The translations under genes and the position numbers were made by a program. Source: Rickettsiales bacterium (GTDB taxonomy: Bacteria > Pseudomonadota > Alphaproteobacteria > Rickettsiales > UBA1997). Taken from it: 48,749 bases of DNA. The notes under the pieces are model-generated. The model was not told the DNA's origin, made no database searches, and was given only the letters and a program-made list of their open reading frames with translations. The stretch is taken from positions 1 through 48,749 of the forward strand of contig JADHOZ010000001.1 of assembly GCA_016778745.1 (NCBI GenBank), written 5' to 3'. Numbering within the stretch: the stretch's first letter is position 1; each line of letters begins with the position of its first letter. Of this stretch, positions 1 to 48,749 are shown in pieces.

Positions 1-196
1 GATTATCATTAATACCACTAATCGGAGAAGAAGACGTTAAACTTTGAGCCGTCGAAATACGAGATTTTTTAATAATATGCTTACCACCTATGACACCAAC
101 TATCAAAACACCTATTATCACAATCACTATTGATAACTCTAAAAGAGAAAAAGCTGTCTTATTTCTAGATCTTAAGAAAGTGTTATAATGACGCAT
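1..196 (-). CDS. Prepilin-type N-terminal cleavage/methylation domain protein (type IV pilin or T2SS pseudopilin), N-terminal part only; the gene runs off the window edge
   Basis: Not in the ORF track. Reverse strand from ATG at 196 reads MRHYNTFLRSRNKTAFSLLELSIVIVIIGVLIVGVIGGKHIIKKSRISTAQ... AFSLLE followed by a hydrophobic helix is the classic prepilin peptidase/N-methylation signature. Confidence 0.6.
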   Translation of the reverse strand, partial: MRHYNTFLRSRNKTAFSLLELSIVIVIIGVLIVGVIGGKHIIKKSRISTAQSLTSSSPISGINDN

Positions 197-310
197 CTAT
201 GCTTATGTTGTTAATGTGAAAAAAAATTAGATTTAGACCATTTAAAAGTCAATCATCAAATATATTAACCATGCTTTCTGAATTTTAGCGTTAGCAACCG
301 TGTTAAAATC

Positions 311-455
311 ATGAAAATGAAATTAATAAAATACATCAAAATATACGAAAATAACTCAATATTCAAATGATACGGCATTGCGTGATATTTAGGCATTAAA
401 GAAAAGGGGTATCCTTATTTAGAATCATAGAGGTGGCCAAGCTATCGTCTGGTAA
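311..455 (+). pseudogene. Degraded remnant of a winged-helix DNA-binding ORF (DeoR-like or Fic C-terminal-like)
   Basis: One frame reads MKMKLIKYIKIYENNSIFK*. After a frame change the next reads NDTALRDI*ALKKRGILI*NHRGGQAIVW*. This resembles the ...TA.RDL..L...GIL...G.GR...Y HTH tail but carries two in-frame stops and a frameshift. Confidence 0.25.
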
Positions 456-479
456 TATAAAATGCTTAGAGTTTCAAAT

Positions 480-1019
480 TTAAGCAGCAGCGGAGCATTG
501 TCTTCCGACTTGCGATCCAACTTTAAATTTTTTACCTGTTTTTAGGTCGTCTAAAATTTTTAAGAAATTCTCGCTAGTTAGATCTTCAGCAAAATCATCG
601 TTAATTTGTACGACAGGAGCATTTACACATGCGCCTAAGCATTCCACTTCTTTTAAAGTAAATAAATTGTCAACACTTGTTTGATCCATCTCAATCCCAA
701 GTTTTTCTTTACAGTCTTTGATAATTTTATCAATACCACGAAGCATGCATGGAGTTGTTTTGCAGAATTGCAAAAGATATTTTCCAACTGGTTTGAGGTT
801 GTACATGGTGTAGAAGCTGGCAACTTCATAAACTTTAATTTCTGGCATTTCTAGGATTTTTGCTATTGTAGCTATTACGTCTTTGGAAACCCAATTTTCA
901 TTTTGTCTTTGGGCTAGATCAAGCAAGGGCATTACCGCAGATTTTTTTCTATCAGCTGGATATTTTGCTAAGATTTCTTTGATCTTTTCTTGGTTTTTTT
1001 TATTAAATTCAAAAGACAT
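480..1019 (-). CDS. nuoE: NADH-quinone oxidoreductase subunit E (24 kDa, 2Fe-2S)
   Basis: 179 aa. Thioredoxin-like 2Fe-2S cysteine pattern (FCKTTPCMLRG ... ECLGACVNAP) and NuoE-like sequence throughout. No other nuo gene is adjacent. Confidence 0.9.
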   Translation of the reverse strand: MSFEFNKKNQEKIKEILAKYPADRKKSAVMPLLDLAQRQNENWVSKDVIATIAKILEMPEIKVYEVASFYTMYNLKPVGKYLLQFCKTTPCMLRGIDKIIKDCKEKLGIEMDQTSVDNLFTLKEVECLGACVNAPVVQINDDFAEDLTSENFLKILDDLKTGKKFKVGSQVGRQCSAAA

Positions 1020-1091
1020 AGTTCGAAGTTTTTTAATAATACTTGGTGCTAGTTGGTATTTTTAATACCGATTAGCTTGTTTGAAAATTTA

Positions 1092-1874
1092 TTATTCAAC
1101 TCTTTTCCATACAGCTTTTTTTGCTGCAAGCAAGATTATGAATAAGATGAATAAGAACGTCATTGTTCTCACGCCCATTCTTTTTCTTGCTTCAGTTTCC
1201 GGCTCCGCAACAAATTGTAAAAAATTAACCACGTCAATAGACATTTGTTCTTTTGTTGGGTAAGTGCCGTCTGTGTACTCTACTTGCTCATCGTCAGTGA
1301 TAGGAGGGGGCATTGAGATTTTTCTACCGGGAAAATAGGGATTATAATATTTACCAGTCGCAATCTCAAAACCATATGGAGGTTCTTCATATCCATTAAT
1401 AAGTGAATAAACATAATTTGCGCCATCATGTCTGGCTTTTACAATGAGTGATAAATCAGGCGGAAGTGCGCCTCCATTGGCTGATCTGGCTGCATTTTCA
1501 TTGGCATATGGGCTAACGAATCTATCTGACGGTAGAGCGGGGCGTTCAAACATTTCACCTTCTTCGTCTGGGCCATCAACAACTAAATAGTCACTGGCAA
1601 TTGCTTTAACTTCTTCTTTGCTAAATCCAACATCTTCTAGGTTTCGATATGCAGGTCTTTTTAAGCTATGACAATTTGAGCAAACTTCTTTGTAAACCTT
1701 GAAGCCTCTTTGGATTGAGGCTTTATCAAAGCGACCAAAAAATCCGTCAAATTCCCACTTCATTTGTTTGGGATGAATCGCGTGAGTTGATAATTTTCCT
1801 TCCGCACTTGATCCGCCGCCAGCGAAAGCGACAGTCGGCAATAATAATAAAGTAACTACAAATCTTTTAATCAT
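1092..1874 (-). CDS. petC: Cytochrome c1 of the ubiquinol-cytochrome c reductase (bc1) complex
   Basis: 260 aa. Signal peptide, CSNCH haem c binding motif and a C-terminal TM anchor. Last gene of the pet cluster. Confidence 0.9.
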   Translation of the reverse strand: MIKRFVVTLLLLPTVAFAGGGSSAEGKLSTHAIHPKQMKWEFDGFFGRFDKASIQRGFKVYKEVCSNCHSLKRPAYRNLEDVGFSKEEVKAIASDYLVVDGPDEEGEMFERPALPSDRFVSPYANENAARSANGGALPPDLSLIVKARHDGANYVYSLINGYEEPPYGFEIATGKYYNPYFPGRKISMPPPITDDEQVEYTDGTYPTKEQMSIDVVNFLQFVAEPETEARKRMGVRTMTFLFILFIILLAAKKAVWKRVE

Positions 1875-2170
1875 TAGAATGTAAATAGTTTTTCGTTAAA
1901 ATCTTTAATTTTGCCATCCAGAACTTCAATTCCTTCAGACTTTAGTAATTGAATTTTTTTATCAACTCCAAACGCATAGCCACTAATTCCGCCATCAGAT
2001 CTAACGACTCTATGACAGGGAACTTGCGGAGCATTGGGGTTTAGCCCAACAATTCTTCCAACTTCTCTAAATGCTTGTGACTTAAGTTTTTTTGCTATTT
2101 CACCGTAGGTAGTGACTTTACCTTTTGGTATTTTTTTCAACAGCTCGTAAACGTTAGTTGCATCCAACAT
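1874..2170 (-). CDS. MGMT-family protein (single methylated-DNA-protein-cysteine methyltransferase DNA-binding/active-site domain)
   Basis: 98 aa with a PCHRVV active-site motif and HTH-like segment (TYGEIAKKL). Starts 4 nt after the petB stop. Its TAA overlaps the petC ATG (TAATG). Confidence 0.75.
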   Translation of the reverse strand: MLDATNVYELLKKIPKGKVTTYGEIAKKLKSQAFREVGRIVGLNPNAPQVPCHRVVRSDGGISGYAFGVDKKIQLLKSEGIEVLDGKIKDFNEKLFTF

Positions 2171-2174
2171 TTAG

Positions 2175-3419
2175 TTAATGTTTCGATTTATAATGCGCAT
2201 CAATTGATTCAGGTTCTGGCAGCGTTTTTTCAAACTTCGGCAAGAACGGCATTAAAATCAAGAAATAAGCATAATAGTAGAAAGTGGCAGCTCTTGATGC
2301 CCAAATATACCAACCTTCTGCTGGAGATTTACCAAGCCAACCCAAAAAGATAAAATTCAAAATAAAAATAATGAAAAATTTCTGAAATAATGGTCTATAG
2401 GCGCCGGATCTAACTGGACTTCTGTCGAGGAATGGTAAGGCAAATAGCAAGGCAATTGCACCAAACATCATAAGTACGCCACCGAGTTTGTCCGGAACTG
2501 CACGAAGGATTGCGTAAAATGGTAAGAAATACCATTCCGGTACAATGTGAGGAGGTGTCACCATAGGATTTGCCGGAATGTAATTATCCGGATGTCCCAA
2601 TGAGTTAGGATAGAAAAACAAGAAATAACCAAAGATCAAGAAAAAGGCGACGAAGCCCACCATATCCTTAATAGTGAAATATGGGTGGAATGGAATAGAG
2701 TCTTTTTTTGACTTCATTTCGACACCGCTTGGATTATTAGAGCCGCTTGTATGTAAAGAAACGAGGTGAATCATCACCACGCCCACAATCACGAGTGGTA
2801 AAATGAAATGCAGAGAGAAGAACCTATTTAATGTTGGGTTATCAACAGAATATCCGCCCCATAGCCATGTAACAATTGATTCACCAACAACCGGAATAGC
2901 TGAGAATAGATTTGTAATTACCGTTGCACCCCAAAAGCTCATTTGACCCCATGGCAATACATATCCCATGAAAGCAGTTGCCATAGTGAGTAAGAAAATA
3001 ATAACGCCAATCCACCACAAGATTTCTCGTGGCGCTTTATAAGAACCGTAATAAAGGCCACGTATAATATGCGCATAAAGTGCAACAAAAAACATGGAGG
3101 CACCAACAGCATGAATATAGCGCATCAACCAGCCAAACTTAACGTCTCGCATGATGTGTTCGACAGAATCAAACGCCATTTCAGTGTTGGCGGTGTAATG
3201 CATGGATAGAAATAATCCACTGAGAATTTGAACCACTAAAGCGATTCCAGCGATTGAACCAAAACCCCACCAATAACTAAGGTTTTTTGGATAAGGATGC
3301 TTAAATAATACATTTTCTAGCATGCTAATGACTGGTAAGCGGTCATTAATCCATTTTGCTACTTTTGATTTTTCGGTTAGTGATTGTTTAAAGTCGTTTT
3401 CTATGTGCTTTCCTGACAT
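2175..3419 (-). CDS. petB: Cytochrome b of the bc1 complex
   Basis: 414 aa polytopic membrane protein with typical cytochrome b blocks (WWGFGS, Hxx[19 protein letters not shown]). Confidence 0.95.
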
Positions 3420-3422
3420 GTT

Positions 3423-3953
3423 CTATCCAATTTTAATTACTTTGTCGCTTAGAAATTCATATGGTGGAATTTCTAAATTCTTTGGCGCTGGGCCTTTTCT
3501 AATTCTTGCTGAAGTGTCGTATTGTGAGCCATGACAAGGACAAAACCAGCCATCAAATTCTCCCGCCTCTGGAGTGGGAACGCATCCCAAATGAGTACAA
3601 ATTTCAATTGTAACTAACCATTCTTCTTTCCCTTTTTTAACACGGTCAGAATCCTTTTGTGGGTCACGAAGAGTATTTAGATCAACTTCATTAGCTGCTT
3701 CAATTTCTTTTTTGCTTCTTCTTCTAACGGAAACCGGCTTGCCGCGCCACATTACTTTTTTTGCGCTTCCAACTTCGATTCCAGAAATATCAACTTCCAC
3801 TGAAGATAGGGCTTGAACATCATCTGCCGGATTCAGACTCATTACAAATGGATAAAGCGCGCAAGCTGCACCTGCACCAGCTGTTGTATAAGCAGCATTA
3901 GCTAAGAGTTTGCGACGTTTTTCATCTTTAACTGATTCAATCTTTTTTGACAT
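3423..3953 (-). CDS. petA: Ubiquinol-cytochrome c reductase Rieske iron-sulfur subunit
   Basis: 176 aa with Rieske motifs CTHLGC and CPCHGS. The N-terminus is Tat/TM-like. A 3-nt gap separates it from petB. Confidence 0.9.
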   Translation of the reverse strand: MSKKIESVKDEKRRKLLANAAYTTAGAGAACALYPFVMSLNPADDVQALSSVEVDISGIEVGSAKKVMWRGKPVSVRRRSKKEIEAANEVDLNTLRDPQKDSDRVKKGKEEWLVTIEICTHLGCVPTPEAGEFDGWFCPCHGSQYDTSARIRKGPAPKNLEIPPYEFLSDKVIKIG

Positions 3954-4081
3954 ATTTTAAATAAACAAAATTTAATGAATAACCATGCAAGAAGAGGATA
4001 ATTCTATTTTTAAATTGCTTTTTTTCAAGTCTTTAATTAAGAAAAAGGTTATTAAATTATTGATTAATAAGCCATTTTGAA

Positions 4082-4525
4082 ATGACAATACTTAAAATAA
4101 AAAAATTAGAAAATCTAAAAGAATTGCCTTTACCAAAATATGAAACCCCAGGAAGTGCCGGAATGGATCTAAGGGCGGCAATTAATGAACCAATTCTTTT
4201 GAAAGAAGGAGAAACAAAGTTAATTAAAACTGGTTTTGCCATCGCCCTAAAACCAGGCTATGAAGCGCAAGTCAGACCAAGATCTGGGTTAGCATTAAAA
4301 AACGGCGTCACAGTTTTAAATTCTCCAGGAACAGTAGACTCGGATTATCGCGGCGAAGTGTGTGTCATTTTAACTAATACTTCCAAAGCGGATTTTGTTG
4401 TGGAGCGCGGAATGAGAATCGCTCAAATGATTATTACTCAATATGAGCAAGCAAATATTGTTGAAGTTGAAGATTTGGATGAAACCACACGTGGTAGCGG
4501 AGGCTTTGGTTCAACGGGGGTCTGA
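4082..4525 (+). CDS. dut: dUTP diphosphatase
   Basis: 147 aa with dUTPase motifs ([34 protein letters not shown]). Confidence 0.92.
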
Positions 4526-4555
4526 TACTAAATAAGATGGAATTGTAATTACAAA

Positions 4556-5308
4556 ATGCTAAGCAAAGATCAACAACAACGTTATCTAAGAAACATAATC
4601 CTGCCAGAAATTGGCGAAAAGGGTCAACAAAAACTACTGACTGCCAGAGTTTTGGTGATTGGTTCAGGCGGCTTAGGATCTTCAGTTTTATTTTACTTAG
4701 CTGCCGCGGGTGTGGGTAACGTCGGCGTAATGGACTTTGACATCGTTGAATTATCAAACTTACAAAGACAAATAATTCATAATTTAAATGACATTAATAA
4801 AGCAAAAGTTCAAAGCGCTAAAGAAAAAATAAATAAATTAAATCCAAGTGTAAATCTTGAAGTTTTTGAAGAAAAAGCCACGCTAGAATCTCTAAAAAAA
4901 ATAGCCAAAAATTACGATTACATCATAGACGCAACCGATAATTTTCCAACAAGATTTATCATCAACGAATATTGCCTCAAAGCCAAAAAAATTCTCATAT
5001 TTGCTGCAGTAAAAGCATTTTCTGGTCAAGTGTCAGTCTTCAAGTCATATGAAAATAATAATCCATGTTATTCCTGCTTTAATCCTAATGTAGTCGGTGA
5101 AGGATTTTCTTTGCCGTTATCTGAGAAAGGGATATTGGGTTCAGTAGCTGGAACAATAGGTACCCTACAAGCAACTACTACAATTAAAGAAATTTTAGGA
5201 ATAGGTGAGTCGCTGGTTGGTAAGATGTTAATATTTGATTTTTTAGAAAACAAAATTCGTAAGATAAGCTTGAAGAAGAGAGAAAGTTGTAAAATTTGTA
5301 GTAACTGA
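4556..5308 (+). CDS. ThiF/MoeB/HesA-family adenylyltransferase
   Basis: 250 aa with the nucleotide-binding loop VLVIGSGGLGS, SNLQRQ, and paired CxxC motifs (CYSC, CKIC). Confidence 0.8.
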   Translation: MLSKDQQQRYLRNIILPEIGEKGQQKLLTARVLVIGSGGLGSSVLFYLAAAGVGNVGVMDFDIVELSNLQRQIIHNLNDINKAKVQSAKEKINKLNPSVNLEVFEEKATLESLKKIAKNYDYIIDATDNFPTRFIINEYCLKAKKILIFAAVKAFSGQVSVFKSYENNNPCYSCFNPNVVGEGFSLPLSEKGILGSVAGTIGTLQATTTIKEILGIGESLVGKMLIFDFLENKIRKISLKKRESCKICSN

Positions 5309-5378
5309 ATTTACTTAATTGACTTTCTAATTACTATCCATCAGAATCAGCGACCTTATTTTTATCCGTTTTATTTGC

Positions 5379-5464
5379 GGAGGAGTGGCCGAGCGGTCAA
5401 TGGCAACAGACTGTAAATCTGTCCGCGTAAGCGTACGCAGGTTCGAATCCTGCCTCCTCCACCA
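5379..5464 (+). tRNA. tRNA-Tyr (GTA), CCA encoded
   Basis: Cloverleaf folded by eye. Acceptor GGAGGAG/CTCCTCC, anticodon arm ACAGA-CTGTAAA-TCTGT, long variable arm, T arm GCAGG-TTCGAAT-CCTGC, ACCA end. Confidence 0.9.
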
Positions 5465-5501
5465 GCCTTCGCTCTTGTGAGCTATGGCTGGCAGGCCAGA
5501 C
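5465..5501 (+). repeat. Conserved tRNA 3' trailer, copy 1 (GCCTTCGCTCTTGTGAGCTATGGCTGGCAGGCCAGAC)
   Basis: About 31 of 36 aligned positions are identical to the trailer after the CAT-anticodon tRNA (8033-8068). CCAGCC (includes the CCA end) can pair with GGCTGG, enclosing a small inner hairpin GCTC-TTGT-GAGC. Confidence 0.7.
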
Positions 5502-5503
5502 AA

Positions 5504-5536
5504 ACTAAAATTACATATGCGGGTGTAGCTCAATGG
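5504..5536 (+). repeat. Upstream copy of a direct repeat: 15 nt of leader plus the first 18 nt of tRNA-Gly
   Basis: ACTAAAATTACATATGCGGGTGTAGCTCAATGG (5504-5536) versus ACTAAAATTAAATATGCGGGTGTAGCTCAATGG (5667-5699). 32 of 33 positions are identical. Confidence 0.9.
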
Positions 5537-5666
5537 GTTTTTCTTCAAAAAATAGCATTTAACATGCTATTTTTCCAAGAAAAACGGGCAAAGGAGTTTT
5601 TTAAAACGACGCATGCCCCGGCGCGATATTTTCTTCGAGCGAAGCGAGAAAAGAAATATCAGCGTT
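5537..5666 (+). ncRNA. tRNA-linked structured element, copy 1 (unclassified candidate ncRNA or miniature mobile element)
   Basis: Homologous to the reverse complement of 21116-21281. P1 is 5537-5545 GTTTTTCTT pairing with 5577-5585 AAGAAAAAC. P2 is 5548-5558 pairing with 5564-5574. P3 is 5625-5631 GATATTT pairing with 5654-5660 AAATATC. Conserved blocks: AAAAACGGG, AGGAG, TAAAACGACGCA, TCTTCGAGCGAA, AGAAAAG. Confidence 0.6.
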
Positions 5667-5681
5667 ACTAAAATTAAATAT

Positions 5682-5755
5682 GCGGGTGTAGCTCAATGGT
5701 AGAGCCCTAGCCTTCCAAGCTAGTCGTGAGGGTTCGATTCCCTTCACCCGCTCCA
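5682..5755 (+). tRNA. tRNA-Gly (TCC), CCA encoded
   Basis: GCGGGTG acceptor, anticodon arm CTAGC-CTTCCAA-GCTAG, T arm GAGGG-TTCGATT-CCCTT, 3' CACCCGC-T-CCA. Confidence 0.9.
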
Positions 5756-5779
5756 AAAATCAATCACCAAATATTTTAG

Positions 5780-7771
5780 GTGACAAATACATTCAAAATA
5801 CACTCCAAATTCTCCCCCGCAGGAGACCAGCCTAGAGCTATCGAACAGCTTCTTGATGGCATAAATCAGAAGAAAAGAGATCAAATATTGCTTGGTATAA
5901 CTGGATCTGGCAAGACGTTTACCATGGCTAATATTATTGAAAGGACTCAGCGCCCTAGCCTTATTATGGCGCATAATAAAACGTTGGCAGCACAGATTTA
6001 CGGGGAAATGAAAGAGTTTTTTCCAGAAAATGAAATTGGTTATTTTGTATCATTTTATGATTATTATCAGCCAGAAGCTTATATTCCAAGAACCGATACC
6101 TACATTGAAAAAGATAGTTCAATTAACGAACAAATTGATCGACTACGTCACGTGGCAACGCGTGCTTTATTTGAGCGTCGTGATACGATTGTGGTGGCCT
6201 CTGTTTCTTGTATTTATGGTATTGGCTCCCCTGAGTTTTATTCTAATATGGTGGTTCGTTTAAAAGTTGGTGATGAAATTAGTCGTCAAAAGCTGCTTTT
6301 ACGCTTTGTGGATTTACAATATGAAAGAAATGATACTAGTTTTGAGCGCTGTAGTTTCAGGGTGCAAGGTGATACGGTTGATGTTTTCCCGTCTCACGAA
6401 GATGAAAAAGCGTGGCGTATTTCAATGTTTGGTGATGAGATTGATGACATAATCGAATTTGATCCCTTAACCGGAGAAACGTTTGCTAGGTTAGATGAAA
6501 TTGCTCTTTATCCTTCATCGCACTATGTTACTCCGGCCGATACTTTAAAATCAGCCATCGTTAATATAAAACGTGATCTTGCTAAAAGAGTTGAAGAATT
6601 AGAGCAAAAAGGATTTGCAGTCGAGGCTCAAAGGTTAAATCAAAGAACAACGTACGACATGGAAATGATGTTGGAAGTTGGATCGTGTAAAGGAATTGAA
6701 AATTATTCACGCTATCTAACTGGGCGGCCTGCCGGCGCACCTCCGCCAACTCTTTTTGAGTATCTACCAAAGGATGCATTATTATTTGTTGATGAGAGCC
6801 ATGTTTCTGTACCGCAAATTGATGGTATGTATAAAGGTGATTTTGCAAGGAAATCAAATCTTGCAGAGCATGGCTTTAGATTACCAAGTGCATTAGATAA
6901 TCGACCTCTAAAATTTTCGGAGTGGGAAGATTTTAAGCCGCAAACTATTTATGTTTCTGCAACGCCAGGTAAATATGAAAGAGCCAAAACTGATAGTGCA
7001 GTAGTAGAGCAAATCATTCGTCCAACTGGTTTGCTTGACCCAATTTGTGAAATTAGGCCATCATCAAAGCAGGTGATAGATTTACTAAAAGAAATTCAAG
7101 AAACAACGAAAAGAGGGTTTAGAACCCTAGTGACAACGCTTACCAAGAAAATGGCTGAAGACTTGGCTGATTATCTAAACGATAATGGCGTGAACGTTGT
7201 GTACATGCATTCCGATGTAGACACCCTTGATAGAATTGAGATTATCCAAAACCTCCGCCTTGGTAAACATGACTGTTTGGTTGGCGTCAATCTTCTTCGT
7301 GAAGGTTTAGACATTCCAGAATGTGCATTAGTAGCAATATTAGATGCTGACAAAGAGGGTTTCCTTAGAAATGAAACGTCGCTTATTCAGACAATTGGTC
7401 GTGCGGCCAGAAACTCCGAAAGTAAAGTAATTTTATACGCCGATAAAGAAACAAAATCTATCAAAGCTGCCCTGGGTGAAAATAACCGCCGTCGAGAAAT
7501 TCAAATTGCGCATAATAAAAAACACAATATCACGCCAAAAACGACCTACAAAGCCATTGGTTCTTCGCTAGCGAATCTCTACAAAAAAGAAGAGAAGAAG
7601 CAAGCAATTAGCGATTTTAACCATGAAGTAGATATAAAAATGAAACCAACAGCCAAGAATTTAGAGAACCTCAAAAAAGAAATGCTTGAGGCAGCGACTG
7701 ATTTGGATTTTGAAAAAGCGGCTAAAATCAGAGATGAGGTTAGAAAATTGGAGGCATTGCAGTTGATATAG
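5780..7771 (+). CDS. uvrB: Excinuclease ABC subunit B
   Basis: 663 aa, GTG start. Contains Walker A GITGSGKT, helicase motifs and the C-terminal UVR domain ([10 protein letters not shown]). Confidence 0.95.
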
Positions 7772-7956
7772 CAATAATAACACCTTATAGATACTCAATT
7801 AATTTACGGAGTGTGTGCGCTCTGCCATATAAAATACCAAAAAAATAGGAATTGGCATAATATCAGTGGTAATAATTTGATATATCTACGAAGAGTAGGA
7901 AATAAAAGTTTGAAAAATTAAATTTTATGACGAAAATAATTTTTTCTTTTATTTAT

Positions 7957-8032
7957 GGCGGAGTAGCTCAGTCGGTAGAGCAACGGGATCATAATCCGCA
8001 GGTCGGGGGTTCAAGTCCCTCCTCCGCTACCA
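7957..8032 (+). tRNA. tRNA with CAT anticodon (Met, or Ile2 if lysidine-modified), CCA encoded
   Basis: GGCGGAG...CTCCGCT-A-CCA with a G1-T72 wobble. D arm GCTCAGTCGGTAGAGC, anticodon loop ATCATAA, T arm GGGGG-TTCAAGT-CCCTC. Amino-acid identity cannot be settled by eye. Confidence 0.8.
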
Positions 8033-8068
8033 GCCTTCGCTCTTTGAGATACGGCTGGCAGGCCAACC
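8033..8068 (+). repeat. Conserved tRNA 3' trailer, copy 2 (GCCTTCGCTCTTTGAGATACGGCTGGCAGGCCAACC)
   Basis: Aligns with 5465-5501 with the same CCAGCC/GGCTGG pairing potential. Followed by the small hairpin AACCA-GTT-TGGTT (8065-8077), which overlaps the stop of the convergent gene. Confidence 0.7.
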
Positions 8069-8075
8069 AGTTTGG

Positions 8076-9371
8076 TTAGTAGTTAAGATTTTGTGAAATT
8101 GGCAAAAGAGCAGGGCAGTGATGGTTGATTTCACCAAGTAAGATATTTTTATCATCTCCTACAATTAGAAAATCAAATCCAAGCTCTAAAACGTCTTTAT
8201 ACTCATGTTTTAAATCGTTGTTTAGAGCATTCAAAATATGTTTGGTATGTTCTTTTACATTCTCTTGCTCAGCTTGGGTTAAATATTTAATTGGTAAAGA
8301 AATGGCTTTTCCGCCAGAGTAACAGGTTGTGAAATTATCATCTTTTTGGATAGATTTGCGATAAACATAGCCAGCCAAATAAAACTCGTTATTATCATTT
8401 TTCATGATATTTGCCCTAATATCTCCCTGCCTAACACCTTCAATAAATGGCTGAATTAGAATGTAGTCTTTGTATAATTTTTTAGCTTCATTAGAAATTT
8501 CATCGAGGCTGATTTGAGATAATTTTTGGTTACTATCGATTACTTGTGCATAACATAATATGTGCAGTGTTTTCCTTAATACGTCACCTAGTAAATCATC
8601 GTTAATATGAAAAATTTGTGCTTCATTTAGTTCGTGTGTCGTTTTTTGAAGAATTTCTTCTAGATCGTAACCATTCGCGCGAAATTCCATTGCAAAAACT
8701 CCCAGAGATTGAGCTGAATCTATAGGTTTTATGACTAATTTTTTATCATCACTTTGGTAAATGTGTTGATATTTTTTAATGGCCAAATTTATTTTTTCTT
8801 TTATGTTCTTATCGTTCAAACGCGTAACAAAAGTCGGAGTTGCTATTTCGTATTTCAACAATGTATTTAATTTTAAAGGTAATAATTTGTCGTTTAAGCC
8901 AATGGGGAGATGAATTTTCTTATGTGGAAATAGCGTTTTTAACTGCCTCAAATAGTCATCAATATTGCAATCTCCCTGAGGAGGGAACGGCGCTTTCATT
9001 GGTTCTAATCGCTGAATAATATTGTCAAATTCCGCTAATTTTACTTCTTTTTTGTCGATTTTTAGCGCTAATGTGGCAACATTTGGTGTTTTGACATTAA
9101 GTAACGAATTGAAGTCTTCATTTTCAATTAAATGAATGATATGGGCATTGAATTTTTCATATTGTTCGACCAATTTTTGTGCGTTGTGACTGTTCTTTTC
9201 AAGAACATAACAAGAAATCTCAGATTCCCTTTTTGTAAGAAATTGCTCATCGAGATTCCAGATATAGACACTATGTTGTTTTTTTAATGCGTCGACAATA
9301 TAAAAAAGGCTAGTATTTTGCCCTAAATGCATTTCGAAAAAATCTTCGTTAATTATTATGAGTGATTTCAT
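8076..9371 (-). CDS. Divergent, enlarged glutathione-synthetase-like ATP-grasp ligase
   Basis: 431 aa. The N-terminus resembles the GshB substrate domain (MKSLIIINEDFF...NTSLFYIVDALKKQHSVYIW). The C-terminus carries ATP-grasp blocks (LVIKPIDSAQSLGVF, GDIRANI, LGEINHHCP). About 115 aa longer than typical GshB. Confidence 0.5.
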   Translation of the reverse strand: MKSLIIINEDFFEMHLGQNTSLFYIVDALKKQHSVYIWNLDEQFLTKRESEISCYVLEKNSHNAQKLVEQYEKFNAHIIHLIENEDFNSLLNVKTPNVATLALKIDKKEVKLAEFDNIIQRLEPMKAPFPPQGDCNIDDYLRQLKTLFPHKKIHLPIGLNDKLLPLKLNTLLKYEIATPTFVTRLNDKNIKEKINLAIKKYQHIYQSDDKKLVIKPIDSAQSLGVFAMEFRANGYDLEEILQKTTHELNEAQIFHINDDLLGDVLRKTLHILCYAQVIDSNQKLSQISLDEISNEAKKLYKDYILIQPFIEGVRQGDIRANIMKNDNNEFYLAGYVYRKSIQKDDNFTTCYSGGKAISLPIKYLTQAEQENVKEHTKHILNALNNDLKHEYKDVLELGFDFLIVGDDKNILLGEINHHCPALLPISQNLNY

Positions 9372-9495
9372 ACAATTGTTTTATTGGTTCTCGAATCCGT
9401 ATTACCCATCTGATTAGCAAACAATTATTTTTTCAACTAAGAATTTGATTTCTATTGCAATTCTAGCCGCAACTATTTACGATAACGCGCCGCAT

Positions 9496-12372
9496 ATGAC
9501 AACAAACTTTTCTATTAAAAAAATGTCAAAAAATATAACACAGCATTTTAGCGATACTGCGCCGTTTTTTAGCACGAACGTCGTTTTTATTAATGAGCTT
9601 TACCAAAATTATCTAGCAAATCCCGCCTCTATTGACGAGTCTTGGGCCGACTTCTTTGCTAATAATAAATCTGAAGTCGAAGATATTTTATCTGATTATA
9701 ACGGCCCTAGTTGGTCAAAAAGAACGCTTAAAGTTGTTAAAGCTGGCGAATATGATATTTCAAATAATACTAAAAAAGAAGCGCCAAAATCTAAATCAAA
9801 TACTACTACCGAGCAAAAAGATTTAAAAGTTAGGCTCGATGCTTTAATCCTAGCTTATAAAGAGCATGGTCATTTAGCGGCTAATCTTGACCCCCTTAAT
9901 TTAACTAAAAAAATCCATGTTCCAGGCTTGGCACTAGAAAGTCATGATATTGAAAATGCAGATTTAGATAAAGAGGTCGAATTAAACGGCCAATTGGGGT
10001 TGCAAAAAGTAAAATTATCAGAAGCCATCAACCGAGTAAAGTCAATTTACGCTGGAAATGTTGGTTTTGAATTTGAATATATGCTAGATGTTGCTAAGAA
10101 AGAGTGGTTAGCAAAAGAATCTGAAAAAACTTTTATAACCGATTTAAGTGTAGCGGAAAAAAGAAAGTTGTTAAATGAGCTAATTAGAACGCAAAAATTT
10201 GAAGAATTTCTTCATAAAAGATTCCCGGGTGCAAAAAGATTCTCTGTTGAAGGTGGTGAATCATCAATTTGTGCCGTAGAAAAAGTAATCGAAGAGGGTT
10301 CGGAGTTAGGTCTTAAAAAAATCATTATCGGAATGGCACATCGTGGCCGCTTAAATACTCTAACCGGGGTTATGCGTAAACCTTACCACGAAATGATTGC
10401 GGAGTTTCAAGGTGTTCCAGGTCTTCCGGAAGGAATCACCAAATCAGGTGATGTTAAATATCACATGGGCTATGCCTCAACTCGTGAAATTAATGGTAAA
10501 AATATTGATCTATCCCTTGCTTTCAACCCATCGCACCTAGAAGCGGTTAATACTGTAGTAACGGGTAGAATCAGAGCAAAACAAGATGAATTTGGTGATA
10601 AAGATAAATCACAAGCAATGGCAATTTTAATTCACGGGGATGCGGCATTTGCTGGCCAAGGTTGTGTGGCTGAAAGTTTGGTTATGAATGGTGTTGGTGG
10701 TTATGACACCGGCGGCGTGATGCATATTATTGTTAATAACCAAGTAGGTTTCACCGCTAATCCAACTGATTCCAGAAGCACACGATATGCATCAGATTTA
10801 GCTAAATCAATTGATGCCCCAATTTTCCATGTAAATGGTGATGATGTTGAGTCAGTCGTTAAAGTTGCCGGTCTTGCAATGCGCTACCGTCAGCAATTTA
10901 AAAAAGACGTAGTCATTGACGTGATTTGCTACCGTAAATACGGCCACAATGAAGGTGACGAACCTCTTTACACTCAGCCTGTAATGTATTCGGTAATCAA
11001 ATCTCACCCAACAATTTGTGACATTTATTCCAAAGATTTAGAAAATAAAAACATAGTTTCTAAAGCTGATTACGAAAAATATGTCGCTGATTTTAATGAT
11101 CATCTCAATAAAGAATTTGAAAAAGCTAAAACCTACAAAGCAACCAATGCTAATTGGCTAGAAGCTAATTGGAGTAAAATTACAGAAGATAAGAAAAATC
11201 CAGAAACCAAAGTTTCAAAAAAAATCCTAAAAGAATTAGCAAAAAAAATTACTCACATTCCTGAAGGTTTTAATGCCAACAAGAAAATTGCCAAATTGTT
11301 AGATCAACGAAATGAAATGGTTGAATCTGGCGAAAATATTGACTGGGGAACGGCGGAGAGCCTTGCTTTTGCTAGCTTAATAAATGAAGGAACTAAAGTG
11401 AGAATAACCGGCCAAGATTCGGGACGTGGAACTTTCTCGCATCGTCACTCCGTACTCCACGATTCTAAAGACGGATCAGAATACGCAATATTTGACTCAC
11501 TAAGTGATAAAGTAAGTTACGAAGTATATGATTCAATTTTGTCTGAGTATGGTGTGTTAGGTTTTGAATATGGTTATTCACTTTCTGCGCCAAATGCTTT
11601 AACGATTTGGGAAGCGCAATTTGGTGATTTTGCTAATGGTGCGCAAATTATGTTTGACCAATTTATTGCTTCATCCGAAGTGAAATGGTTAAGAAAATCA
11701 GGCCTAGTAATGCTTTTACCTCATGGCTATGAAGGACAAGGCCCTGAACATTCTTCTGCAAGATTAGAGCGTTACCTTCAAGCATGCGCTGACAATAATT
11801 TAAGAGTTTGCAATATTACGAAACCAGCAAACTTCTTTCATGCTTTGAGAAGACAACTTCACTCCAAAGACAGAAAGCCTTTAGTAATAATGTCGCCAAA
11901 ATCACTTTTGCGTCACAAATTAAATGTTTCAAGCCTGTCTGAATTTAGTGACCTAAACTTCAGATCAGTAATTGCTGAAGAAGAAAAACTCGTTGCTAAT
12001 GACAAAGTTAAAAAAGTCATTTTATGTAGCGGTAAGGTTTATTATGATCTGTTAGAAGCAAGGACTGAAAAGAAAATTAAAGATATTGCTTTAATTAGAG
12101 TAGAGCAATTCTACCCATTTCCGAAAGAAGAATTATCAGTCGAACTTAAAAAATACAAAAATGCGCAAGTCGTTTGGTGCCAAGAAGAACCAAAAAATAT
12201 GGGTGCTTGGAAGTTCGTTGATGACTTACTCGAAGAAACTCTCATTTCGATTAAACATAAAATGAAGCGTCCAACTTATGTTGGCCGAATTGCTTCGGCA
12301 TCTCCAGCGACTGGATATGCGAAATATCATAAAAATGAGCAAGAAACTCTAATTAAGGAAGCCCTTAGTTAG
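9496..12372 (+). CDS. sucA: 2-oxoglutarate dehydrogenase E1 component
   Basis: The ORF track starts at 9445 (non-ATG). The first ATG is at 9496 and another is at 9523. The conserved N-terminus is [24 protein letters not shown]. ThDP-binding region and full-length E1o similarity are present. Confidence 0.9.
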
Positions 12373-12443
12373 AGATACTTGCGTTTTTTGTTGACTTATT
12401 TACATTACACCAAAAATTAATATTTGTAATTAATACTACTAAC

Positions 12444-13673
12444 ATGACTATTGAAATAAAAGTTCCAGTACTTGGAGAATCAGTATCAGAAGCTGAAATA
12501 GCAACTTTAACAAAAAAAGTAGGTGATCATATTGATGCTGACGAATTATTAGCAGAATTAGAAACTGACAAAGTTACTCTAGAAGTTAACTCACCAGCCG
12601 CAGGGATAATTAAGGAATTAAAAGTATCTGAGGGCGATACTGTAGAAGTCGACAATATTATCGCGATTTTAGAAGAATCCTCCTCCGCCTCTGTCGAGAC
12701 TACGGCGAACAAGGGCCCCGTTGCTTCAACTCCGGAGGTTGCCCCGGCGCCAGCACAAACAACCTCAGGAACTAAACACCAACTGTCTCCAGCTCCAAAA
12801 AGATTAGTAGAAGAAAATAATCTTGATACTTCTTCAATCTCTGGTTCAGGAAAAGATGGTAGAATTACCAAAGGTGACGTTTTATCGGCATTGGCAGGAA
12901 ATGCTCCAAAAAAATCAGAATCCTCATCGTCTCATAGCAAAGCGGCGACGGATTCGTCGGCTGATTTCGGTAGCAAGCCAGTTGAAAGAGTAAGAATGTC
13001 CAAGCTACGTCAAAAAGTAGCCGAAAGACTTAAAGATTCTCAAAACACAGCTGCAATCTTAACGACTTTCAATGAAGTTGACATGACGGAAGTAATGTCT
13101 CTTCGTAAAAAATACAAAGACTTATTTGAGAAAAAACAAGGAACTAAACTTGGTTTCATGTCTTTCTTTGTAAAAGCTTGTGTGGCTGCTCTTAAAGAGC
13201 TACCGGCTGTCAATGCAGAGATTGATGGAACAGACATCATTTACAAAAATTTCTATGACATCGGTGTAGCAGTTGGTTCACCGCAAGGTCTAGTAGTGCC
13301 AGTTTTAAGAGATGCTGACAAACTAAGCGTTGCCGGAATCGAGCAAGGAATTGTTGATTTGGGAACAAAAGCTAGAGACGGTAAATTGTCAATGGCTGAT
13401 CTGCAAGGCGCAACTTTCACCATCTCAAATGGCGGTGTTTATGGCTCATTAATGTCTACGCCAATCATCAACCCTCCACAGTCAGGAATTCTTGGTATGC
13501 ATAAAATCCAAGAAAGACCGATGGTGGTAAATGGTGAAATCAAAATATGCCCAATGATGTATTTGGCTCTCTCTTACGATCACAGAATCATTGACGGTAA
13601 AGAAGCCGTTACGTTCTTAGTAAGAGTAAAAGAATTACTAGAAGATCCATCAAGATTAGTTTTGGATATTTAG
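12444..13673 (+). CDS. sucB: Dihydrolipoyllysine-residue succinyltransferase (E2o)
   Basis: 409 aa. Lipoyl domain ([11 protein letters not shown]), Ala/Pro-rich linker, E3-binding domain, catalytic DHRIIDG motif. Confidence 0.95.
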
Positions 13674-13680
13674 TTTAAAA

Positions 13681-13713
13681 AAGGGGGGTTAAAATTTAGC
13701 CTCCCTTTTTTAT
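13681..13713 (+). terminator. Rho-independent terminator after sucB
   Basis: AAGGGGGG (13681-13688), 11-nt loop, CCTCCCTT (13700-13707), then TTTTAT. Confidence 0.7.
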
Positions 13714-13721
13714 ACCTACCA

Positions 13722-14513
13722 ATGAACATAATATTATTTCACATTATCAAATATCCGCTAGATTCGGCATTACTAGTGATATCTACAATATTATTCGCAT
13801 TTCTTTTAAGAAAAATATCAAGTAGTAATTTTATCCAAAAAACATTCGGATTTTTTATACTGGCCTACGTATTTCTATTTTGGGGAGATGCAATAGCTAC
13901 ATCTGGTGGTACAGGTAGCTTTATTGGTCCGGATATAGTATTAACAAACCACCATGTTGTAAATAATAGCTGTAGCGCAATCAAGATTATTAATAATGGG
14001 AAAGAATATGAGGGAGAGTATATTGATGGCATTAATAAAAATGGTGTCGATTTATCTTACGTAAAAGTTAACAATATTCAAAAGCGGTACTTCTTGAAAG
14101 TTAGTGACACAAAAGCTGCTCTGGGAGAGAAGGTATTTTTTCCAGATTATGATCAAAATAATTTAGGAGTATTTACAGTTTCTACGGGATTTGTAAAAAA
14201 TTATCTTTCTAGTGGTGAATTTCGCTTTGAATCAAACAATGCCAGGCCAGGCAATAGTGGATCACCAATATTAAATCAGTATGGCAATCTTGTTGGAGTG
14301 TTATGGGGAGGAAATTGGATTAATCATTTTGTCCATAGCAAAGGAGTCGGCGGTAATGGCGTTAGTAATTCTCTGGACTGGGTCATTAATATTGCTAAAA
14401 AGAATAATATTGCGCTACACACATCATCTGCACATACTATCTTTTCTAAACAATCGATAAAGCGTCTTATTGACAATGTATCAGTTAGTATTATTTGTCA
14501 GAGACCGATATAA
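13722..14513 (+). CDS. Membrane-anchored trypsin-like (S1 family) serine protease
   Basis: 263 aa with N-terminal hydrophobic segments. Catalytic-triad contexts are LTNHHVV (His), GVDLSYVKV (Asp) and PGNSGSPILN (Ser). No PDZ domain. Confidence 0.65.
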   Translation: MNIILFHIIKYPLDSALLVISTILFAFLLRKISSSNFIQKTFGFFILAYVFLFWGDAIATSGGTGSFIGPDIVLTNHHVVNNSCSAIKIINNGKEYEGEYIDGINKNGVDLSYVKVNNIQKRYFLKVSDTKAALGEKVFFPDYDQNNLGVFTVSTGFVKNYLSSGEFRFESNNARPGNSGSPILNQYGNLVGVLWGGNWINHFVHSKGVGGNGVSNSLDWVINIAKKNNIALHTSSAHTIFSKQSIKRLIDNVSVSIICQRPI

Positions 14514-14551
14514 CACCAAATAAAGATAGGAATTAATTTCACGAAAAAAGT

Positions 14552-15427
14552 TCAAATTCTAAGGAATTTGGCTGCCTTTATTTGCTCAAGCAATATTTTT
14601 TTGGATGAAGATTTACGAAAATAAAACCCAATCTTTCTAGTTGGCCTAGTAGCGAGTTTCAAATATTGAATATGTTTAGATTTTCGGGTTGCAATTTCTG
14701 GAATCATTGTAATTCCGGCACCAATTTCAACCATCTGAATCAATGTTTCCAAGCTAGACGCTGCAAAATCACTGCGTGTTTTTAAATTACCCAGCAAACT
14801 ACAAGCCTCAAGCGCTTGATCCCTCAAGCAATGTCCATCTTCTAACAACATTAGGCTCTCATCAGCTAAATCTTTATTAGACACAGCGCCCTTTAATTTA
14901 GCTAAATCATGGTTCTTATTAACCGCTAATAAAAACTCTTCTTCAAATAATTCTACACATTCAAACTCATCATCATTGACTGGTATTGCCAAAAATGCAC
15001 AATCAATTTCCCCCGATTTAAGATTAGCAATAATTTTATCCGTTTTGTCTTCAACCAACAATAATTTTAGACTCGGAAATGTCTTCAAAAAATGATTAGT
15101 TATTTTCGGAAAATAATAACTCGCCAACGTAGGAAAAGCGGCAATTCTCAATTCTCCAGAAAAGGGGTCGTGATGATTCTTAGCTATCTCTTTTATTTCC
15201 TTAACTTTTGTTAAAATTTCTTCGGATTTTTCAAGAATTTTTTTTCCTACATCCGTAATAATAAAGGTTTTGCCCTGTCTTTCGAAAATTTGAACACTAT
15301 GTTCAAATTCTAGTTTTTGAATTTGCATTGTTAAAGTAGGTTGGCTAACAAAAACCTTTTTAGCGGCCTTAGTAAAACTTCCTTCCTTAGCAACCGCGCA
15401 GATATATTCCAAATCCCTGATATTCAT
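14552..15427 (-). CDS. oxyR: LysR-family hydrogen peroxide-inducible regulator OxyR
   Basis: 291 aa with an N-terminal LysR HTH. LLEDGHCLRDQALEACS contains the two redox-active cysteines with OxyR spacing. Divergent from ahpC. Confidence 0.85.
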   Translation of the reverse strand: MNIRDLEYICAVAKEGSFTKAAKKVFVSQPTLTMQIQKLEFEHSVQIFERQGKTFIITDVGKKILEKSEEILTKVKEIKEIAKNHHDPFSGELRIAAFPTLASYYFPKITNHFLKTFPSLKLLLVEDKTDKIIANLKSGEIDCAFLAIPVNDDEFECVELFEEEFLLAVNKNHDLAKLKGAVSNKDLADESLMLLEDGHCLRDQALEACSLLGNLKTRSDFAASSLETLIQMVEIGAGITMIPEIATRKSKHIQYLKLATRPTRKIGFYFRKSSSKKILLEQIKAAKFLRI

Positions 15428-15501
15428 AAGTAAAATCTATTAAATTAATAAGAAGAATCGATTTTATTTATTAAAAACTCGCTAATATATTTTGCAACAA
15501 T

Positions 15502-15520
15502 TAATGAGGTGGTCTCATTA
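15502..15520. promoter_or_regulatory. Dyad TAATGAG-N5-CTCATTA in the oxyR/ahpC divergent control region
   Basis: 7-bp perfect inverted repeat ending 26 nt upstream of the ahpC ATG, just before the RBS AAGGAGA (15534-15540). Function is unproven (operator or 5' UTR hairpin). Confidence 0.3.
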
Positions 15521-15545
15521 GTAATAACAAAAAAAGGAGAAAATT

Positions 15546-16094
15546 ATGATTAGTATAGGAGAAAAATTCCCGCAATTCGCAGGAAAAGCCGTAAAGAGAG
15601 GAAAATTATCAGCTGATGTCAATGCAGCATTCACTGATATTTCAAATGAAAATTACCAAGGAAAATGGTTGGTAATGTTCTTTTGGCCAAAAGATTTCAC
15701 CTTTGTTTGCCCAACTGAAATTGCCGAATTCGGTAAATTAAACGAACAATTTGAAGATCGTGATGCCAAAATACTAGGTGCCAGTACCGATTCGGAATTT
15801 GTTCATCTTGCTTGGAAAAACGACAAAGAAGAACTAAAAGACTTGCCTTTCGAGATGTACTCTGACATTAAACGTCAATTAGTTTCAGACCTCGGAATTA
15901 TTGACAAAAAAGAGGGTGTCGCTCAAAGGGCAACGTTAATAGTTGATCCAGAAGGAATTGTCAGATTCATCTACGTCACAGACCTAAATGTTGGAAGAAA
16001 CCCATCGGAAGTGTTAAGAGTGCTAGACGCCTTACAAACCGACGAACTTTGCCCATGCAATTGGAAAGCGGGCGACGAAACAATCAAACTCTAA
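15546..16094 (+). CDS. ahpC: Peroxiredoxin AhpC (AhpD-coupled type)
   Basis: 182 aa. Peroxidatic motif DFTFVCPTE and C-terminal LCPCNW. Followed by ahpD. Confidence 0.9.
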   Translation: MISIGEKFPQFAGKAVKRGKLSADVNAAFTDISNENYQGKWLVMFFWPKDFTFVCPTEIAEFGKLNEQFEDRDAKILGASTDSEFVHLAWKNDKEELKDLPFEMYSDIKRQLVSDLGIIDKKEGVAQRATLIVDPEGIVRFIYVTDLNVGRNPSEVLRVLDALQTDELCPCNWKAGDETIKL

Positions 16095-16110
16095 AGGTAT
16101 AATTTTATTA

Positions 16111-16140
16111 GGGCCGGACGGGGTTTTTAACCCCGCCCAC
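16111..16140 (+). promoter_or_regulatory. GC-rich intercistronic stem-loop between ahpC and ahpD
   Basis: CGGGGTT (16119-16125), TTT, AACCCCG (16129-16135), plus outer GG/CC pairs. No T-run follows, so it is more likely an attenuator or mRNA-stability/processing hairpin than a full terminator. Confidence 0.4.
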
Positions 16141-16168
16141 ACATTTATGTAAATACAAAGGAGAAAAA

Positions 16169-16696
16169 ATGAAAAATCTAAATGAATTACTAAGCGCTTT
16201 GCCAGAATATGCCAAAGACACCAAAATCAATTTGCAAAAATTAGTTAATACAGAAAATCAAACGTTGACAATCAAGCAAATATTTTTAATAGCTTTGGCT
16301 TCGGCTTATAAATTGCAAAATAAAAATATGATTCAAGCCTTAGAGAGCGAAGTAAAAGAAATTCTAAGTGAGCAAGAAATGAGGGCTGCAAAAATTGCCG
16401 CCACCATGATGGCGATGAATAATATTTACTACCGTTTTACGCATTTAGTTGAAGATCAAGAATATTTACAACTTCCGGCAGGACTTAGAATGGCATCAAT
16501 GTCAAATAGTGGCGTTGAAAATATCGATTTCGAGATTATATCATTAGGAATATCTGCAATTGAGGGTTGTGGAATGTGTATTTCATCTCATGCCAAGCAT
16601 TTGCAGAAATTAGGCTTAAGCAAAAGCCAAATTCAAGAAATTATTAAAATTGCAGCTGCCTTAGTATCGGCCAGTCAAGCCTTAAATATCGGCTAA
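16169..16696 (+). CDS. ahpD: Alkyl hydroperoxide reductase AhpD (carboxymuconolactone decarboxylase family)
   Basis: 175 aa with the EGCGMCISSH CxxC motif characteristic of AhpD. Strong RBS AAGGAGA upstream. Confidence 0.85.
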   Translation: MKNLNELLSALPEYAKDTKINLQKLVNTENQTLTIKQIFLIALASAYKLQNKNMIQALESEVKEILSEQEMRAAKIAATMMAMNNIYYRFTHLVEDQEYLQLPAGLRMASMSNSGVENIDFEIISLGISAIEGCGMCISSHAKHLQKLGLSKSQIQEIIKIAAALVSASQALNIG

Positions 16697-16792
16697 TATT
16701 TAATTATTTATTAATTTCTTGCCTTAAAGAATTTTAAACATAACTTTCAAAGTAGGTTACGTTTAATTTTCAAAAATAAAATAGGAGAAAAT

Positions 16793-17230
16793 ATGAGAAA
16801 TCATAAAACAATAGAATGCTTAGAAAAAACTTTAGCAAATTCATATGCGCTAGCTTTAAAATTACAAAATTATCATTGGAATGTTGAGGGCAAGCAATTT
16901 AAAGCGCTTCATGAAATGTTTGAAGATCAATATAATGAGCTATTTGGCGCAATTGACGAAATTGCTGAAAGAATTAGAGCGCTAGGTTCGAAAGTGGAAG
17001 GTACTTTAGGTGAGTTTTTTAAAGAAAGTGAATTAAAAAAAGCAAATAAAGATTTTGACTCAAATCTGATGGTGCAAGATCTAGCCGATGGTCATGAATT
17101 TATTGCAAAACAATTGCAGGAATTTGTAAAAACTGCGCAAGCAGAAGGAGACGAAGCGACGGCTGATATGTTTATTGCCAGAATCAAAACTCACGAAAAA
17201 GCAGCTTGGATGTTACGATCTAGTTTGTAA
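16793..17230 (+). CDS. dps: Dps-family DNA-binding ferritin-like protein
   Basis: 145 aa with Dps ferroxidase-site context (LQNYHWNVEG...LHEMFEDQY...DEIAERI). Confidence 0.85.
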   Translation: MRNHKTIECLEKTLANSYALALKLQNYHWNVEGKQFKALHEMFEDQYNELFGAIDEIAERIRALGSKVEGTLGEFFKESELKKANKDFDSNLMVQDLADGHEFIAKQLQEFVKTAQAEGDEATADMFIARIKTHEKAAWMLRSSL

Positions 17231-17244
17231 TTCTCTTACAGAAA

Positions 17245-17271
17245 TAGGGCTGGGGTTTTGCCTCAGCCCTA
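17245..17271. terminator. Hairpin between the convergent dps and 17288-17776 genes
   Basis: TAGGGCTGGGG-TTTTG-CCTCAGCCCTA, about 11 bp including one G-T pair. T-rich flank on the reverse strand (TTTCTG) and A-rich on the forward strand. Confidence 0.5.
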
Positions 17272-17287
17272 AAAATTATAGTTATCT

Positions 17288-17776
17288 TCATTCAATTTCT
17301 TCACACTCGCCATTGCCAATGTAAGCATCCAATCCGACAGTAGTAATTTCTTTGTAGCGTGAATTACCTAAGATTCTAATCAAACTTCCCAAAGGACCTT
17401 CAGCATGAATGTTGTAATAAATTCCGGCCGGTTCGAATTTAGCACTAATGCTTTCGCAATCCTCCTCACTGCAGCGAGTGATTTGCTTAGAATCTTTATC
17501 CAAAATTAAATAAGACGACACATCTTTCTTTTTACAAGACCATTTAGCGCATAAAAACCCGGTTCTGGGAGTGCATTTTAGTTTTTTCCATGACATGGAT
17601 TCACGACGATATTGCTGCGCCTGTTTAAATACGTCATCAAAATCCAATTTTTTAATTTTTTCATCTCTTGGATTATTTTCGTCTCTAATAATTTTATAAG
17701 ACACGGCAGATTCAGCAGAAACATTGAAACTAAATAAGGTAAAAAGAATAAATAAGAAGTTAAATAGTGATTTCAT
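17288..17776 (-). CDS. Secreted cysteine-containing hypothetical protein
   Basis: The ORF track extends to 17851. The ATG at 17776 gives MKSLFNFLFILFTLFSFNVSA-ES, a typical signal peptide. The mature part has 6 Cys. No recognisable family. Confidence 0.5.
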   Translation of the reverse strand: MKSLFNFLFILFTLFSFNVSAESAVSYKIIRDENNPRDEKIKKLDFDDVFKQAQQYRRESMSWKKLKCTPRTGFLCAKWSCKKKDVSSYLILDKDSKQITRCSEEDCESISAKFEPAGIYYNIHAEGPLGSLIRILGNSRYKEITTVGLDAYIGNGECEEIE

Positions 17777-18003
17777 GCCAATGAAATTTGATTTAATATT
17801 GATAGGCCATCTTAGGTAGATGGCAATGAAACCTAACGTCATGGATAACATATAGTTAAGATTTATTAAATCAATTTTAAAAAAATGGAGTCAGATTAGT
17901 AGCGGCGTTGAAATAATTTTATTGATATTTTGCGCAGGCAGTCATTAAATAAACCCAAATACCATGGGCAATATGCTCTATGAGTGTCTCACAAAATCAC
18001 ATC

Positions 18004-18726
18004 TTAAAGACGAAACTCTAAAATAAACTCGCTACCTTTACCAGATTGTGAATTGACACTCACAATTCCATTTTGTGCTTCTACTAATTCTTTAACTACT
18101 GACAGCCCTAATCCAAAGGACTCGGATATATTTTTATGGTTAGTTGAATTAAATTTTGTAAAAATACTGGTTAGGTCTTTTTCATCTATTCCATGTCCTT
18201 GGTCTTTAACTACAATTATTAATTTATCATTTTTTACAAAAGCCTTAATATGAACTGTGGTGTTATTGGGGCTATATTTAATGGCATTATTAATCAAATT
18301 TATCATGACTTGTTTGAGTCTTCGTTTATCCAAATAAACTTGTGGTAAGTTATCTTCTATTTCTACCTTGATGTTGATGTGAGACCGAAAAGCGAAGTCC
18401 CTATTAATTTTAATGGATTTGTTAATTACATCAGAAACATCGATTCTATTATTTAGGTCTATACTGAAATTAGAGAAGCTTTCTTTTTTGAAGAAATATA
18501 ATAAATCACCCAGCATTTCATTTAAATCATAGGCAACTTCTTGAATATCATTTATATATTCTTCGCAGTCTTCTTTTGAGTTTGTTTTATTAAGACTCAT
18601 TTTAATTATTTCAGAAAAACCAATGATGGCATTTAATGGGTTTTTTACTTCGTGAACCACACATGGAATCATCGATAATAAATTTGAGTATCTCACATCT
18701 TTGTCATTATACCTATGATGAGTCAT
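18004..18726 (-). CDS. Sensor-less histidine kinase core (DHp + HATPase_c only)
   Basis: 240 aa. H-box VHEVKNPLNAI starts about 20 aa from the N-terminus. N box NLINNAIKYS, G1 DQGHGI, F box FTKF, G2 GLGLSVVKELV. No TM, PAS or other input domain. No response regulator in the window. Confidence 0.8.
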   Translation of the reverse strand: MTHHRYNDKDVRYSNLLSMIPCVVHEVKNPLNAIIGFSEIIKMSLNKTNSKEDCEEYINDIQEVAYDLNEMLGDLLYFFKKESFSNFSIDLNNRIDVSDVINKSIKINRDFAFRSHINIKVEIEDNLPQVYLDKRRLKQVMINLINNAIKYSPNNTTVHIKAFVKNDKLIIVVKDQGHGIDEKDLTSIFTKFNSTNHKNISESFGLGLSVVKELVEAQNGIVSVNSQSGKGSEFILEFRL

Positions 18727-18841
18727 TGCTAATTTTTAAAAACATTAAAAGAGAGATAATTTGTATTATTAGAATCTCACTCTACTATAAGTCAAATTAA
18801 TAATTTTTATTATTATCATTAAAATAATTCATGATATTGTT

Positions 18842-19771
18842 ATGAGCAGTAAAGATTTTGTGTATAAAAATAATCCATTACAGCAGATAAAGGGTTTTTG
18901 CTATACTGTGCAAGAAAATAGTATGACTAAGGCTGCTCACAAAATCGGCATAACCCAGTCTGCTGTTAGTCATCAAATCAAATCACTTGAGAGGGATTTA
19001 GGAATTGAATTATTCATACGAGAAAAAAACAAAATCTTTTTAACCGAGGAAGGTATTATATTTTATAAACATGCTATTTCTTGTCTATCTGGAATAGAAA
19101 GCTTATTTGTAGATATAAAGAAAAATTTGAGAAATCAACAAAATCAAATTTCCATAGCATCAAATCATGCGGTAATATCGTATGTTTTGCCAAAATACCT
19201 AAAGAAATTTCGCGAAGATGAAAAGTTAATAAAATTTAAAATAAGAAACTTATCTAAACAAGATTGTTTTAATAAAATTCTAAATAACGAAGTCGATATT
19301 GTAATTTATCCAACAACTCAAGATGAAATACCAGACGAATTAGAGTTTTATTCAATGGTAAAATATCAGCCAATTCTACTTACTCATAAACAACATGCCT
19401 TGGCAAATAAGAAAGAAATTACACTAAAAGACGTATCAAAATATAATCTACTTAGAATCGACCCTAATTTAATAACTCTTCCAGGTTTTGAAGAATTGCT
19501 TAAGTCTCATAAAATAAGCTCGTCAATTGAGTTTGAGATGTCTGATTGGGAAATTTTAAAGAAATTTGTTAAAGCTGATTTGGGGGTTGCAATGATATCT
19601 AACATAGTTTTGGAAGGGGAAGAAGAGAAAGACTTATCTCAAATGCATATTACTCAGTATTTTCCTGAAATGGATTATGGTTTTTTTATCAAAAAAGGAA
19701 AAAAATTAGAAGGCGTCCTAGAAAATTTTGTTCGACTACTACAAAGTTACAAGCCATTAGAGGTGCAATAA
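18842..19771 (+). CDS. LysR-family transcriptional regulator
   Basis: 309 aa with an N-terminal HTH (SMTKAAHKIGITQSAVSHQIKSLERDLG) and a C-terminal substrate-binding domain. Divergent from the kinase gene. Confidence 0.85.
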   Translation: MSSKDFVYKNNPLQQIKGFCYTVQENSMTKAAHKIGITQSAVSHQIKSLERDLGIELFIREKNKIFLTEEGIIFYKHAISCLSGIESLFVDIKKNLRNQQNQISIASNHAVISYVLPKYLKKFREDEKLIKFKIRNLSKQDCFNKILNNEVDIVIYPTTQDEIPDELEFYSMVKYQPILLTHKQHALANKKEITLKDVSKYNLLRIDPNLITLPGFEELLKSHKISSSIEFEMSDWEILKKFVKADLGVAMISNIVLEGEEEKDLSQMHITQYFPEMDYGFFIKKGKKLEGVLENFVRLLQSYKPLEVQ

Positions 19772-19814
19772 TAATTTTGCCAAACTTTTGAGATTTAAAT
19801 ATTCTTGTTTAGTT

Positions 19815-19844
19815 TACATCTATTGGCGAAATAATCTAGATGTA
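19815..19844. promoter_or_regulatory. Dyad TACATCTA-N14-TAGATGTA upstream of the cupin gene
   Basis: 8-bp perfect inverted repeat 39-68 nt upstream of the 19883 start, directly downstream of the LysR gene. Candidate operator or terminator-like hairpin. Confidence 0.3.
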
Positions 19845-19882
19845 GGGAGTGCAGAAAAAAATCAAATATTATCCTAATTAAA

Positions 19883-21036
19883 ATGAGAACAGCATACTTT
19901 ACAAAGTTACCAAGGAGACAAAACATCAATCGCACTTTAAGTTCAATGTTGGATGGTATGGGTATAGGATATGCGTCAATATATCAAGCTCGATTATATT
20001 CCAGTGAGTCCGGTGATGATTTGCCAATGCAATATACAAAAATAAAAGATGTTGAAAATGATGAAATTAATAGGTTTAGTGTTATACCAGCTAAATTACA
20101 AAAATATCCTAAAGGTTTGTTAATAGATCCTAGACAGAAAAAAGTTTTTCAAATTGCTAATCAAGATATATCATTATCTCCTCAAGATACAATGAGACAA
20201 TTAGTGGTTTTCTCAAAAGATGGTATAGACATAAAATACGCAAAGAGGGGTGTCGCGGCATCGAGATCAGAATCATTAGAAGAGATGTTAAAAAAGGTAC
20301 CTTTTCCATACCTAGAGATTCATTTGGTGTGCTTGATATACAAGAACACGTCCCTTTTAGAATTGATACTAAAGATGAGCAATCGTTCGTCATTTCATCT
20401 AGTCAATTATTGGAAGTTCCTACCTTTGAAGAAAATATTTCAAGATATAATTTAGTGAAAATTATAGATATACCACCAGAGACTGCAAAAATACTTTCTA
20501 TCAATTTACAAAGAGCCATATACGAAGATAAAAATAATGAATATTTTTATGAAGAAGTAACCGCAAAAAAATATTCACCAACAAAATATAATAGAAGCAG
20601 TGGTACATTAATGAATTTTGAAACAGATTTATTAGGAGTTGAGCGAAGAACAGAATCACATTATCACCCAGGCGAAAGAAGTTTGTATATAGTTACTACC
20701 AATAAGACAGCGGGAGTAACTCTTAATTTTTGCGGTATAGTTGAAAGCCCGGACGATAGAAAGGATTGTGAAGTAAAACTGGAGTTCCCAAAAAACTCAA
20801 TTTTATCTCTAAATTTTCCACCCTATACTCACCATAAATTTAATGGAGAGTTTATCTGCATGAGTATACACCCAAGAGAAGGAGCGAATCTAATAGAATC
20901 ATTAGAAAACGGCACTTTGCCTAAAGGATTTCTTGAAAGTGCTACTGTTTTCTCCCCCAAGGGCGAGAGTTGGAGAGTGAGTAACCCGGAAGCTCATGAT
21001 ACACAAAGCAGAGATGCTTCTTCAGGCAGATCGTAA
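19883..21036 (+). CDS. Cupin-domain protein encoded in two overlapping frames (19883-20455 and 20161/20329-21036), joinable at 20290-20296
   Basis: The C-terminal part has cupin motifs ESHYHPGERSLYIV and FPPYTHHKFNGEF. The zero-frame tail after 20296 looks like out-of-frame junk. A -1 change at A_AAA_AAG gives a continuous 384-aa product. The stop codon abuts the 3' end of tRNA-Arg. Confidence 0.45.
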
Positions 21037-21113
21037 TGGCGCACCCGAGAGGATTCGAACCCCTAACCTTCTGATCCGTAGTCAGATGCTCTATCCAGTT
21101 GAGCCACGGGTGC
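21037..21113 (-). tRNA. tRNA-Arg (ACG), CCA encoded
   Basis: Reverse complement is GCACCCGTGGCTCAACTGGATAGAGCATCTGACTACGGATCAGAAGGTTAGGGGTTCGAATCCTCTCGGGTGCGCCA. Anticodon loop is CTACGGA. Confidence 0.9.
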
Positions 21114-21115
21114 AT

Positions 21116-21281
21116 TTAGATAATTTATTAAGCTAAAGATTTACTCTTCTTCTTAAATTTCCATTAATTCCTTTTCTTGCTTTCGCTCGAAGAGAATTAA
21201 TGGTCTGGGTTTGCGTCGTTTTACTCCTGAACCCGTTTTTAACTAAAATTGATTATTAATCAATTTTTTAACGTTAAAAAC
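21116..21281 (-). ncRNA. tRNA-linked structured element, copy 2 (unclassified candidate ncRNA or miniature mobile element)
   Basis: In tRNA orientation it aligns with 5537-5666. P1 is 21273-21281 pairing with 21235-21243 (GTTTTTAAC/GTTAAAAAC). P2 is the palindrome at 21245-21267. P3 is 21194-21203 pairing with 21161-21170 (CCATTAATTC/GAATTAATGG). It shares the same conserved blocks. Confidence 0.6.
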
Positions 21282-21306
21282 CTATCCAGTTGAGCCACGG
21301 GTGCAT
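21282..21306 (-). repeat. Upstream copy of a direct repeat: 2 nt of leader plus the first 23 nt of tRNA-Arg
   Basis: CTATCCAGTTGAGCCACGGGTGCAT at 21282-21306 is identical (25 of 25) to 21091-21115. Confidence 0.9.
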
Positions 21307-21366
21307 ATTAGTAGTTATATTGTGAAGGAGAGAGTTGCAAACCCCGGCCCACAATAAATATAAAGT

Positions 21367-22407
21367 TTAAGTTTTTACTGCTTTCTTAGCTTCAGCTTCT
21401 ACTTCAACAGCTTCTTCAACTGTTTGTTTAGAAAGTTTTTTTCTAATTTTAACTTCAATTTCTTCAGCTATTTTTGGATTTTCTTTAAGATATTTTTTTG
21501 TATTTTCTTTTCCTTGGCCAATTTTATTTGAATCATAAGCGTACCAAGATCCAGATTTTTCTAATATGTCTAGTTTTACGCCTTGGTCAACAATTTCACC
21601 AAGTCGTGAAACGCCTTCACCATAAATTATTTCAAATTCTGCGGTTCTAAAAGGAGAGGCTACTTTGTTTTTTACTACCTTTACCCTCGTTTCATTTCCT
21701 AGAATTTCTTCCTTATCTTTAATGGCAGTTCCTTTTCTAATATCCAGTCTGACTGAGGCATAAAATTTAAGAGCGTTACCTCCAGTTGTTGTTTCAGGAT
21801 TACCAAACATAACGCCAATTTTCATTCTAATTTGGTTAATGAAAATCACAGTTGCATTTGTCTTAGAAACTGTCGAGGTTAGTTTTCTAAGCGCCTTACT
21901 CATTAATCTAGCTTGTAAGCCCATCTGGTTATCACCCATTCCACCCTCTAATTCAACTTGCGGAACTAGAGCCGCGACTGAGTCAATAACAATTAAATCC
22001 ATTGCACCGGATCTAACTAATGTATCAGCAATTTCTAAAGCAGCCTCACCATTATCTGGCTGAGAAATAATCATTTCTTCAAGGTTAATACCCAAATTCT
22101 TTGCATAAACTGGATCAAATGCATGTTCAGCGTCAATAAAAGCACAAGACAGGCCTTTTTTTTGTGCTTCAGCAATGGCATGTAAGGTTAGAGTGGTTTT
22201 ACCAGAGCTTTCTGGGCCATAAATTTCAACAATTCTGCCTCTTGGATAGCCGCCAACCCCAAGAGCAACGTCCAGAGATAGAGATCCGCTTGGGATAACT
22301 TCAATATCTTGAATAGGTTTTGAACCATATTTCATGGCAGAGCCTTTTCCAAATTCTTTATCAATTTGTGCTAATGCTGCATCTAATGCTTTCTTTCTAT
22401 CGCTCAT
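21367..22407 (-). CDS. recA: Recombinase A
   Basis: 346 aa with Walker [10 protein letters not shown] and full-length RecA similarity. Confidence 0.97.
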
Positions 22408-22426
22408 AATTTTTGTAGTTTGTGGT

Positions 22427-22455
22427 TGAAAAAATGCCAGTACTAGACTGGCATT
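22427..22455 (-). terminator. Rho-independent terminator after sucD
   Basis: AATGCCAGT (22433-22441), loop ACTAG, ACTGGCATT (22447-22455). On the reverse strand it is followed by a T6 run (A-run at 22429-22434 on the forward strand). Confidence 0.7.
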
Positions 22456-22462
22456 TGAGAAA

Positions 22463-23344
22463 TTATTTTAATAATTCGATCATGGTTTTTCCAAGAGTCG
22501 CTGGACTATCAGCGACTGCGATATCGGCAGATTTCATGGCATCAATTTTATCCTCAGCGCCACCTTTGCCGCCAGAAATAATAGCACCAGCGTGACCCAT
22601 TCTTCGTCCCGGGGGTGCTGTTCTACCTGCAATGAAGCCAACGCAAGGTTTTTTACGACCTTTTTTAGCTTCAGATTTTAAGAATTCAGCAGCTTCTTCT
22701 TCATCAGTTCCGCCAATTTCACCAATCATGATCATAGCTTCTGTTTCATCGTCCCCCAAGAATAAATCTAGACAATCAATAAAGTTGGTTCCATTGACTG
22801 GGTCGCCACCAATACCAATACAAGTACTTTGACCGAAACCCGCTTTTGTAGTTTGGTGAACTGCTTCATAAGTAAGGGTACCAGATCTGGAAACAATACC
22901 AATTTTACCTTTTTTGTGAATGTGGCCTGGCATAATACCAATTTTACACTCGTCAGGAGTGATGATTCCTGGGCAATTTGGACCGATTAATCTTGAATTA
23001 GAACCAGCTAATGCTTTCTTTACTTTAACCATATCAAGAACCGGAATACCTTCCGTGATACAAACGATCAATTCAATTCCTGCCTCAATAGCTTCAATAA
23101 TTGCATCCGCCGCAAATGGAGGGGGAACATAAATGACTGATGCATTGCAATCAGTTTTTTTTCTAGCGTCAAAAACTGAGTCAAAAACTGGTAGACCTAG
23201 ATGTTCTTGACCACCTTTTCCTGGAGTTACACCGCCAACCATTTGAGTGCCGTAAGCAATGGCTTGTTCAGAGTGGAAAGTGCCTTGTGCCCCTGTGAAG
23301 CCTTGGCAAATTACTTTTGTGTTTTTATTTACTAATACTGACAT
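22463..23344 (-). CDS. sucD: Succinate-CoA ligase subunit alpha
   Basis: 293 aa with CoA-binding GFTG and the phosphohistidine loop context MGHAGAI. Confidence 0.95.
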
Positions 23345-23362
23345 TTATTCTTCCTATTTTGA

Positions 23363-24532
23363 TTATTTAACTGCGTTGACAATTTTTTCAGCTGCATCAG
23401 CTAAATCATCAGCAGCAATAATATCTAAATCAGATTTAGCTAAAATTTCTTTACCTAAATCAACATTCGTTCCTTCTAATCTAACAACTAAAGGAACGTC
23501 GAGATTAACCTCCTTAGCCGCTTCTAAAATACCGTTAGCGATAATGTCACAACGCATAATTCCACCGAAGATATTAACTAAAAGACCTTCAACATTTTCA
23601 TCAGATAAAATAATTTTGAAAGCTTCGGTAACTTTTTCTCTAGTTGCACCGCCGCCAACATCTAAGAAATTAGCGGGAGACGAGCCATAAAGTTGAATAA
23701 TATCCATAGTCGCCATTGCAAGACCAGCACCGTTAACCATACAACCAATTTTACCATCCATTTTGATATAGTTTAAATCATATTTAGACGCTTCAATTTC
23801 TAGAGGTTCTTCTTCGTCTAAGTCACGAAGTTCGGCTATTTCTTTTTGGCGATAAAGTGCATTTGAATCAAAATTAATTTTTGCATCCAGTGCAATAATG
23901 TCTCCTTCCTCAGTTTCAACTAGGGGGTTAATTTCAATTTGAGAAGCGTCTGTTTCGTTGAATGCTTTATATAAAGCAAAAACTAATTTAATAAAACTTT
24001 TTAGAGTGTCGCCTTTTAAACCGAGGCCAAAACCTAATTTTCTGGCGTGGCATCCTTGGATTCCGGTTGCAACATCAATGGTTGTGGTAATAATTTTTTC
24101 TGGCTCTTTTTCAGCTACTTCTTCAATTTCCATTCCGCCCTCGGTAGAAGCCATGAAAACCACAGACTTAGTTTGTCTATCAACGACAGCCGATAAATAA
24201 TATTCTTTTTTGATATTTGAACCTGATTCAATATAAAGTCTCTTAACTTCTTTTCCTTCTGGCCCAGTTTGATGAGTTTTTAAGATCATTCCTAAAATTT
24301 CTTCAGATTTTTCTTTAACTTCAGCAACTGATTTAACAACTTTTACACCGCCGGCTTTACCACGTCCGCCTGCGTGAATTTGGGCCTTAACAACAAAAAC
24401 TTTATTACCATCAGCTTCTAATTTTTTTGCCGCGTCTACTGCTTCCTCAACTGTGAATGCCGGATAACCCACCGGAACTGCTACGCCAAACTTTTTCAAC
24501 AAAGTTTTAGCCTGATATTCGTGTATATTCAT
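23363..24532 (-). CDS. sucC: Succinate-CoA ligase (ADP-forming) subunit beta
   Basis: 389 aa. Begins MNIHEYQAK and has an ATP-grasp fold. Lies directly upstream of sucD. Confidence 0.95.
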
Positions 24533-24620
24533 GATTTACTTGAATTGGATTTATTCTTAAATTAAAAAGAGGGCGCTGACTCTAGCAGAGTGTTTTTTAC
24601 ATCGCAATTAATTTATTCGT

Positions 24621-25313
24621 ATGAACGGTAAAAAAATTCTAATTACTAAGGACCAAAAAAGATCGAAAAATTTAGAAGGCATATTAAAGAAATATCATTA
24701 CCACGTGCATTTTTCTCCTTTATTCGATGTTAAATATTTAAATAATACCATAACAGATCAAGATTTTGGTGCAGTAATAGTCACGAGCGCCATTGTTGTT
24801 GCTCCACTCACCGAAATTAGTTTGGATAAAAATATTAGAATTTTTTCCGTTGGCAAATTTACTACCCTAGAATTAAAAAATGCTGGCTTTACCAATATAA
24901 AAACTGCTCCAAATCAAGATGCAAATTCGTTAAAAGAGTTAGTGATTTCTGATTATAAAGAAAATAAAGAAATCTTATACTTATGTGGTGATAAAATAAC
25001 GTTGGATTTTAAAAGGGAGTTAGCAGAATTTAATATTAAGGTTCGCCAATATGTATCATATCAAACCAACCCAAGAACTGAAATTAACAAAGATATTTGT
25101 GGTGTTACATTTGACTATATACTAATTTTTTCTAAAAATAGTGCTAAAATTTTCTTAAACTTGGTCAACCAAAATCAAGAATTAAAAGATAATTTTAAGC
25201 TTGCAAAAATCTTATGTTTATCTAACAAGATTGCAGATGAATTTCAAAATTCAGACTTTAAGAATATTAGTAATTTTTCTGAATTAGATATTCTTCAAAA
25301 ACATTATTTATGA
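24621..25313 (+). CDS. hemD: Uroporphyrinogen-III synthase (HEM4 family), divergent
   Basis: 230 aa with the two-lobe HemD-like pattern (ILITK...AVIVTSA...IFSVG). Context with the Mic60-like and HemY-like genes, and an ATGA overlap with the next gene. Confidence 0.55.
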   Translation: MNGKKILITKDQKRSKNLEGILKKYHYHVHFSPLFDVKYLNNTITDQDFGAVIVTSAIVVAPLTEISLDKNIRIFSVGKFTTLELKNAGFTNIKTAPNQDANSLKELVISDYKENKEILYLCGDKITLDFKRELAEFNIKVRQYVSYQTNPRTEINKDICGVTFDYILIFSKNSAKIFLNLVNQNQELKDNFKLAKILCLSNKIADEFQNSDFKNISNFSELDILQKHYL

Positions 25314-26200
25314 AAAAGATGCTTAAGAGAATTAAAGAATTAAATATAGAAAAGAAATTCGCCAAAAAAATCTTCTTTTTGTTTGCATTAGCAGCTATTT
25401 TTTATATGGCAATTTACGGACATGAATACTATCAAGACAAAAAAGCTATTAACGAAAGAGTTTTGGTCATTAAAGAACAAATTGCTAAGAAAAAAGTTGC
25501 AAAATTTGATAATGTTGAAAGTAAAATCTTTGATTTGAGCGAAGATGATAGCGAAGTCAAAATAATTGATTTGGAAGATTTATCAAATAATAAAAATCAA
25601 GATAAAATCATCGAAGAAGATAAAATGACGAATCTTGAAAAAGAAATTGCTGATCTAAAATTAAAATATGAGCAACTACATAATCAAAATCTAAAAACGG
25701 CAACTATTATTTCTTATGTTCATTTAAGACAAAAGATATTTTCTAATTCCAAAAACTTCTATGAAGAATTGAAGAATTTTGATTTACTAAGCCAAGATGA
25801 TGTTTTCTTAAGAGAAAAGTTAGCTCACTTAAAATCTCATCTCAGAGGCAGAGTGTCACAAGAAGAATTAATAACAAGGTTTGAACAAATAGCTGACAAA
25901 ATAGCTGCCAATAAAGAAATAATAGCGGATTCTAACTTTTTAAAGAAAGTAAAAGAAAACTTATTTAAACTAATAATTATAAGAAGAATTGATAGTCCAA
26001 ATGAAAATAACATTGATGGACAGCTAGTGTTAATTTCTAGAAGTTTGCAACATTATGACTATCATAAAGCGAATAGAATGTTATTGGCTATGGATAATGA
26101 ATATAAAATAATTGCAGCGCCTTTAATAATGGATCTTAACTTTATGATTGCCTTACAGCGAATAGATAACGAGATTTTAAACTATTTAAATAAGCAATAA
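25310..26200 (+). CDS. Alphaproteobacterial Mic60 (mitofilin)-like membrane protein
   Basis: 296 aa with an N-terminal TM (IFFLFALAAIFYMAIYG) and a coiled-coil-prone middle (EKEIADLKLKYEQLHNQ). It sits between hemD and a hemY-like gene, the reported conserved context of alphaproteobacterial Mic60. Confidence 0.45.
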   Translation: MKKMLKRIKELNIEKKFAKKIFFLFALAAIFYMAIYGHEYYQDKKAINERVLVIKEQIAKKKVAKFDNVESKIFDLSEDDSEVKIIDLEDLSNNKNQDKIIEEDKMTNLEKEIADLKLKYEQLHNQNLKTATIISYVHLRQKIFSNSKNFYEELKNFDLLSQDDVFLREKLAHLKSHLRGRVSQEELITRFEQIADKIAANKEIIADSNFLKKVKENLFKLIIIRRIDSPNENNIDGQLVLISRSLQHYDYHKANRMLLAMDNEYKIIAAPLIMDLNFMIALQRIDNEILNYLNKQ

Positions 26201-27217
26201 ATGATTAGGTTAATTATCTTAATATTATTAATATTTGTCATCTCATCAGCATTAGTGTGGATGATCGAAAATAATGGGTCTTTAGAGATAGTGTGGCTTG
26301 GATATTTGATCAAGACAGATATTTTAACGTCACTAATCATAGTGGCATTGCTTTACGTAGCTCTCGCCATATTTTGGAAAATAATATCAGGGATATTTAG
26401 TGTAAATCTAAAAGCATTATTTAGTCCAAATAAGCTAAAAAAATTATCAAAATTACTACAAAAAGATGAGCAGTCTTTTAATATGATATTAAGCATCCTA
26501 CAAAATCTTGAAAATGGTGACAATAAAGAAGCATTACAAAATCATAAGCAACTTACCAAAACTAGCAACAATGAAGAGTTGAATGACTTTTTATTAGCTA
26601 AAATATATTACTGTTTAGAAGATTACAAAAAATCACAAGAAATAGCTAGCAAGCTAGAAAATTCAGAATCATCAATTCTGATATTGGCCAGTGAATTAGA
26701 GTTAGCTTTGAAGAAAAAAGATAAAACAAATATCTCACACTTAGTCGATGAAATAATTGAAAAAAGTCCTCATGATTCACAAAGTAAGACTCTAAAAAAA
26801 GCAATAGATTTAAAAATAAGAGACCTTATTGCCCTTCGTCAATATCAAGAAGCTAAAGATGTATTAAAAGAGAGAAAAATGTTAAAGCAAGATCCCGAAT
26901 TAATAGAATTATTCGTTTTAGTCAATAATGCTCTTGCTTCGGAAGCGTTTGAAAAAAAGAGTTTTATTAGCGCAATTCACCTAGCCAACAAAGCGTTAAA
27001 ATTTGATGAAAATCACATTTCATCGCATGAAATAAAAATAAAATCTTGGTTAGCACTTGGTTTTGTAATGAAGGCAAGAAGTGACGCAAAAAAACAATTT
27101 AAAAAGACAAAAAAAGAGATATTTGTGACGTTATTTTCTGACTCTTATCAGGGGCAATCAGAGGCAAAAATTACCAAAGCAATACAAAAATTTGTTGGGA
27201 CTAGTAAAATAAAATGA
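26201..27217 (+). CDS. HemY N-terminal domain / TPR-like membrane protein
   Basis: 338 aa with two N-terminal TM helices followed by a helical-repeat region. Its ATG immediately follows the upstream TAA. Confidence 0.5.
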   Translation: MIRLIILILLIFVISSALVWMIENNGSLEIVWLGYLIKTDILTSLIIVALLYVALAIFWKIISGIFSVNLKALFSPNKLKKLSKLLQKDEQSFNMILSILQNLENGDNKEALQNHKQLTKTSNNEELNDFLLAKIYYCLEDYKKSQEIASKLENSESSILILASELELALKKKDKTNISHLVDEIIEKSPHDSQSKTLKKAIDLKIRDLIALRQYQEAKDVLKERKMLKQDPELIELFVLVNNALASEAFEKKSFISAIHLANKALKFDENHISSHEIKIKSWLALGFVMKARSDAKKQFKKTKKEIFVTLFSDSYQGQSEAKITKAIQKFVGTSKIK

Positions 27218-27353
27218 TGAATTTTTTAAATAAATCATCTAAAACAATTCTTCTTAGAAAAAAGGGGCAATCAAGATTTGTAAAAAATCATAACTAACTG
27301 ATACATCGTTATGTGTCTCTCTCGAGTGCTATTAATTTATCTTAAAAACAAAT

Positions 27354-28187
27354 ATGTCTAACTTAGAAAATATTATTGAAAAAGCGTTTGAAGCGCGCGC
27401 TGACGTTAACTTTTCAACTCAAGGTGAAATTAGAGACGCCGTCAACGAAACGCTTAACCAACTTGATTCAGGGAAATTAAGAATTTGTGAAAAAAATGAT
27501 GATGGTTGGAAAGTAAATCAATGGGCAAAAAAAGCAGTTCTTTTATCTTTTAGATTAAATGACAACTACGTCTCCAAAACAAATTCAAATGGCGACGCAA
27601 TTGTTAGTTTTGACAAAGTTCCTCTCAAATTTGCTAATTGGACTGAAGAAAATTTTAGAAAAGCGGGATTCAGAGCGGTTTCAGGTGCTGTGGTAAGGCA
27701 TTCAGCTTTTATTGCTAAAAATGTCGTGTTAATGCCATCTTTTGTTAATCTAGGAGCCTATGTTGATGAAGGAACCATGATTGATACATGGGCAACAGTT
27801 GGCTCATGTGCACAAATTGGTAAAAATTGTCATATTTCTGGTGGTGCAGGAATAGGTGGTGTCCTAGAGCCGTTGCAAGCAAATCCGGTCATTATTGAAG
27901 ATGACTGTTTTGTAGGTGCCAGAAGTGAAATTGCTGAAGGCGTTAGAGTAAGAAAAGGTGCAGTAATCTCAATGGGTGTTTATATTGGAGCCTCTACCAA
28001 AATTATTGATCGAGAAAGTGGTGAAATTTATTATGGAGAGATTCCTGAATATTCAGTTGTTGTTCCGGGAAATATAGCCTCAAATAAAGGCGCCAAAGAT
28101 TTATCACTTTATGCTGCCGTAATCGTCAAGAAAGTTGACGAAAAAACCAGATCTAAAACTTCGGTTAATGAATTATTGCGTGACTAA
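27354..28187 (+). CDS. dapD: 2,3,4,5-tetrahydropyridine-2,6-dicarboxylate N-succinyltransferase
   Basis: 277 aa with hexapeptide-repeat left-handed beta-helix sequence and a DapD-type N-terminal domain. Confidence 0.9.
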
Positions 28188-28726
28188 TGGAATTTAATAT
28201 AGAAATCGTAGCATATTTAGCTTTTGTTATTGCCAATATTTCTGCGATTTTCTTTGTTAGGTCCAACTTTGCTTCAATGGTAGTAATTTATCTATCTATT
28301 ATTTTTTTTATTATCATCAATATTTCTACTTTTGGTGAGGATCCCTCATTTCTAAAAATATCGTTTGCTTTATTTGTGATGTTGGTAATCGCAAATTCTT
28401 TATTTTCGAAAACATTAATTGAGAACAAAGAAACTGTCGGAGTTACGAAAATTCACATTACCTTTTTATCGATCACGTTTATTTCTTTATTGTTTGCAAT
28501 ACCATATCTCGATAGTGCCTCATCAAAGAATCGGGTCATTCATCAAGCGCAACTAAAGAAGGATAAATCTAACATCGCGCTTGTAAAATCAAGGAAAATA
28601 CAAAAGTTACAACATCTCGTTAAACATAAAATGCTCACCAATAATCTGAGTTTGATAATTTTATTCTTGACTTTCTTGCCTATTATGTTGCTTCCCTCTA
28701 AAGACTTAGCCCATGAGAATATATAA
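28187..28726 (+). CDS. Hypothetical polytopic membrane protein
   Basis: 179 aa with 4-5 hydrophobic segments. TAATG overlap with dapD and a 14-nt overlap with pyrD. Confidence 0.5.
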   Translation: MEFNIEIVAYLAFVIANISAIFFVRSNFASMVVIYLSIIFFIIINISTFGEDPSFLKISFALFVMLVIANSLFSKTLIENKETVGVTKIHITFLSITFISLLFAIPYLDSASSKNRVIHQAQLKKDKSNIALVKSRKIQKLQHLVKHKMLTNNLSLIILFLTFLPIMLLPSKDLAHENI

Positions 28727-29780
28727 AATTTTTCGACCATTAATCTTTTTATTACCTGCTGAAAAAGCTCACAACTTGGCGATAGTTTTTTTGAAATTCT
28801 TGCCGCATACCGTATCTTTATTTTCCTATCCCAAGAAATATGATTCCCTAAAAACTAAAATATTTGATATAGAGTTTGATAATCCGATTGGCTTGGCTGC
28901 TGGTTTTGATAAAAATGCCGAAGTTTTTAATAGTTTAAAGAGTTTTGGTTTTGGTTTTGTCGAAACAGGAACGGTTACCCCAAAACCGCAAAGCGGAAAT
29001 CCTAAGCCGCGAATGTTTCGTCTTAAAGAGGATAAGGGAGTTATCAATAGGCTGGGTTTTAATAATTTGGGAGCGGATAATTTTGAAAAAAATATTAATG
29101 CGAAAAAAAGTAGTGAGCTCGTTGTAGGAATTAATATAGGTAAAAATAAAGATACTCAAGACGATTTAGAGGATTATTTAATCTTGCTTAAGAGATTTTA
29201 CAGCAAAGCTAGCTATATCACTATTAATATTTCATCTCCAAATACTAAAAATCTACGAAATATTCAACATAAAGAAAATTTAGATAATTTTTTAGCGAAG
29301 ATAATATCGCTAAAAGAAGAAATGAAAGAAAATAAATATACTCCAATTTTACTAAAAATAGCTCCTGACTTAGATATAAAAGAGATTAAGGACATTGCTG
29401 AAGTGGTTTTAGCAAACAAAATTGATGGAGTAATAATTTCTAATACTACCGTTGATAGAAATCTTAAGTTAAAAAGTAAAAATAAGAGCGAGGCGGGTGG
29501 CTTAAGTGGAAAGCCATTATTTGAAAAATCCAATGAAGTGCTAAAAAACTTTTACCAATACACCAACAAGCAAGTGCCAATAATAGCGGTGGGTGGAATA
29601 TCAAACGCTAGCGATGTTTATGAAAAAATAAAAAATGGTGCTAGTCTCGTACAAATATATTCATCTTTTATCTATGAAGGATTTTCTTTGGTTGAAAAAA
29701 TAAAAAAAGATCTTAATGATATGCTTTTAAAAGACGGCTATAAAACTATTTCCCAGGCAGTTGGAACAAATATTAAATAA
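28713..29780 (+). CDS. pyrD: Dihydroorotate dehydrogenase (quinone), class 2
   Basis: 355 aa with a class-2 N-terminal extension (LPAEKAHNL), GFVETGTVTP and the catalytic-Ser region SSPNT. Confidence 0.9.
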   Translation: MRIYKIFRPLIFLLPAEKAHNLAIVFLKFLPHTVSLFSYPKKYDSLKTKIFDIEFDNPIGLAAGFDKNAEVFNSLKSFGFGFVETGTVTPKPQSGNPKPRMFRLKEDKGVINRLGFNNLGADNFEKNINAKKSSELVVGINIGKNKDTQDDLEDYLILLKRFYSKASYITINISSPNTKNLRNIQHKENLDNFLAKIISLKEEMKENKYTPILLKIAPDLDIKEIKDIAEVVLANKIDGVIISNTTVDRNLKLKSKNKSEAGGLSGKPLFEKSNEVLKNFYQYTNKQVPIIAVGGISNASDVYEKIKNGASLVQIYSSFIYEGFSLVEKIKKDLNDMLLKDGYKTISQAVGTNIK

Positions 29781-29788
29781 ACTATTCT

Positions 29789-30496
29789 ATGAAAAAACTA
29801 CTGATTTTATTATCCCTATTAATCTCGCCAATGACTATTGGTAGCTCTTATGCTAAGACTGAAGGTGCTTTGGTTGGTATTAATTATGTGTTAACACATG
29901 CAAGATATAAAGAAATTGTTGAGTATAATAATTCTGTTACTCCTGGAGCTAACAGAATTAAGCCATATTACTATAATATGCATGGTGCTTCTTTGGATCT
30001 AAAATATGCCGCTAATATGAATAATTTTTTCATTGCTCCAGGCATTTTTTATGAACAAAATTCATTTGGAGGAGAGGAGTCTGGAAGTAAAAAAAGAAAC
30101 CCTAGAGATCCTTCATCAATACAAGTTCAGCATCGATTCGGTGCCAAGGTGGATATTGGATATGACATTAATTCTTTTTCTGGTGGCGGGCGGGACATAT
30201 CCCCATATTTAACGCTAGGTTACGCTACACTAAAATATAAGGCCAAGGAAGAAATACCAGGAATATTAGGTGGCAATATTCTAAAAACAACCCATCAAGA
30301 TTATGCGCAAAATTGGTTTTTTGGTGCTGGTTTAAAAGTTAATATAATAGATAATCTTAGCGCCAATATAGAATATAATTGGCAACAAGTTGATTTAGAT
30401 ATTGAAATTCCAGATCGACATAAAAGAATTTACGATGATTTGCGCTATAAAACTGATCTTCATATCATAAAAGCTGGTATTATCTTGCAATTTTAG
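29789..30496 (+). CDS. Outer-membrane beta-barrel protein (porin/OmpA-like opacity family)
   Basis: 235 aa with a signal peptide (SSYA-KTEG), alternating beta-strand pattern and a C-terminal ...GIILQF ending in aromatic Phe. Confidence 0.65.
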   Translation: MKKLLILLSLLISPMTIGSSYAKTEGALVGINYVLTHARYKEIVEYNNSVTPGANRIKPYYYNMHGASLDLKYAANMNNFFIAPGIFYEQNSFGGEESGSKKRNPRDPSSIQVQHRFGAKVDIGYDINSFSGGGRDISPYLTLGYATLKYKAKEEIPGILGGNILKTTHQDYAQNWFFGAGLKVNIIDNLSANIEYNWQQVDLDIEIPDRHKRIYDDLRYKTDLHIIKAGIILQF

Positions 30497-30579
30497 TGAT
30501 AAATTTGACTTATAAAACTTTCCTTATATCTTGCCGACCCATTATTAATAAAGTGTCCAAGTGACAAACAACATATTCA

Positions 30580-32259
30580 ATGACAGATTTAGTAAAGTTT
30601 AGAGAATTAGGGTTATCAGATGCGATGATAGAATGCCTTCATAAAAAAGGTTTTGAAGAGCCAACTCCAATCCAAGCAAAAACAATTCCATTTTTATTGT
30701 CATCAGATTTAGATCTGATTGGTAAAGCCCAGACGGGGACAGGCAAAACAGCTGCTTTTGGTATTCCTATTGTGGAGAAAATCACAAGCAATGCTGGTCA
30801 TGTCCAAACTCTTATTATGGCTCCAACCAGAGAGCTAGCTATTCAAGTTACAGAAGAGCTGAGCTCATTTTGTGAAGGAAAAAAAATAAAAGTAATAGCA
30901 ATTTATGGTGGTCAGCCAATTGAAAGGCAAATTTCTAGACTTAACAGAGGAGTAGATATTGTTGTTGGAACTCCAGGTAGAATTCTAGACCATATTAGCC
31001 GCAAGACTCTTAATATTGCAAAAATCCAACATATTGTTTTAGATGAAGCAGATGAGATGTTAAATATGGGATTCATTGATGATATTGAAGAAATCCTAAA
31101 GTCGGCGCCACAAGATAGAAGAACAATTCTTTTCTCAGCCACGATGCCTTCTCATATTGAAAAGCTGGCTAAGAATTACATGAAAAACTACGAAATAATA
31201 TCCGTAGCAAGTGAGCAAATCGGTCGAGATAATATTCAGCAAATCTATTTTGAAGTATCTCAATCTGATAAATTCGAAGCTTTATTTAGAATTATCGATG
31301 TTGAACAAAGTTTTTATGGTGTAGTTTTTTGTAGAACAAAAATTGATGTTGATGAAATTGCTAGTAAATTATCAAATCGAGGTTGTAGAGCGGAAGCGCT
31401 TCACGGAGACTTATCCCAAAACCAAAGAGAAAAAATACTCTCAAAGTTCAAAAACAAAAGAGTAACCGTTTTAGTTGCCACAGACGTTGCGGCAAGAGGA
31501 ATTGATATTGATAATTTAACGCATGTGATAAATTACGCTCTACCACAAGATCCAGAAAGCTATGTTCATAGAATTGGCAGAACTGGAAGGGCAGGAAAAA
31601 GTGGTACGGCAATTACCTTAATCACTCCGTCAGAATATCGTAAGCTTACTTCAATTCAAAGAATTGCTAATACTAAAATTACTAAGCAAAAAGTGCCTAA
31701 TATTGAGGAAGTAATTGAGTCAAAAAAACAAAGAATTAAAAGTGATTTAGAAAAAATTATAAAAGATAATAACTTTGATGATTTAAACGAGGTTGCTTCA
31801 GAAATTCTAAATGAAAATGATGATCCAAAAATAGTACTAACTGCATTGCTTAAATTGGCGTTTAAAGACGAGCTAAATGAGAGCAGTTACAATAAGATTG
31901 ATGATGTCTCTTCTTATAAAAAGAACAAGGATTATTATTACGATGATCGTGGGATGAGCGGCTTTAGACCAATTGGCAAGGGTTCCAAGAGAGGATACGT
32001 TGATAGAAAAGGTACGGCCAGACTATTCATTGCCAAGGGTAAAAAAGATAGTATGAGTCCAAGAAAATTGGTTGAATTTATTCAAAAAGAAACCGGCGTT
32101 AGCCAAGATAAAATCGACGATGTCAAGATTATGGATTCTTTTTCTTTCTTTGCGGCGCCCTTTGGTGATGTAGAAAAAATTCTTAATGTATTTCAGAACA
32201 AGTCACGCGGTAATGGGAATAGATCTTTGGTGTCTAGAGCGAAAGATAAGAAAAACTAA
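30580..32259 (+). CDS. DEAD-box ATP-dependent RNA helicase (DeaD/CsdA-like with a C-terminal RNA-binding extension)
   Basis: 559 aa. Q motif, AQTGTGKT, PTRELA, DEAD, SAT, HRIGRTGRAG. Confidence 0.9.
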   Translation: MTDLVKFRELGLSDAMIECLHKKGFEEPTPIQAKTIPFLLSSDLDLIGKAQTGTGKTAAFGIPIVEKITSNAGHVQTLIMAPTRELAIQVTEELSSFCEGKKIKVIAIYGGQPIERQISRLNRGVDIVVGTPGRILDHISRKTLNIAKIQHIVLDEADEMLNMGFIDDIEEILKSAPQDRRTILFSATMPSHIEKLAKNYMKNYEIISVASEQIGRDNIQQIYFEVSQSDKFEALFRIIDVEQSFYGVVFCRTKIDVDEIASKLSNRGCRAEALHGDLSQNQREKILSKFKNKRVTVLVATDVAARGIDIDNLTHVINYALPQDPESYVHRIGRTGRAGKSGTAITLITPSEYRKLTSIQRIANTKITKQKVPNIEEVIESKKQRIKSDLEKIIKDNNFDDLNEVASEILNENDDPKIVLTALLKLAFKDELNESSYNKIDDVSSYKKNKDYYYDDRGMSGFRPIGKGSKRGYVDRKGTARLFIAKGKKDSMSPRKLVEFIQKETGVSQDKIDDVKIMDSFSFFAAPFGDVEKILNVFQNKSRGNGNRSLVSRAKDKKN

Positions 32260-32297
32260 CCTAGTTTATTTTTTTACTAAGTCCTAACAATAGATAG

Positions 32298-33260
32298 TTA
32301 CTTGTCGCCCATAGTCCAAAGCAAGATAGCTTTTTGGATATGTAATCTGTTTTCAACTTCATCAAATACTACCGAAGCCTCAGAATCAATAACTTCTGAT
32401 GTTACTTCATATTCACGATAGGCTGGCAAGCAGTGAGTAAATATAGCATTATCAGAGGCTAAAGACATTATGTCGGAATTAACTTGATATGGTTTTAAAA
32501 CATTGATTTTCTTCTGTCTAAGAGCGTCATTGTGTTCAGTTTCGTCGCCCATAGAAAACCAAGTATCCGTGATCACAACCTCTGCATCTTTAGCAGCCTC
32601 TTTTGGATCATTTACTACCGTTACTTTAGCTCCAGAATCTTGCGCTTTTTTGATTTCTACATCGCACAAATCAAACTCTTTTAAGTCTGAATTAGTAGGA
32701 ACTGCCATTGTCAGCTCATAGCTAAATTTCTTAGCTCCATGTATATAAGAATTTAAAACATTATTAGCATCTCCGAACCAAGAAAGTCTTTTACCCTCTA
32801 TGCTTGTTCCTAAAGTTTCCTCAATCGTCATTATACTAGCCATAATTTGACAAGGATGAGAAAAATCAGATAAAGCGTTAATAACCGGTACATCAGAATA
32901 TTTAGCAATATCAACAATTGTATCATGTGAGATTGCTCTAATCATAATGCCATCAACATATCTTGATAATGCTTTTGCGGTGTCAGAAGCGCTTTCGCCT
33001 TTTACAAGTTGCATGTCGGTTTTGTTCATAACAATCGCATTACCGCCAAGCTGATTAAAGCCAACATCAAAAGAAACTCTCGTTCTTGTAGAGGTTTTCT
33101 CAAAAATCATCGCTAGGTTTTTGTGCGCTAATAATTCGCTGTGACCCCTGAAGGCTCTACCTTTATCCTTATATTCCTTCTTTAATTTTTTTGCTAATTC
33201 AATAATTTCGCGTAAATCACTTGAACTTATATCATCAAGATCGATAAAATGTTTAACCAT
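32298..33260 (-). CDS. argF: Ornithine carbamoyltransferase
   Basis: 320 aa with motifs STRTRVSF, DTWFSMG and HCLPA. Confidence 0.85.
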   Translation of the reverse strand: MVKHFIDLDDISSSDLREIIELAKKLKKEYKDKGRAFRGHSELLAHKNLAMIFEKTSTRTRVSFDVGFNQLGGNAIVMNKTDMQLVKGESASDTAKALSRYVDGIMIRAISHDTIVDIAKYSDVPVINALSDFSHPCQIMASIMTIEETLGTSIEGKRLSWFGDANNVLNSYIHGAKKFSYELTMAVPTNSDLKEFDLCDVEIKKAQDSGAKVTVVNDPKEAAKDAEVVITDTWFSMGDETEHNDALRQKKINVLKPYQVNSDIMSLASDNAIFTHCLPAYREYEVTSEVIDSEASVVFDEVENRLHIQKAILLWTMGDK

Positions 33261-33411
33261 ATCTATACCGTAAATAATTACTATTCAGATTAAAAACTCG
33301 CAGATCCCCTAAAACTAAAAGCCGGGGCTCATTTGTCAATAAATAATATAAAATAAACGATACTGTGAATATAGTAAATTCATAGTTGAACAAAATTTAA
33401 AAATTTAAAAT

Positions 33412-34578
33412 ATGCCTTCTTTAAAGAAAAATATTTTCATAGTAGCTGGTGGAACGGGAGGCCATATAATACCGGCAAGATGTGTGAGTGAAGAATTATC
33501 AAAAAATTACACAACAACATTCTTTGGAGATTGTAAACTTAAGGGCTACATCAGAGAAGATGATGTTTTTAAATCCCGCATTATCATGTCATCGCAAATA
33601 TCGAAGTCTCCGGCAAAATTAATTAAGGCAGCAATAAAAATATCTTTAGGAATAATGCAAAGTTTATGCTGTCTCTTATGGGTGCGCCCAAAATATATTA
33701 TTGCTTTTGGTGGCTACGCTACTTTTCCTATGCTCGTAGCATCGGTGATATTGCGAAAAAAAATCATTCTTCATGAGCAAAATTCTCATTTAGGTAAGGT
33801 AAATAGAATTTTTGCAAAATATGCCTATAAAATAGCGTTATCATTTCCTAGTACGGATGGCCTTCCAAAAACAATAGAAAACAAAACCATCCTAACTGGA
33901 AATCCGGTCCGAAAAGAAATATTGGCCCTCAATGATTTAAAATATGAACTACCGGTGATAAAATATCCAGAATTTAGAAAAGACAATAAAATGGGCTATA
34001 ATGTTATTTTGAAATCTGATTTTGAGCCACAAAAAATAAAAAGAGATTTATTTAAAATATTAGTCATTGGGGGTTCTGGTGGAGCCAAGATATTTAGCGA
34101 GGTACTACCAAAAGCTTTTTTCAATCTCAAAGATGACATTAAAGCAAACATTGTTATAACGCAGCAATGTAGGCCAGAGCTGACAAAGTCAACTTTTGAA
34201 CAATATAGATCATATAATCTTAATATTATCATTGATTCTTTTTTTCATGATATGCCTCAAATTATTAAAGAATCTCACTTAATTATTGCCAGAGCTGGCT
34301 CATCATCTCTATTTGAGTTCTGTGCTGCAAAAAAACCAATGATTTTGATACCATTTGCAAAATCTGCGGATAATCATCAGCAAAAAAATGCTAATTATCT
34401 AGAAAAAGAAGGGGCCGCAATCGTAATCAAAGAAGAAAATCTAAAAATTAACGAGTTCTCAGATTTAATAACGAGGCTGATACAAGATAGTACAACATTA
34501 AAAAAAATGTCGCACAATTCTTCTTATATCACGCCCAAAGATTCTGTTTCTAAAATTATTAAGATAATGAATGACTAA
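33412..34578 (+). CDS. murG: UDP-N-acetylglucosamine--N-acetylmuramyl-(pentapeptide) pyrophosphoryl-undecaprenol GlcNAc transferase
   Basis: 388 aa with N-terminal AGGTGGHIIPA and a C-terminal glycosyltransferase 28 domain. Not embedded in a dcw cluster. Confidence 0.85.
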   Translation: MPSLKKNIFIVAGGTGGHIIPARCVSEELSKNYTTTFFGDCKLKGYIREDDVFKSRIIMSSQISKSPAKLIKAAIKISLGIMQSLCCLLWVRPKYIIAFGGYATFPMLVASVILRKKIILHEQNSHLGKVNRIFAKYAYKIALSFPSTDGLPKTIENKTILTGNPVRKEILALNDLKYELPVIKYPEFRKDNKMGYNVILKSDFEPQKIKRDLFKILVIGGSGGAKIFSEVLPKAFFNLKDDIKANIVITQQCRPELTKSTFEQYRSYNLNIIIDSFFHDMPQIIKESHLIIARAGSSSLFEFCAAKKPMILIPFAKSADNHQQKNANYLEKEGAAIVIKEENLKINEFSDLITRLIQDSTTLKKMSHNSSYITPKDSVSKIIKIMND

Positions 34579-35038
34579 GCAAAAAAATAATACGATAAAA
34601 GAAGGCGATTATAGTTTGGGCAAAATGCTATATACTAAGCGAAATGACTTAGGTCTGTGCGTTGACTTTATTGCTAAAGAGTTGAACGTTAAAGCAAGAG
34701 ACATTTTGTCAATAGAGCGTAACGATCTCACTAATATTTCTAAGAATCTTTACTTGCCTGGAATAATTGCTGGATATGCGAGAATAGTTGGGATTGATAA
34801 AAAAACGATTGCTAAAAAAGCTAAAGATTTAAACTCGCTTGATAGTCATAAAAAAACAAAATCAAACCTTAAAATGGGTAATGGTAATATCAGTCATTCT
34901 CCACGAAGAGAAATATATATTTTCAGTTTATTTGCGTCATCAATCATCGTATTTATTTTGTTGTGTTATTACAATTACACAATAAAAACTAACGCTAGCC
35001 TAGTTTATGATTTTATTAAAAACTATAAACTTAAATGA
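34571..35038 (+). CDS. XRE-type HTH protein with a C-terminal TM anchor (short RodZ-like)
   Basis: 155 aa with an HTH region (LGKMLYTKRNDLGLCVDFIAKELNVKARDILSIE) and a TM (IYIFSLFASSIIVFILLCYY). 8-nt overlap with murG. Confidence 0.4.
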   Translation: MTKQKNNTIKEGDYSLGKMLYTKRNDLGLCVDFIAKELNVKARDILSIERNDLTNISKNLYLPGIIAGYARIVGIDKKTIAKKAKDLNSLDSHKKTKSNLKMGNGNISHSPRREIYIFSLFASSIIVFILLCYYNYTIKTNASLVYDFIKNYKLK

Positions 35039-38000
35039 GTGTAGGAGAAGAGCAAATAAAAGAGCAAAAAGAATTACTTGATAAGTTGGCGAGTTTGAAA
35101 GATAAAGTTCTTCAAAATAAGCCGGCTAGATATTCCTTGGCGTTTCTTTTTTTGTTTTTAGCCATTCTTCTGTTTCTTCCTATTCTAGTAAATAACAATG
35201 CCTTAAAGGGAAGTAGTGTAAAAAAACTCAAAGAGGTGTTAGGTCAAGATGTCTTGATTAAAGGAGATATGAATGTTGAGATATTGCCATCTCCAAAAAT
35301 TATTGCCAGGGATATCTTAATTCTCAACTATAGTTTGCCAAATTCTAAATATAGCTACAACCTTTATGCAAAAAAAGCTGAGATAAAACTGAGATTTTTC
35401 TATTCTTCAAAAAGTTCTGCTATAAAAGAGATAAAGTTTTCAGACCTTATAGTCGAAAAGAAATATATAAGTTCATATAATCAAGAATCAGAAGGGTACG
35501 ACATTCAAAATGTTAAACTCGCTTTAAAAAATAAATATCAAAATATCAGTAATAAGGTCGATAAATCAGCTTCTGGTATCAATTTAAGCTCTCTATCCCT
35601 TGCAAAAGTTGCTAAGTCAGATTTTTCTTTGAAAAAATTTCCTAGAATCAACATATCAAATGCCAAGATAATAACGTACGATGTTTATGACAATAAACGA
35701 GAATATAACTCTCTGAATTGTGACATTGATATTAGTAGCAATAAAATAAAATCTGATGGATATTTTGTTGTTGAAGATATTCTAACATCCTTCGAAACCA
35801 AATTGGTTTTTGATAAAAAAATAGAAGATAAATCGGATTCCTATCTACAAATTAAGTCTCCATCCCTTAATTTTAGATTTGATGGAGATCTTGCTAGCCC
35901 TGAGGGTTTGGGTGAAAATTTTGAGATTAGAGGTTCGTTTATATCCGAAATCAAAGATTTGAAAGATTTTTATTTGAGCTATGTTGGAGCTAAAAGTGCA
36001 TTTGCTGCTAAATTAAAAAATAATACACCCCTCATAAAAATAAACGCCAAAATAAGCAGTAATAAAGATGGTTCGTTTGTAGATGATTTAAAAATAGTAT
36101 CGCCCATCATTAATGGTTCAGGATCTGTTAGTATTTATAAGTCTTCGACGGTACCCATTATTGATATATTATTAGATATTAAGGACATAGATGTTGATGC
36201 TATGTGGTCCACATCTCATGTCAAAGTAGAAGAAAAAGAAGCGGACCAAAAAGCAAACCCAATATTTGGAATTGATAAGGTAGAAACATTTTTTGTGGGG
36301 AATGCTCCAGAAATTTTTAAAAAAGATTTTGATTTAACGTTAGAAATAAAATCAGCTTTAGCGGTATATAAGTCGACCACATTGAGAGATTTAAACATTT
36401 ATTTAAATTCTCATAATTACGGACAGTTAATTTTTAATCCTATTTCTTTTTCGTTTCCAGGTAACGGTAAATTTCATGCCAATGGTGAGCTAAATAGTAG
36501 CGGAGGAGTTCCGAAATTCGTTGGCAAGATCAATGTTTCCGGAGAAGATCCCGAGAGAATTTTAAGTAGGGGAGTGAGTCAAAATAATGGGCTAAAACTA
36601 AATTTTATTTCAAAATATAAGCTATATTCTAATTTAGTATTATTGCCAAGTAAGATGGATTTGGAAAATTTATTCATAAATCTTAATGAAGATGAAACTG
36701 AATTATCGGGAAATTTGAATTTTGCAATTGTAGATAAAAAACCCCTTTTGAAAGGAAAGTTCAGGATTAATAACATTAATATCCAAGATCAGGTTAAAAA
36801 TTTTAACATCAAAGAATATACCCACAAAGGTTCGCTAATAGAAAAAGTTTTTTGGCTCAATGACCTATCATACGAAACAAGTCTAGAATTAAAGCTTGAT
36901 AAAATTAGCTATGATGAAAAAGAATTTTTTGATAATACAGCGAATGTGCAAATTAAAAGAGGAAAAATTATTTTAGATAACGTTGTTATTGCGCCCAAAT
37001 CTCATAATTCAAGGATGAATTTTGTTGTTGATATTAGCAAGTCGACTCCAGAGCTATCATTAAGCCTATATACAAAGAATTTAGCACTATTTAGTGAAGG
37101 CTCCAAGGAAGACAAAGTCAAATATATCTCGAATAAAGATGGTGCTATTATGGATAAAGGCTCAATCATAGATGCAAATACTATATTGAAGAAAAATGCT
37201 TTTGACCAATTTTTCGATTTTGTATCGTTAAATGGCTTTAGTGGAGAATTGCGGGTGGCTATTGAAAAAATGCGTCTTAAAAATCAACTTTTAGAGAATT
37301 TTAAGTTTAATTCAAAGTTAAATAATGGAGTTTTGGATAATGTGTTAATAACCACTAAATCAGGCAATACAGATTTTCAATATGAAGGAACAATTGGTCT
37401 CAAGAAAATCAAAACGTTAAGCGGAACGGCGCTGTTAAAAAATGCCAGAATCCAGCCGATGGGATCGGAATTGTTCAATCTTCACAAACTGGATGCCGTC
37501 TTCAACGCCTCAATGGCTATTAGTTCGTTTGGTGGCGATACTAAATCATTCGTACAAAATATTGACGGTGAATTGAAGTTTAACTCAGTCGCTCCTGAGG
37601 TTAGTGGATATGGTTTAAATAACTTGATACGTAAAATGTTTTTTCCAAGGAAAAATATCGAAGCGTTAAAGGCTCCAGAAAAAATAGTGGATAATGAAAA
37701 TTCTAATACCCGTTTCAAAAATGCTGTTGGCTCGGTTATATTTAGAAAAGGAAATGCAAAAGTTGAGTCAAAAGTGGAGGGGATACTTTCAAATAGTGTT
37801 TTAATCGGAAATATCACGCTAGTAAATGAAGAAGTTGACTTAGCATTTAATACAATCTTCATGACAGGATCTAGGAAAAAATTAACCCCAATTGCGGTGG
37901 CAACAAATATTAGTGGTAAATTTGGAGATCTACTCTACACGGCAAATTACGATCAGGTTTTGCAATATTTGGGCCTAAAAAAGATTGAAAAGACCCTGGC

Positions 38001-38184
38001 AAAAGAAGAGGGGGGAGTTGAGACGCAAGATGGTAGTGCGGATGAAGAAGTCACCCCACAAAATACACTGGACAATAAAACTCTTGAACAAATCAGAAAA
38101 GAAAGGTTAAATAAGGCAAAATCAGTCCTTAGAAGACAGGGAATTCAGATCCCTGAGGATTTTGAAAATAACGATGTGAAGTAA
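35035..38184 (+). CDS. AsmA-family large envelope protein
   Basis: 1049 aa with an N-terminal TM anchor (YSLAFLFLFLAILLFLPILV) and a long beta-rich periplasmic body. ATGA overlap with the upstream gene. Confidence 0.45.
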   Translation: MSVGEEQIKEQKELLDKLASLKDKVLQNKPARYSLAFLFLFLAILLFLPILVNNNALKGSSVKKLKEVLGQDVLIKGDMNVEILPSPKIIARDILILNYSLPNSKYSYNLYAKKAEIKLRFFYSSKSSAIKEIKFSDLIVEKKYISSYNQESEGYDIQNVKLALKNKYQNISNKVDKSASGINLSSLSLAKVAKSDFSLKKFPRINISNAKIITYDVYDNKREYNSLNCDIDISSNKIKSDGYFVVEDILTSFETKLVFDKKIEDKSDSYLQIKSPSLNFRFDGDLASPEGLGENFEIRGSFISEIKDLKDFYLSYVGAKSAFAAKLKNNTPLIKINAKISSNKDGSFVDDLKIVSPIINGSGSVSIYKSSTVPIIDILLDIKDIDVDAMWSTSHVKVEEKEADQKANPIFGIDKVETFFVGNAPEIFKKDFDLTLEIKSALAVYKSTTLRDLNIYLNSHNYGQLIFNPISFSFPGNGKFHANGELNSSGGVPKFVGKINVSGEDPERILSRGVSQNNGLKLNFISKYKLYSNLVLLPSKMDLENLFINLNEDETELSGNLNFAIVDKKPLLKGKFRINNINIQDQVKNFNIKEYTHKGSLIEKVFWLNDLSYETSLELKLDKISYDEKEFFDNTANVQIKRGKIILDNVVIAPKSHNSRMNFVVDISKSTPELSLSLYTKNLALFSEGSKEDKVKYISNKDGAIMDKGSIIDANTILKKNAFDQFFDFVSLNGFSGELRVAIEKMRLKNQLLENFKFNSKLNNGVLDNVLITTKSGNTDFQYEGTIGLKKIKTLSGTALLKNARIQPMGSELFNLHKLDAVFNASMAISSFGGDTKSFVQNIDGELKFNSVAPEVSGYGLNNLIRKMFFPRKNIEALKAPEKIVDNENSNTRFKNAVGSVIFRKGNAKVESKVEGILSNSVLIGNITLVNEEVDLAFNTIFMTGSRKKLTPIAVATNISGKFGDLLYTANYDQVLQYLGLKKIEKTLAKEEGGVETQDGSADEEVTPQNTLDNKTLEQIRKERLNKAKSVLRRQGIQIPEDFENNDVK

Positions 38185-38192
38185 ATAATAAA

Positions 38193-38981
38193 ATGAAACT
38201 ATCGCTGCAACATTTACAAAGCTTGAAAAATAAACAAAAACTCACTTGCCTTACCGCTTATTCATTTCCGGTTGCTAAAATATTAGATGAAATTTGCGAT
38301 ATTATTTTAGTGGGTGATTCCTTGGGAATGGTAATTTATGGCCATAAAGATACTCTAGACGTCACTCTTGATATGATGATCAATCACGGCCGGGCCGTCA
38401 CAAGGGCAACAAATAAGGCATTTATAGTAGTGGATTTGCCATCAAATACTTATGAAAATAGTAAAGAACAAGCCTTAGAAGCAGCCAGAAAAGTGGTCCA
38501 AGAAACTAATTGCGATGCTATAAAAATAGAAACCACACCAGCATTAGTTGAGACGGCCAAATTTCTCGTTGAAAATGGAATCAATGTGATGGGTCATATT
38601 GGTTTGCTGCCCCAGCATGTCAGAGAATTAGGTGGCTATAAATATCAAGGTAAGGATGAAAAATCAGCACAAGAAATTATCAATACAGCCAAAAAATTAG
38701 AAAAAGTAGGAGTATTTTCGCTAGTAATAGAAGCGGTGCCAGCAAAACTAGCCGACGAAATAACGAAACAAGTCTCAATACCGACAATTGGTATAGGTGC
38801 TTCAAAAAATTGTGACGGTCAAATATTGGTAGTTGATGATATGTTGGGTCTAAACCAAGAATTTACTCCAAAATTTGTTAAAAAATTCGCTAATCTAGCT
38901 GACCAAATTCATAACGCCGCCAAAGCGTACAAGCAAGAAGTCAAATCGCAACAATTTCCATCTTCTAATCATGAAGTTTGA
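38193..38981 (+). CDS. panB: 3-methyl-2-oxobutanoate hydroxymethyltransferase
   Basis: 262 aa. Contains LTAYS...ILVGDSLGMV...TLDMMINHGRAV and other typical PanB blocks. Confidence 0.9.
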   Translation: MKLSLQHLQSLKNKQKLTCLTAYSFPVAKILDEICDIILVGDSLGMVIYGHKDTLDVTLDMMINHGRAVTRATNKAFIVVDLPSNTYENSKEQALEAARKVVQETNCDAIKIETTPALVETAKFLVENGINVMGHIGLLPQHVRELGGYKYQGKDEKSAQEIINTAKKLEKVGVFSLVIEAVPAKLADEITKQVSIPTIGIGASKNCDGQILVVDDMLGLNQEFTPKFVKKFANLADQIHNAAKAYKQEVKSQQFPSSNHEV

Positions 38982-39079
38982 GAGCCTTAAAGATCTGAAC
39001 CTATCTGACTTAAACCTTGACTCTTAACTTGATACAATCTAGCTTGCGCCCTTCATTTTCAATTACTTCCAACAAATAA

Positions 39080-40918
39080 ATGACTGATTTTAGAAATATT
39101 GCAATTATTGCACACGTTGATCACGGTAAAACTACATTGATTGATGCGATGCTTCACCAAAGCGGAACCTTTCGTGACAACCAGCAAGTTGATACTAGAG
39201 TGATGGACTCTAACGATCTAGAAAAAGAGCGTGGCATCACTATTTTGGCTAAATGTACTTCCCTAATGTGGAAGGATCAAAAAATTAATGTTATCGATAC
39301 CCCAGGACATGCCGATTTTGGTGGTGAAGTAGAAAGGGTTTTGTGTATGGCTGATAGCGCCCTACTTCTTGTTGACTCGGCTGAGGGCGTGATGCCGCAA
39401 ACTAAATTCGTATTAGCAAAAGCCTTGGCTCTTGGTTTAAAACCAATTGTTATCATCAATAAAATCGATAGAAATGACGCTAGACCTGATGAAGTTTTAG
39501 ATGAAATTTTTGATTTATTCGTAGCACTAGATGCAACGGAAGAGCAATGCGATTTTCCAGCGCTTTATGCCGTTGGTAGAGATGGTTGGTGTGTTGAAGA
39601 TTTAGACAAGGATGAGAAAAAAGATTTGTCACCTTTATTCGATTTAATCTTAAAACATGTTGAGCCGCCAAAATTTGATAAAAATGGCCCCCTAAAAGTT
39701 CTAGCGACATTGCTAGATAAAAGTCCATATTTTGGTAGAATGTTGACGGGAAGAATTTATTCTGGAACGGCAAAAAATTTAATGAGTTTCAAGGCGCTAA
39801 ATTTGCAAGGCGAAGTAGTGGAGCAGGGTAGGTTAACAAAACTTCATGTTTTTAGAGGGGTTGATAAAGTTCCTGTTGATGAAGCGCAAGCCGGAGATAT
39901 TGTCTCAATTGCTGGTTTAGAAAAGGCTTCTGTATCCGACACTCTGTGTGACTTATCGGTTGCAGAGCCAATCGCATCCACTCCAATTGACCCACCTACA
40001 ATGGCGATAACGGTTGGAGTAAATGACTCTCCATTAGCTGGAACCGAAGGTAGTAAAGTCACTTCTAGAATGATTCGTGACCGTCTTTTTGCTGAATCAG
40101 AAACAAATGTCGCAATTAATGTTAAAGAATCAGAAGGTAAAGACGCTTTTGAAGTCGGTGGTAGGGGTGAATTACAATTAGGTGTATTGATTGAAAATAT
40201 GCGCCGTGAAGGATTCGAGCTTTCTGTATCTAGGCCAAGAGTGCTATTTAAAAAAGACGAAGCTGGCAATATATTAGAGCCATATGAAGAAGTGGTAGTT
40301 GATGTTGACGATGAGCATAGTGGATCGGTAGTAGAAAAACTTTCCAAAAGAAAAGGTGAAATGATCGAAATGAAGCCATCATCGGGTGGTAAAACAAGGG
40401 TTATCTTCCACGTTCCATCTCGTGGCCTAATTGGTTATCAAAGTGAATTCTTAACTGATACTAAAGGTTCGGGTGTGTTAAACAGAATATTTCACGAATA
40501 TGGTCCTTACAAAGGTGAAATGGCGGCTTCAAAACCAGGTGCATTAATTGCAACCGATCCAGGCGAGGCAGTGGGATATGCGCTTTATAATCTTCAAGAT
40601 CGCGGAACATTATTTGTTAAACCTCAAGACAAGGTTTATGCGGGTATGATTGTTGGTGAAAATTCCAAGCAAGGTGATCTAGAAGTAAATGTGCTAAAAG
40701 GAAAGCAGCTTACAAACATCAGAGCTTCCGGAACTGATGAGGCAATTAGACTGAGTCCACCAAAAAAGTTAACCCTAGAAGAAATGATTACATATATTGG
40801 TGATGATGAGTTAGTAGAGGTGACTCCAAAATCGATTAGACTAAGAAAAAAACTTCTAGATCCAAATGCTAGAAAAAGGGCATCAAGAAGTGGTGAAGCT
40901 AAGTTTGATTTTATTTAG
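39080..40918 (+). CDS. typA: Translational GTPase TypA/BipA
   Basis: 612 aa with G domain AHVDHGKTT, DTPGHADF, NKID and BipA-type C-terminal domains. Confidence 0.95.
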   Translation: MTDFRNIAIIAHVDHGKTTLIDAMLHQSGTFRDNQQVDTRVMDSNDLEKERGITILAKCTSLMWKDQKINVIDTPGHADFGGEVERVLCMADSALLLVDSAEGVMPQTKFVLAKALALGLKPIVIINKIDRNDARPDEVLDEIFDLFVALDATEEQCDFPALYAVGRDGWCVEDLDKDEKKDLSPLFDLILKHVEPPKFDKNGPLKVLATLLDKSPYFGRMLTGRIYSGTAKNLMSFKALNLQGEVVEQGRLTKLHVFRGVDKVPVDEAQAGDIVSIAGLEKASVSDTLCDLSVAEPIASTPIDPPTMAITVGVNDSPLAGTEGSKVTSRMIRDRLFAESETNVAINVKESEGKDAFEVGGRGELQLGVLIENMRREGFELSVSRPRVLFKKDEAGNILEPYEEVVVDVDDEHSGSVVEKLSKRKGEMIEMKPSSGGKTRVIFHVPSRGLIGYQSEFLTDTKGSGVLNRIFHEYGPYKGEMAASKPGALIATDPGEAVGYALYNLQDRGTLFVKPQDKVYAGMIVGENSKQGDLEVNVLKGKQLTNIRASGTDEAIRLSPPKKLTLEEMITYIGDDELVEVTPKSIRLRKKLLDPNARKRASRSGEAKFDFI

Positions 40919-41119
40919 ATAGATAATACCAAATAAAGAGGAGAATTGGTATAGCGAAAAGAAATGAGTGTTAGAGTTGGGTCTTATGAAAAGCCTCAAC
41001 TCGCCAGACGCGCATAACTGCTTCTATATTACTGACATTACACTAAGTGCTGGTTGCAGTTTGTAACTGCGATTACAGATTCATGCCTTTGCAATATCAA
41101 ATAACAAAACAATATTTCA

Positions 41120-41830
41120 ATGAGACCTTCTAAACGAAAACTAGACCAAATCAGAAACGTAGAAATCATTCCTCATATTAACATTCACGCAGAAGGATCG
41201 TGCCTAATAAAGTTTGGGAACACTCATGTAATTTGCACTGCCTCAGTAGAAGAAAAAGTACCTTCATTTTTAAGAAATAAAGGTACGGGTTGGGTAACAG
41301 CAGAATATAATATGTTAGCCAGATCTACTCATAGCCGTATGCGCCAAGACCCTTCAAAGCCAAATGGTCGCGCCATGGAGATCAAAAGACTAATAGGCAG
41401 GTCGCTACGTTCTTGTGTTAATGAAAAATTATTAGGAGAGCGTCAAATTATTATTGATTGCGATGTAATCCAAGCAGATGGTGGCACGAGATGTGCGTCA
41501 ATAACGGGTGGTTACGTAGCGTTAGCGTTGGCGGTACAAAGGCTCCTAAAAGAAAGAGTTATCCCACAAGATCCAATCATCTCACAAATTTGCGCTTTGT
41601 CATGCGGAATATACAAAGATAAAATAGTAGCAGATTTGGATTATATTGAAGATAGTGGCTGTTCAGTAGATACAAACTTTGTCATCAACGATAATTTTGA
41701 CTTGATTGAAGTTCAGGGAACTGCTGAAGATAAATCAATGAGTTTTGAGCAATTAACAAAAATGTATGACTTAGCTAAAAAAGCTGCTAAAGATATTTTT
41801 GCTATTCAAAATAAGGTAATTTCTAGTTAA
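41120..41830 (+). CDS. rph: Ribonuclease PH
   Basis: 236 aa with full-length RNase PH similarity (AEGSCLIKFGNTHVICTAS, DCDVIQADGGTR). Confidence 0.92.
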   Translation: MRPSKRKLDQIRNVEIIPHINIHAEGSCLIKFGNTHVICTASVEEKVPSFLRNKGTGWVTAEYNMLARSTHSRMRQDPSKPNGRAMEIKRLIGRSLRSCVNEKLLGERQIIIDCDVIQADGGTRCASITGGYVALALAVQRLLKERVIPQDPIISQICALSCGIYKDKIVADLDYIEDSGCSVDTNFVINDNFDLIEVQGTAEDKSMSFEQLTKMYDLAKKAAKDIFAIQNKVISS

Positions 41831-41845
41831 TTTTTTACTAGTTTG

Positions 41846-42901
41846 ATGATAAATATCCTCCACCTAACAAAATCAGAGTTAATATTAAAGTTAGAATCTT
41901 TAGGTGAAAAGAAATTTCGCGCCAAACAAATTTGGCAATGGCTTTACCAAAAAGACGTGAGTGACTTTGCGCAAATGACTAATCTGTCTAAAGAAATTCG
42001 TCAAAAATTACAGCAACATTTTTCAATTACATTACCGACGGTTTCAACAGATTTGTTATCAAAAGACAAAACCAGAAAATGGTTGCTTAAATTTGATGAC
42101 TGCAGAGAAATTGAAACAGTTTTTATCCCTGAAGAAAAAAGAGGAACTCTATGTATCTCTTCACAGGTTGGCTGTACGCTGGCGTGTAAATTTTGTCACA
42201 CCGGAACTCAAACTTGGGTTCGAAATTTAGAATTTCATGAGATAGTGGCGCAAGTGATGATGGCACGTAAATTACTGGATCAAAAAGTAACAAATATTGT
42301 TTACATGGGAATGGGTGAGCCATTTTTTAATTATGACAATGTCAAAAAGTCTGTAGAGATTTTGACTGATGAAGATGGTTTGGCTTTTTCAAATAAAAAA
42401 ATTACGATCTCAACTTCTGGTTTAGTGCCAGAAATTTTAAAATGTTCAAAGGAACTAAAAACCGGATTGGCAATTTCATTACATGGCGCTAATGATGATC
42501 TCAGAACTGACATTATGGCAATTAATAAAAAATATCCTTTAGATGCGTTATTGCAATCTTGCAAAATATATAATCAAGAAAATCCCGGACAAAAAATTAC
42601 GTTTGAATATGTAATGCTAGAAGGAGTTAATGACTCAAAAACGCATGCTAATGAATTGGTAAAGCTCATTAAAAAACATAATGTCAATGCCAAAATAAAC
42701 TTGATTCCTTTTAATGGCTGGGAGGGGTGTGAATATTCTAATACCCAGCATAATCAAATATTAAACTTTCAAAAAATCCTTAAAAATTCTGGCCTAATTG
42801 CCCCAATTAGAAAGACCAGAGGTGAGGACGCTATGGCAGCTTGTGGGCAGCTAAAGTCTCTATCTAAGCGCGTAGGGGGGTGGAAGAAAAAAATAATTTA
42901 A
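41846..42901 (+). CDS. rlmN: 23S rRNA/tRNA adenine-C2 methyltransferase RlmN (radical SAM)
   Basis: The ORF track starts at TTG 41843; the ATG is at 41846. Contains KFRAKQIWQWLY, the radical SAM CxxxCxxC motif (CTLACKFC) and the C-terminal AACGQL. Confidence 0.9.
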   Translation: MINILHLTKSELILKLESLGEKKFRAKQIWQWLYQKDVSDFAQMTNLSKEIRQKLQQHFSITLPTVSTDLLSKDKTRKWLLKFDDCREIETVFIPEEKRGTLCISSQVGCTLACKFCHTGTQTWVRNLEFHEIVAQVMMARKLLDQKVTNIVYMGMGEPFFNYDNVKKSVEILTDEDGLAFSNKKITISTSGLVPEILKCSKELKTGLAISLHGANDDLRTDIMAINKKYPLDALLQSCKIYNQENPGQKITFEYVMLEGVNDSKTHANELVKLIKKHNVNAKINLIPFNGWEGCEYSNTQHNQILNFQKILKNSGLIAPIRKTRGEDAMAACGQLKSLSKRVGGWKKKII

Positions 42902-43044
42902 TAAAAAATCCTCCGCAATCTTCTTGGAAGATCTCTCTAATTTTCTTAGTGAAGTGAATCAATTAAATCTTGATATTGATAGCAGATTTTTTAAGTTATG
43001 AAAATTTTTTTAAAATAAAAAATTAATTATACCAAATAAACTAT

Positions 43045-43500
43045 CTATCGATAGCATAAAACCTTCTCCAAACATTCATTAAAATCCTCAAATATATCCC
43101 TGATTTTCTTTACAGAATTTTTTACATGTCCCCATTTTTGCTCAATTGGATTGAAGTCGGGAGAATATGGGGGAAGATACGGCAATGTTACAATTTGCTG
43201 ATTTTATAAGCTCTATTGTTCTTTGCGATTTATGGAAAGTGGCATTATCCATTATGATGGTTTGATTGGGTTTTAGCTCTGGAATTAAGAATTCCTAAAA
43301 ATTTCTGTGTCGGTATTTCCTTCAAAATGGAGCGATTAGTTGCTTTGTTTTATTTGAATAAGCCGAAATAACCGTGATTCTTTTGTTTTTTCTGTTACCA
43401 CTTTTATTGTCGTAAAGCCTTTTTCCTCTTATCTCCCAACCATATTCTTTTTTCATATTTAGATCGAATCCACTCTCGTCAAGATAAATGAGATTTTCTT
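43045..43500 (-). mobile_element. IS630/Tc1-mariner-family transposase relic (DDE domain only, inactivated)
   Basis: The reverse strand reads ENLIYLDESGF...YGWEIRGKR...APF*RKYRHRNF*EFLIPELKPNQTIIMDNATFHKSQ...CNIA. After a frameshift it continues YLPPYSPDFNPIEQKWGHVK...*. There are two in-frame stops and one frameshift. The N-terminal HTH half is missing and the relic starts 8 nt from the dnaJ stop. Confidence 0.75.
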
Positions 43501-43507
43501 TGGGAAG

Positions 43508-44644
43508 TTATTTAAAAAAATCCGCAATTTTCTTAAAAAACTTACTAGAAAGGGGATTATTTTTCTTATCTTCCATTAATTTATCGAGTTTTTCCAACAA
43601 ATCTCGTTCTTCTTTACTGAGTTTTACGGGGGTTTCAATATTGATTTTTACGTACATATTGCCCCTTCTTCCGCCAGAATTCATCACTGACATTCCTTTT
43701 GATTTTAACCTAAACGTATCAAGGTTTTGTGAACCTTCAGGAATTTGTAATTTGGCTTTTGTACCGTCAATTGTTGGAATTTCAACTGAACCACCAAGAG
43801 CTGCAGTTGTGAATTTAATAGGAACTTCAATAGTAATGTCATCACCTTGTCGAATGAATAATTCGTGACTTCTAATTGTTACATAAACGTACAGGTCGCC
43901 ATTTGGTCCACCTCTTTGCCCCGCTTCTCCTTCTCCTGATAATCTGATTCTGTTACCATCTTCTACGCCAGCTGGAATTTTGACAGATAAGGTGCGCTTT
44001 TTATTAACCCGGCCTTCGCCGTGACAAACATCGCATGGATCGCTAATAACTTGCCCAGCACCAGCGCAAGTTGTACAAGTTCTTTCGACAATAAAAAAAC
44101 CTTGTTGCGCCCTAACTTTTCCTCGCCCTTTGCAAGTTGAACATTCAACCGGTTTAGCACCATTTTTTCCTCCGGTTCCATCGCAGCTTTCACATTTTGA
44201 CGCAATGGTAAAAGAAATTTTTTCCGTTAGTCCTTCGAAAGCTTCTTTAAGTGAAATTTCTAAATTATACCTAATATCAGCCCCCCTAATAGCAGAAGAT
44301 CGTTTATTTTGACCTCTACTACCACCGCCAAAGTCACCAAAAATATCAGAAAAATTGCCAAAAATATCATTAAAATCAAATCCGCCGCCACCGCTAAAGC
44401 CGCCACCCATGCCACCTTGTTCAAAGGCACCATGACCATATTGATCGTACGCCGCTTTTTTTTGGTCATCTTTTAGAACTTCGTAGGCTTCTGTTGCTTC
44501 TTTAAATTTTGCTTCAGCTTCTTTATCTCCGGGATTTCTATCGGGGTGGTATTTCATTGCTAATTTACGATAGGCTTTTTTTATTTCATCTCCCGAAGAA
44601 CTTTTACTAACTCCTAATATTTCGTAATAATCTCTTTTGCTCAT
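43508..44644 (-). CDS. dnaJ: Molecular chaperone DnaJ
   Basis: 378 aa with a J domain (HPD), a G/F-rich region and four CxxCxGxG zinc-finger repeats. dnaK is not adjacent. Confidence 0.95.
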
Positions 44645-44666
44645 TTTTTCTATTTTTTAAAACTTT

Positions 44667-44682
44667 TTGCAGGTACCTGCAA
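44667..44682. promoter_or_regulatory. Perfect 16-nt palindrome TTGCAGGTACCTGCAA upstream of dnaJ
   Basis: Seen directly, 23-38 nt upstream of the dnaJ ATG on the reverse strand. Does not match CIRCE. Function unknown. Confidence 0.25.
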
Positions 44683-44800
44683 GAAATTAAACCCTGATAA
44701 TAAAGGCTAGAAGCAGGGTGCGTTTAAACGTAAAATAATTTTATCTTGGTTCTGAAATTCATGCTTTGTACTTAATCTTTAATGATAAAATTACAAGTGC

Positions 44801-45421
44801 CTAGCCTTGAAAATAATTAACTAGTTTTACAAAGGCATCACCACGATGGGAGATTTTATCTTTTTCAAAACGGTCAATTTCTCCAAAAGTTTTTTCCATC
44901 CCATCTTTAATGAATATTGGGTCATAACCAAAACCCATCTCGCCTCTTGGTGGATAAATTAAATATCCATCGACGCGTCCTTCAAAATTAATGTGGAAGT
45001 CATTTTTAGGGTCAAAAATTGTTAAATTACAAATAAAATGCGCTTTAGGACGTGATATTAAATCAACGTTCCTTGCCTTCAAATTATTAAAAATTTTGCG
45101 AAAAGCGTAATCAAAATCAGTTTTATTGGTATTAACATCAACAGCAAATCGCGCCGAATGAATGCCGGGCTGACCATTCAAATCATCAATACAAATTCCA
45201 GAATCATCAGCTAAAGCAACCAGGCCAGTTTTTGTGGCATAATATTTGGCCTTAATTAAAGAATTTTTTGCAAAACTATCACCATTTTCATCAGGTTCTT
45301 CCAAGTTATCAAACTCCCATATTCCAACCGATTTAATACCAATGTTCTTTAATAGAGCCTCAATTTCTACAAACTTTCCTTTATTGCCGGTAGCAATTAA
45401 TACTTTATCAAACGATTTCAT
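44801..45421 (-). CDS. rdgB: Non-canonical purine NTP pyrophosphatase (dITP/XTP)
   Basis: 206 aa with ATGNKGKFVE, FGYDPIF and the HRG motif. Confidence 0.88.
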   Translation of the reverse strand: MKSFDKVLIATGNKGKFVEIEALLKNIGIKSVGIWEFDNLEEPDENGDSFAKNSLIKAKYYATKTGLVALADDSGICIDDLNGQPGIHSARFAVDVNTNKTDFDYAFRKIFNNLKARNVDLISRPKAHFICNLTIFDPKNDFHINFEGRVDGYLIYPPRGEMGFGYDPIFIKDGMEKTFGEIDRFEKDKISHRGDAFVKLVNYFQG

Positions 45422-45492
45422 CGCGTTACCTATTTGAAATTAATAATTGCTCAACTTTTAGCTAAACGCTTTTCCAAAATCTACCAAATTTG

Positions 45493-45534
45493 TAAAAAAA
45501 AATGCTTGCTACCTATTGGTCACAAGCATTTTTG
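45493..45534 (-). terminator. Rho-independent terminator after rpsP
   Basis: AATGCTTG (45501-45508), 14-nt loop, CAAGCATT (45523-45530). On the reverse strand it is followed by a T9 run (A-run on the forward strand at about 45494-45502). Confidence 0.7.
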
Positions 45535-45556
45535 AAATTTTTTTGTAACAAGAAAT

Positions 45557-46069
45557 TTATTCCGCTTTTGCGTCTTCTTTTTCAGGAGTAGATTCTTCCT
45601 TAATTGGTTCTTTGGAAACTGACTCAGCCGGAGTTTCCTCAGCAGCCTTAGCGGCCTCTACAGCGGCAGCTTCTTCAGCTTTTTTAGCCTCTGCTTCAGC
45701 GGCAGCTTCAGCAGCTGCAGCTTCAGCAGCTTCTTTTTCTTTTGCAATCTTTTCTAACGCTTTCTTTTTAAGACCTTCACCTTTTTGCTTAGGCTTATAG
45801 TTAGGAGCGTGTTTTTCAGCGCCCTTGACCCCAAGCGCAATAAGAAATTTAGCAACTTTTTCAGTTGGTATCGCACCAACACCAAGCCAGTATTCAATTC
45901 TGTCTTTTTGAATAGTAACTCTGTTTTCATTATCTTTAGCCAAAAGCGGGTTATAAGTTCCAACTTTTTCTAAAAATTTAGAATCTCTTGGCGAAGTAAC
46001 ATTTGTCACCAAAATACGATAAAAAGGTAGCTTTTTTCTACCACCACGTGATAAACGAATTTTTAACAT
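45557..46069 (-). CDS. rpsP: 30S ribosomal protein S16 with a long Ala/Glu/Lys-rich C-terminal extension
   Basis: 170 aa. The N-terminal 80 aa are S16 ([21 protein letters not shown]). The C-terminal half is low complexity ([23 protein letters not shown]). Confidence 0.9.
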
Positions 46070-46163
46070 TTAAAAAATAATATTTAATTATTTGACGATA
46101 CAGCCGTATTCAAATAGAGGAGGGCGCGCAATCTAGCGTAACAAAACTTTAATTGCAAGAAGT

Positions 46164-48167
46164 TTAACTAAACTCACCGCTACATTTATTCAAAGTCTTA
46201 GAAGCCCTAGTAATTTGGTTTGTTAAATAAAAGTCATAATCCTTTATTTGTATTTTTTGGTCTTTACTAACATTCCCACTTCCATTTTTTACGTCATTCC
46301 ACTTGGGAGATGGGGTGGTAGATAATTCTTTTTGTAGATCAGCTCTATTATTAGATCCAAGGTCATATCCTAGCTTATTAGCTAAATCAACAATAATGTC
46401 TACATCATCTTTGGCTTCACCGGGAGCGGCTACTGCTTTTTTAGTTTTTTGTGCTCTTCCTTCTAAATTAACGTAGATGGCATCTTTTTCACTGTAAGCT
46501 GGAGCCGGAATGATTATGTCGGCTGCGTGTGCGCCTTTGTCACCATGAGATCCAATGTAAATAACAAAAGAATTTTCTAATTTTGCAAAGTCAATTTCGT
46601 CATCAACATTATGTAAAATTACAACTTTTATTTCATTTTTTTCGCATTTATCAAGTAAAGAATCAATACCAAGCTCACTAGTAAAACCAGCCTCAAGACC
46701 GTTAATAAGACCAGTTGATTTTGCTAAAAAATTAAAGCCATTAAAATTGTCTTGGATCAAATTATATTTTTGAGCAATTTCTTTTAATAAGTTAAGAATT
46801 GCTAATCCATTGTCTTCTTTAACTACATCTTCACCAAAAATAATTGCTGGTTTTTTAGCTAATTTAAACTTCTGCGCTAAATCTAATTTGCCATCAAGAA
46901 GGTCAATTAACAAAGAAACGTCATCGCCTAAATGATTGTAATCATAAGTAAGATCGGCATCTACACCAATAGCAGAAATTTCAAGCTCTTTAGTTAGAAA
47001 TCTTTTTCTAATTCTAGCATTTAAAATAGGTGCATCTTTTCTTGGATTAATGCCAACTAAAAGTAGTTGGTCAATTTCATCAATTCCAGCAATAGAGCTA
47101 TTAAATAAGTATGAGCATTTGTCGCCAGAATCAATTTTTTGTCCACCAATTCTGCATTCAACATTGTTCACTTCTAGCGTCTCTAATAATTTTTTCAAAG
47201 CAACAACATCATCAAAACTAGATAAGCTACCACTTAACGCTGCAATTTGATTTTTATCAGTGTTTTTTAGTTTATCGGCAACCGCATCGTAAGCTTCATT
47301 AAAACTAGCGGCACGCAATTTGCCATCTTTTTTAACATAAGCTTTATCGAGTCTTTGATATTTCAGACCCTCATAACAAAATCTAGTTTTGTCAGAAATC
47401 CATTCTTCGTTAATTTCTTCATTTAATCTTGGTAAAATTCTCAGAACCTCAATACCTTTTGAATCAATTCTAATATTTGATCCAACGGCATCCATAACAT
47501 CAATAGACTCAGTTTTTCTAAGTTCCCAACTTCTTGCTTTAAAAGCATAAGGTTTAGAAGTTAAAGCGCCAACCGGACAAAGATCGATAACATTACCAGA
47601 AAGTTCAGACGAAATTGATTTTTCAAGATAAGGAGTAATTTCCATCGCTTCCCCGCGATTAACAGCACCCAACTCGCAAGTGCCGGCCACATCTTCAATA
47701 AATCTAATGCATCTAGTACAATGGATACATCGAGTCATATGCGTCTTAATTAAAGGGCCCATATTTTTATCTTTGACAGCCCTTTTATGTTCGTGATAGT
47801 CACTTTTGCCAACTCCATATTGATAGGCTTGATCTTGTAAATCACACTCACCACCTTGATCGCAAATGGGGCAATCCAAGGGATGGTTTGCCAATAAAAA
47901 CTCCATTACACCTTCTCTGGCTTTCTTAACCATTGGCGTATCAGTATGAATTTTCATTCCATCATTTGCCGGCATAGCACAAGAGGCAACTGGCTTTGGC
48001 GGGCCGCCTTCAACTTCAACTAAGCACATACGACAATTTCCCGCAATGGCTAATCTTTCGTGGTAGCAAAATCTTGGAATTTCTACATCAGCTATTTCAC
48101 AAGCTTGAATAATAGTTGAACCTTGCGGGACTTCTACTTCTTTATTATTTATCGTAACTACAGGCAT
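46164..48167 (-). CDS. nuoG: NADH-quinone oxidoreductase subunit G
   Basis: The ORF track extends to 48224, but MPVVTINNKEVEVPQG (ATG at 48167) is the typical NuoG start. Contains 2Fe-2S and 4Fe-4S cysteine clusters (CYHERLAIAGNCRMC, CPICDQGGEC, CIHCTRC). No other nuo gene is adjacent. Confidence 0.92.
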   Translation of the reverse strand: MPVVTINNKEVEVPQGSTIIQACEIADVEIPRFCYHERLAIAGNCRMCLVEVEGGPPKPVASCAMPANDGMKIHTDTPMVKKAREGVMEFLLANHPLDCPICDQGGECDLQDQAYQYGVGKSDYHEHKRAVKDKNMGPLIKTHMTRCIHCTRCIRFIEDVAGTCELGAVNRGEAMEITPYLEKSISSELSGNVIDLCPVGALTSKPYAFKARSWELRKTESIDVMDAVGSNIRIDSKGIEVLRILPRLNEEINEEWISDKTRFCYEGLKYQRLDKAYVKKDGKLRAASFNEAYDAVADKLKNTDKNQIAALSGSLSSFDDVVALKKLLETLEVNNVECRIGGQKIDSGDKCSYLFNSSIAGIDEIDQLLLVGINPRKDAPILNARIRKRFLTKELEISAIGVDADLTYDYNHLGDDVSLLIDLLDGKLDLAQKFKLAKKPAIIFGEDVVKEDNGLAILNLLKEIAQKYNLIQDNFNGFNFLAKSTGLINGLEAGFTSELGIDSLLDKCEKNEIKVVILHNVDDEIDFAKLENSFVIYIGSHGDKGAHAADIIIPAPAYSEKDAIYVNLEGRAQKTKKAVAAPGEAKDDVDIIVDLANKLGYDLGSNNRADLQKELSTTPSPKWNDVKNGSGNVSKDQKIQIKDYDFYLTNQITRASKTLNKCSGEFS

Positions 48168-48269
48168 TAAGAGTAAAATTAATTCTTTGCAAAAAAAATC
48201 AGCGTGAAAGTTCATTATTCTCACGCTGACTAAATATAAATCAATTTTTTTTCAAATCAAAAATATTTT

Positions 48270-48713
48270 TTAAAATGGTATTTCATCATCAGAGTCTTCA
48301 ACAGAGATATCGTTATCACTACTATTTGGTTTTTCTGAATATGAATCTTGATTTGATCCATTGCGGTCCCTAGAATCAAGGATTTGCATAGTAGAATTAT
48401 AATTTTGTAAAGCAATTTCGGTCGTATATTTTTCAACACCTTGATTGTCAGTCCATTTTCTAGTTTGAAGAGAGCCCTCAATATATAATTTGGAACCTTT
48501 CTTAACATAATTTTTGATAACACCAACAAGACCTTGTGAAAAAACCACTACACGATGCCACTCGGTTTTTTCCTTTTTTTCTCCGCTTGATTTGTCTTTC
48601 CAACTTTCTGAAGTTGCTAAAGAAAAATTAGCAATTTCTCTACCATCTTGAGTAGTTCGAATCTCAGGATCTTGCCCAACATTGCCAACTAAAATAACTT
48701 TATTTATAGACAT
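48270..48713 (-). CDS. ssb: Single-stranded DNA-binding protein
   Basis: 147 aa with an OB fold (MSINKVILVGNVGQDPE) and an acidic C-terminal tip DDEIPF. Confidence 0.93.
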   Translation of the reverse strand: MSINKVILVGNVGQDPEIRTTQDGREIANFSLATSESWKDKSSGEKKEKTEWHRVVVFSQGLVGVIKNYVKKGSKLYIEGSLQTRKWTDNQGVEKYTTEIALQNYNSTMQILDSRDRNGSNQDSYSEKPNSSDNDISVEDSDDEIPF

Positions 48714-48749
48714 ATTTGATAATTAACTCCCTCTTTTAAATTAAAAAAT

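Follow-up and report, generated by a model that had tools for sequence, protein, structure and literature searches.

It has been reported that pelagiphages of the HTVC019P type enter SAR11 tRNA genes via cores of 11-46 bp that overlap with the tRNA's 5' end, and that the phage supplies a partial 5' tRNA which rebuilds the gene (bioRxiv 10.1101/410191). The element described here resembles these phages, as well as genomic islands targeted to tRNA genes and tycheposons, in its order of partial 5' tRNA copy, insert and rebuilt tRNA and in the length of its repeats. The resemblance extends to the hosts, which are SAR11 for the pelagiphages and Pelagibacterales or Rickettsiales, by label, for the relatives of the host studied here, and to the setting, tRNA loci being hot spots of recombination. 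In contrast to pelagiphages and islands, the element spans 130-170 nt, is non-coding and carries neither an integrase nor phage DNA; one core is shared by the insertions at eight or more tRNA species, and this core is a covarying four-helix fold that was not found in phage genomes or in the phage DNA of viral contigs.

Several other systems share part of this description. MITEs, Correia/NEMIS, RUP, ERIC and the Rickettsia palindromic elements are likewise short, non-coding and structured, occur in several dispersed copies and are tolerated within genes or operons, with which they are co-transcribed. Our element differs from them in lacking terminal inverted repeats, in a duplication of variable length (17-33 bp, compared with a fixed 2-10 bp), and in its strict tRNA D-loop target, strict orientation and variable right end. 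Rickettsia palindromic elements are inserted without duplication, often in frame in ORFs; judged by description, they are set apart by our element's tRNA D-loop target and duplicated 5' segment. MALAT1-mascRNA, the plant tRNA-snoRNA dicistrons and the 3'ETS-leuZ tRNA-spacer sRNAs are examples of non-tRNA RNA carried in a tRNA transcript, with one end made by RNase P or RNase Z, which is the expression route proposed here. Those RNAs, however, are fixed host genes rather than insertions with a target duplication, and Rfam scans revealed no likeness to them in sequence or structure. Finally, Cas1-Cas2 spacer integration and insertion sequences of the IS1634 type also leave an insert with a duplicated segment of ~30 bp on either side, an outcome that implies strand nicks ~20-35 bp apart. 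The analogy is one of outcome only: our element has no inverted-repeat ends, and the window (the whole 48,749-nt stretch of DNA that was analysed) holds no Pfam match to Cas1 or to a transposase.

A repeat search of the window identified a 33-nt direct repeat at 5504-5536 and 5667-5699 with 32 of 33 positions identical (97%). Each copy consists of a 15-nt leader followed by nt 1-18 of tRNA-Gly and terminates at the D-loop GG; by our own estimate, a 33-mer repeated with no more than one mismatch is expected ~1e-9 times in 48.7 kb. Together with the ARAGORN call of tRNA-Gly(TCC) at 5682-5755, this confirmed the repeat, its two positions and its D-loop end as they had been given in the first-pass annotation. 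The upstream copy (5504-5536, + strand), hereafter the stub, is followed by the 130-nt structured element (5537-5666, +; supported by fold, covariance model (CM) and covariation), by a duplicated 15-nt leader (5667-5681, +) that matches 5504-5518 at 14 of 15 positions, and directly by the intact tRNA-Gly (5682-5755, +; 71.7 bits), regenerated 3' of the element. The leader scored 10 within the locus; comparisons between loci averaged 0.5 (sd 4.2). The genes flanking this copy are thiF and uvrB, and tRNA-Gly is preceded by tRNA-Tyr(GTA) (5379-5464, +), the first of the tRNA gene pair. Upstream of tRNA-Tyr lies a sigma-70-like promoter match, TTGACT-17-CAGAAT (5319-5347, +), a consensus match of a kind expected 0.9 times by chance, in a block that is visibly conserved in two related loci (L004 and L007). 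Being the only promoter-like site in a consensus scan of 5250-5850, it is the likely start of a transcript that would run through tRNA-Tyr, stub, element and tRNA-Gly.

By alignment, 5537-5666 is homologous to a segment 5' of tRNA-Arg(ACG). This homology had already been claimed, and the CM as well as the shared TAAAACGACGCA agree with it; in the window, TAAAACGACGCA occurs at the Gly and Arg copies only, with 0.19 occurrences expected. A CM search of the whole window with filters off returned exactly two copies, 5536-5677 (+, 101 bits) and 21150-21282 (-, 123.8 bits). The Arg locus, flanked by recA, lies on the reverse strand and begins with a stub in which ~7 nt of leader precede nt 1-23 of the tRNA (GCACCCGTGGCTCAACTGGATAG; 21282-21311, -), delimited from sequence and alignment, whose final G could equally be counted as the element's first G. 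Next come the structured element from P1 to P4 (21150-21281, -), again supported by CM, fold and covariation, its AT-rich 3' tail with a short duplicated leader up to tRNA-Arg +1 (21114-21149, -), and the intact tRNA-Arg(ACG) (21037-21113, -).

The two window copies had been described as a two-member family. We found many more members outside the window, with CM matches of 89-143 bits, at eight or more different tRNA genes. Besides tRNA-Gly (window, L009/L010/L015 and L014) and tRNA-Arg (window), the occupied genes are tRNA-Val-GAC (L016), tRNA-Lys-CTT (L023), tRNA-Tyr-GTA (L024), tRNA-Asp-GTC (L028), a Ser-like tRNA (L020) and a tRNA of unassigned type (L022). The sample comprises ~11 loci, several on short contigs, from MAGs labelled Rickettsiales, Pelagibacterales or Alphaproteobacteria, an AT-rich, aquatic, uncultured group. 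Wherever the contig shows it, a dead stub ending in the D-loop is followed by the element, starting from GGTTTTT, and then by an intact tRNA of the same strand. Each copy shares the orientation of its own tRNA, though the two window copies occupy opposite DNA strands. The last tRNA base before the junction is one of positions 15-22, and it is a G in every case. At every complete locus, stub and intact tRNA share 15-23 nt of tRNA and 0-15 nt of leader, giving a duplicated stretch of 17-33 bp on both sides and hence partial-tRNA direct repeats like those of integrase elements (attL/attR). The repeats measure 33 nt at the window Gly copy, ~30 at the window Arg copy, ~31 in L020, 17 in L028 and 19 in L013. 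Only two loci, the window Gly copy and L020, show a leader duplication clearly above what AT-rich sequence gives as background, and in L013 and L028 the repeat begins at tRNA +1 (within 2 nt). In the alignments the left end, GGTTTTT, is conserved and the right end runs out in an AT-rich tail that is not conserved and differs in length and sequence between family members; such a right end is unusual for a transposase substrate. Among the ~11 loci, nothing other than the 130-170 nt element or its tandem copies lies between stub and tRNA, and no copies in free form or away from tRNA genes were seen. Seen at one locus alone, such an arrangement could pass for a tandem duplication, in place, of the 5' end of the tRNA around an unrelated spacer, or for a chance repeat, and the first-pass annotation had named a simple tandem duplication, if seen in relatives, as an outcome that would refute its reading. 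Against this, the spacer is homologous at all loci found, across eight tRNA genes (CM E-values 1e-20 to 1e-34), and its stems covary, leaving the probability of such an origin close to nil.

The MFE fold of the Gly copy (-45.5 kcal/mol, z = -5.9) contains P1, P2 and the 3' hairpin, all of which had been proposed from the letters of this copy and of the Arg copy. P1 pairs 5537-5545 with 5577-5585, the P2 hairpin occupies 5548-5574, and the P4 hairpin (5620-5666) bears TCTTCGA-GC-GAA-GC-GAGAAAAG. The intervening segment, earlier described as a purine-rich linker and a GC-rich patch, turned out to be a further covarying helix, P3, in which 5586-5590 (GGGCA) pairs with 5614-5618 (TGCCC) around a conserved AGGAG...CGACGC loop; enclosed by P3 are AAGGAG, a mini-hairpin and CGACGCA. 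The additional homologues upheld the predicted stems: across the four helices 92.7-93.1% of cells are paired, compared with 41-53% when the partners are slid by 1-3 columns, both sides change at 14-15 pairs, and the covariation score was matched by 0 of 500 shuffles. Single sequences folded alone give the same helices, and alongside the compensatory changes the core keeps its G/A-rich internal loops. Seven MFE folds showed no consistent partner for pairing between stub and element, or for a tRNA-like fold. Furthermore, the 5' module (P1-P2) and the 3' module have reassorted from copy to copy: identity between the window Gly copy and L028 is 96% in P1-P2 and 57% in linker and P4, and between L028 and L016 it is 63% in the former and 82% in the latter.

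The fold was most likely selected in the tRNA-sense strand, as RNA, judging from the paired cells, which include 17 G-U against 4 A-C; 9 of the 17 G-U cells come from one U-G pair that is invariant across all copies. Given this single large contribution and the finding that the two strands of the window Gly copy fold about equally (-45.5 vs -45.1 kcal/mol), a structure in single-stranded DNA is a possible, if less likely, target of the selection. One explanation of this kind is a derivative of a single-stranded DNA transposon (either a rolling-circle element or a PATE of IS200/IS605 with hairpin ends), mobilised by an HUH enzyme through recognition of the hairpins, with the fold acting in DNA. 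It would accord with the absence of terminal inverted repeats (no inverted match between the ends was seen by eye in the alignments), with hairpins near both ends and a strand-specific structure, with a left junction always after G, and with the good folding of the Gly copy on both strands. The P4 cap, GCGAAGC or GCGAAAGC, would fit as well, both sequences forming unusually stable DNA mini-hairpins. However, IS200/IS605 and IS91-type elements are not known to duplicate their target, and ours has a duplication of 17-33 nt. Its orientation tracks the tRNA and not replication, the window copies being on opposite strands of a single rising stretch of cumulative GC skew; moreover, no transposase Pfam match occurs in the window and the right end is unconserved. 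We therefore consider such a transposon very improbable.

A check for empty sites in relatives found both window loci without the element. L007 and L008, where UvrB is 86% identical, lack it at the Gly site, as do L044 (RecA 95%) and L046-L050 (RecA 90%) at the Arg site; the empty Arg sites read recA, spacer and intact tRNA-Arg, with no CM match. An exact search with the RecA of the window itself gave no match. Since close relatives have empty sites at both loci, the element is an insertion. In L024 the element is at tRNA-Tyr, not tRNA-Gly, beside uvrB, and among relatives of L022 found by ThrS the locus was a different one, with the element absent. These comparisons bear on the idea of a host-encoded leader RNA of tRNA operons, inherited vertically and immobile, with incidental stubs. 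Such a leader would always lie 5' of a co-oriented tRNA, as observed, and would account for the conserved fold and for persistence in streamlined genomes, which usually lose useless DNA. It does not account for presence and absence between relatives whose flanking proteins are 86-95% identical, for the occupation of different tRNAs by lineage (as with tRNA-Tyr next to uvrB), for the stub of its own tRNA at every complete copy, which vertical inheritance does not produce, or for the reassortment of modules. As a full explanation the host leader is already contradicted by these observations, and we regard it as improbable. The suggestion in the first-pass annotation of a cis-regulatory tRNA leader is likewise unsupported; close relatives differ in whether they carry the element, which is bound to no single tRNA.

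The main rival to an insertion element is a scar or miniature satellite of the tyrosine-integrase elements that target the tRNA 5' end, as in pelagiphages. On this account the repeat would be an att core borne by the element and the structured core would be attP-flanking DNA. Pelagiphage integration yields the same order of stub, insert and intact tRNA, repeats of 17-33 bp fall within the pelagiphage core range, and co-orientation with the tRNA would be automatic. These tRNA loci are integration hot spots, with 3'-end duplications in L004 and L014, and an integrase-like ORF, so judged by eye and without a family search, adjoins tRNA-Asp in L028. The start of the repeat at tRNA +1 in L013 and L028 also counts in its favour, and an att-like core consequently fits as well as a variable target duplication. 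The long direct repeat, described earlier as exceeding a usual transposase target-site duplication, could be an element-borne att-like core, as in SAR11 podophages at tRNA 5' ends, and not a true target-site duplication. On the other hand, an integrase or phage gene lies between stub and tRNA in 0 of ~11 loci. The core is absent from the attP region of HTVC019P, in the int-RNAP spacer, and the CM finds none in the first 12 kb of HTVC019P or in 45 kb of HTVC008M. When both window loci were compared by blastn with 50,697 phage records, only the tRNA part matched, and two pattern scans of IMG/VR gave one real match, situated in host flank; one of these scans, with the P4 motif, gave one chance match, within a GC-rich integrase gene. 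Furthermore, a single family of cores would have to come with att cores specific to eight or more different tRNAs, double-stranded protein-binding arms would not be expected to show compensatory changes across four helices, and, by our own reasoning, a circle of ~160-200 bp is a poor substrate for a recombinase. Weighing both sides, we hold an integrase origin to be unlikely.

We also searched for known families, coding capacity and mobilising functions. With Rfam 15 at the gathering score, only tRNAs pass in the window, and at E <=10 the element regions of the window and five other loci gave sub-threshold microRNA and snoRNA noise only, in agreement with the earlier view that no described RNA family has this layout; nor did we find a prior description of such an element in the literature. 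A pattern scan of a genome collection with AAAACGACGCA...CTTCGAGCGAA, which was too strict, gave two matches, in Acidobacteriota and Thermoguttaceae contigs, both chance by CM. On reading the copies we saw no conserved ORF: ATG-initiated frames vary by copy and the Arg copy has no ATG. A small coding ORF was rejected on the same ground, together with the 16-nt distance of AGGAG from the sole ATG of the Gly copy and the different frames in L009. Neither window copy contains a consensus match to a promoter, and a terminator and promoter cassette was discarded after scans of the element found neither, the U-run of P2 being paired within P1-P2. Among the window ORFs there is no Pfam match to an integrase, a transposase or an RT, and those with Pfam matches are ordinary cellular genes. 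Across the ~11 loci no transposase gene adjoins any copy, and no mobilising enzyme was found among the window ORFs or in the neighbourhoods of the copies. A group I or II intron in the tRNA gene was set aside because the intron models gave no match, the downstream tRNA is complete and uninterrupted, and the tRNA 5' segment is duplicated. A retron or RT-linked ncRNA was rejected on its neighbours (thiF, uvrB and recA) and the lack of an RT domain in the window. A guide or bridge RNA was dismissed in view of conserved loops that stay constant across target tRNAs and variable parts without consistent complementarity to the tRNA, as judged by eye. A MITE of a DDE transposon is disfavoured by the absence of terminal inverted repeats and by a duplication length that is neither short nor fixed.

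Taken together, these results make it probable that we are dealing with a previously unannotated family of non-coding insertion elements, ~130-170 nt long and sharing a conserved fold, located in the 5' part of tRNA genes of AT-rich alphaproteobacteria. The family, the empty sites, the covariation and the lack of an RNA-family match all support the first-pass proposal of a miniature mobile element that is directed at the D-arm region and restores the tRNA. As read from sequence, the element is probably non-autonomous, duplicates 17-33 bp of its target, and is co-transcribed with the tRNA and released by RNase P. Release by RNase P, originally offered as a separate reading, is compatible with an insertion element and would form part of its biology. 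With no promoter found inside the element by consensus scan, it is probably transcribed from the tRNA promoter within the pre-tRNA. A cut by RNase P at tRNA +1 would then free a functional tRNA and define the 3' end of the element RNA, and the insertion would do the host no harm and be strongly expressed. To reach new tRNA genes the element would need a factor acting in trans, which might be an enzyme that cuts the strands in a stagger 17-33 bp apart. Alternatively, spread might be enzyme-free, by copy-choice or template switching that enters at the D-arm, the part of the 5' segment in which different tRNAs resemble each other most, and returns in the AT-rich leader. Between strains, spread at the same tRNA may proceed by homologous recombination.

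A more speculative and rather doubtful extension is that the insertion element is a self-propagating RNA hitchhiker, which uses the tRNA promoter and RNase P and whose conserved four-helix RNA, bearing two G/A-rich loops, helps directly in its own copying into D-loop regions of other tRNA genes. The RNA might act as template or guide for a host enzyme, or in a ruler-type integration that duplicates ~30 bp. If true, this would be a bacterial protein-less analogue of a SINE or of a guide-RNA transposon, in genomes believed to carry hardly any mobile DNA.

An earlier screen for SAR11 ncRNAs left out intergenic regions that contain tRNAs (PMC2704228), which may explain why the element was overlooked. 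In annotating such genomes, one can wrongly take the stubs for integrase att scars or tRNA pseudogenes. The covarying fold with its conserved G/A-rich loops provides a concrete candidate for a structured RNA class open to biochemistry. SAR11-like genomes serve as the textbook example of streamlining and are considered to contain almost no insertion elements, and a dispersed, polymorphic and recombining non-coding element in tRNA operons runs counter to this picture. By combining a duplicated 5' segment with the gene's own promoter and RNase P, such an element would have a way to invade an essential single-copy gene at no cost.

A repeat finder recovered a 33-nt direct repeat with 97% identity (5504-5536 and 5667-5699) around 130 nt at tRNA-Gly(TCC) (5682-5755), as described in the first-pass annotation. 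The second repeat copy starts 15 nt 5' of the tRNA and ends at tRNA nucleotide 18, the D-loop GG. A homologous element had also been proposed in the same position at tRNA-Arg(ACG) (21037-21113, minus strand), and this was borne out: the segment upstream of this tRNA aligned with the 130-nt insert and its layout was identical, consisting of a 23-nt tRNA 5' stub with a few leader bases (21282-21311, minus strand), the element and an intact tRNA-Arg. The motif TAAAACGACGCA has two sites in the window, in the Gly and Arg copies (0.19 expected), and a covariance model (CM) search with filters off gave two copies in total for the window, in which GC content is ~35%.

The element had been taken for a two-member family; the CM revealed more copies outside the window, at several other tRNAs. 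Loci were gathered as orthologues through UvrB relatives and with a degenerate pattern over metagenome and viral contigs (retrieved contigs carry L numbers), and were scored with a CM trained on nine copies. The window copies scored 101 bits (tRNA-Gly, 5536-5677, plus strand) and 124 bits (tRNA-Arg, 21150-21282, minus strand). Further copies lie at tRNA-Gly in L009/L010/L015 (101 bits) and L014 (118 bits), Val-GAC in L016 (128 bits), Tyr-GTA in L024 (143 bits), Asp-GTC in the viral contig L028 (97 bits), and Lys-CTT in L023, where the 5' part is lost at the contig end (89 bits). Two loci run into a contig end, L020 with a Ser-like tRNA 5' end (127 bits) and L022 before the tRNA could be identified (110 bits). 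Where the contig allows, the order is uniform: a stub of the locus' own tRNA, the element starting from GGTTTTT, an AT-rich tail and the intact tRNA, with stub and element on the same strand as the tRNA. The junction falls within the D-loop at no fixed nucleotide (after tRNA position 15 in Asp, 16-17 in Val, 19 in Gly and Tyr, and 21-22 in Arg), and the preceding base is always G. In L013 (55-205), the 18-nt tRNA-Gly stub seen at other Gly loci is followed by a divergent relative (CM 24 bits) with a P2-like hairpin, a P3-like helix with a TGAG...CGAA loop and an extra hairpin, CAGAGATTTATCTCTG; P4 is missing from it. In L022 (3060-3351), the element forms a tandem array with a period of 123 nt and 2.4 units that runs past the contig end; P1 is missing from units 2 and 3, and differences between unit 1 and units 2-3 are confined to P1-P2, with the P2 changes compensated. 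Since a fairly permissive pattern gave six true matches among 241 million metagenome records, the element would appear either not to be common or to diverge beyond that pattern. The element-bearing host contigs have 32 to 47% GC, and relatives are labelled Rickettsiales, Pelagibacterales, Alphaproteobacteria or Pseudomonadota.

Empty sites were found in relatives at both window loci. At the Gly site of L007 and L008 (UvrB 86% identical), tRNA-Tyr is followed by a 114-nt spacer and tRNA-Gly, with neither stub nor element; at the Arg site of L044 (RecA 95%) and L046-L050 (RecA 90%), recA is followed by a spacer and an intact tRNA-Arg, with neither stub nor CM match. In L024 (UvrB 82%), the element beside uvrB occupies tRNA-Tyr instead of tRNA-Gly. 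Because of these empty sites and the L024 placement, occupancy is seen to vary among close relatives, with the tRNA differing by lineage. Taken together, these locus comparisons indicate that the element is an insertion.

The flanks of these tRNAs showed further features. At several tRNAs (Tyr, Met, Gly, Val), a conserved hairpin of the form CCA-NNC-TTCGCTC-TTNN-GAGCTAC-GNN-TGG-CAGGCC starts from the CCA end, as in the window (5462-5498 and 8030-8065, at the ends of tRNA-Tyr, 5379-5464, and tRNA-Met, 7957-8032), L007 (3713-3750 and 3901-3938), L004 (3722-3762, minus strand) and L028 (1342-1385); it is absent 3' of tRNA-Gly and tRNA-Arg in the window. Its outer stem covaries (AGCC/GGCT, ATGC/GCAT, AGGC/GCCT), and the hairpin may serve in trailer processing or as a termination signal. 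In L004, which has the closest UvrB among the relatives (92%), the tRNA-Tyr and tRNA-Gly genes are inverted as a pair, and the tRNA-Gly 3' end and flank (~32 nt; 3510-3541 and 3601-3633) are duplicated around a ~60-nt hairpin-bearing insert, a mirror image, on the tRNA 3' side, of the element's 5' layout. In L014 (1364-1470), the tRNA-Gly 3' end CCCTTCACCCGCTCCA is repeated ~75 nt downstream as CCCTTCACCTGCTCCA, beyond a hairpin-rich insert; next come zeta-toxin-like, DUF2188 and SIR2-like genes (1506-3410), then uvrB. This stretch makes up a small, variable island 3' of the tRNA, and its toxin and DUF2188 genes are also present in L009. The gap from uvrB to tRNA-Met (window 7772-8075) is variable among relatives L005-L008, some of which carry RelB/YafQ and ParD/ParE toxin-antitoxin pairs there; the window gap has no such pair, and a YheCD-type ATP-grasp gene past tRNA-Met is common to the window and relatives. 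L046 has the order recA, tRNA-Arg, one ORF, ferritin; relative to it, the window holds ~3.7 kb of low-GC DNA at the tRNA-Arg 3' side (17288-20455; 29% GC in 18-20 kb), with ORFs for a LysR regulator and a fragment of a histidine kinase besides unknown ones. Directly downstream of tRNA-Arg, ~100 nt (20940-21036) have an unusually high GC content, and no Rfam family matches them. The same tRNAs that bear the element on their 5' side have typical islands on their 3' side: type I restriction-modification methylase-like and Fic/DOC-like genes (by eye) after tRNA-Val in L016 (797-3382), a P4-type integrase-like ORF (by eye) after tRNA-Asp in L028 (1930-2184), and a Pfam-annotated Fic protein after tRNA-Arg in L044 (4487-5593).

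Folding of the 130-nt Gly insert reproduced the helices drawn in the first-pass annotation, at -45.5 kcal/mol compared with -24.3 ± 3.6 for shuffles (z = -5.9). Covariation, tested on model-based alignments of ten sequences, supported these stems in the additional homologues: 92.7-93.1% of cells in 33 pairs were standard pairs, against 41-53% with partners slid 1-3 columns, 14-15 pairs were changed on both sides, and 0 of 500 shuffles reached the covariation score. Furthermore, an independent RNAalifold run on a plain MAFFT alignment regained P3 and P4 with compensatory pairs. Judged from these alignments, the fold appears to be under selection. What had been read as a purine-rich linker and a GC-rich variable patch is actually helix P3, which covaries between copies (GGGCA/TGCCC, GGGTT/AACCC, GAGAA/TTCTC, GGTTT/AAACC) and contains conserved AGGAG and CGACGC strands flanking a small hairpin of variable length. 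P4 has conserved strands TCTTCGA and GAGAAAAG around a GC-GAA(A)-GC cap. The P3 and P4 loops share the form NGAG...CGAN, which may allow tandem sheared G-A pairs. The tRNA-sense strand is favoured because paired cells hold 17 G-U versus 4 A-C, and one U-G is invariant across all copies; the functional form of the fold is thus likely to be RNA. The window Gly copy folds equally well on both strands, as would suit a fold that acts as single-stranded DNA, which is possible.

No Rfam family matches the element, in line with the first-pass impression, and it has no conserved reading frame and no terminal inverted repeats. Window ORFs with a Pfam match are all ordinary cellular genes, with no integrase, transposase or reverse transcriptase among the matches; six have no Pfam match, three of them in the low-GC stretch adjoining tRNA-Arg. 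The element lacks defining features of MITEs, of integrase elements, of IS200/IS605 derivatives, of introns and of retrons. No prior description was found in the searchable literature; an early SAR11 ncRNA screen explicitly left out tRNA-containing intergenic regions (PMC2704228). The main alternative comes from HTVC019P-type SAR11 podophages, which integrate via 11-46 bp cores overlapping the tRNA 5' end and bring along a partial 5' tRNA, restoring the gene (bioRxiv 10.1101/410191). Because such integration yields an identical stub-insert-tRNA layout with orientation automatic, the repeats could be att cores and the element a scar or miniature satellite. We consider this unlikely: unlike these pelagiphages, the element has neither an integrase nor phage DNA inside its flanking repeats at any locus, one core would require at least 8 tRNA-specific cores, and covarying hairpins are unlike double-stranded arm sites. 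The core is also absent from the phage collections searched, with no match to the element in 50,697 phage records (blastn sensitivity) or the attP region of pelagiphage HTVC019P. In the single IMG/VR match, L028, the element is within host sequence flanking an island, and the integrase-like ORF of that island (by eye) is on the opposite, 3' side of tRNA-Asp. We file the element among small, non-autonomous insertion elements of tRNA genes.

A model for such an insertion element can be based on D-loop-region insertion, the doubled 5' segment, the intact downstream tRNA and strict co-orientation. Scans found no promoter-like site (by consensus) and no terminator-like site inside either window copy; the sole promoter-like site near the Gly copy (5319-5347) is upstream of tRNA-Tyr. 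The element would be transcribed from the tRNA promoter within the pre-tRNA, and an RNase P cut at tRNA +1 would yield a normal tRNA and give the stub-plus-element RNA a defined 3' end. The insertion would thus be harmless and well expressed, which would account for its tolerance in genomes otherwise shedding non-functional DNA.

Two modes of spread fit the repeats, which measure 33 nt (window Gly), about 30 nt (window Arg), about 31 nt (L020), 19 nt (L013) and 17 nt (L028); leader duplication clearly exceeds the AT-rich background in window Gly and L020 only. The repeats may be true target duplications made by a trans-acting activity nicking two strands 17-33 bp apart, with only events spanning tRNA +1 surviving. 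Alternatively, spread may occur by enzyme-free templated copying: a nascent strand, having copied the tRNA leader and D-arm (the 5' segment with the greatest likeness among tRNAs), would jump to a donor locus at its stub, copy the element and re-enter the recipient in the AT-rich leader. The D-loop target, variable junction, forced orientation, unconserved right end and missing inverted repeats would all follow from templated copying without a dedicated enzyme. In the L028 Asp copy, the left junction is GG plus T8, P1-P2 is 96% identical to the window Gly copy and the 3' half resembles the Val copy in L016 (82%); this junction and mosaic composition may hint at templated copying, and homopolymer slippage could be an alternative source of the T-run. 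In a pairwise identity table, the P1-P2 and P3-P4 modules reassort generally across copies (L009 versus window Gly, 92% then 65%; L009 versus L024, 54% then 86%), so the copies recombine. That the element RNA itself drives its copying seems improbable to us; if it does, this would be a categorically new kind of element.

Follow-up and report, generated by a model that had tools for sequence, protein, structure and literature searches.

The window analysed here is a complete contig of 48,749 bp from an assembly labelled 'Rickettsiales bacterium' at NCBI, and it carries housekeeping genes of ordinary alphaproteobacterial type together with four tRNA genes. ARAGORN and Rfam place tRNA-Arg(ACG) at 21037-21113 on the minus strand and tRNA-Gly(UCC) at 5682-5755 on the plus strand. 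A direct-repeat finder reports a 25-nt pair with 100% identity at the former (21091-21115 and 21282-21306) and a 33-nt pair with 32 of 33 nucleotides matching (97%) at the latter (5504-5536 and 5667-5699), and these are the sole short-range repeats adjoining tRNAs in the window. Read in the tRNA orientation, the tRNA-Arg locus runs from a stub of the gene (21306-21282) through an element core (21281-21161) and a spacer (21160-21116) into the intact tRNA. Its features are listed below.

21282-21306, minus strand: stub of 2 nt of leader plus tRNA-Arg positions 1-23, the left repeat copy, ending after G22 in the D-arm
21161-21281, minus strand: element core of 121 nt, supported by inverted repeats, folds and a covariance-model match
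21273-21281 with 21235-21243, minus strand: stem P1
21257-21267 with 21245-21255, minus strand: stem P2
21230-21234 with 21207-21211, minus strand: stem P3, enclosing CAGGAG, a mini-hairpin and GACGCA
21194-21203 with 21161-21170, minus strand: stem P5, enclosing the core TCTTCGAGCGAAAGCAAGAAAAG (21171-21193)
21116-21160, minus strand: AT-rich spacer of 45 nt with a hairpin of its own (arms 21122-21132 and 21149-21159)
21037-21115, minus strand: intact tRNA-Arg(ACG) (21037-21113) with 2 nt of leader, the right repeat copy being 21091-21115

The tRNA-Gly locus is ordered as tRNA-Tyr, a spacer, tRNA-Gly positions 1-18, an element of 130 nt, a 15-nt spacer and the intact tRNA-Gly, as follows.

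5319-5464, plus strand: upstream context, with a promoter-like site recognised by consensus match (5319-5347) and tRNA-Tyr (5379-5464)
5504-5536, plus strand: left repeat, 15 nt of Tyr-Gly spacer plus tRNA-Gly positions 1-18 (5519-5536), ending after G19
5537-5666, plus strand: element of 130 nt, supported by folds, inverted repeats and a covariance-model match
5537-5585, plus strand: stems P1 and P2
5586-5590 with 5614-5618, plus strand: stem P3
5602-5613, plus strand: block TAAAACGACGCA
5632-5653, plus strand: P5 core, the 3' strand of P5 extending to about 5664
5667-5755, plus strand: right repeat (5667-5699), continuing into the intact tRNA-Gly(UCC) (5682-5755)

The first-pass annotation had read the 25-nt repeat as 2 nt of leader plus tRNA-Arg 1-23, with which the repeat finder and the ARAGORN and Rfam placements agree. 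Alignment likewise upholds its statements that the 166 nt enclosed by the Arg repeats can be aligned with the Gly copy and that the blocks AAAAACGGG, AGGAG, TAAAACGACGCA, TCTTCGAGCGAA and AGAAAAG are common to both copies, and the stems that it drew at tRNA-Arg (GTTTTTAAC/GTTAAAAAC, AAAATTGATTA/TAATCAATTTT and CCATTAATTC/GAATTAATGG) are recovered, along with their Gly counterparts, as inverted repeats and in minimum-energy folds. The extra AT-rich stretch that it described in the Arg copy measures 45 nt (21116-21160). Its claim that the same element is present at both loci accords with a family covariance model spanning the 3' two thirds of the element, which matches the window at 21158-21260 (105.6 bits) and 5560-5666 (84.7 bits) and nowhere else. 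Homologues of the 45-nt Arg spacer are the spacer of a related locus, L042, and remnants at another, L038; the spacer is probably ancestral sequence upstream of the tRNA that was duplicated. A possible pairing of the Arg stub with the element's CGGGUUCA is absent from other copies and was taken as chance.

A promoter scan of the tRNA strand detected no promoter-like site within the element in either copy, and the sole promoter-like match inside a copy, at 21220-21249, lies on the opposite strand. The only tRNA-strand promoter-like site found is the one upstream of tRNA-Tyr (5319-5347); thus, the Gly stub and element are probably transcribed within the Tyr-Gly precursor, and, judging from the sequence, the element is probably transcribed within tRNA precursors more generally. 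In predicted folds of whole precursors, the stub and the genuine 5' strand compete to pair with the 3' strand of the acceptor stem, which would, if anything, be a cost to the host. P2 was also considered as an intrinsic terminator and set aside, as the scan's criteria did not class it as a terminator in the window copies. No ORF lies within the element, and Pfam domains in the unassigned ORFs of the window include no transposase, reverse transcriptase, integrase or nuclease; neither a mobilising gene nor an integrase was seen in the annotated related loci.

A dispersed family with a covarying fold

Metagenomes were scanned with a pattern of three blocks drawn from four copies (CGACGCA ... TCTTCGAGC ... 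AGAAAAG), which yielded 29 matching loci, 26 of them real and three, located inside ORFs, discarded as chance. A tRNA gene on the same strand directly follows the element at about two thirds of the real loci, with ten isoacceptors represented: Gly-UCC, Arg-ACG, Arg-CCG, Val-UAC, Val-GAC, Ser-GCU, Ser-UGA, Ser-GGA, Ala-GGC and Met. Copies outside this context overlap the final codons of ORFs, namely dut (GGFGSTG/LKA-stop, the slash marking the junction), tolB (..DPDW/V-stop), hemF (..AKW/D-stop) and lysC, where the first stem of the element provides the stop codon, and two more are located directly after the stop codons of recA and yidC. The orientation is always that of the flanking gene. Across the collected loci, the covariance model has 45 matches. 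Assemblies break at the element, as the contigs L043 and L044 end there.

The pattern had no match in a viral contig collection, BLAST against plasmids and phages returned no match to the element, and a literature search by concept and by the conserved strings did not find the family. A scan of a genome collection with a narrower pattern, AAACGACGCA...TCTTCGAGCG, gave chance matches in GC-rich genomes only; most family members have AAGCGACGCA. At gathering scores, Rfam 15 reports only the four tRNAs in the window, and a permissive search of both loci (E up to 10) returned element-overlapping matches with E values of 0.05 to 7, far below threshold; the Rfam 15 families left unmatched include HEARO/omega RNA, IS605-associated RNAs, self-cleaving ribozymes and alphaproteobacterial sRNAs. 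The family is widespread, occurs in a clade of AT-rich aquatic Alphaproteobacteria and matches no Rfam family.

The architecture comprises five stems, in which P1 encloses P2, P3 encloses a mini-hairpin and P5 comes last, and the two window copies fold more stably than shuffled sequence (z = -4.1 and -5.7). P1 has 8-9 bp, always begins with G and occurs in more than 12 different sequences. P2, the hairpin that it encloses, lies between an A-run and a T-run; some copies have an additional hairpin in this region, and one lacks P2. When P1 and P2 were folded independently, copy by copy, 23 copies gave 424 Watson-Crick pairs, nine G.U pairs and a single A.C mismatch. P3 is a stem of 5 bp around CAGGAG, the variable mini-hairpin and GACGCA, while P5 is a variable stem around UCUUCGAGC, a loop and GCGAGAAAAG. 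For P3 to P5 in 28 distinct copies, 98.6% of the cells are paired and double changes occur at nine of 18 pairs, in an alignment that was fitted to the covariance model and is biased toward structure; none of 500 shuffles reaches the observed covariation, and no slid register comes near it. All five stems covary, their sequences drifting while pairing is kept, and covariation across diverged copies is what is generally expected of a conserved structured RNA or single-stranded DNA element.

Two cores remain invariant against this drift. One is G-GA-GC(loop)GC-GA-C within CAGGAG...GACGCA, and the other is UCUUC-GA-GC(loop)GC-GA-GAAAAG; from their sequence, both can be drawn as tandem G.A/A.G pairs capped by a GC-GC hairpin whose loop is of GNRA type or has three bases. 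Because of an invariant U.G pair and the purine asymmetry of the cores, the fold is specific to the tRNA strand. A coding function is excluded, since loop lengths differ between copies by single nucleotides. In both window copies, the inverted repeats are all internal stems, none of which pairs the left end with the right end, and there is no terminal inverted repeat. The invariant motifs are likewise internal, away from the element ends. A likeness of the cores to SRP helix 8, the T-loop, the K-turn or CsrA sites was perceived by eye only and was unsupported by any search.

Insertion sites, duplications and movement

The base preceding the element is always G, and the left-flank rule common to the copies is RG followed by the junction. 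Where the left flank at a tRNA gene is intact, the element is preceded by the 5' piece of the same tRNA, ending in the D-arm after G15 (Val, Ala and Ser), G19 (Gly and Met) or G22 (Arg). Copies in tRNA context with a readable stub have a significant direct repeat abutting the left junction; these repeats are 16-47 nt long, start at the insertion point and run back past the tRNA +1. L047 and L069 are exceptions without a stub, and L063 (Arg-CCG), which ends at a contig edge, was left unscored. The ORF target sequences GCTAAATGG, GCTTATGG and GGATCAACAGG, each read up to the junction, resemble the D-loop DNA GCTCAATGG, likewise read up to the junction, and GGCTCAACTGG.

At the ORF-end and intergenic copies (dut, tolB, hemF, lysC, recA and yidC), no flanking repeats were found, so it is not demonstrable that a long duplication is inherent in insertion. 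These copies may be old insertions from which a useless second repeat copy has gone. L047, which also has no repeat, is 98% identical to a repeat-bearing copy and is truncated at its own 5' end, thus suggesting a later deletion.

Related genomes provide unoccupied sites for comparison. At L074, whose UvrB is 92% identical to that of the window, tRNA-Tyr is followed by a 63-nt spacer and tRNA-Gly without an element, and the spacer between tRNA-Tyr and the stub in the window is homologous to this Tyr-Gly spacer; the window Gly state is therefore an insertion after G19 accompanied by a 33-nt duplication. The Tyr-Gly site is also free of the element at L076 (86% UvrB identity). In contrast, L077 (85%) has a related element at the same Gly site, with P1 as in the window, P2 differing by one compensatory pair and P3 changed from GGGCA/TGCCC to GAGAA/TTCTC. 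The tRNA-Arg site lacks the element in L036, retains only remnants of P5 and the spacer hairpin in L038, and in L042 has two tandem units with identical 3' halves and 5' halves that differ by compensatory changes. Genomes in which related copies at the same site differ by compensatory changes have UvrB or RecA 85-89% identical, which gives a hint of selection on the resident element, i.e., of host benefit. Between L057 and L053, one lineage is mutated at conserved positions.

Movement has been recent, as copies at different loci remain close in sequence: 98% identical between Ser-UGA and Ser-GGA, 94% between Val-UAC and Val-GAC and 88% between tolB and hemF. Insertion has also been serial. Two divergent elements are stacked at the tRNA-Ser-GCU site, and both have a stub of their own; that of the older element has decayed, and a perfect 44-nt repeat reaching 29 nt upstream of +1 flanks the younger one. 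Tandem repeats of partial units (P3-P5 or P5 alone) are also found, and from such arrays it follows that cycles of unequal exchange do occur.

Stubs are mostly identical to their own tRNA, though the sequence immediately upstream has often diverged. In L077, both the stub and its tRNA have C16, whereas the window has T16 in both places; decayed older stubs are found at L058, L071-E1, L042B and L054. The identity could reflect recent or repeated insertion, concerted evolution through unequal exchange, or selection acting on the stub. Such identity beside a diverged upstream flank would not be expected of a target duplication that was simply neutral. Two other origins of the stub were considered. 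A transduced piece of a donor tRNA is ruled out by the fit of every stub to the local tRNA. Tandem duplication from an element first located upstream of the tRNA was rejected for the window Gly copy, where the stub abuts the ancestral Tyr-Gly spacer; the same process accounts for L042, L048, L065, L069 and L073.

These comparisons bear on three further statements of the first-pass annotation. Selection on structure, which it had argued from changes between two copies that by themselves do not suffice as proof of covariation, is supported by family-wide covariation in the 28 distinct copies. Its view that the flanking repeats were made locally is sustained by readable stubs that match the adjoining tRNA across ten isoacceptors and by the unoccupied Tyr-Gly site in a relative. 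It had also doubted that both loci arose from one recent duplication with gene conversion, a scenario that the family-wide distribution excludes. The occurrence at ORF 3' ends without repeats, the two further stems with invariant G.A cores and the tandem and serial copies had not been foreseen.

A probable mobile structured repeat and its alternatives

On balance, we consider it somewhat probable that the element is a non-autonomous mobile structured repeat of about 120-170 nt, defined by its fold. It inserts directly after G, usually after RG, and its favoured sites are the D-loop region of tRNA genes (after G15, G19 or G22) and D-loop-like sequence in the last codons of ORFs, where its 5' end supplies the stop codon. 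In tRNA genes, insertion goes together with duplication of the 16-47 bp that lie between the insertion point and a position beyond +1, whereby an intact tRNA is rebuilt downstream and a 5' stub remains upstream. The element is probably read on one strand, as single-stranded DNA or RNA, by a trans-acting protein encoded elsewhere, for which the invariant G.A hairpins are candidate binding sites; the duplication may result from widely staggered strand breaks at insertion, and the survivors may be only those insertions that restored the tRNA. The resident element is probably transcribed as part of a tRNA leader or an mRNA 3' end.

The stub itself is best read as a target duplication that arose locally and leaves the tRNA in working order. 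An active stub, in which the tRNA-identical 5' segment guides homing or a SINE-like element builds its insertions from tRNA-precursor fragments, appears improbable; if true, it would explain the stub-tRNA identity, the tracking of the substitution in L077 and the repeated hits on the D-arm in ten tRNAs.

Several known systems share features with a mobile structured repeat of this kind. Rickettsia palindromic elements (RPEs) are strongly folding, non-autonomous elements of about 100-150 bp in Rickettsiales that insert non-destructively in genes, including RNA genes, and they are typically found in frame inside ORFs and translated. Both they and the present element are small, folding, non-autonomous, gene-inserting repeats, likened here by description and not by sequence; however, the element is located at ORF ends or in tRNA genes rather than in frame within ORFs, and we know of no report of RPEs that target the tRNA D-loop or leave tRNA stubs. 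REP/BIME sequences, REPINs mobilised by RAYT and IS200/IS605-derived elements resemble the element in having one-strand hairpins instead of terminal inverted repeats, and their movement in trans by a single-copy enzyme, intergenic location and transcription with neighbouring genes are counted as further likeness. The two similar hairpins in the same orientation also recall the left-end and right-end hairpins of IS200/IS605, although those of the element are internal. REP and IS200/IS605-derived elements make no target duplication and use a fixed target of 4-5 nt, a combination not found here, where an RG rule and duplications of 16-47 nt at tRNA genes are observed instead; moreover, REPs are simple palindromes of 20-40 nt with a GTAG head, whereas the element has five stems and internal invariant G.A cores.

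Correia/CREE, ERIC, BOX and RUP-type MITEs are similarly non-coding, of similar size, abundant and transcribed with flanking genes, and their transcripts can be terminators, processing sites or stabilisers. The terminal inverted repeats and the short fixed-length duplications (TA in Correia) that define classical MITEs are both missing from the element, which has long variable repeats. For such duplications, IS1634/IS1549-type elements provide a precedent, as they transpose with unusually long and variable target duplications; unlike the element, they are autonomous, with a DDE-transposase and terminal inverted repeats. Integrative elements that target tRNA genes, and the related CIMEs, share with the element part-tRNA direct repeats and a gene rebuilt alongside. 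The known ones insert at the anticodon loop, T-loop or 3' end, are kilobases long and bear an integrase, in contrast to an element of about 130 nt at the 5' D-arm; no integrase was found in the element, in the unassigned ORFs of the window or in the annotated related loci, and no autonomous relative was identified. The tyrT-linked rtT repeats of E. coli lie 3' of the tRNA, carry its 3' end and are confined to a single locus, and thus are tRNA-attached units with a short piece of that tRNA but not a dispersed structured family. To our knowledge, no bacterial element has been recorded at the 5' D-arm of tRNA genes, a site that known elements would leave unused because insertion there separates the tRNA from its promoter.

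Four other explanations were weighed against a mobile repeat, of which the most serious, and one compatible with it, is that the element is a host-beneficial cis-acting RNA module that serves the neighbouring tRNA or mRNA as insulator, attenuator, processing platform or stabiliser, its spread being secondary. The constant placement on the strand of the flanking gene, the strand-specific fold with its invariant U.G pair and GNRA-type loops, and the location of P2 between an A-run and a T-run directly behind stop codons all argue for such a module, as do the compensatory changes between same-site copies (window and L077 at Gly, window and L042 at Arg); the lack of a tRNA-strand promoter-like site inside either copy makes co-transcription with the tRNA probable. 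Nevertheless, the close relatives L036, L074 and L076 do without the element at the same loci, conserved positions are mutated in L057 relative to L053, L038 is reduced to remnants, and the window copies do not qualify as terminators in the scan. Furthermore, near-identical copies at unrelated loci and stacked insertions resemble transposition, and we regard this explanation as rather unlikely, though worth serious attention. A lower probability still is given to decayed ends of tyrosine- or serine-integrase integrative elements, with the stub and the tRNA representing attL and attR and a tRNA segment in attP rebuilding the gene. Direct repeats of a segment running from a tRNA loop to slightly past the gene end were reportedly described by Williams in 2002 as the classic signature of tRNA-targeting integrases, and tRNA-segment repeats do flank the element beside a rebuilt gene. 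Small inserts between repeats of the tRNA 3' end in L042, L036 and L074 point the same way, and integrative elements typically also enter ORF 3' ends and supply a new stop codon. Yet every copy and its vicinity are free of integrase genes, the element has only 120-170 nt, and ten tRNAs would require ten matching attP variants, while elements 94-98% identical reside in different tRNAs with each stub fitting the local gene; covarying stems with invariant loops are also foreign to attP arms, and known integrases act at the 3' part of the tRNA and not at the 5' part.

An origin as a SINE-like retroelement, whose RNA would be turned into DNA at a nicked site through target-primed reverse transcription or template switching onto tRNA-precursor fragments, is held to be just as doubtful as decayed integrative elements. 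It would accommodate the variation in duplication length from 16 to 47 nt, the repeats that in several cases start within 1-5 nt of the tRNA +1, the A-rich 3' tails of some copies, the 5' truncation of L047 and the strand-specific fold, and the stubs, at 15, 18-19 and 23 nt, are similar in length to 5' tRNA fragment classes. It fits poorly with an inconsistent A-tail, with repeats that reach 14-30 nt upstream of +1 and with the tandem, non-dispersed arrangement of partial copies; no reverse transcriptase was seen, and we know of no SINE-like element in bacteria. The least credible of the four, and very improbable in our view, is a guide-plus-scaffold RNA of the IscB omega RNA or natural single-guide type, in which the stub would be the 5' guide to the tRNA gene. 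A tRNA-identical segment of 15-23 nt immediately 5' of a GUUUUU... hairpin scaffold has the expected layout, and the stub tracks the tRNA substitution in L077; however, HEARO and IS605-associated RNA families are not matched in Rfam even permissively, genes for IscB, TnpB or Cas proteins were not seen in the window, and the would-be target is followed by TTGG, TAGA, AGCA or NGG without a consistent PAM/TAM motif. ORF-end copies lack a comparable guide logic, older stubs decay, and the flanks cannot be joined into an ancestral empty site of the IS605 type.

In practical terms, the stubs and repeats break assemblies and can mislead tRNA and pseudogene annotation in the assembled genomes of the clade. 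The family, with its dozens of copies that covary, its occupied and unoccupied sites and its stacked insertions, constitutes a comparative data set for finding an enzyme that would read the two G.A hairpins and for studying how repeats are tolerated in streamlined, AT-rich genomes. If the element is indeed a non-autonomous mobile repeat, it would represent an undescribed family of structured mobile repeats that preferentially lands in the 5' D-arm of tRNA genes, where it would persist through rebuilding of the gene by a long local duplication.

Variation on the 3' side of tRNA-Arg

The 3' side of tRNA-Arg has features of its own: a variable islet in the window, and a second small element at the equivalent locus of two relatives, L042, in which the structured element is present as a tandem pair, and L036, which is without it.

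L042 11472-11610: second small element, 3' of tRNA-Arg
L036 4116-4310: second small element, 3' of tRNA-Arg
Window 17288-21036: variable islet of ~3.7 kb, adjoining the 3' end of tRNA-Arg

The small element opens with a copy of the 5' half of the T-arm, GGGGTTCGA, continues with an insert of ~75 nt in which the block common to the copies is TTTTTCTTAATRAACGWTAGT, and closes with a duplication of the final 18 nt of the tRNA, ATCCTGTCGGGTGCACCA; it is adjoined in L036 by an inverted, incomplete copy of the tRNA-Arg 3' end. It is unrelated to the structured element on the 5' side, and it was not found in the window.

Window 17288-21036 is a variable islet at tRNA-Arg: its content is not that of the relatives, which have a Fic protein (L036) or a 163-aa ORF (L038, a further relative at this locus) at the same position. 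In the window it encodes a fragment of a histidine kinase and a LysR regulator, together with a pair of ORFs that overlap in different frames (19883-20455 and 20329-21036), neither of which has a Pfam match.

The tRNA-Tyr/tRNA-Gly neighbourhood

Window 5465-5499: hairpin-forming trailer GCYTTCGCTCTTNNGAGCTAYGSNTGGCAGGCCA, immediately 3' of the tRNA-Tyr CCA end
L074 2500-2640: insert of ~62 nt with its own hairpin, 3' of tRNA-Gly

The trailer is conserved after tRNA-Tyr in every relative examined (L074, L075 and L076) and in one of these, L076, also follows tRNA-Gly (2904-2940). The insert in L074, a site without the structured element, is bounded on both sides by a 31-nt direct repeat comprising the last 10 nt of tRNA-Gly and 21 nt of trailer; thus, long tRNA-rebuilding duplications are not exclusive to the structured element. 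With respect to thiF and uvrB, the tRNA-Tyr/tRNA-Gly pair of L074 (2623-2845) points the opposite way from that of the window (5379-5755), and tRNA-Met likewise lies on the opposite strand. Around uvrB and the tRNAs, toxin-antitoxin genes, namely RelB/YafQ, ParDE and a candidate Zeta toxin (weak Pfam match), are inserted in the relatives L075, L076 and L077.

Layered and tandem copies of the structured element

L071 2500-2625: third tRNA-Ser fragment, between the two elements stacked at tRNA-Ser-GCU; same stretch in the metagenome loci L058 and L062

This fragment, decayed and longer, covers about positions 4-24, and after it comes a small A/T hairpin, AAAAACTTTTCAAGTTTTT; the arrangement suggests a still earlier insertion at another D-arm position. 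Elsewhere, five metagenome loci contain head-to-tail repeats, with periods of 76-123 nt, in which the repeated sub-unit is P3-P5, P2-P5 or P5 alone:

L055 993-1256: sub-unit repeats
L066 796-981: sub-unit repeats
L070 3025-3351: sub-unit repeats
L056 about 5100-5300: sub-unit repeats
L063 1479-1597: sub-unit repeats

A different short repeat, AAAAAAGCGTCC..CTAAGCRCAGCCGAAAAAAGCGACGCC, with at least two tandem units, lies downstream of the hemF element copy in L072 (about 1965-2100).

The structured element fragments assemblies: the organism of L042 was assembled independently in L043 and L044, and both contigs end at about 11204-11217, at the first unit of the L042 tandem pair.
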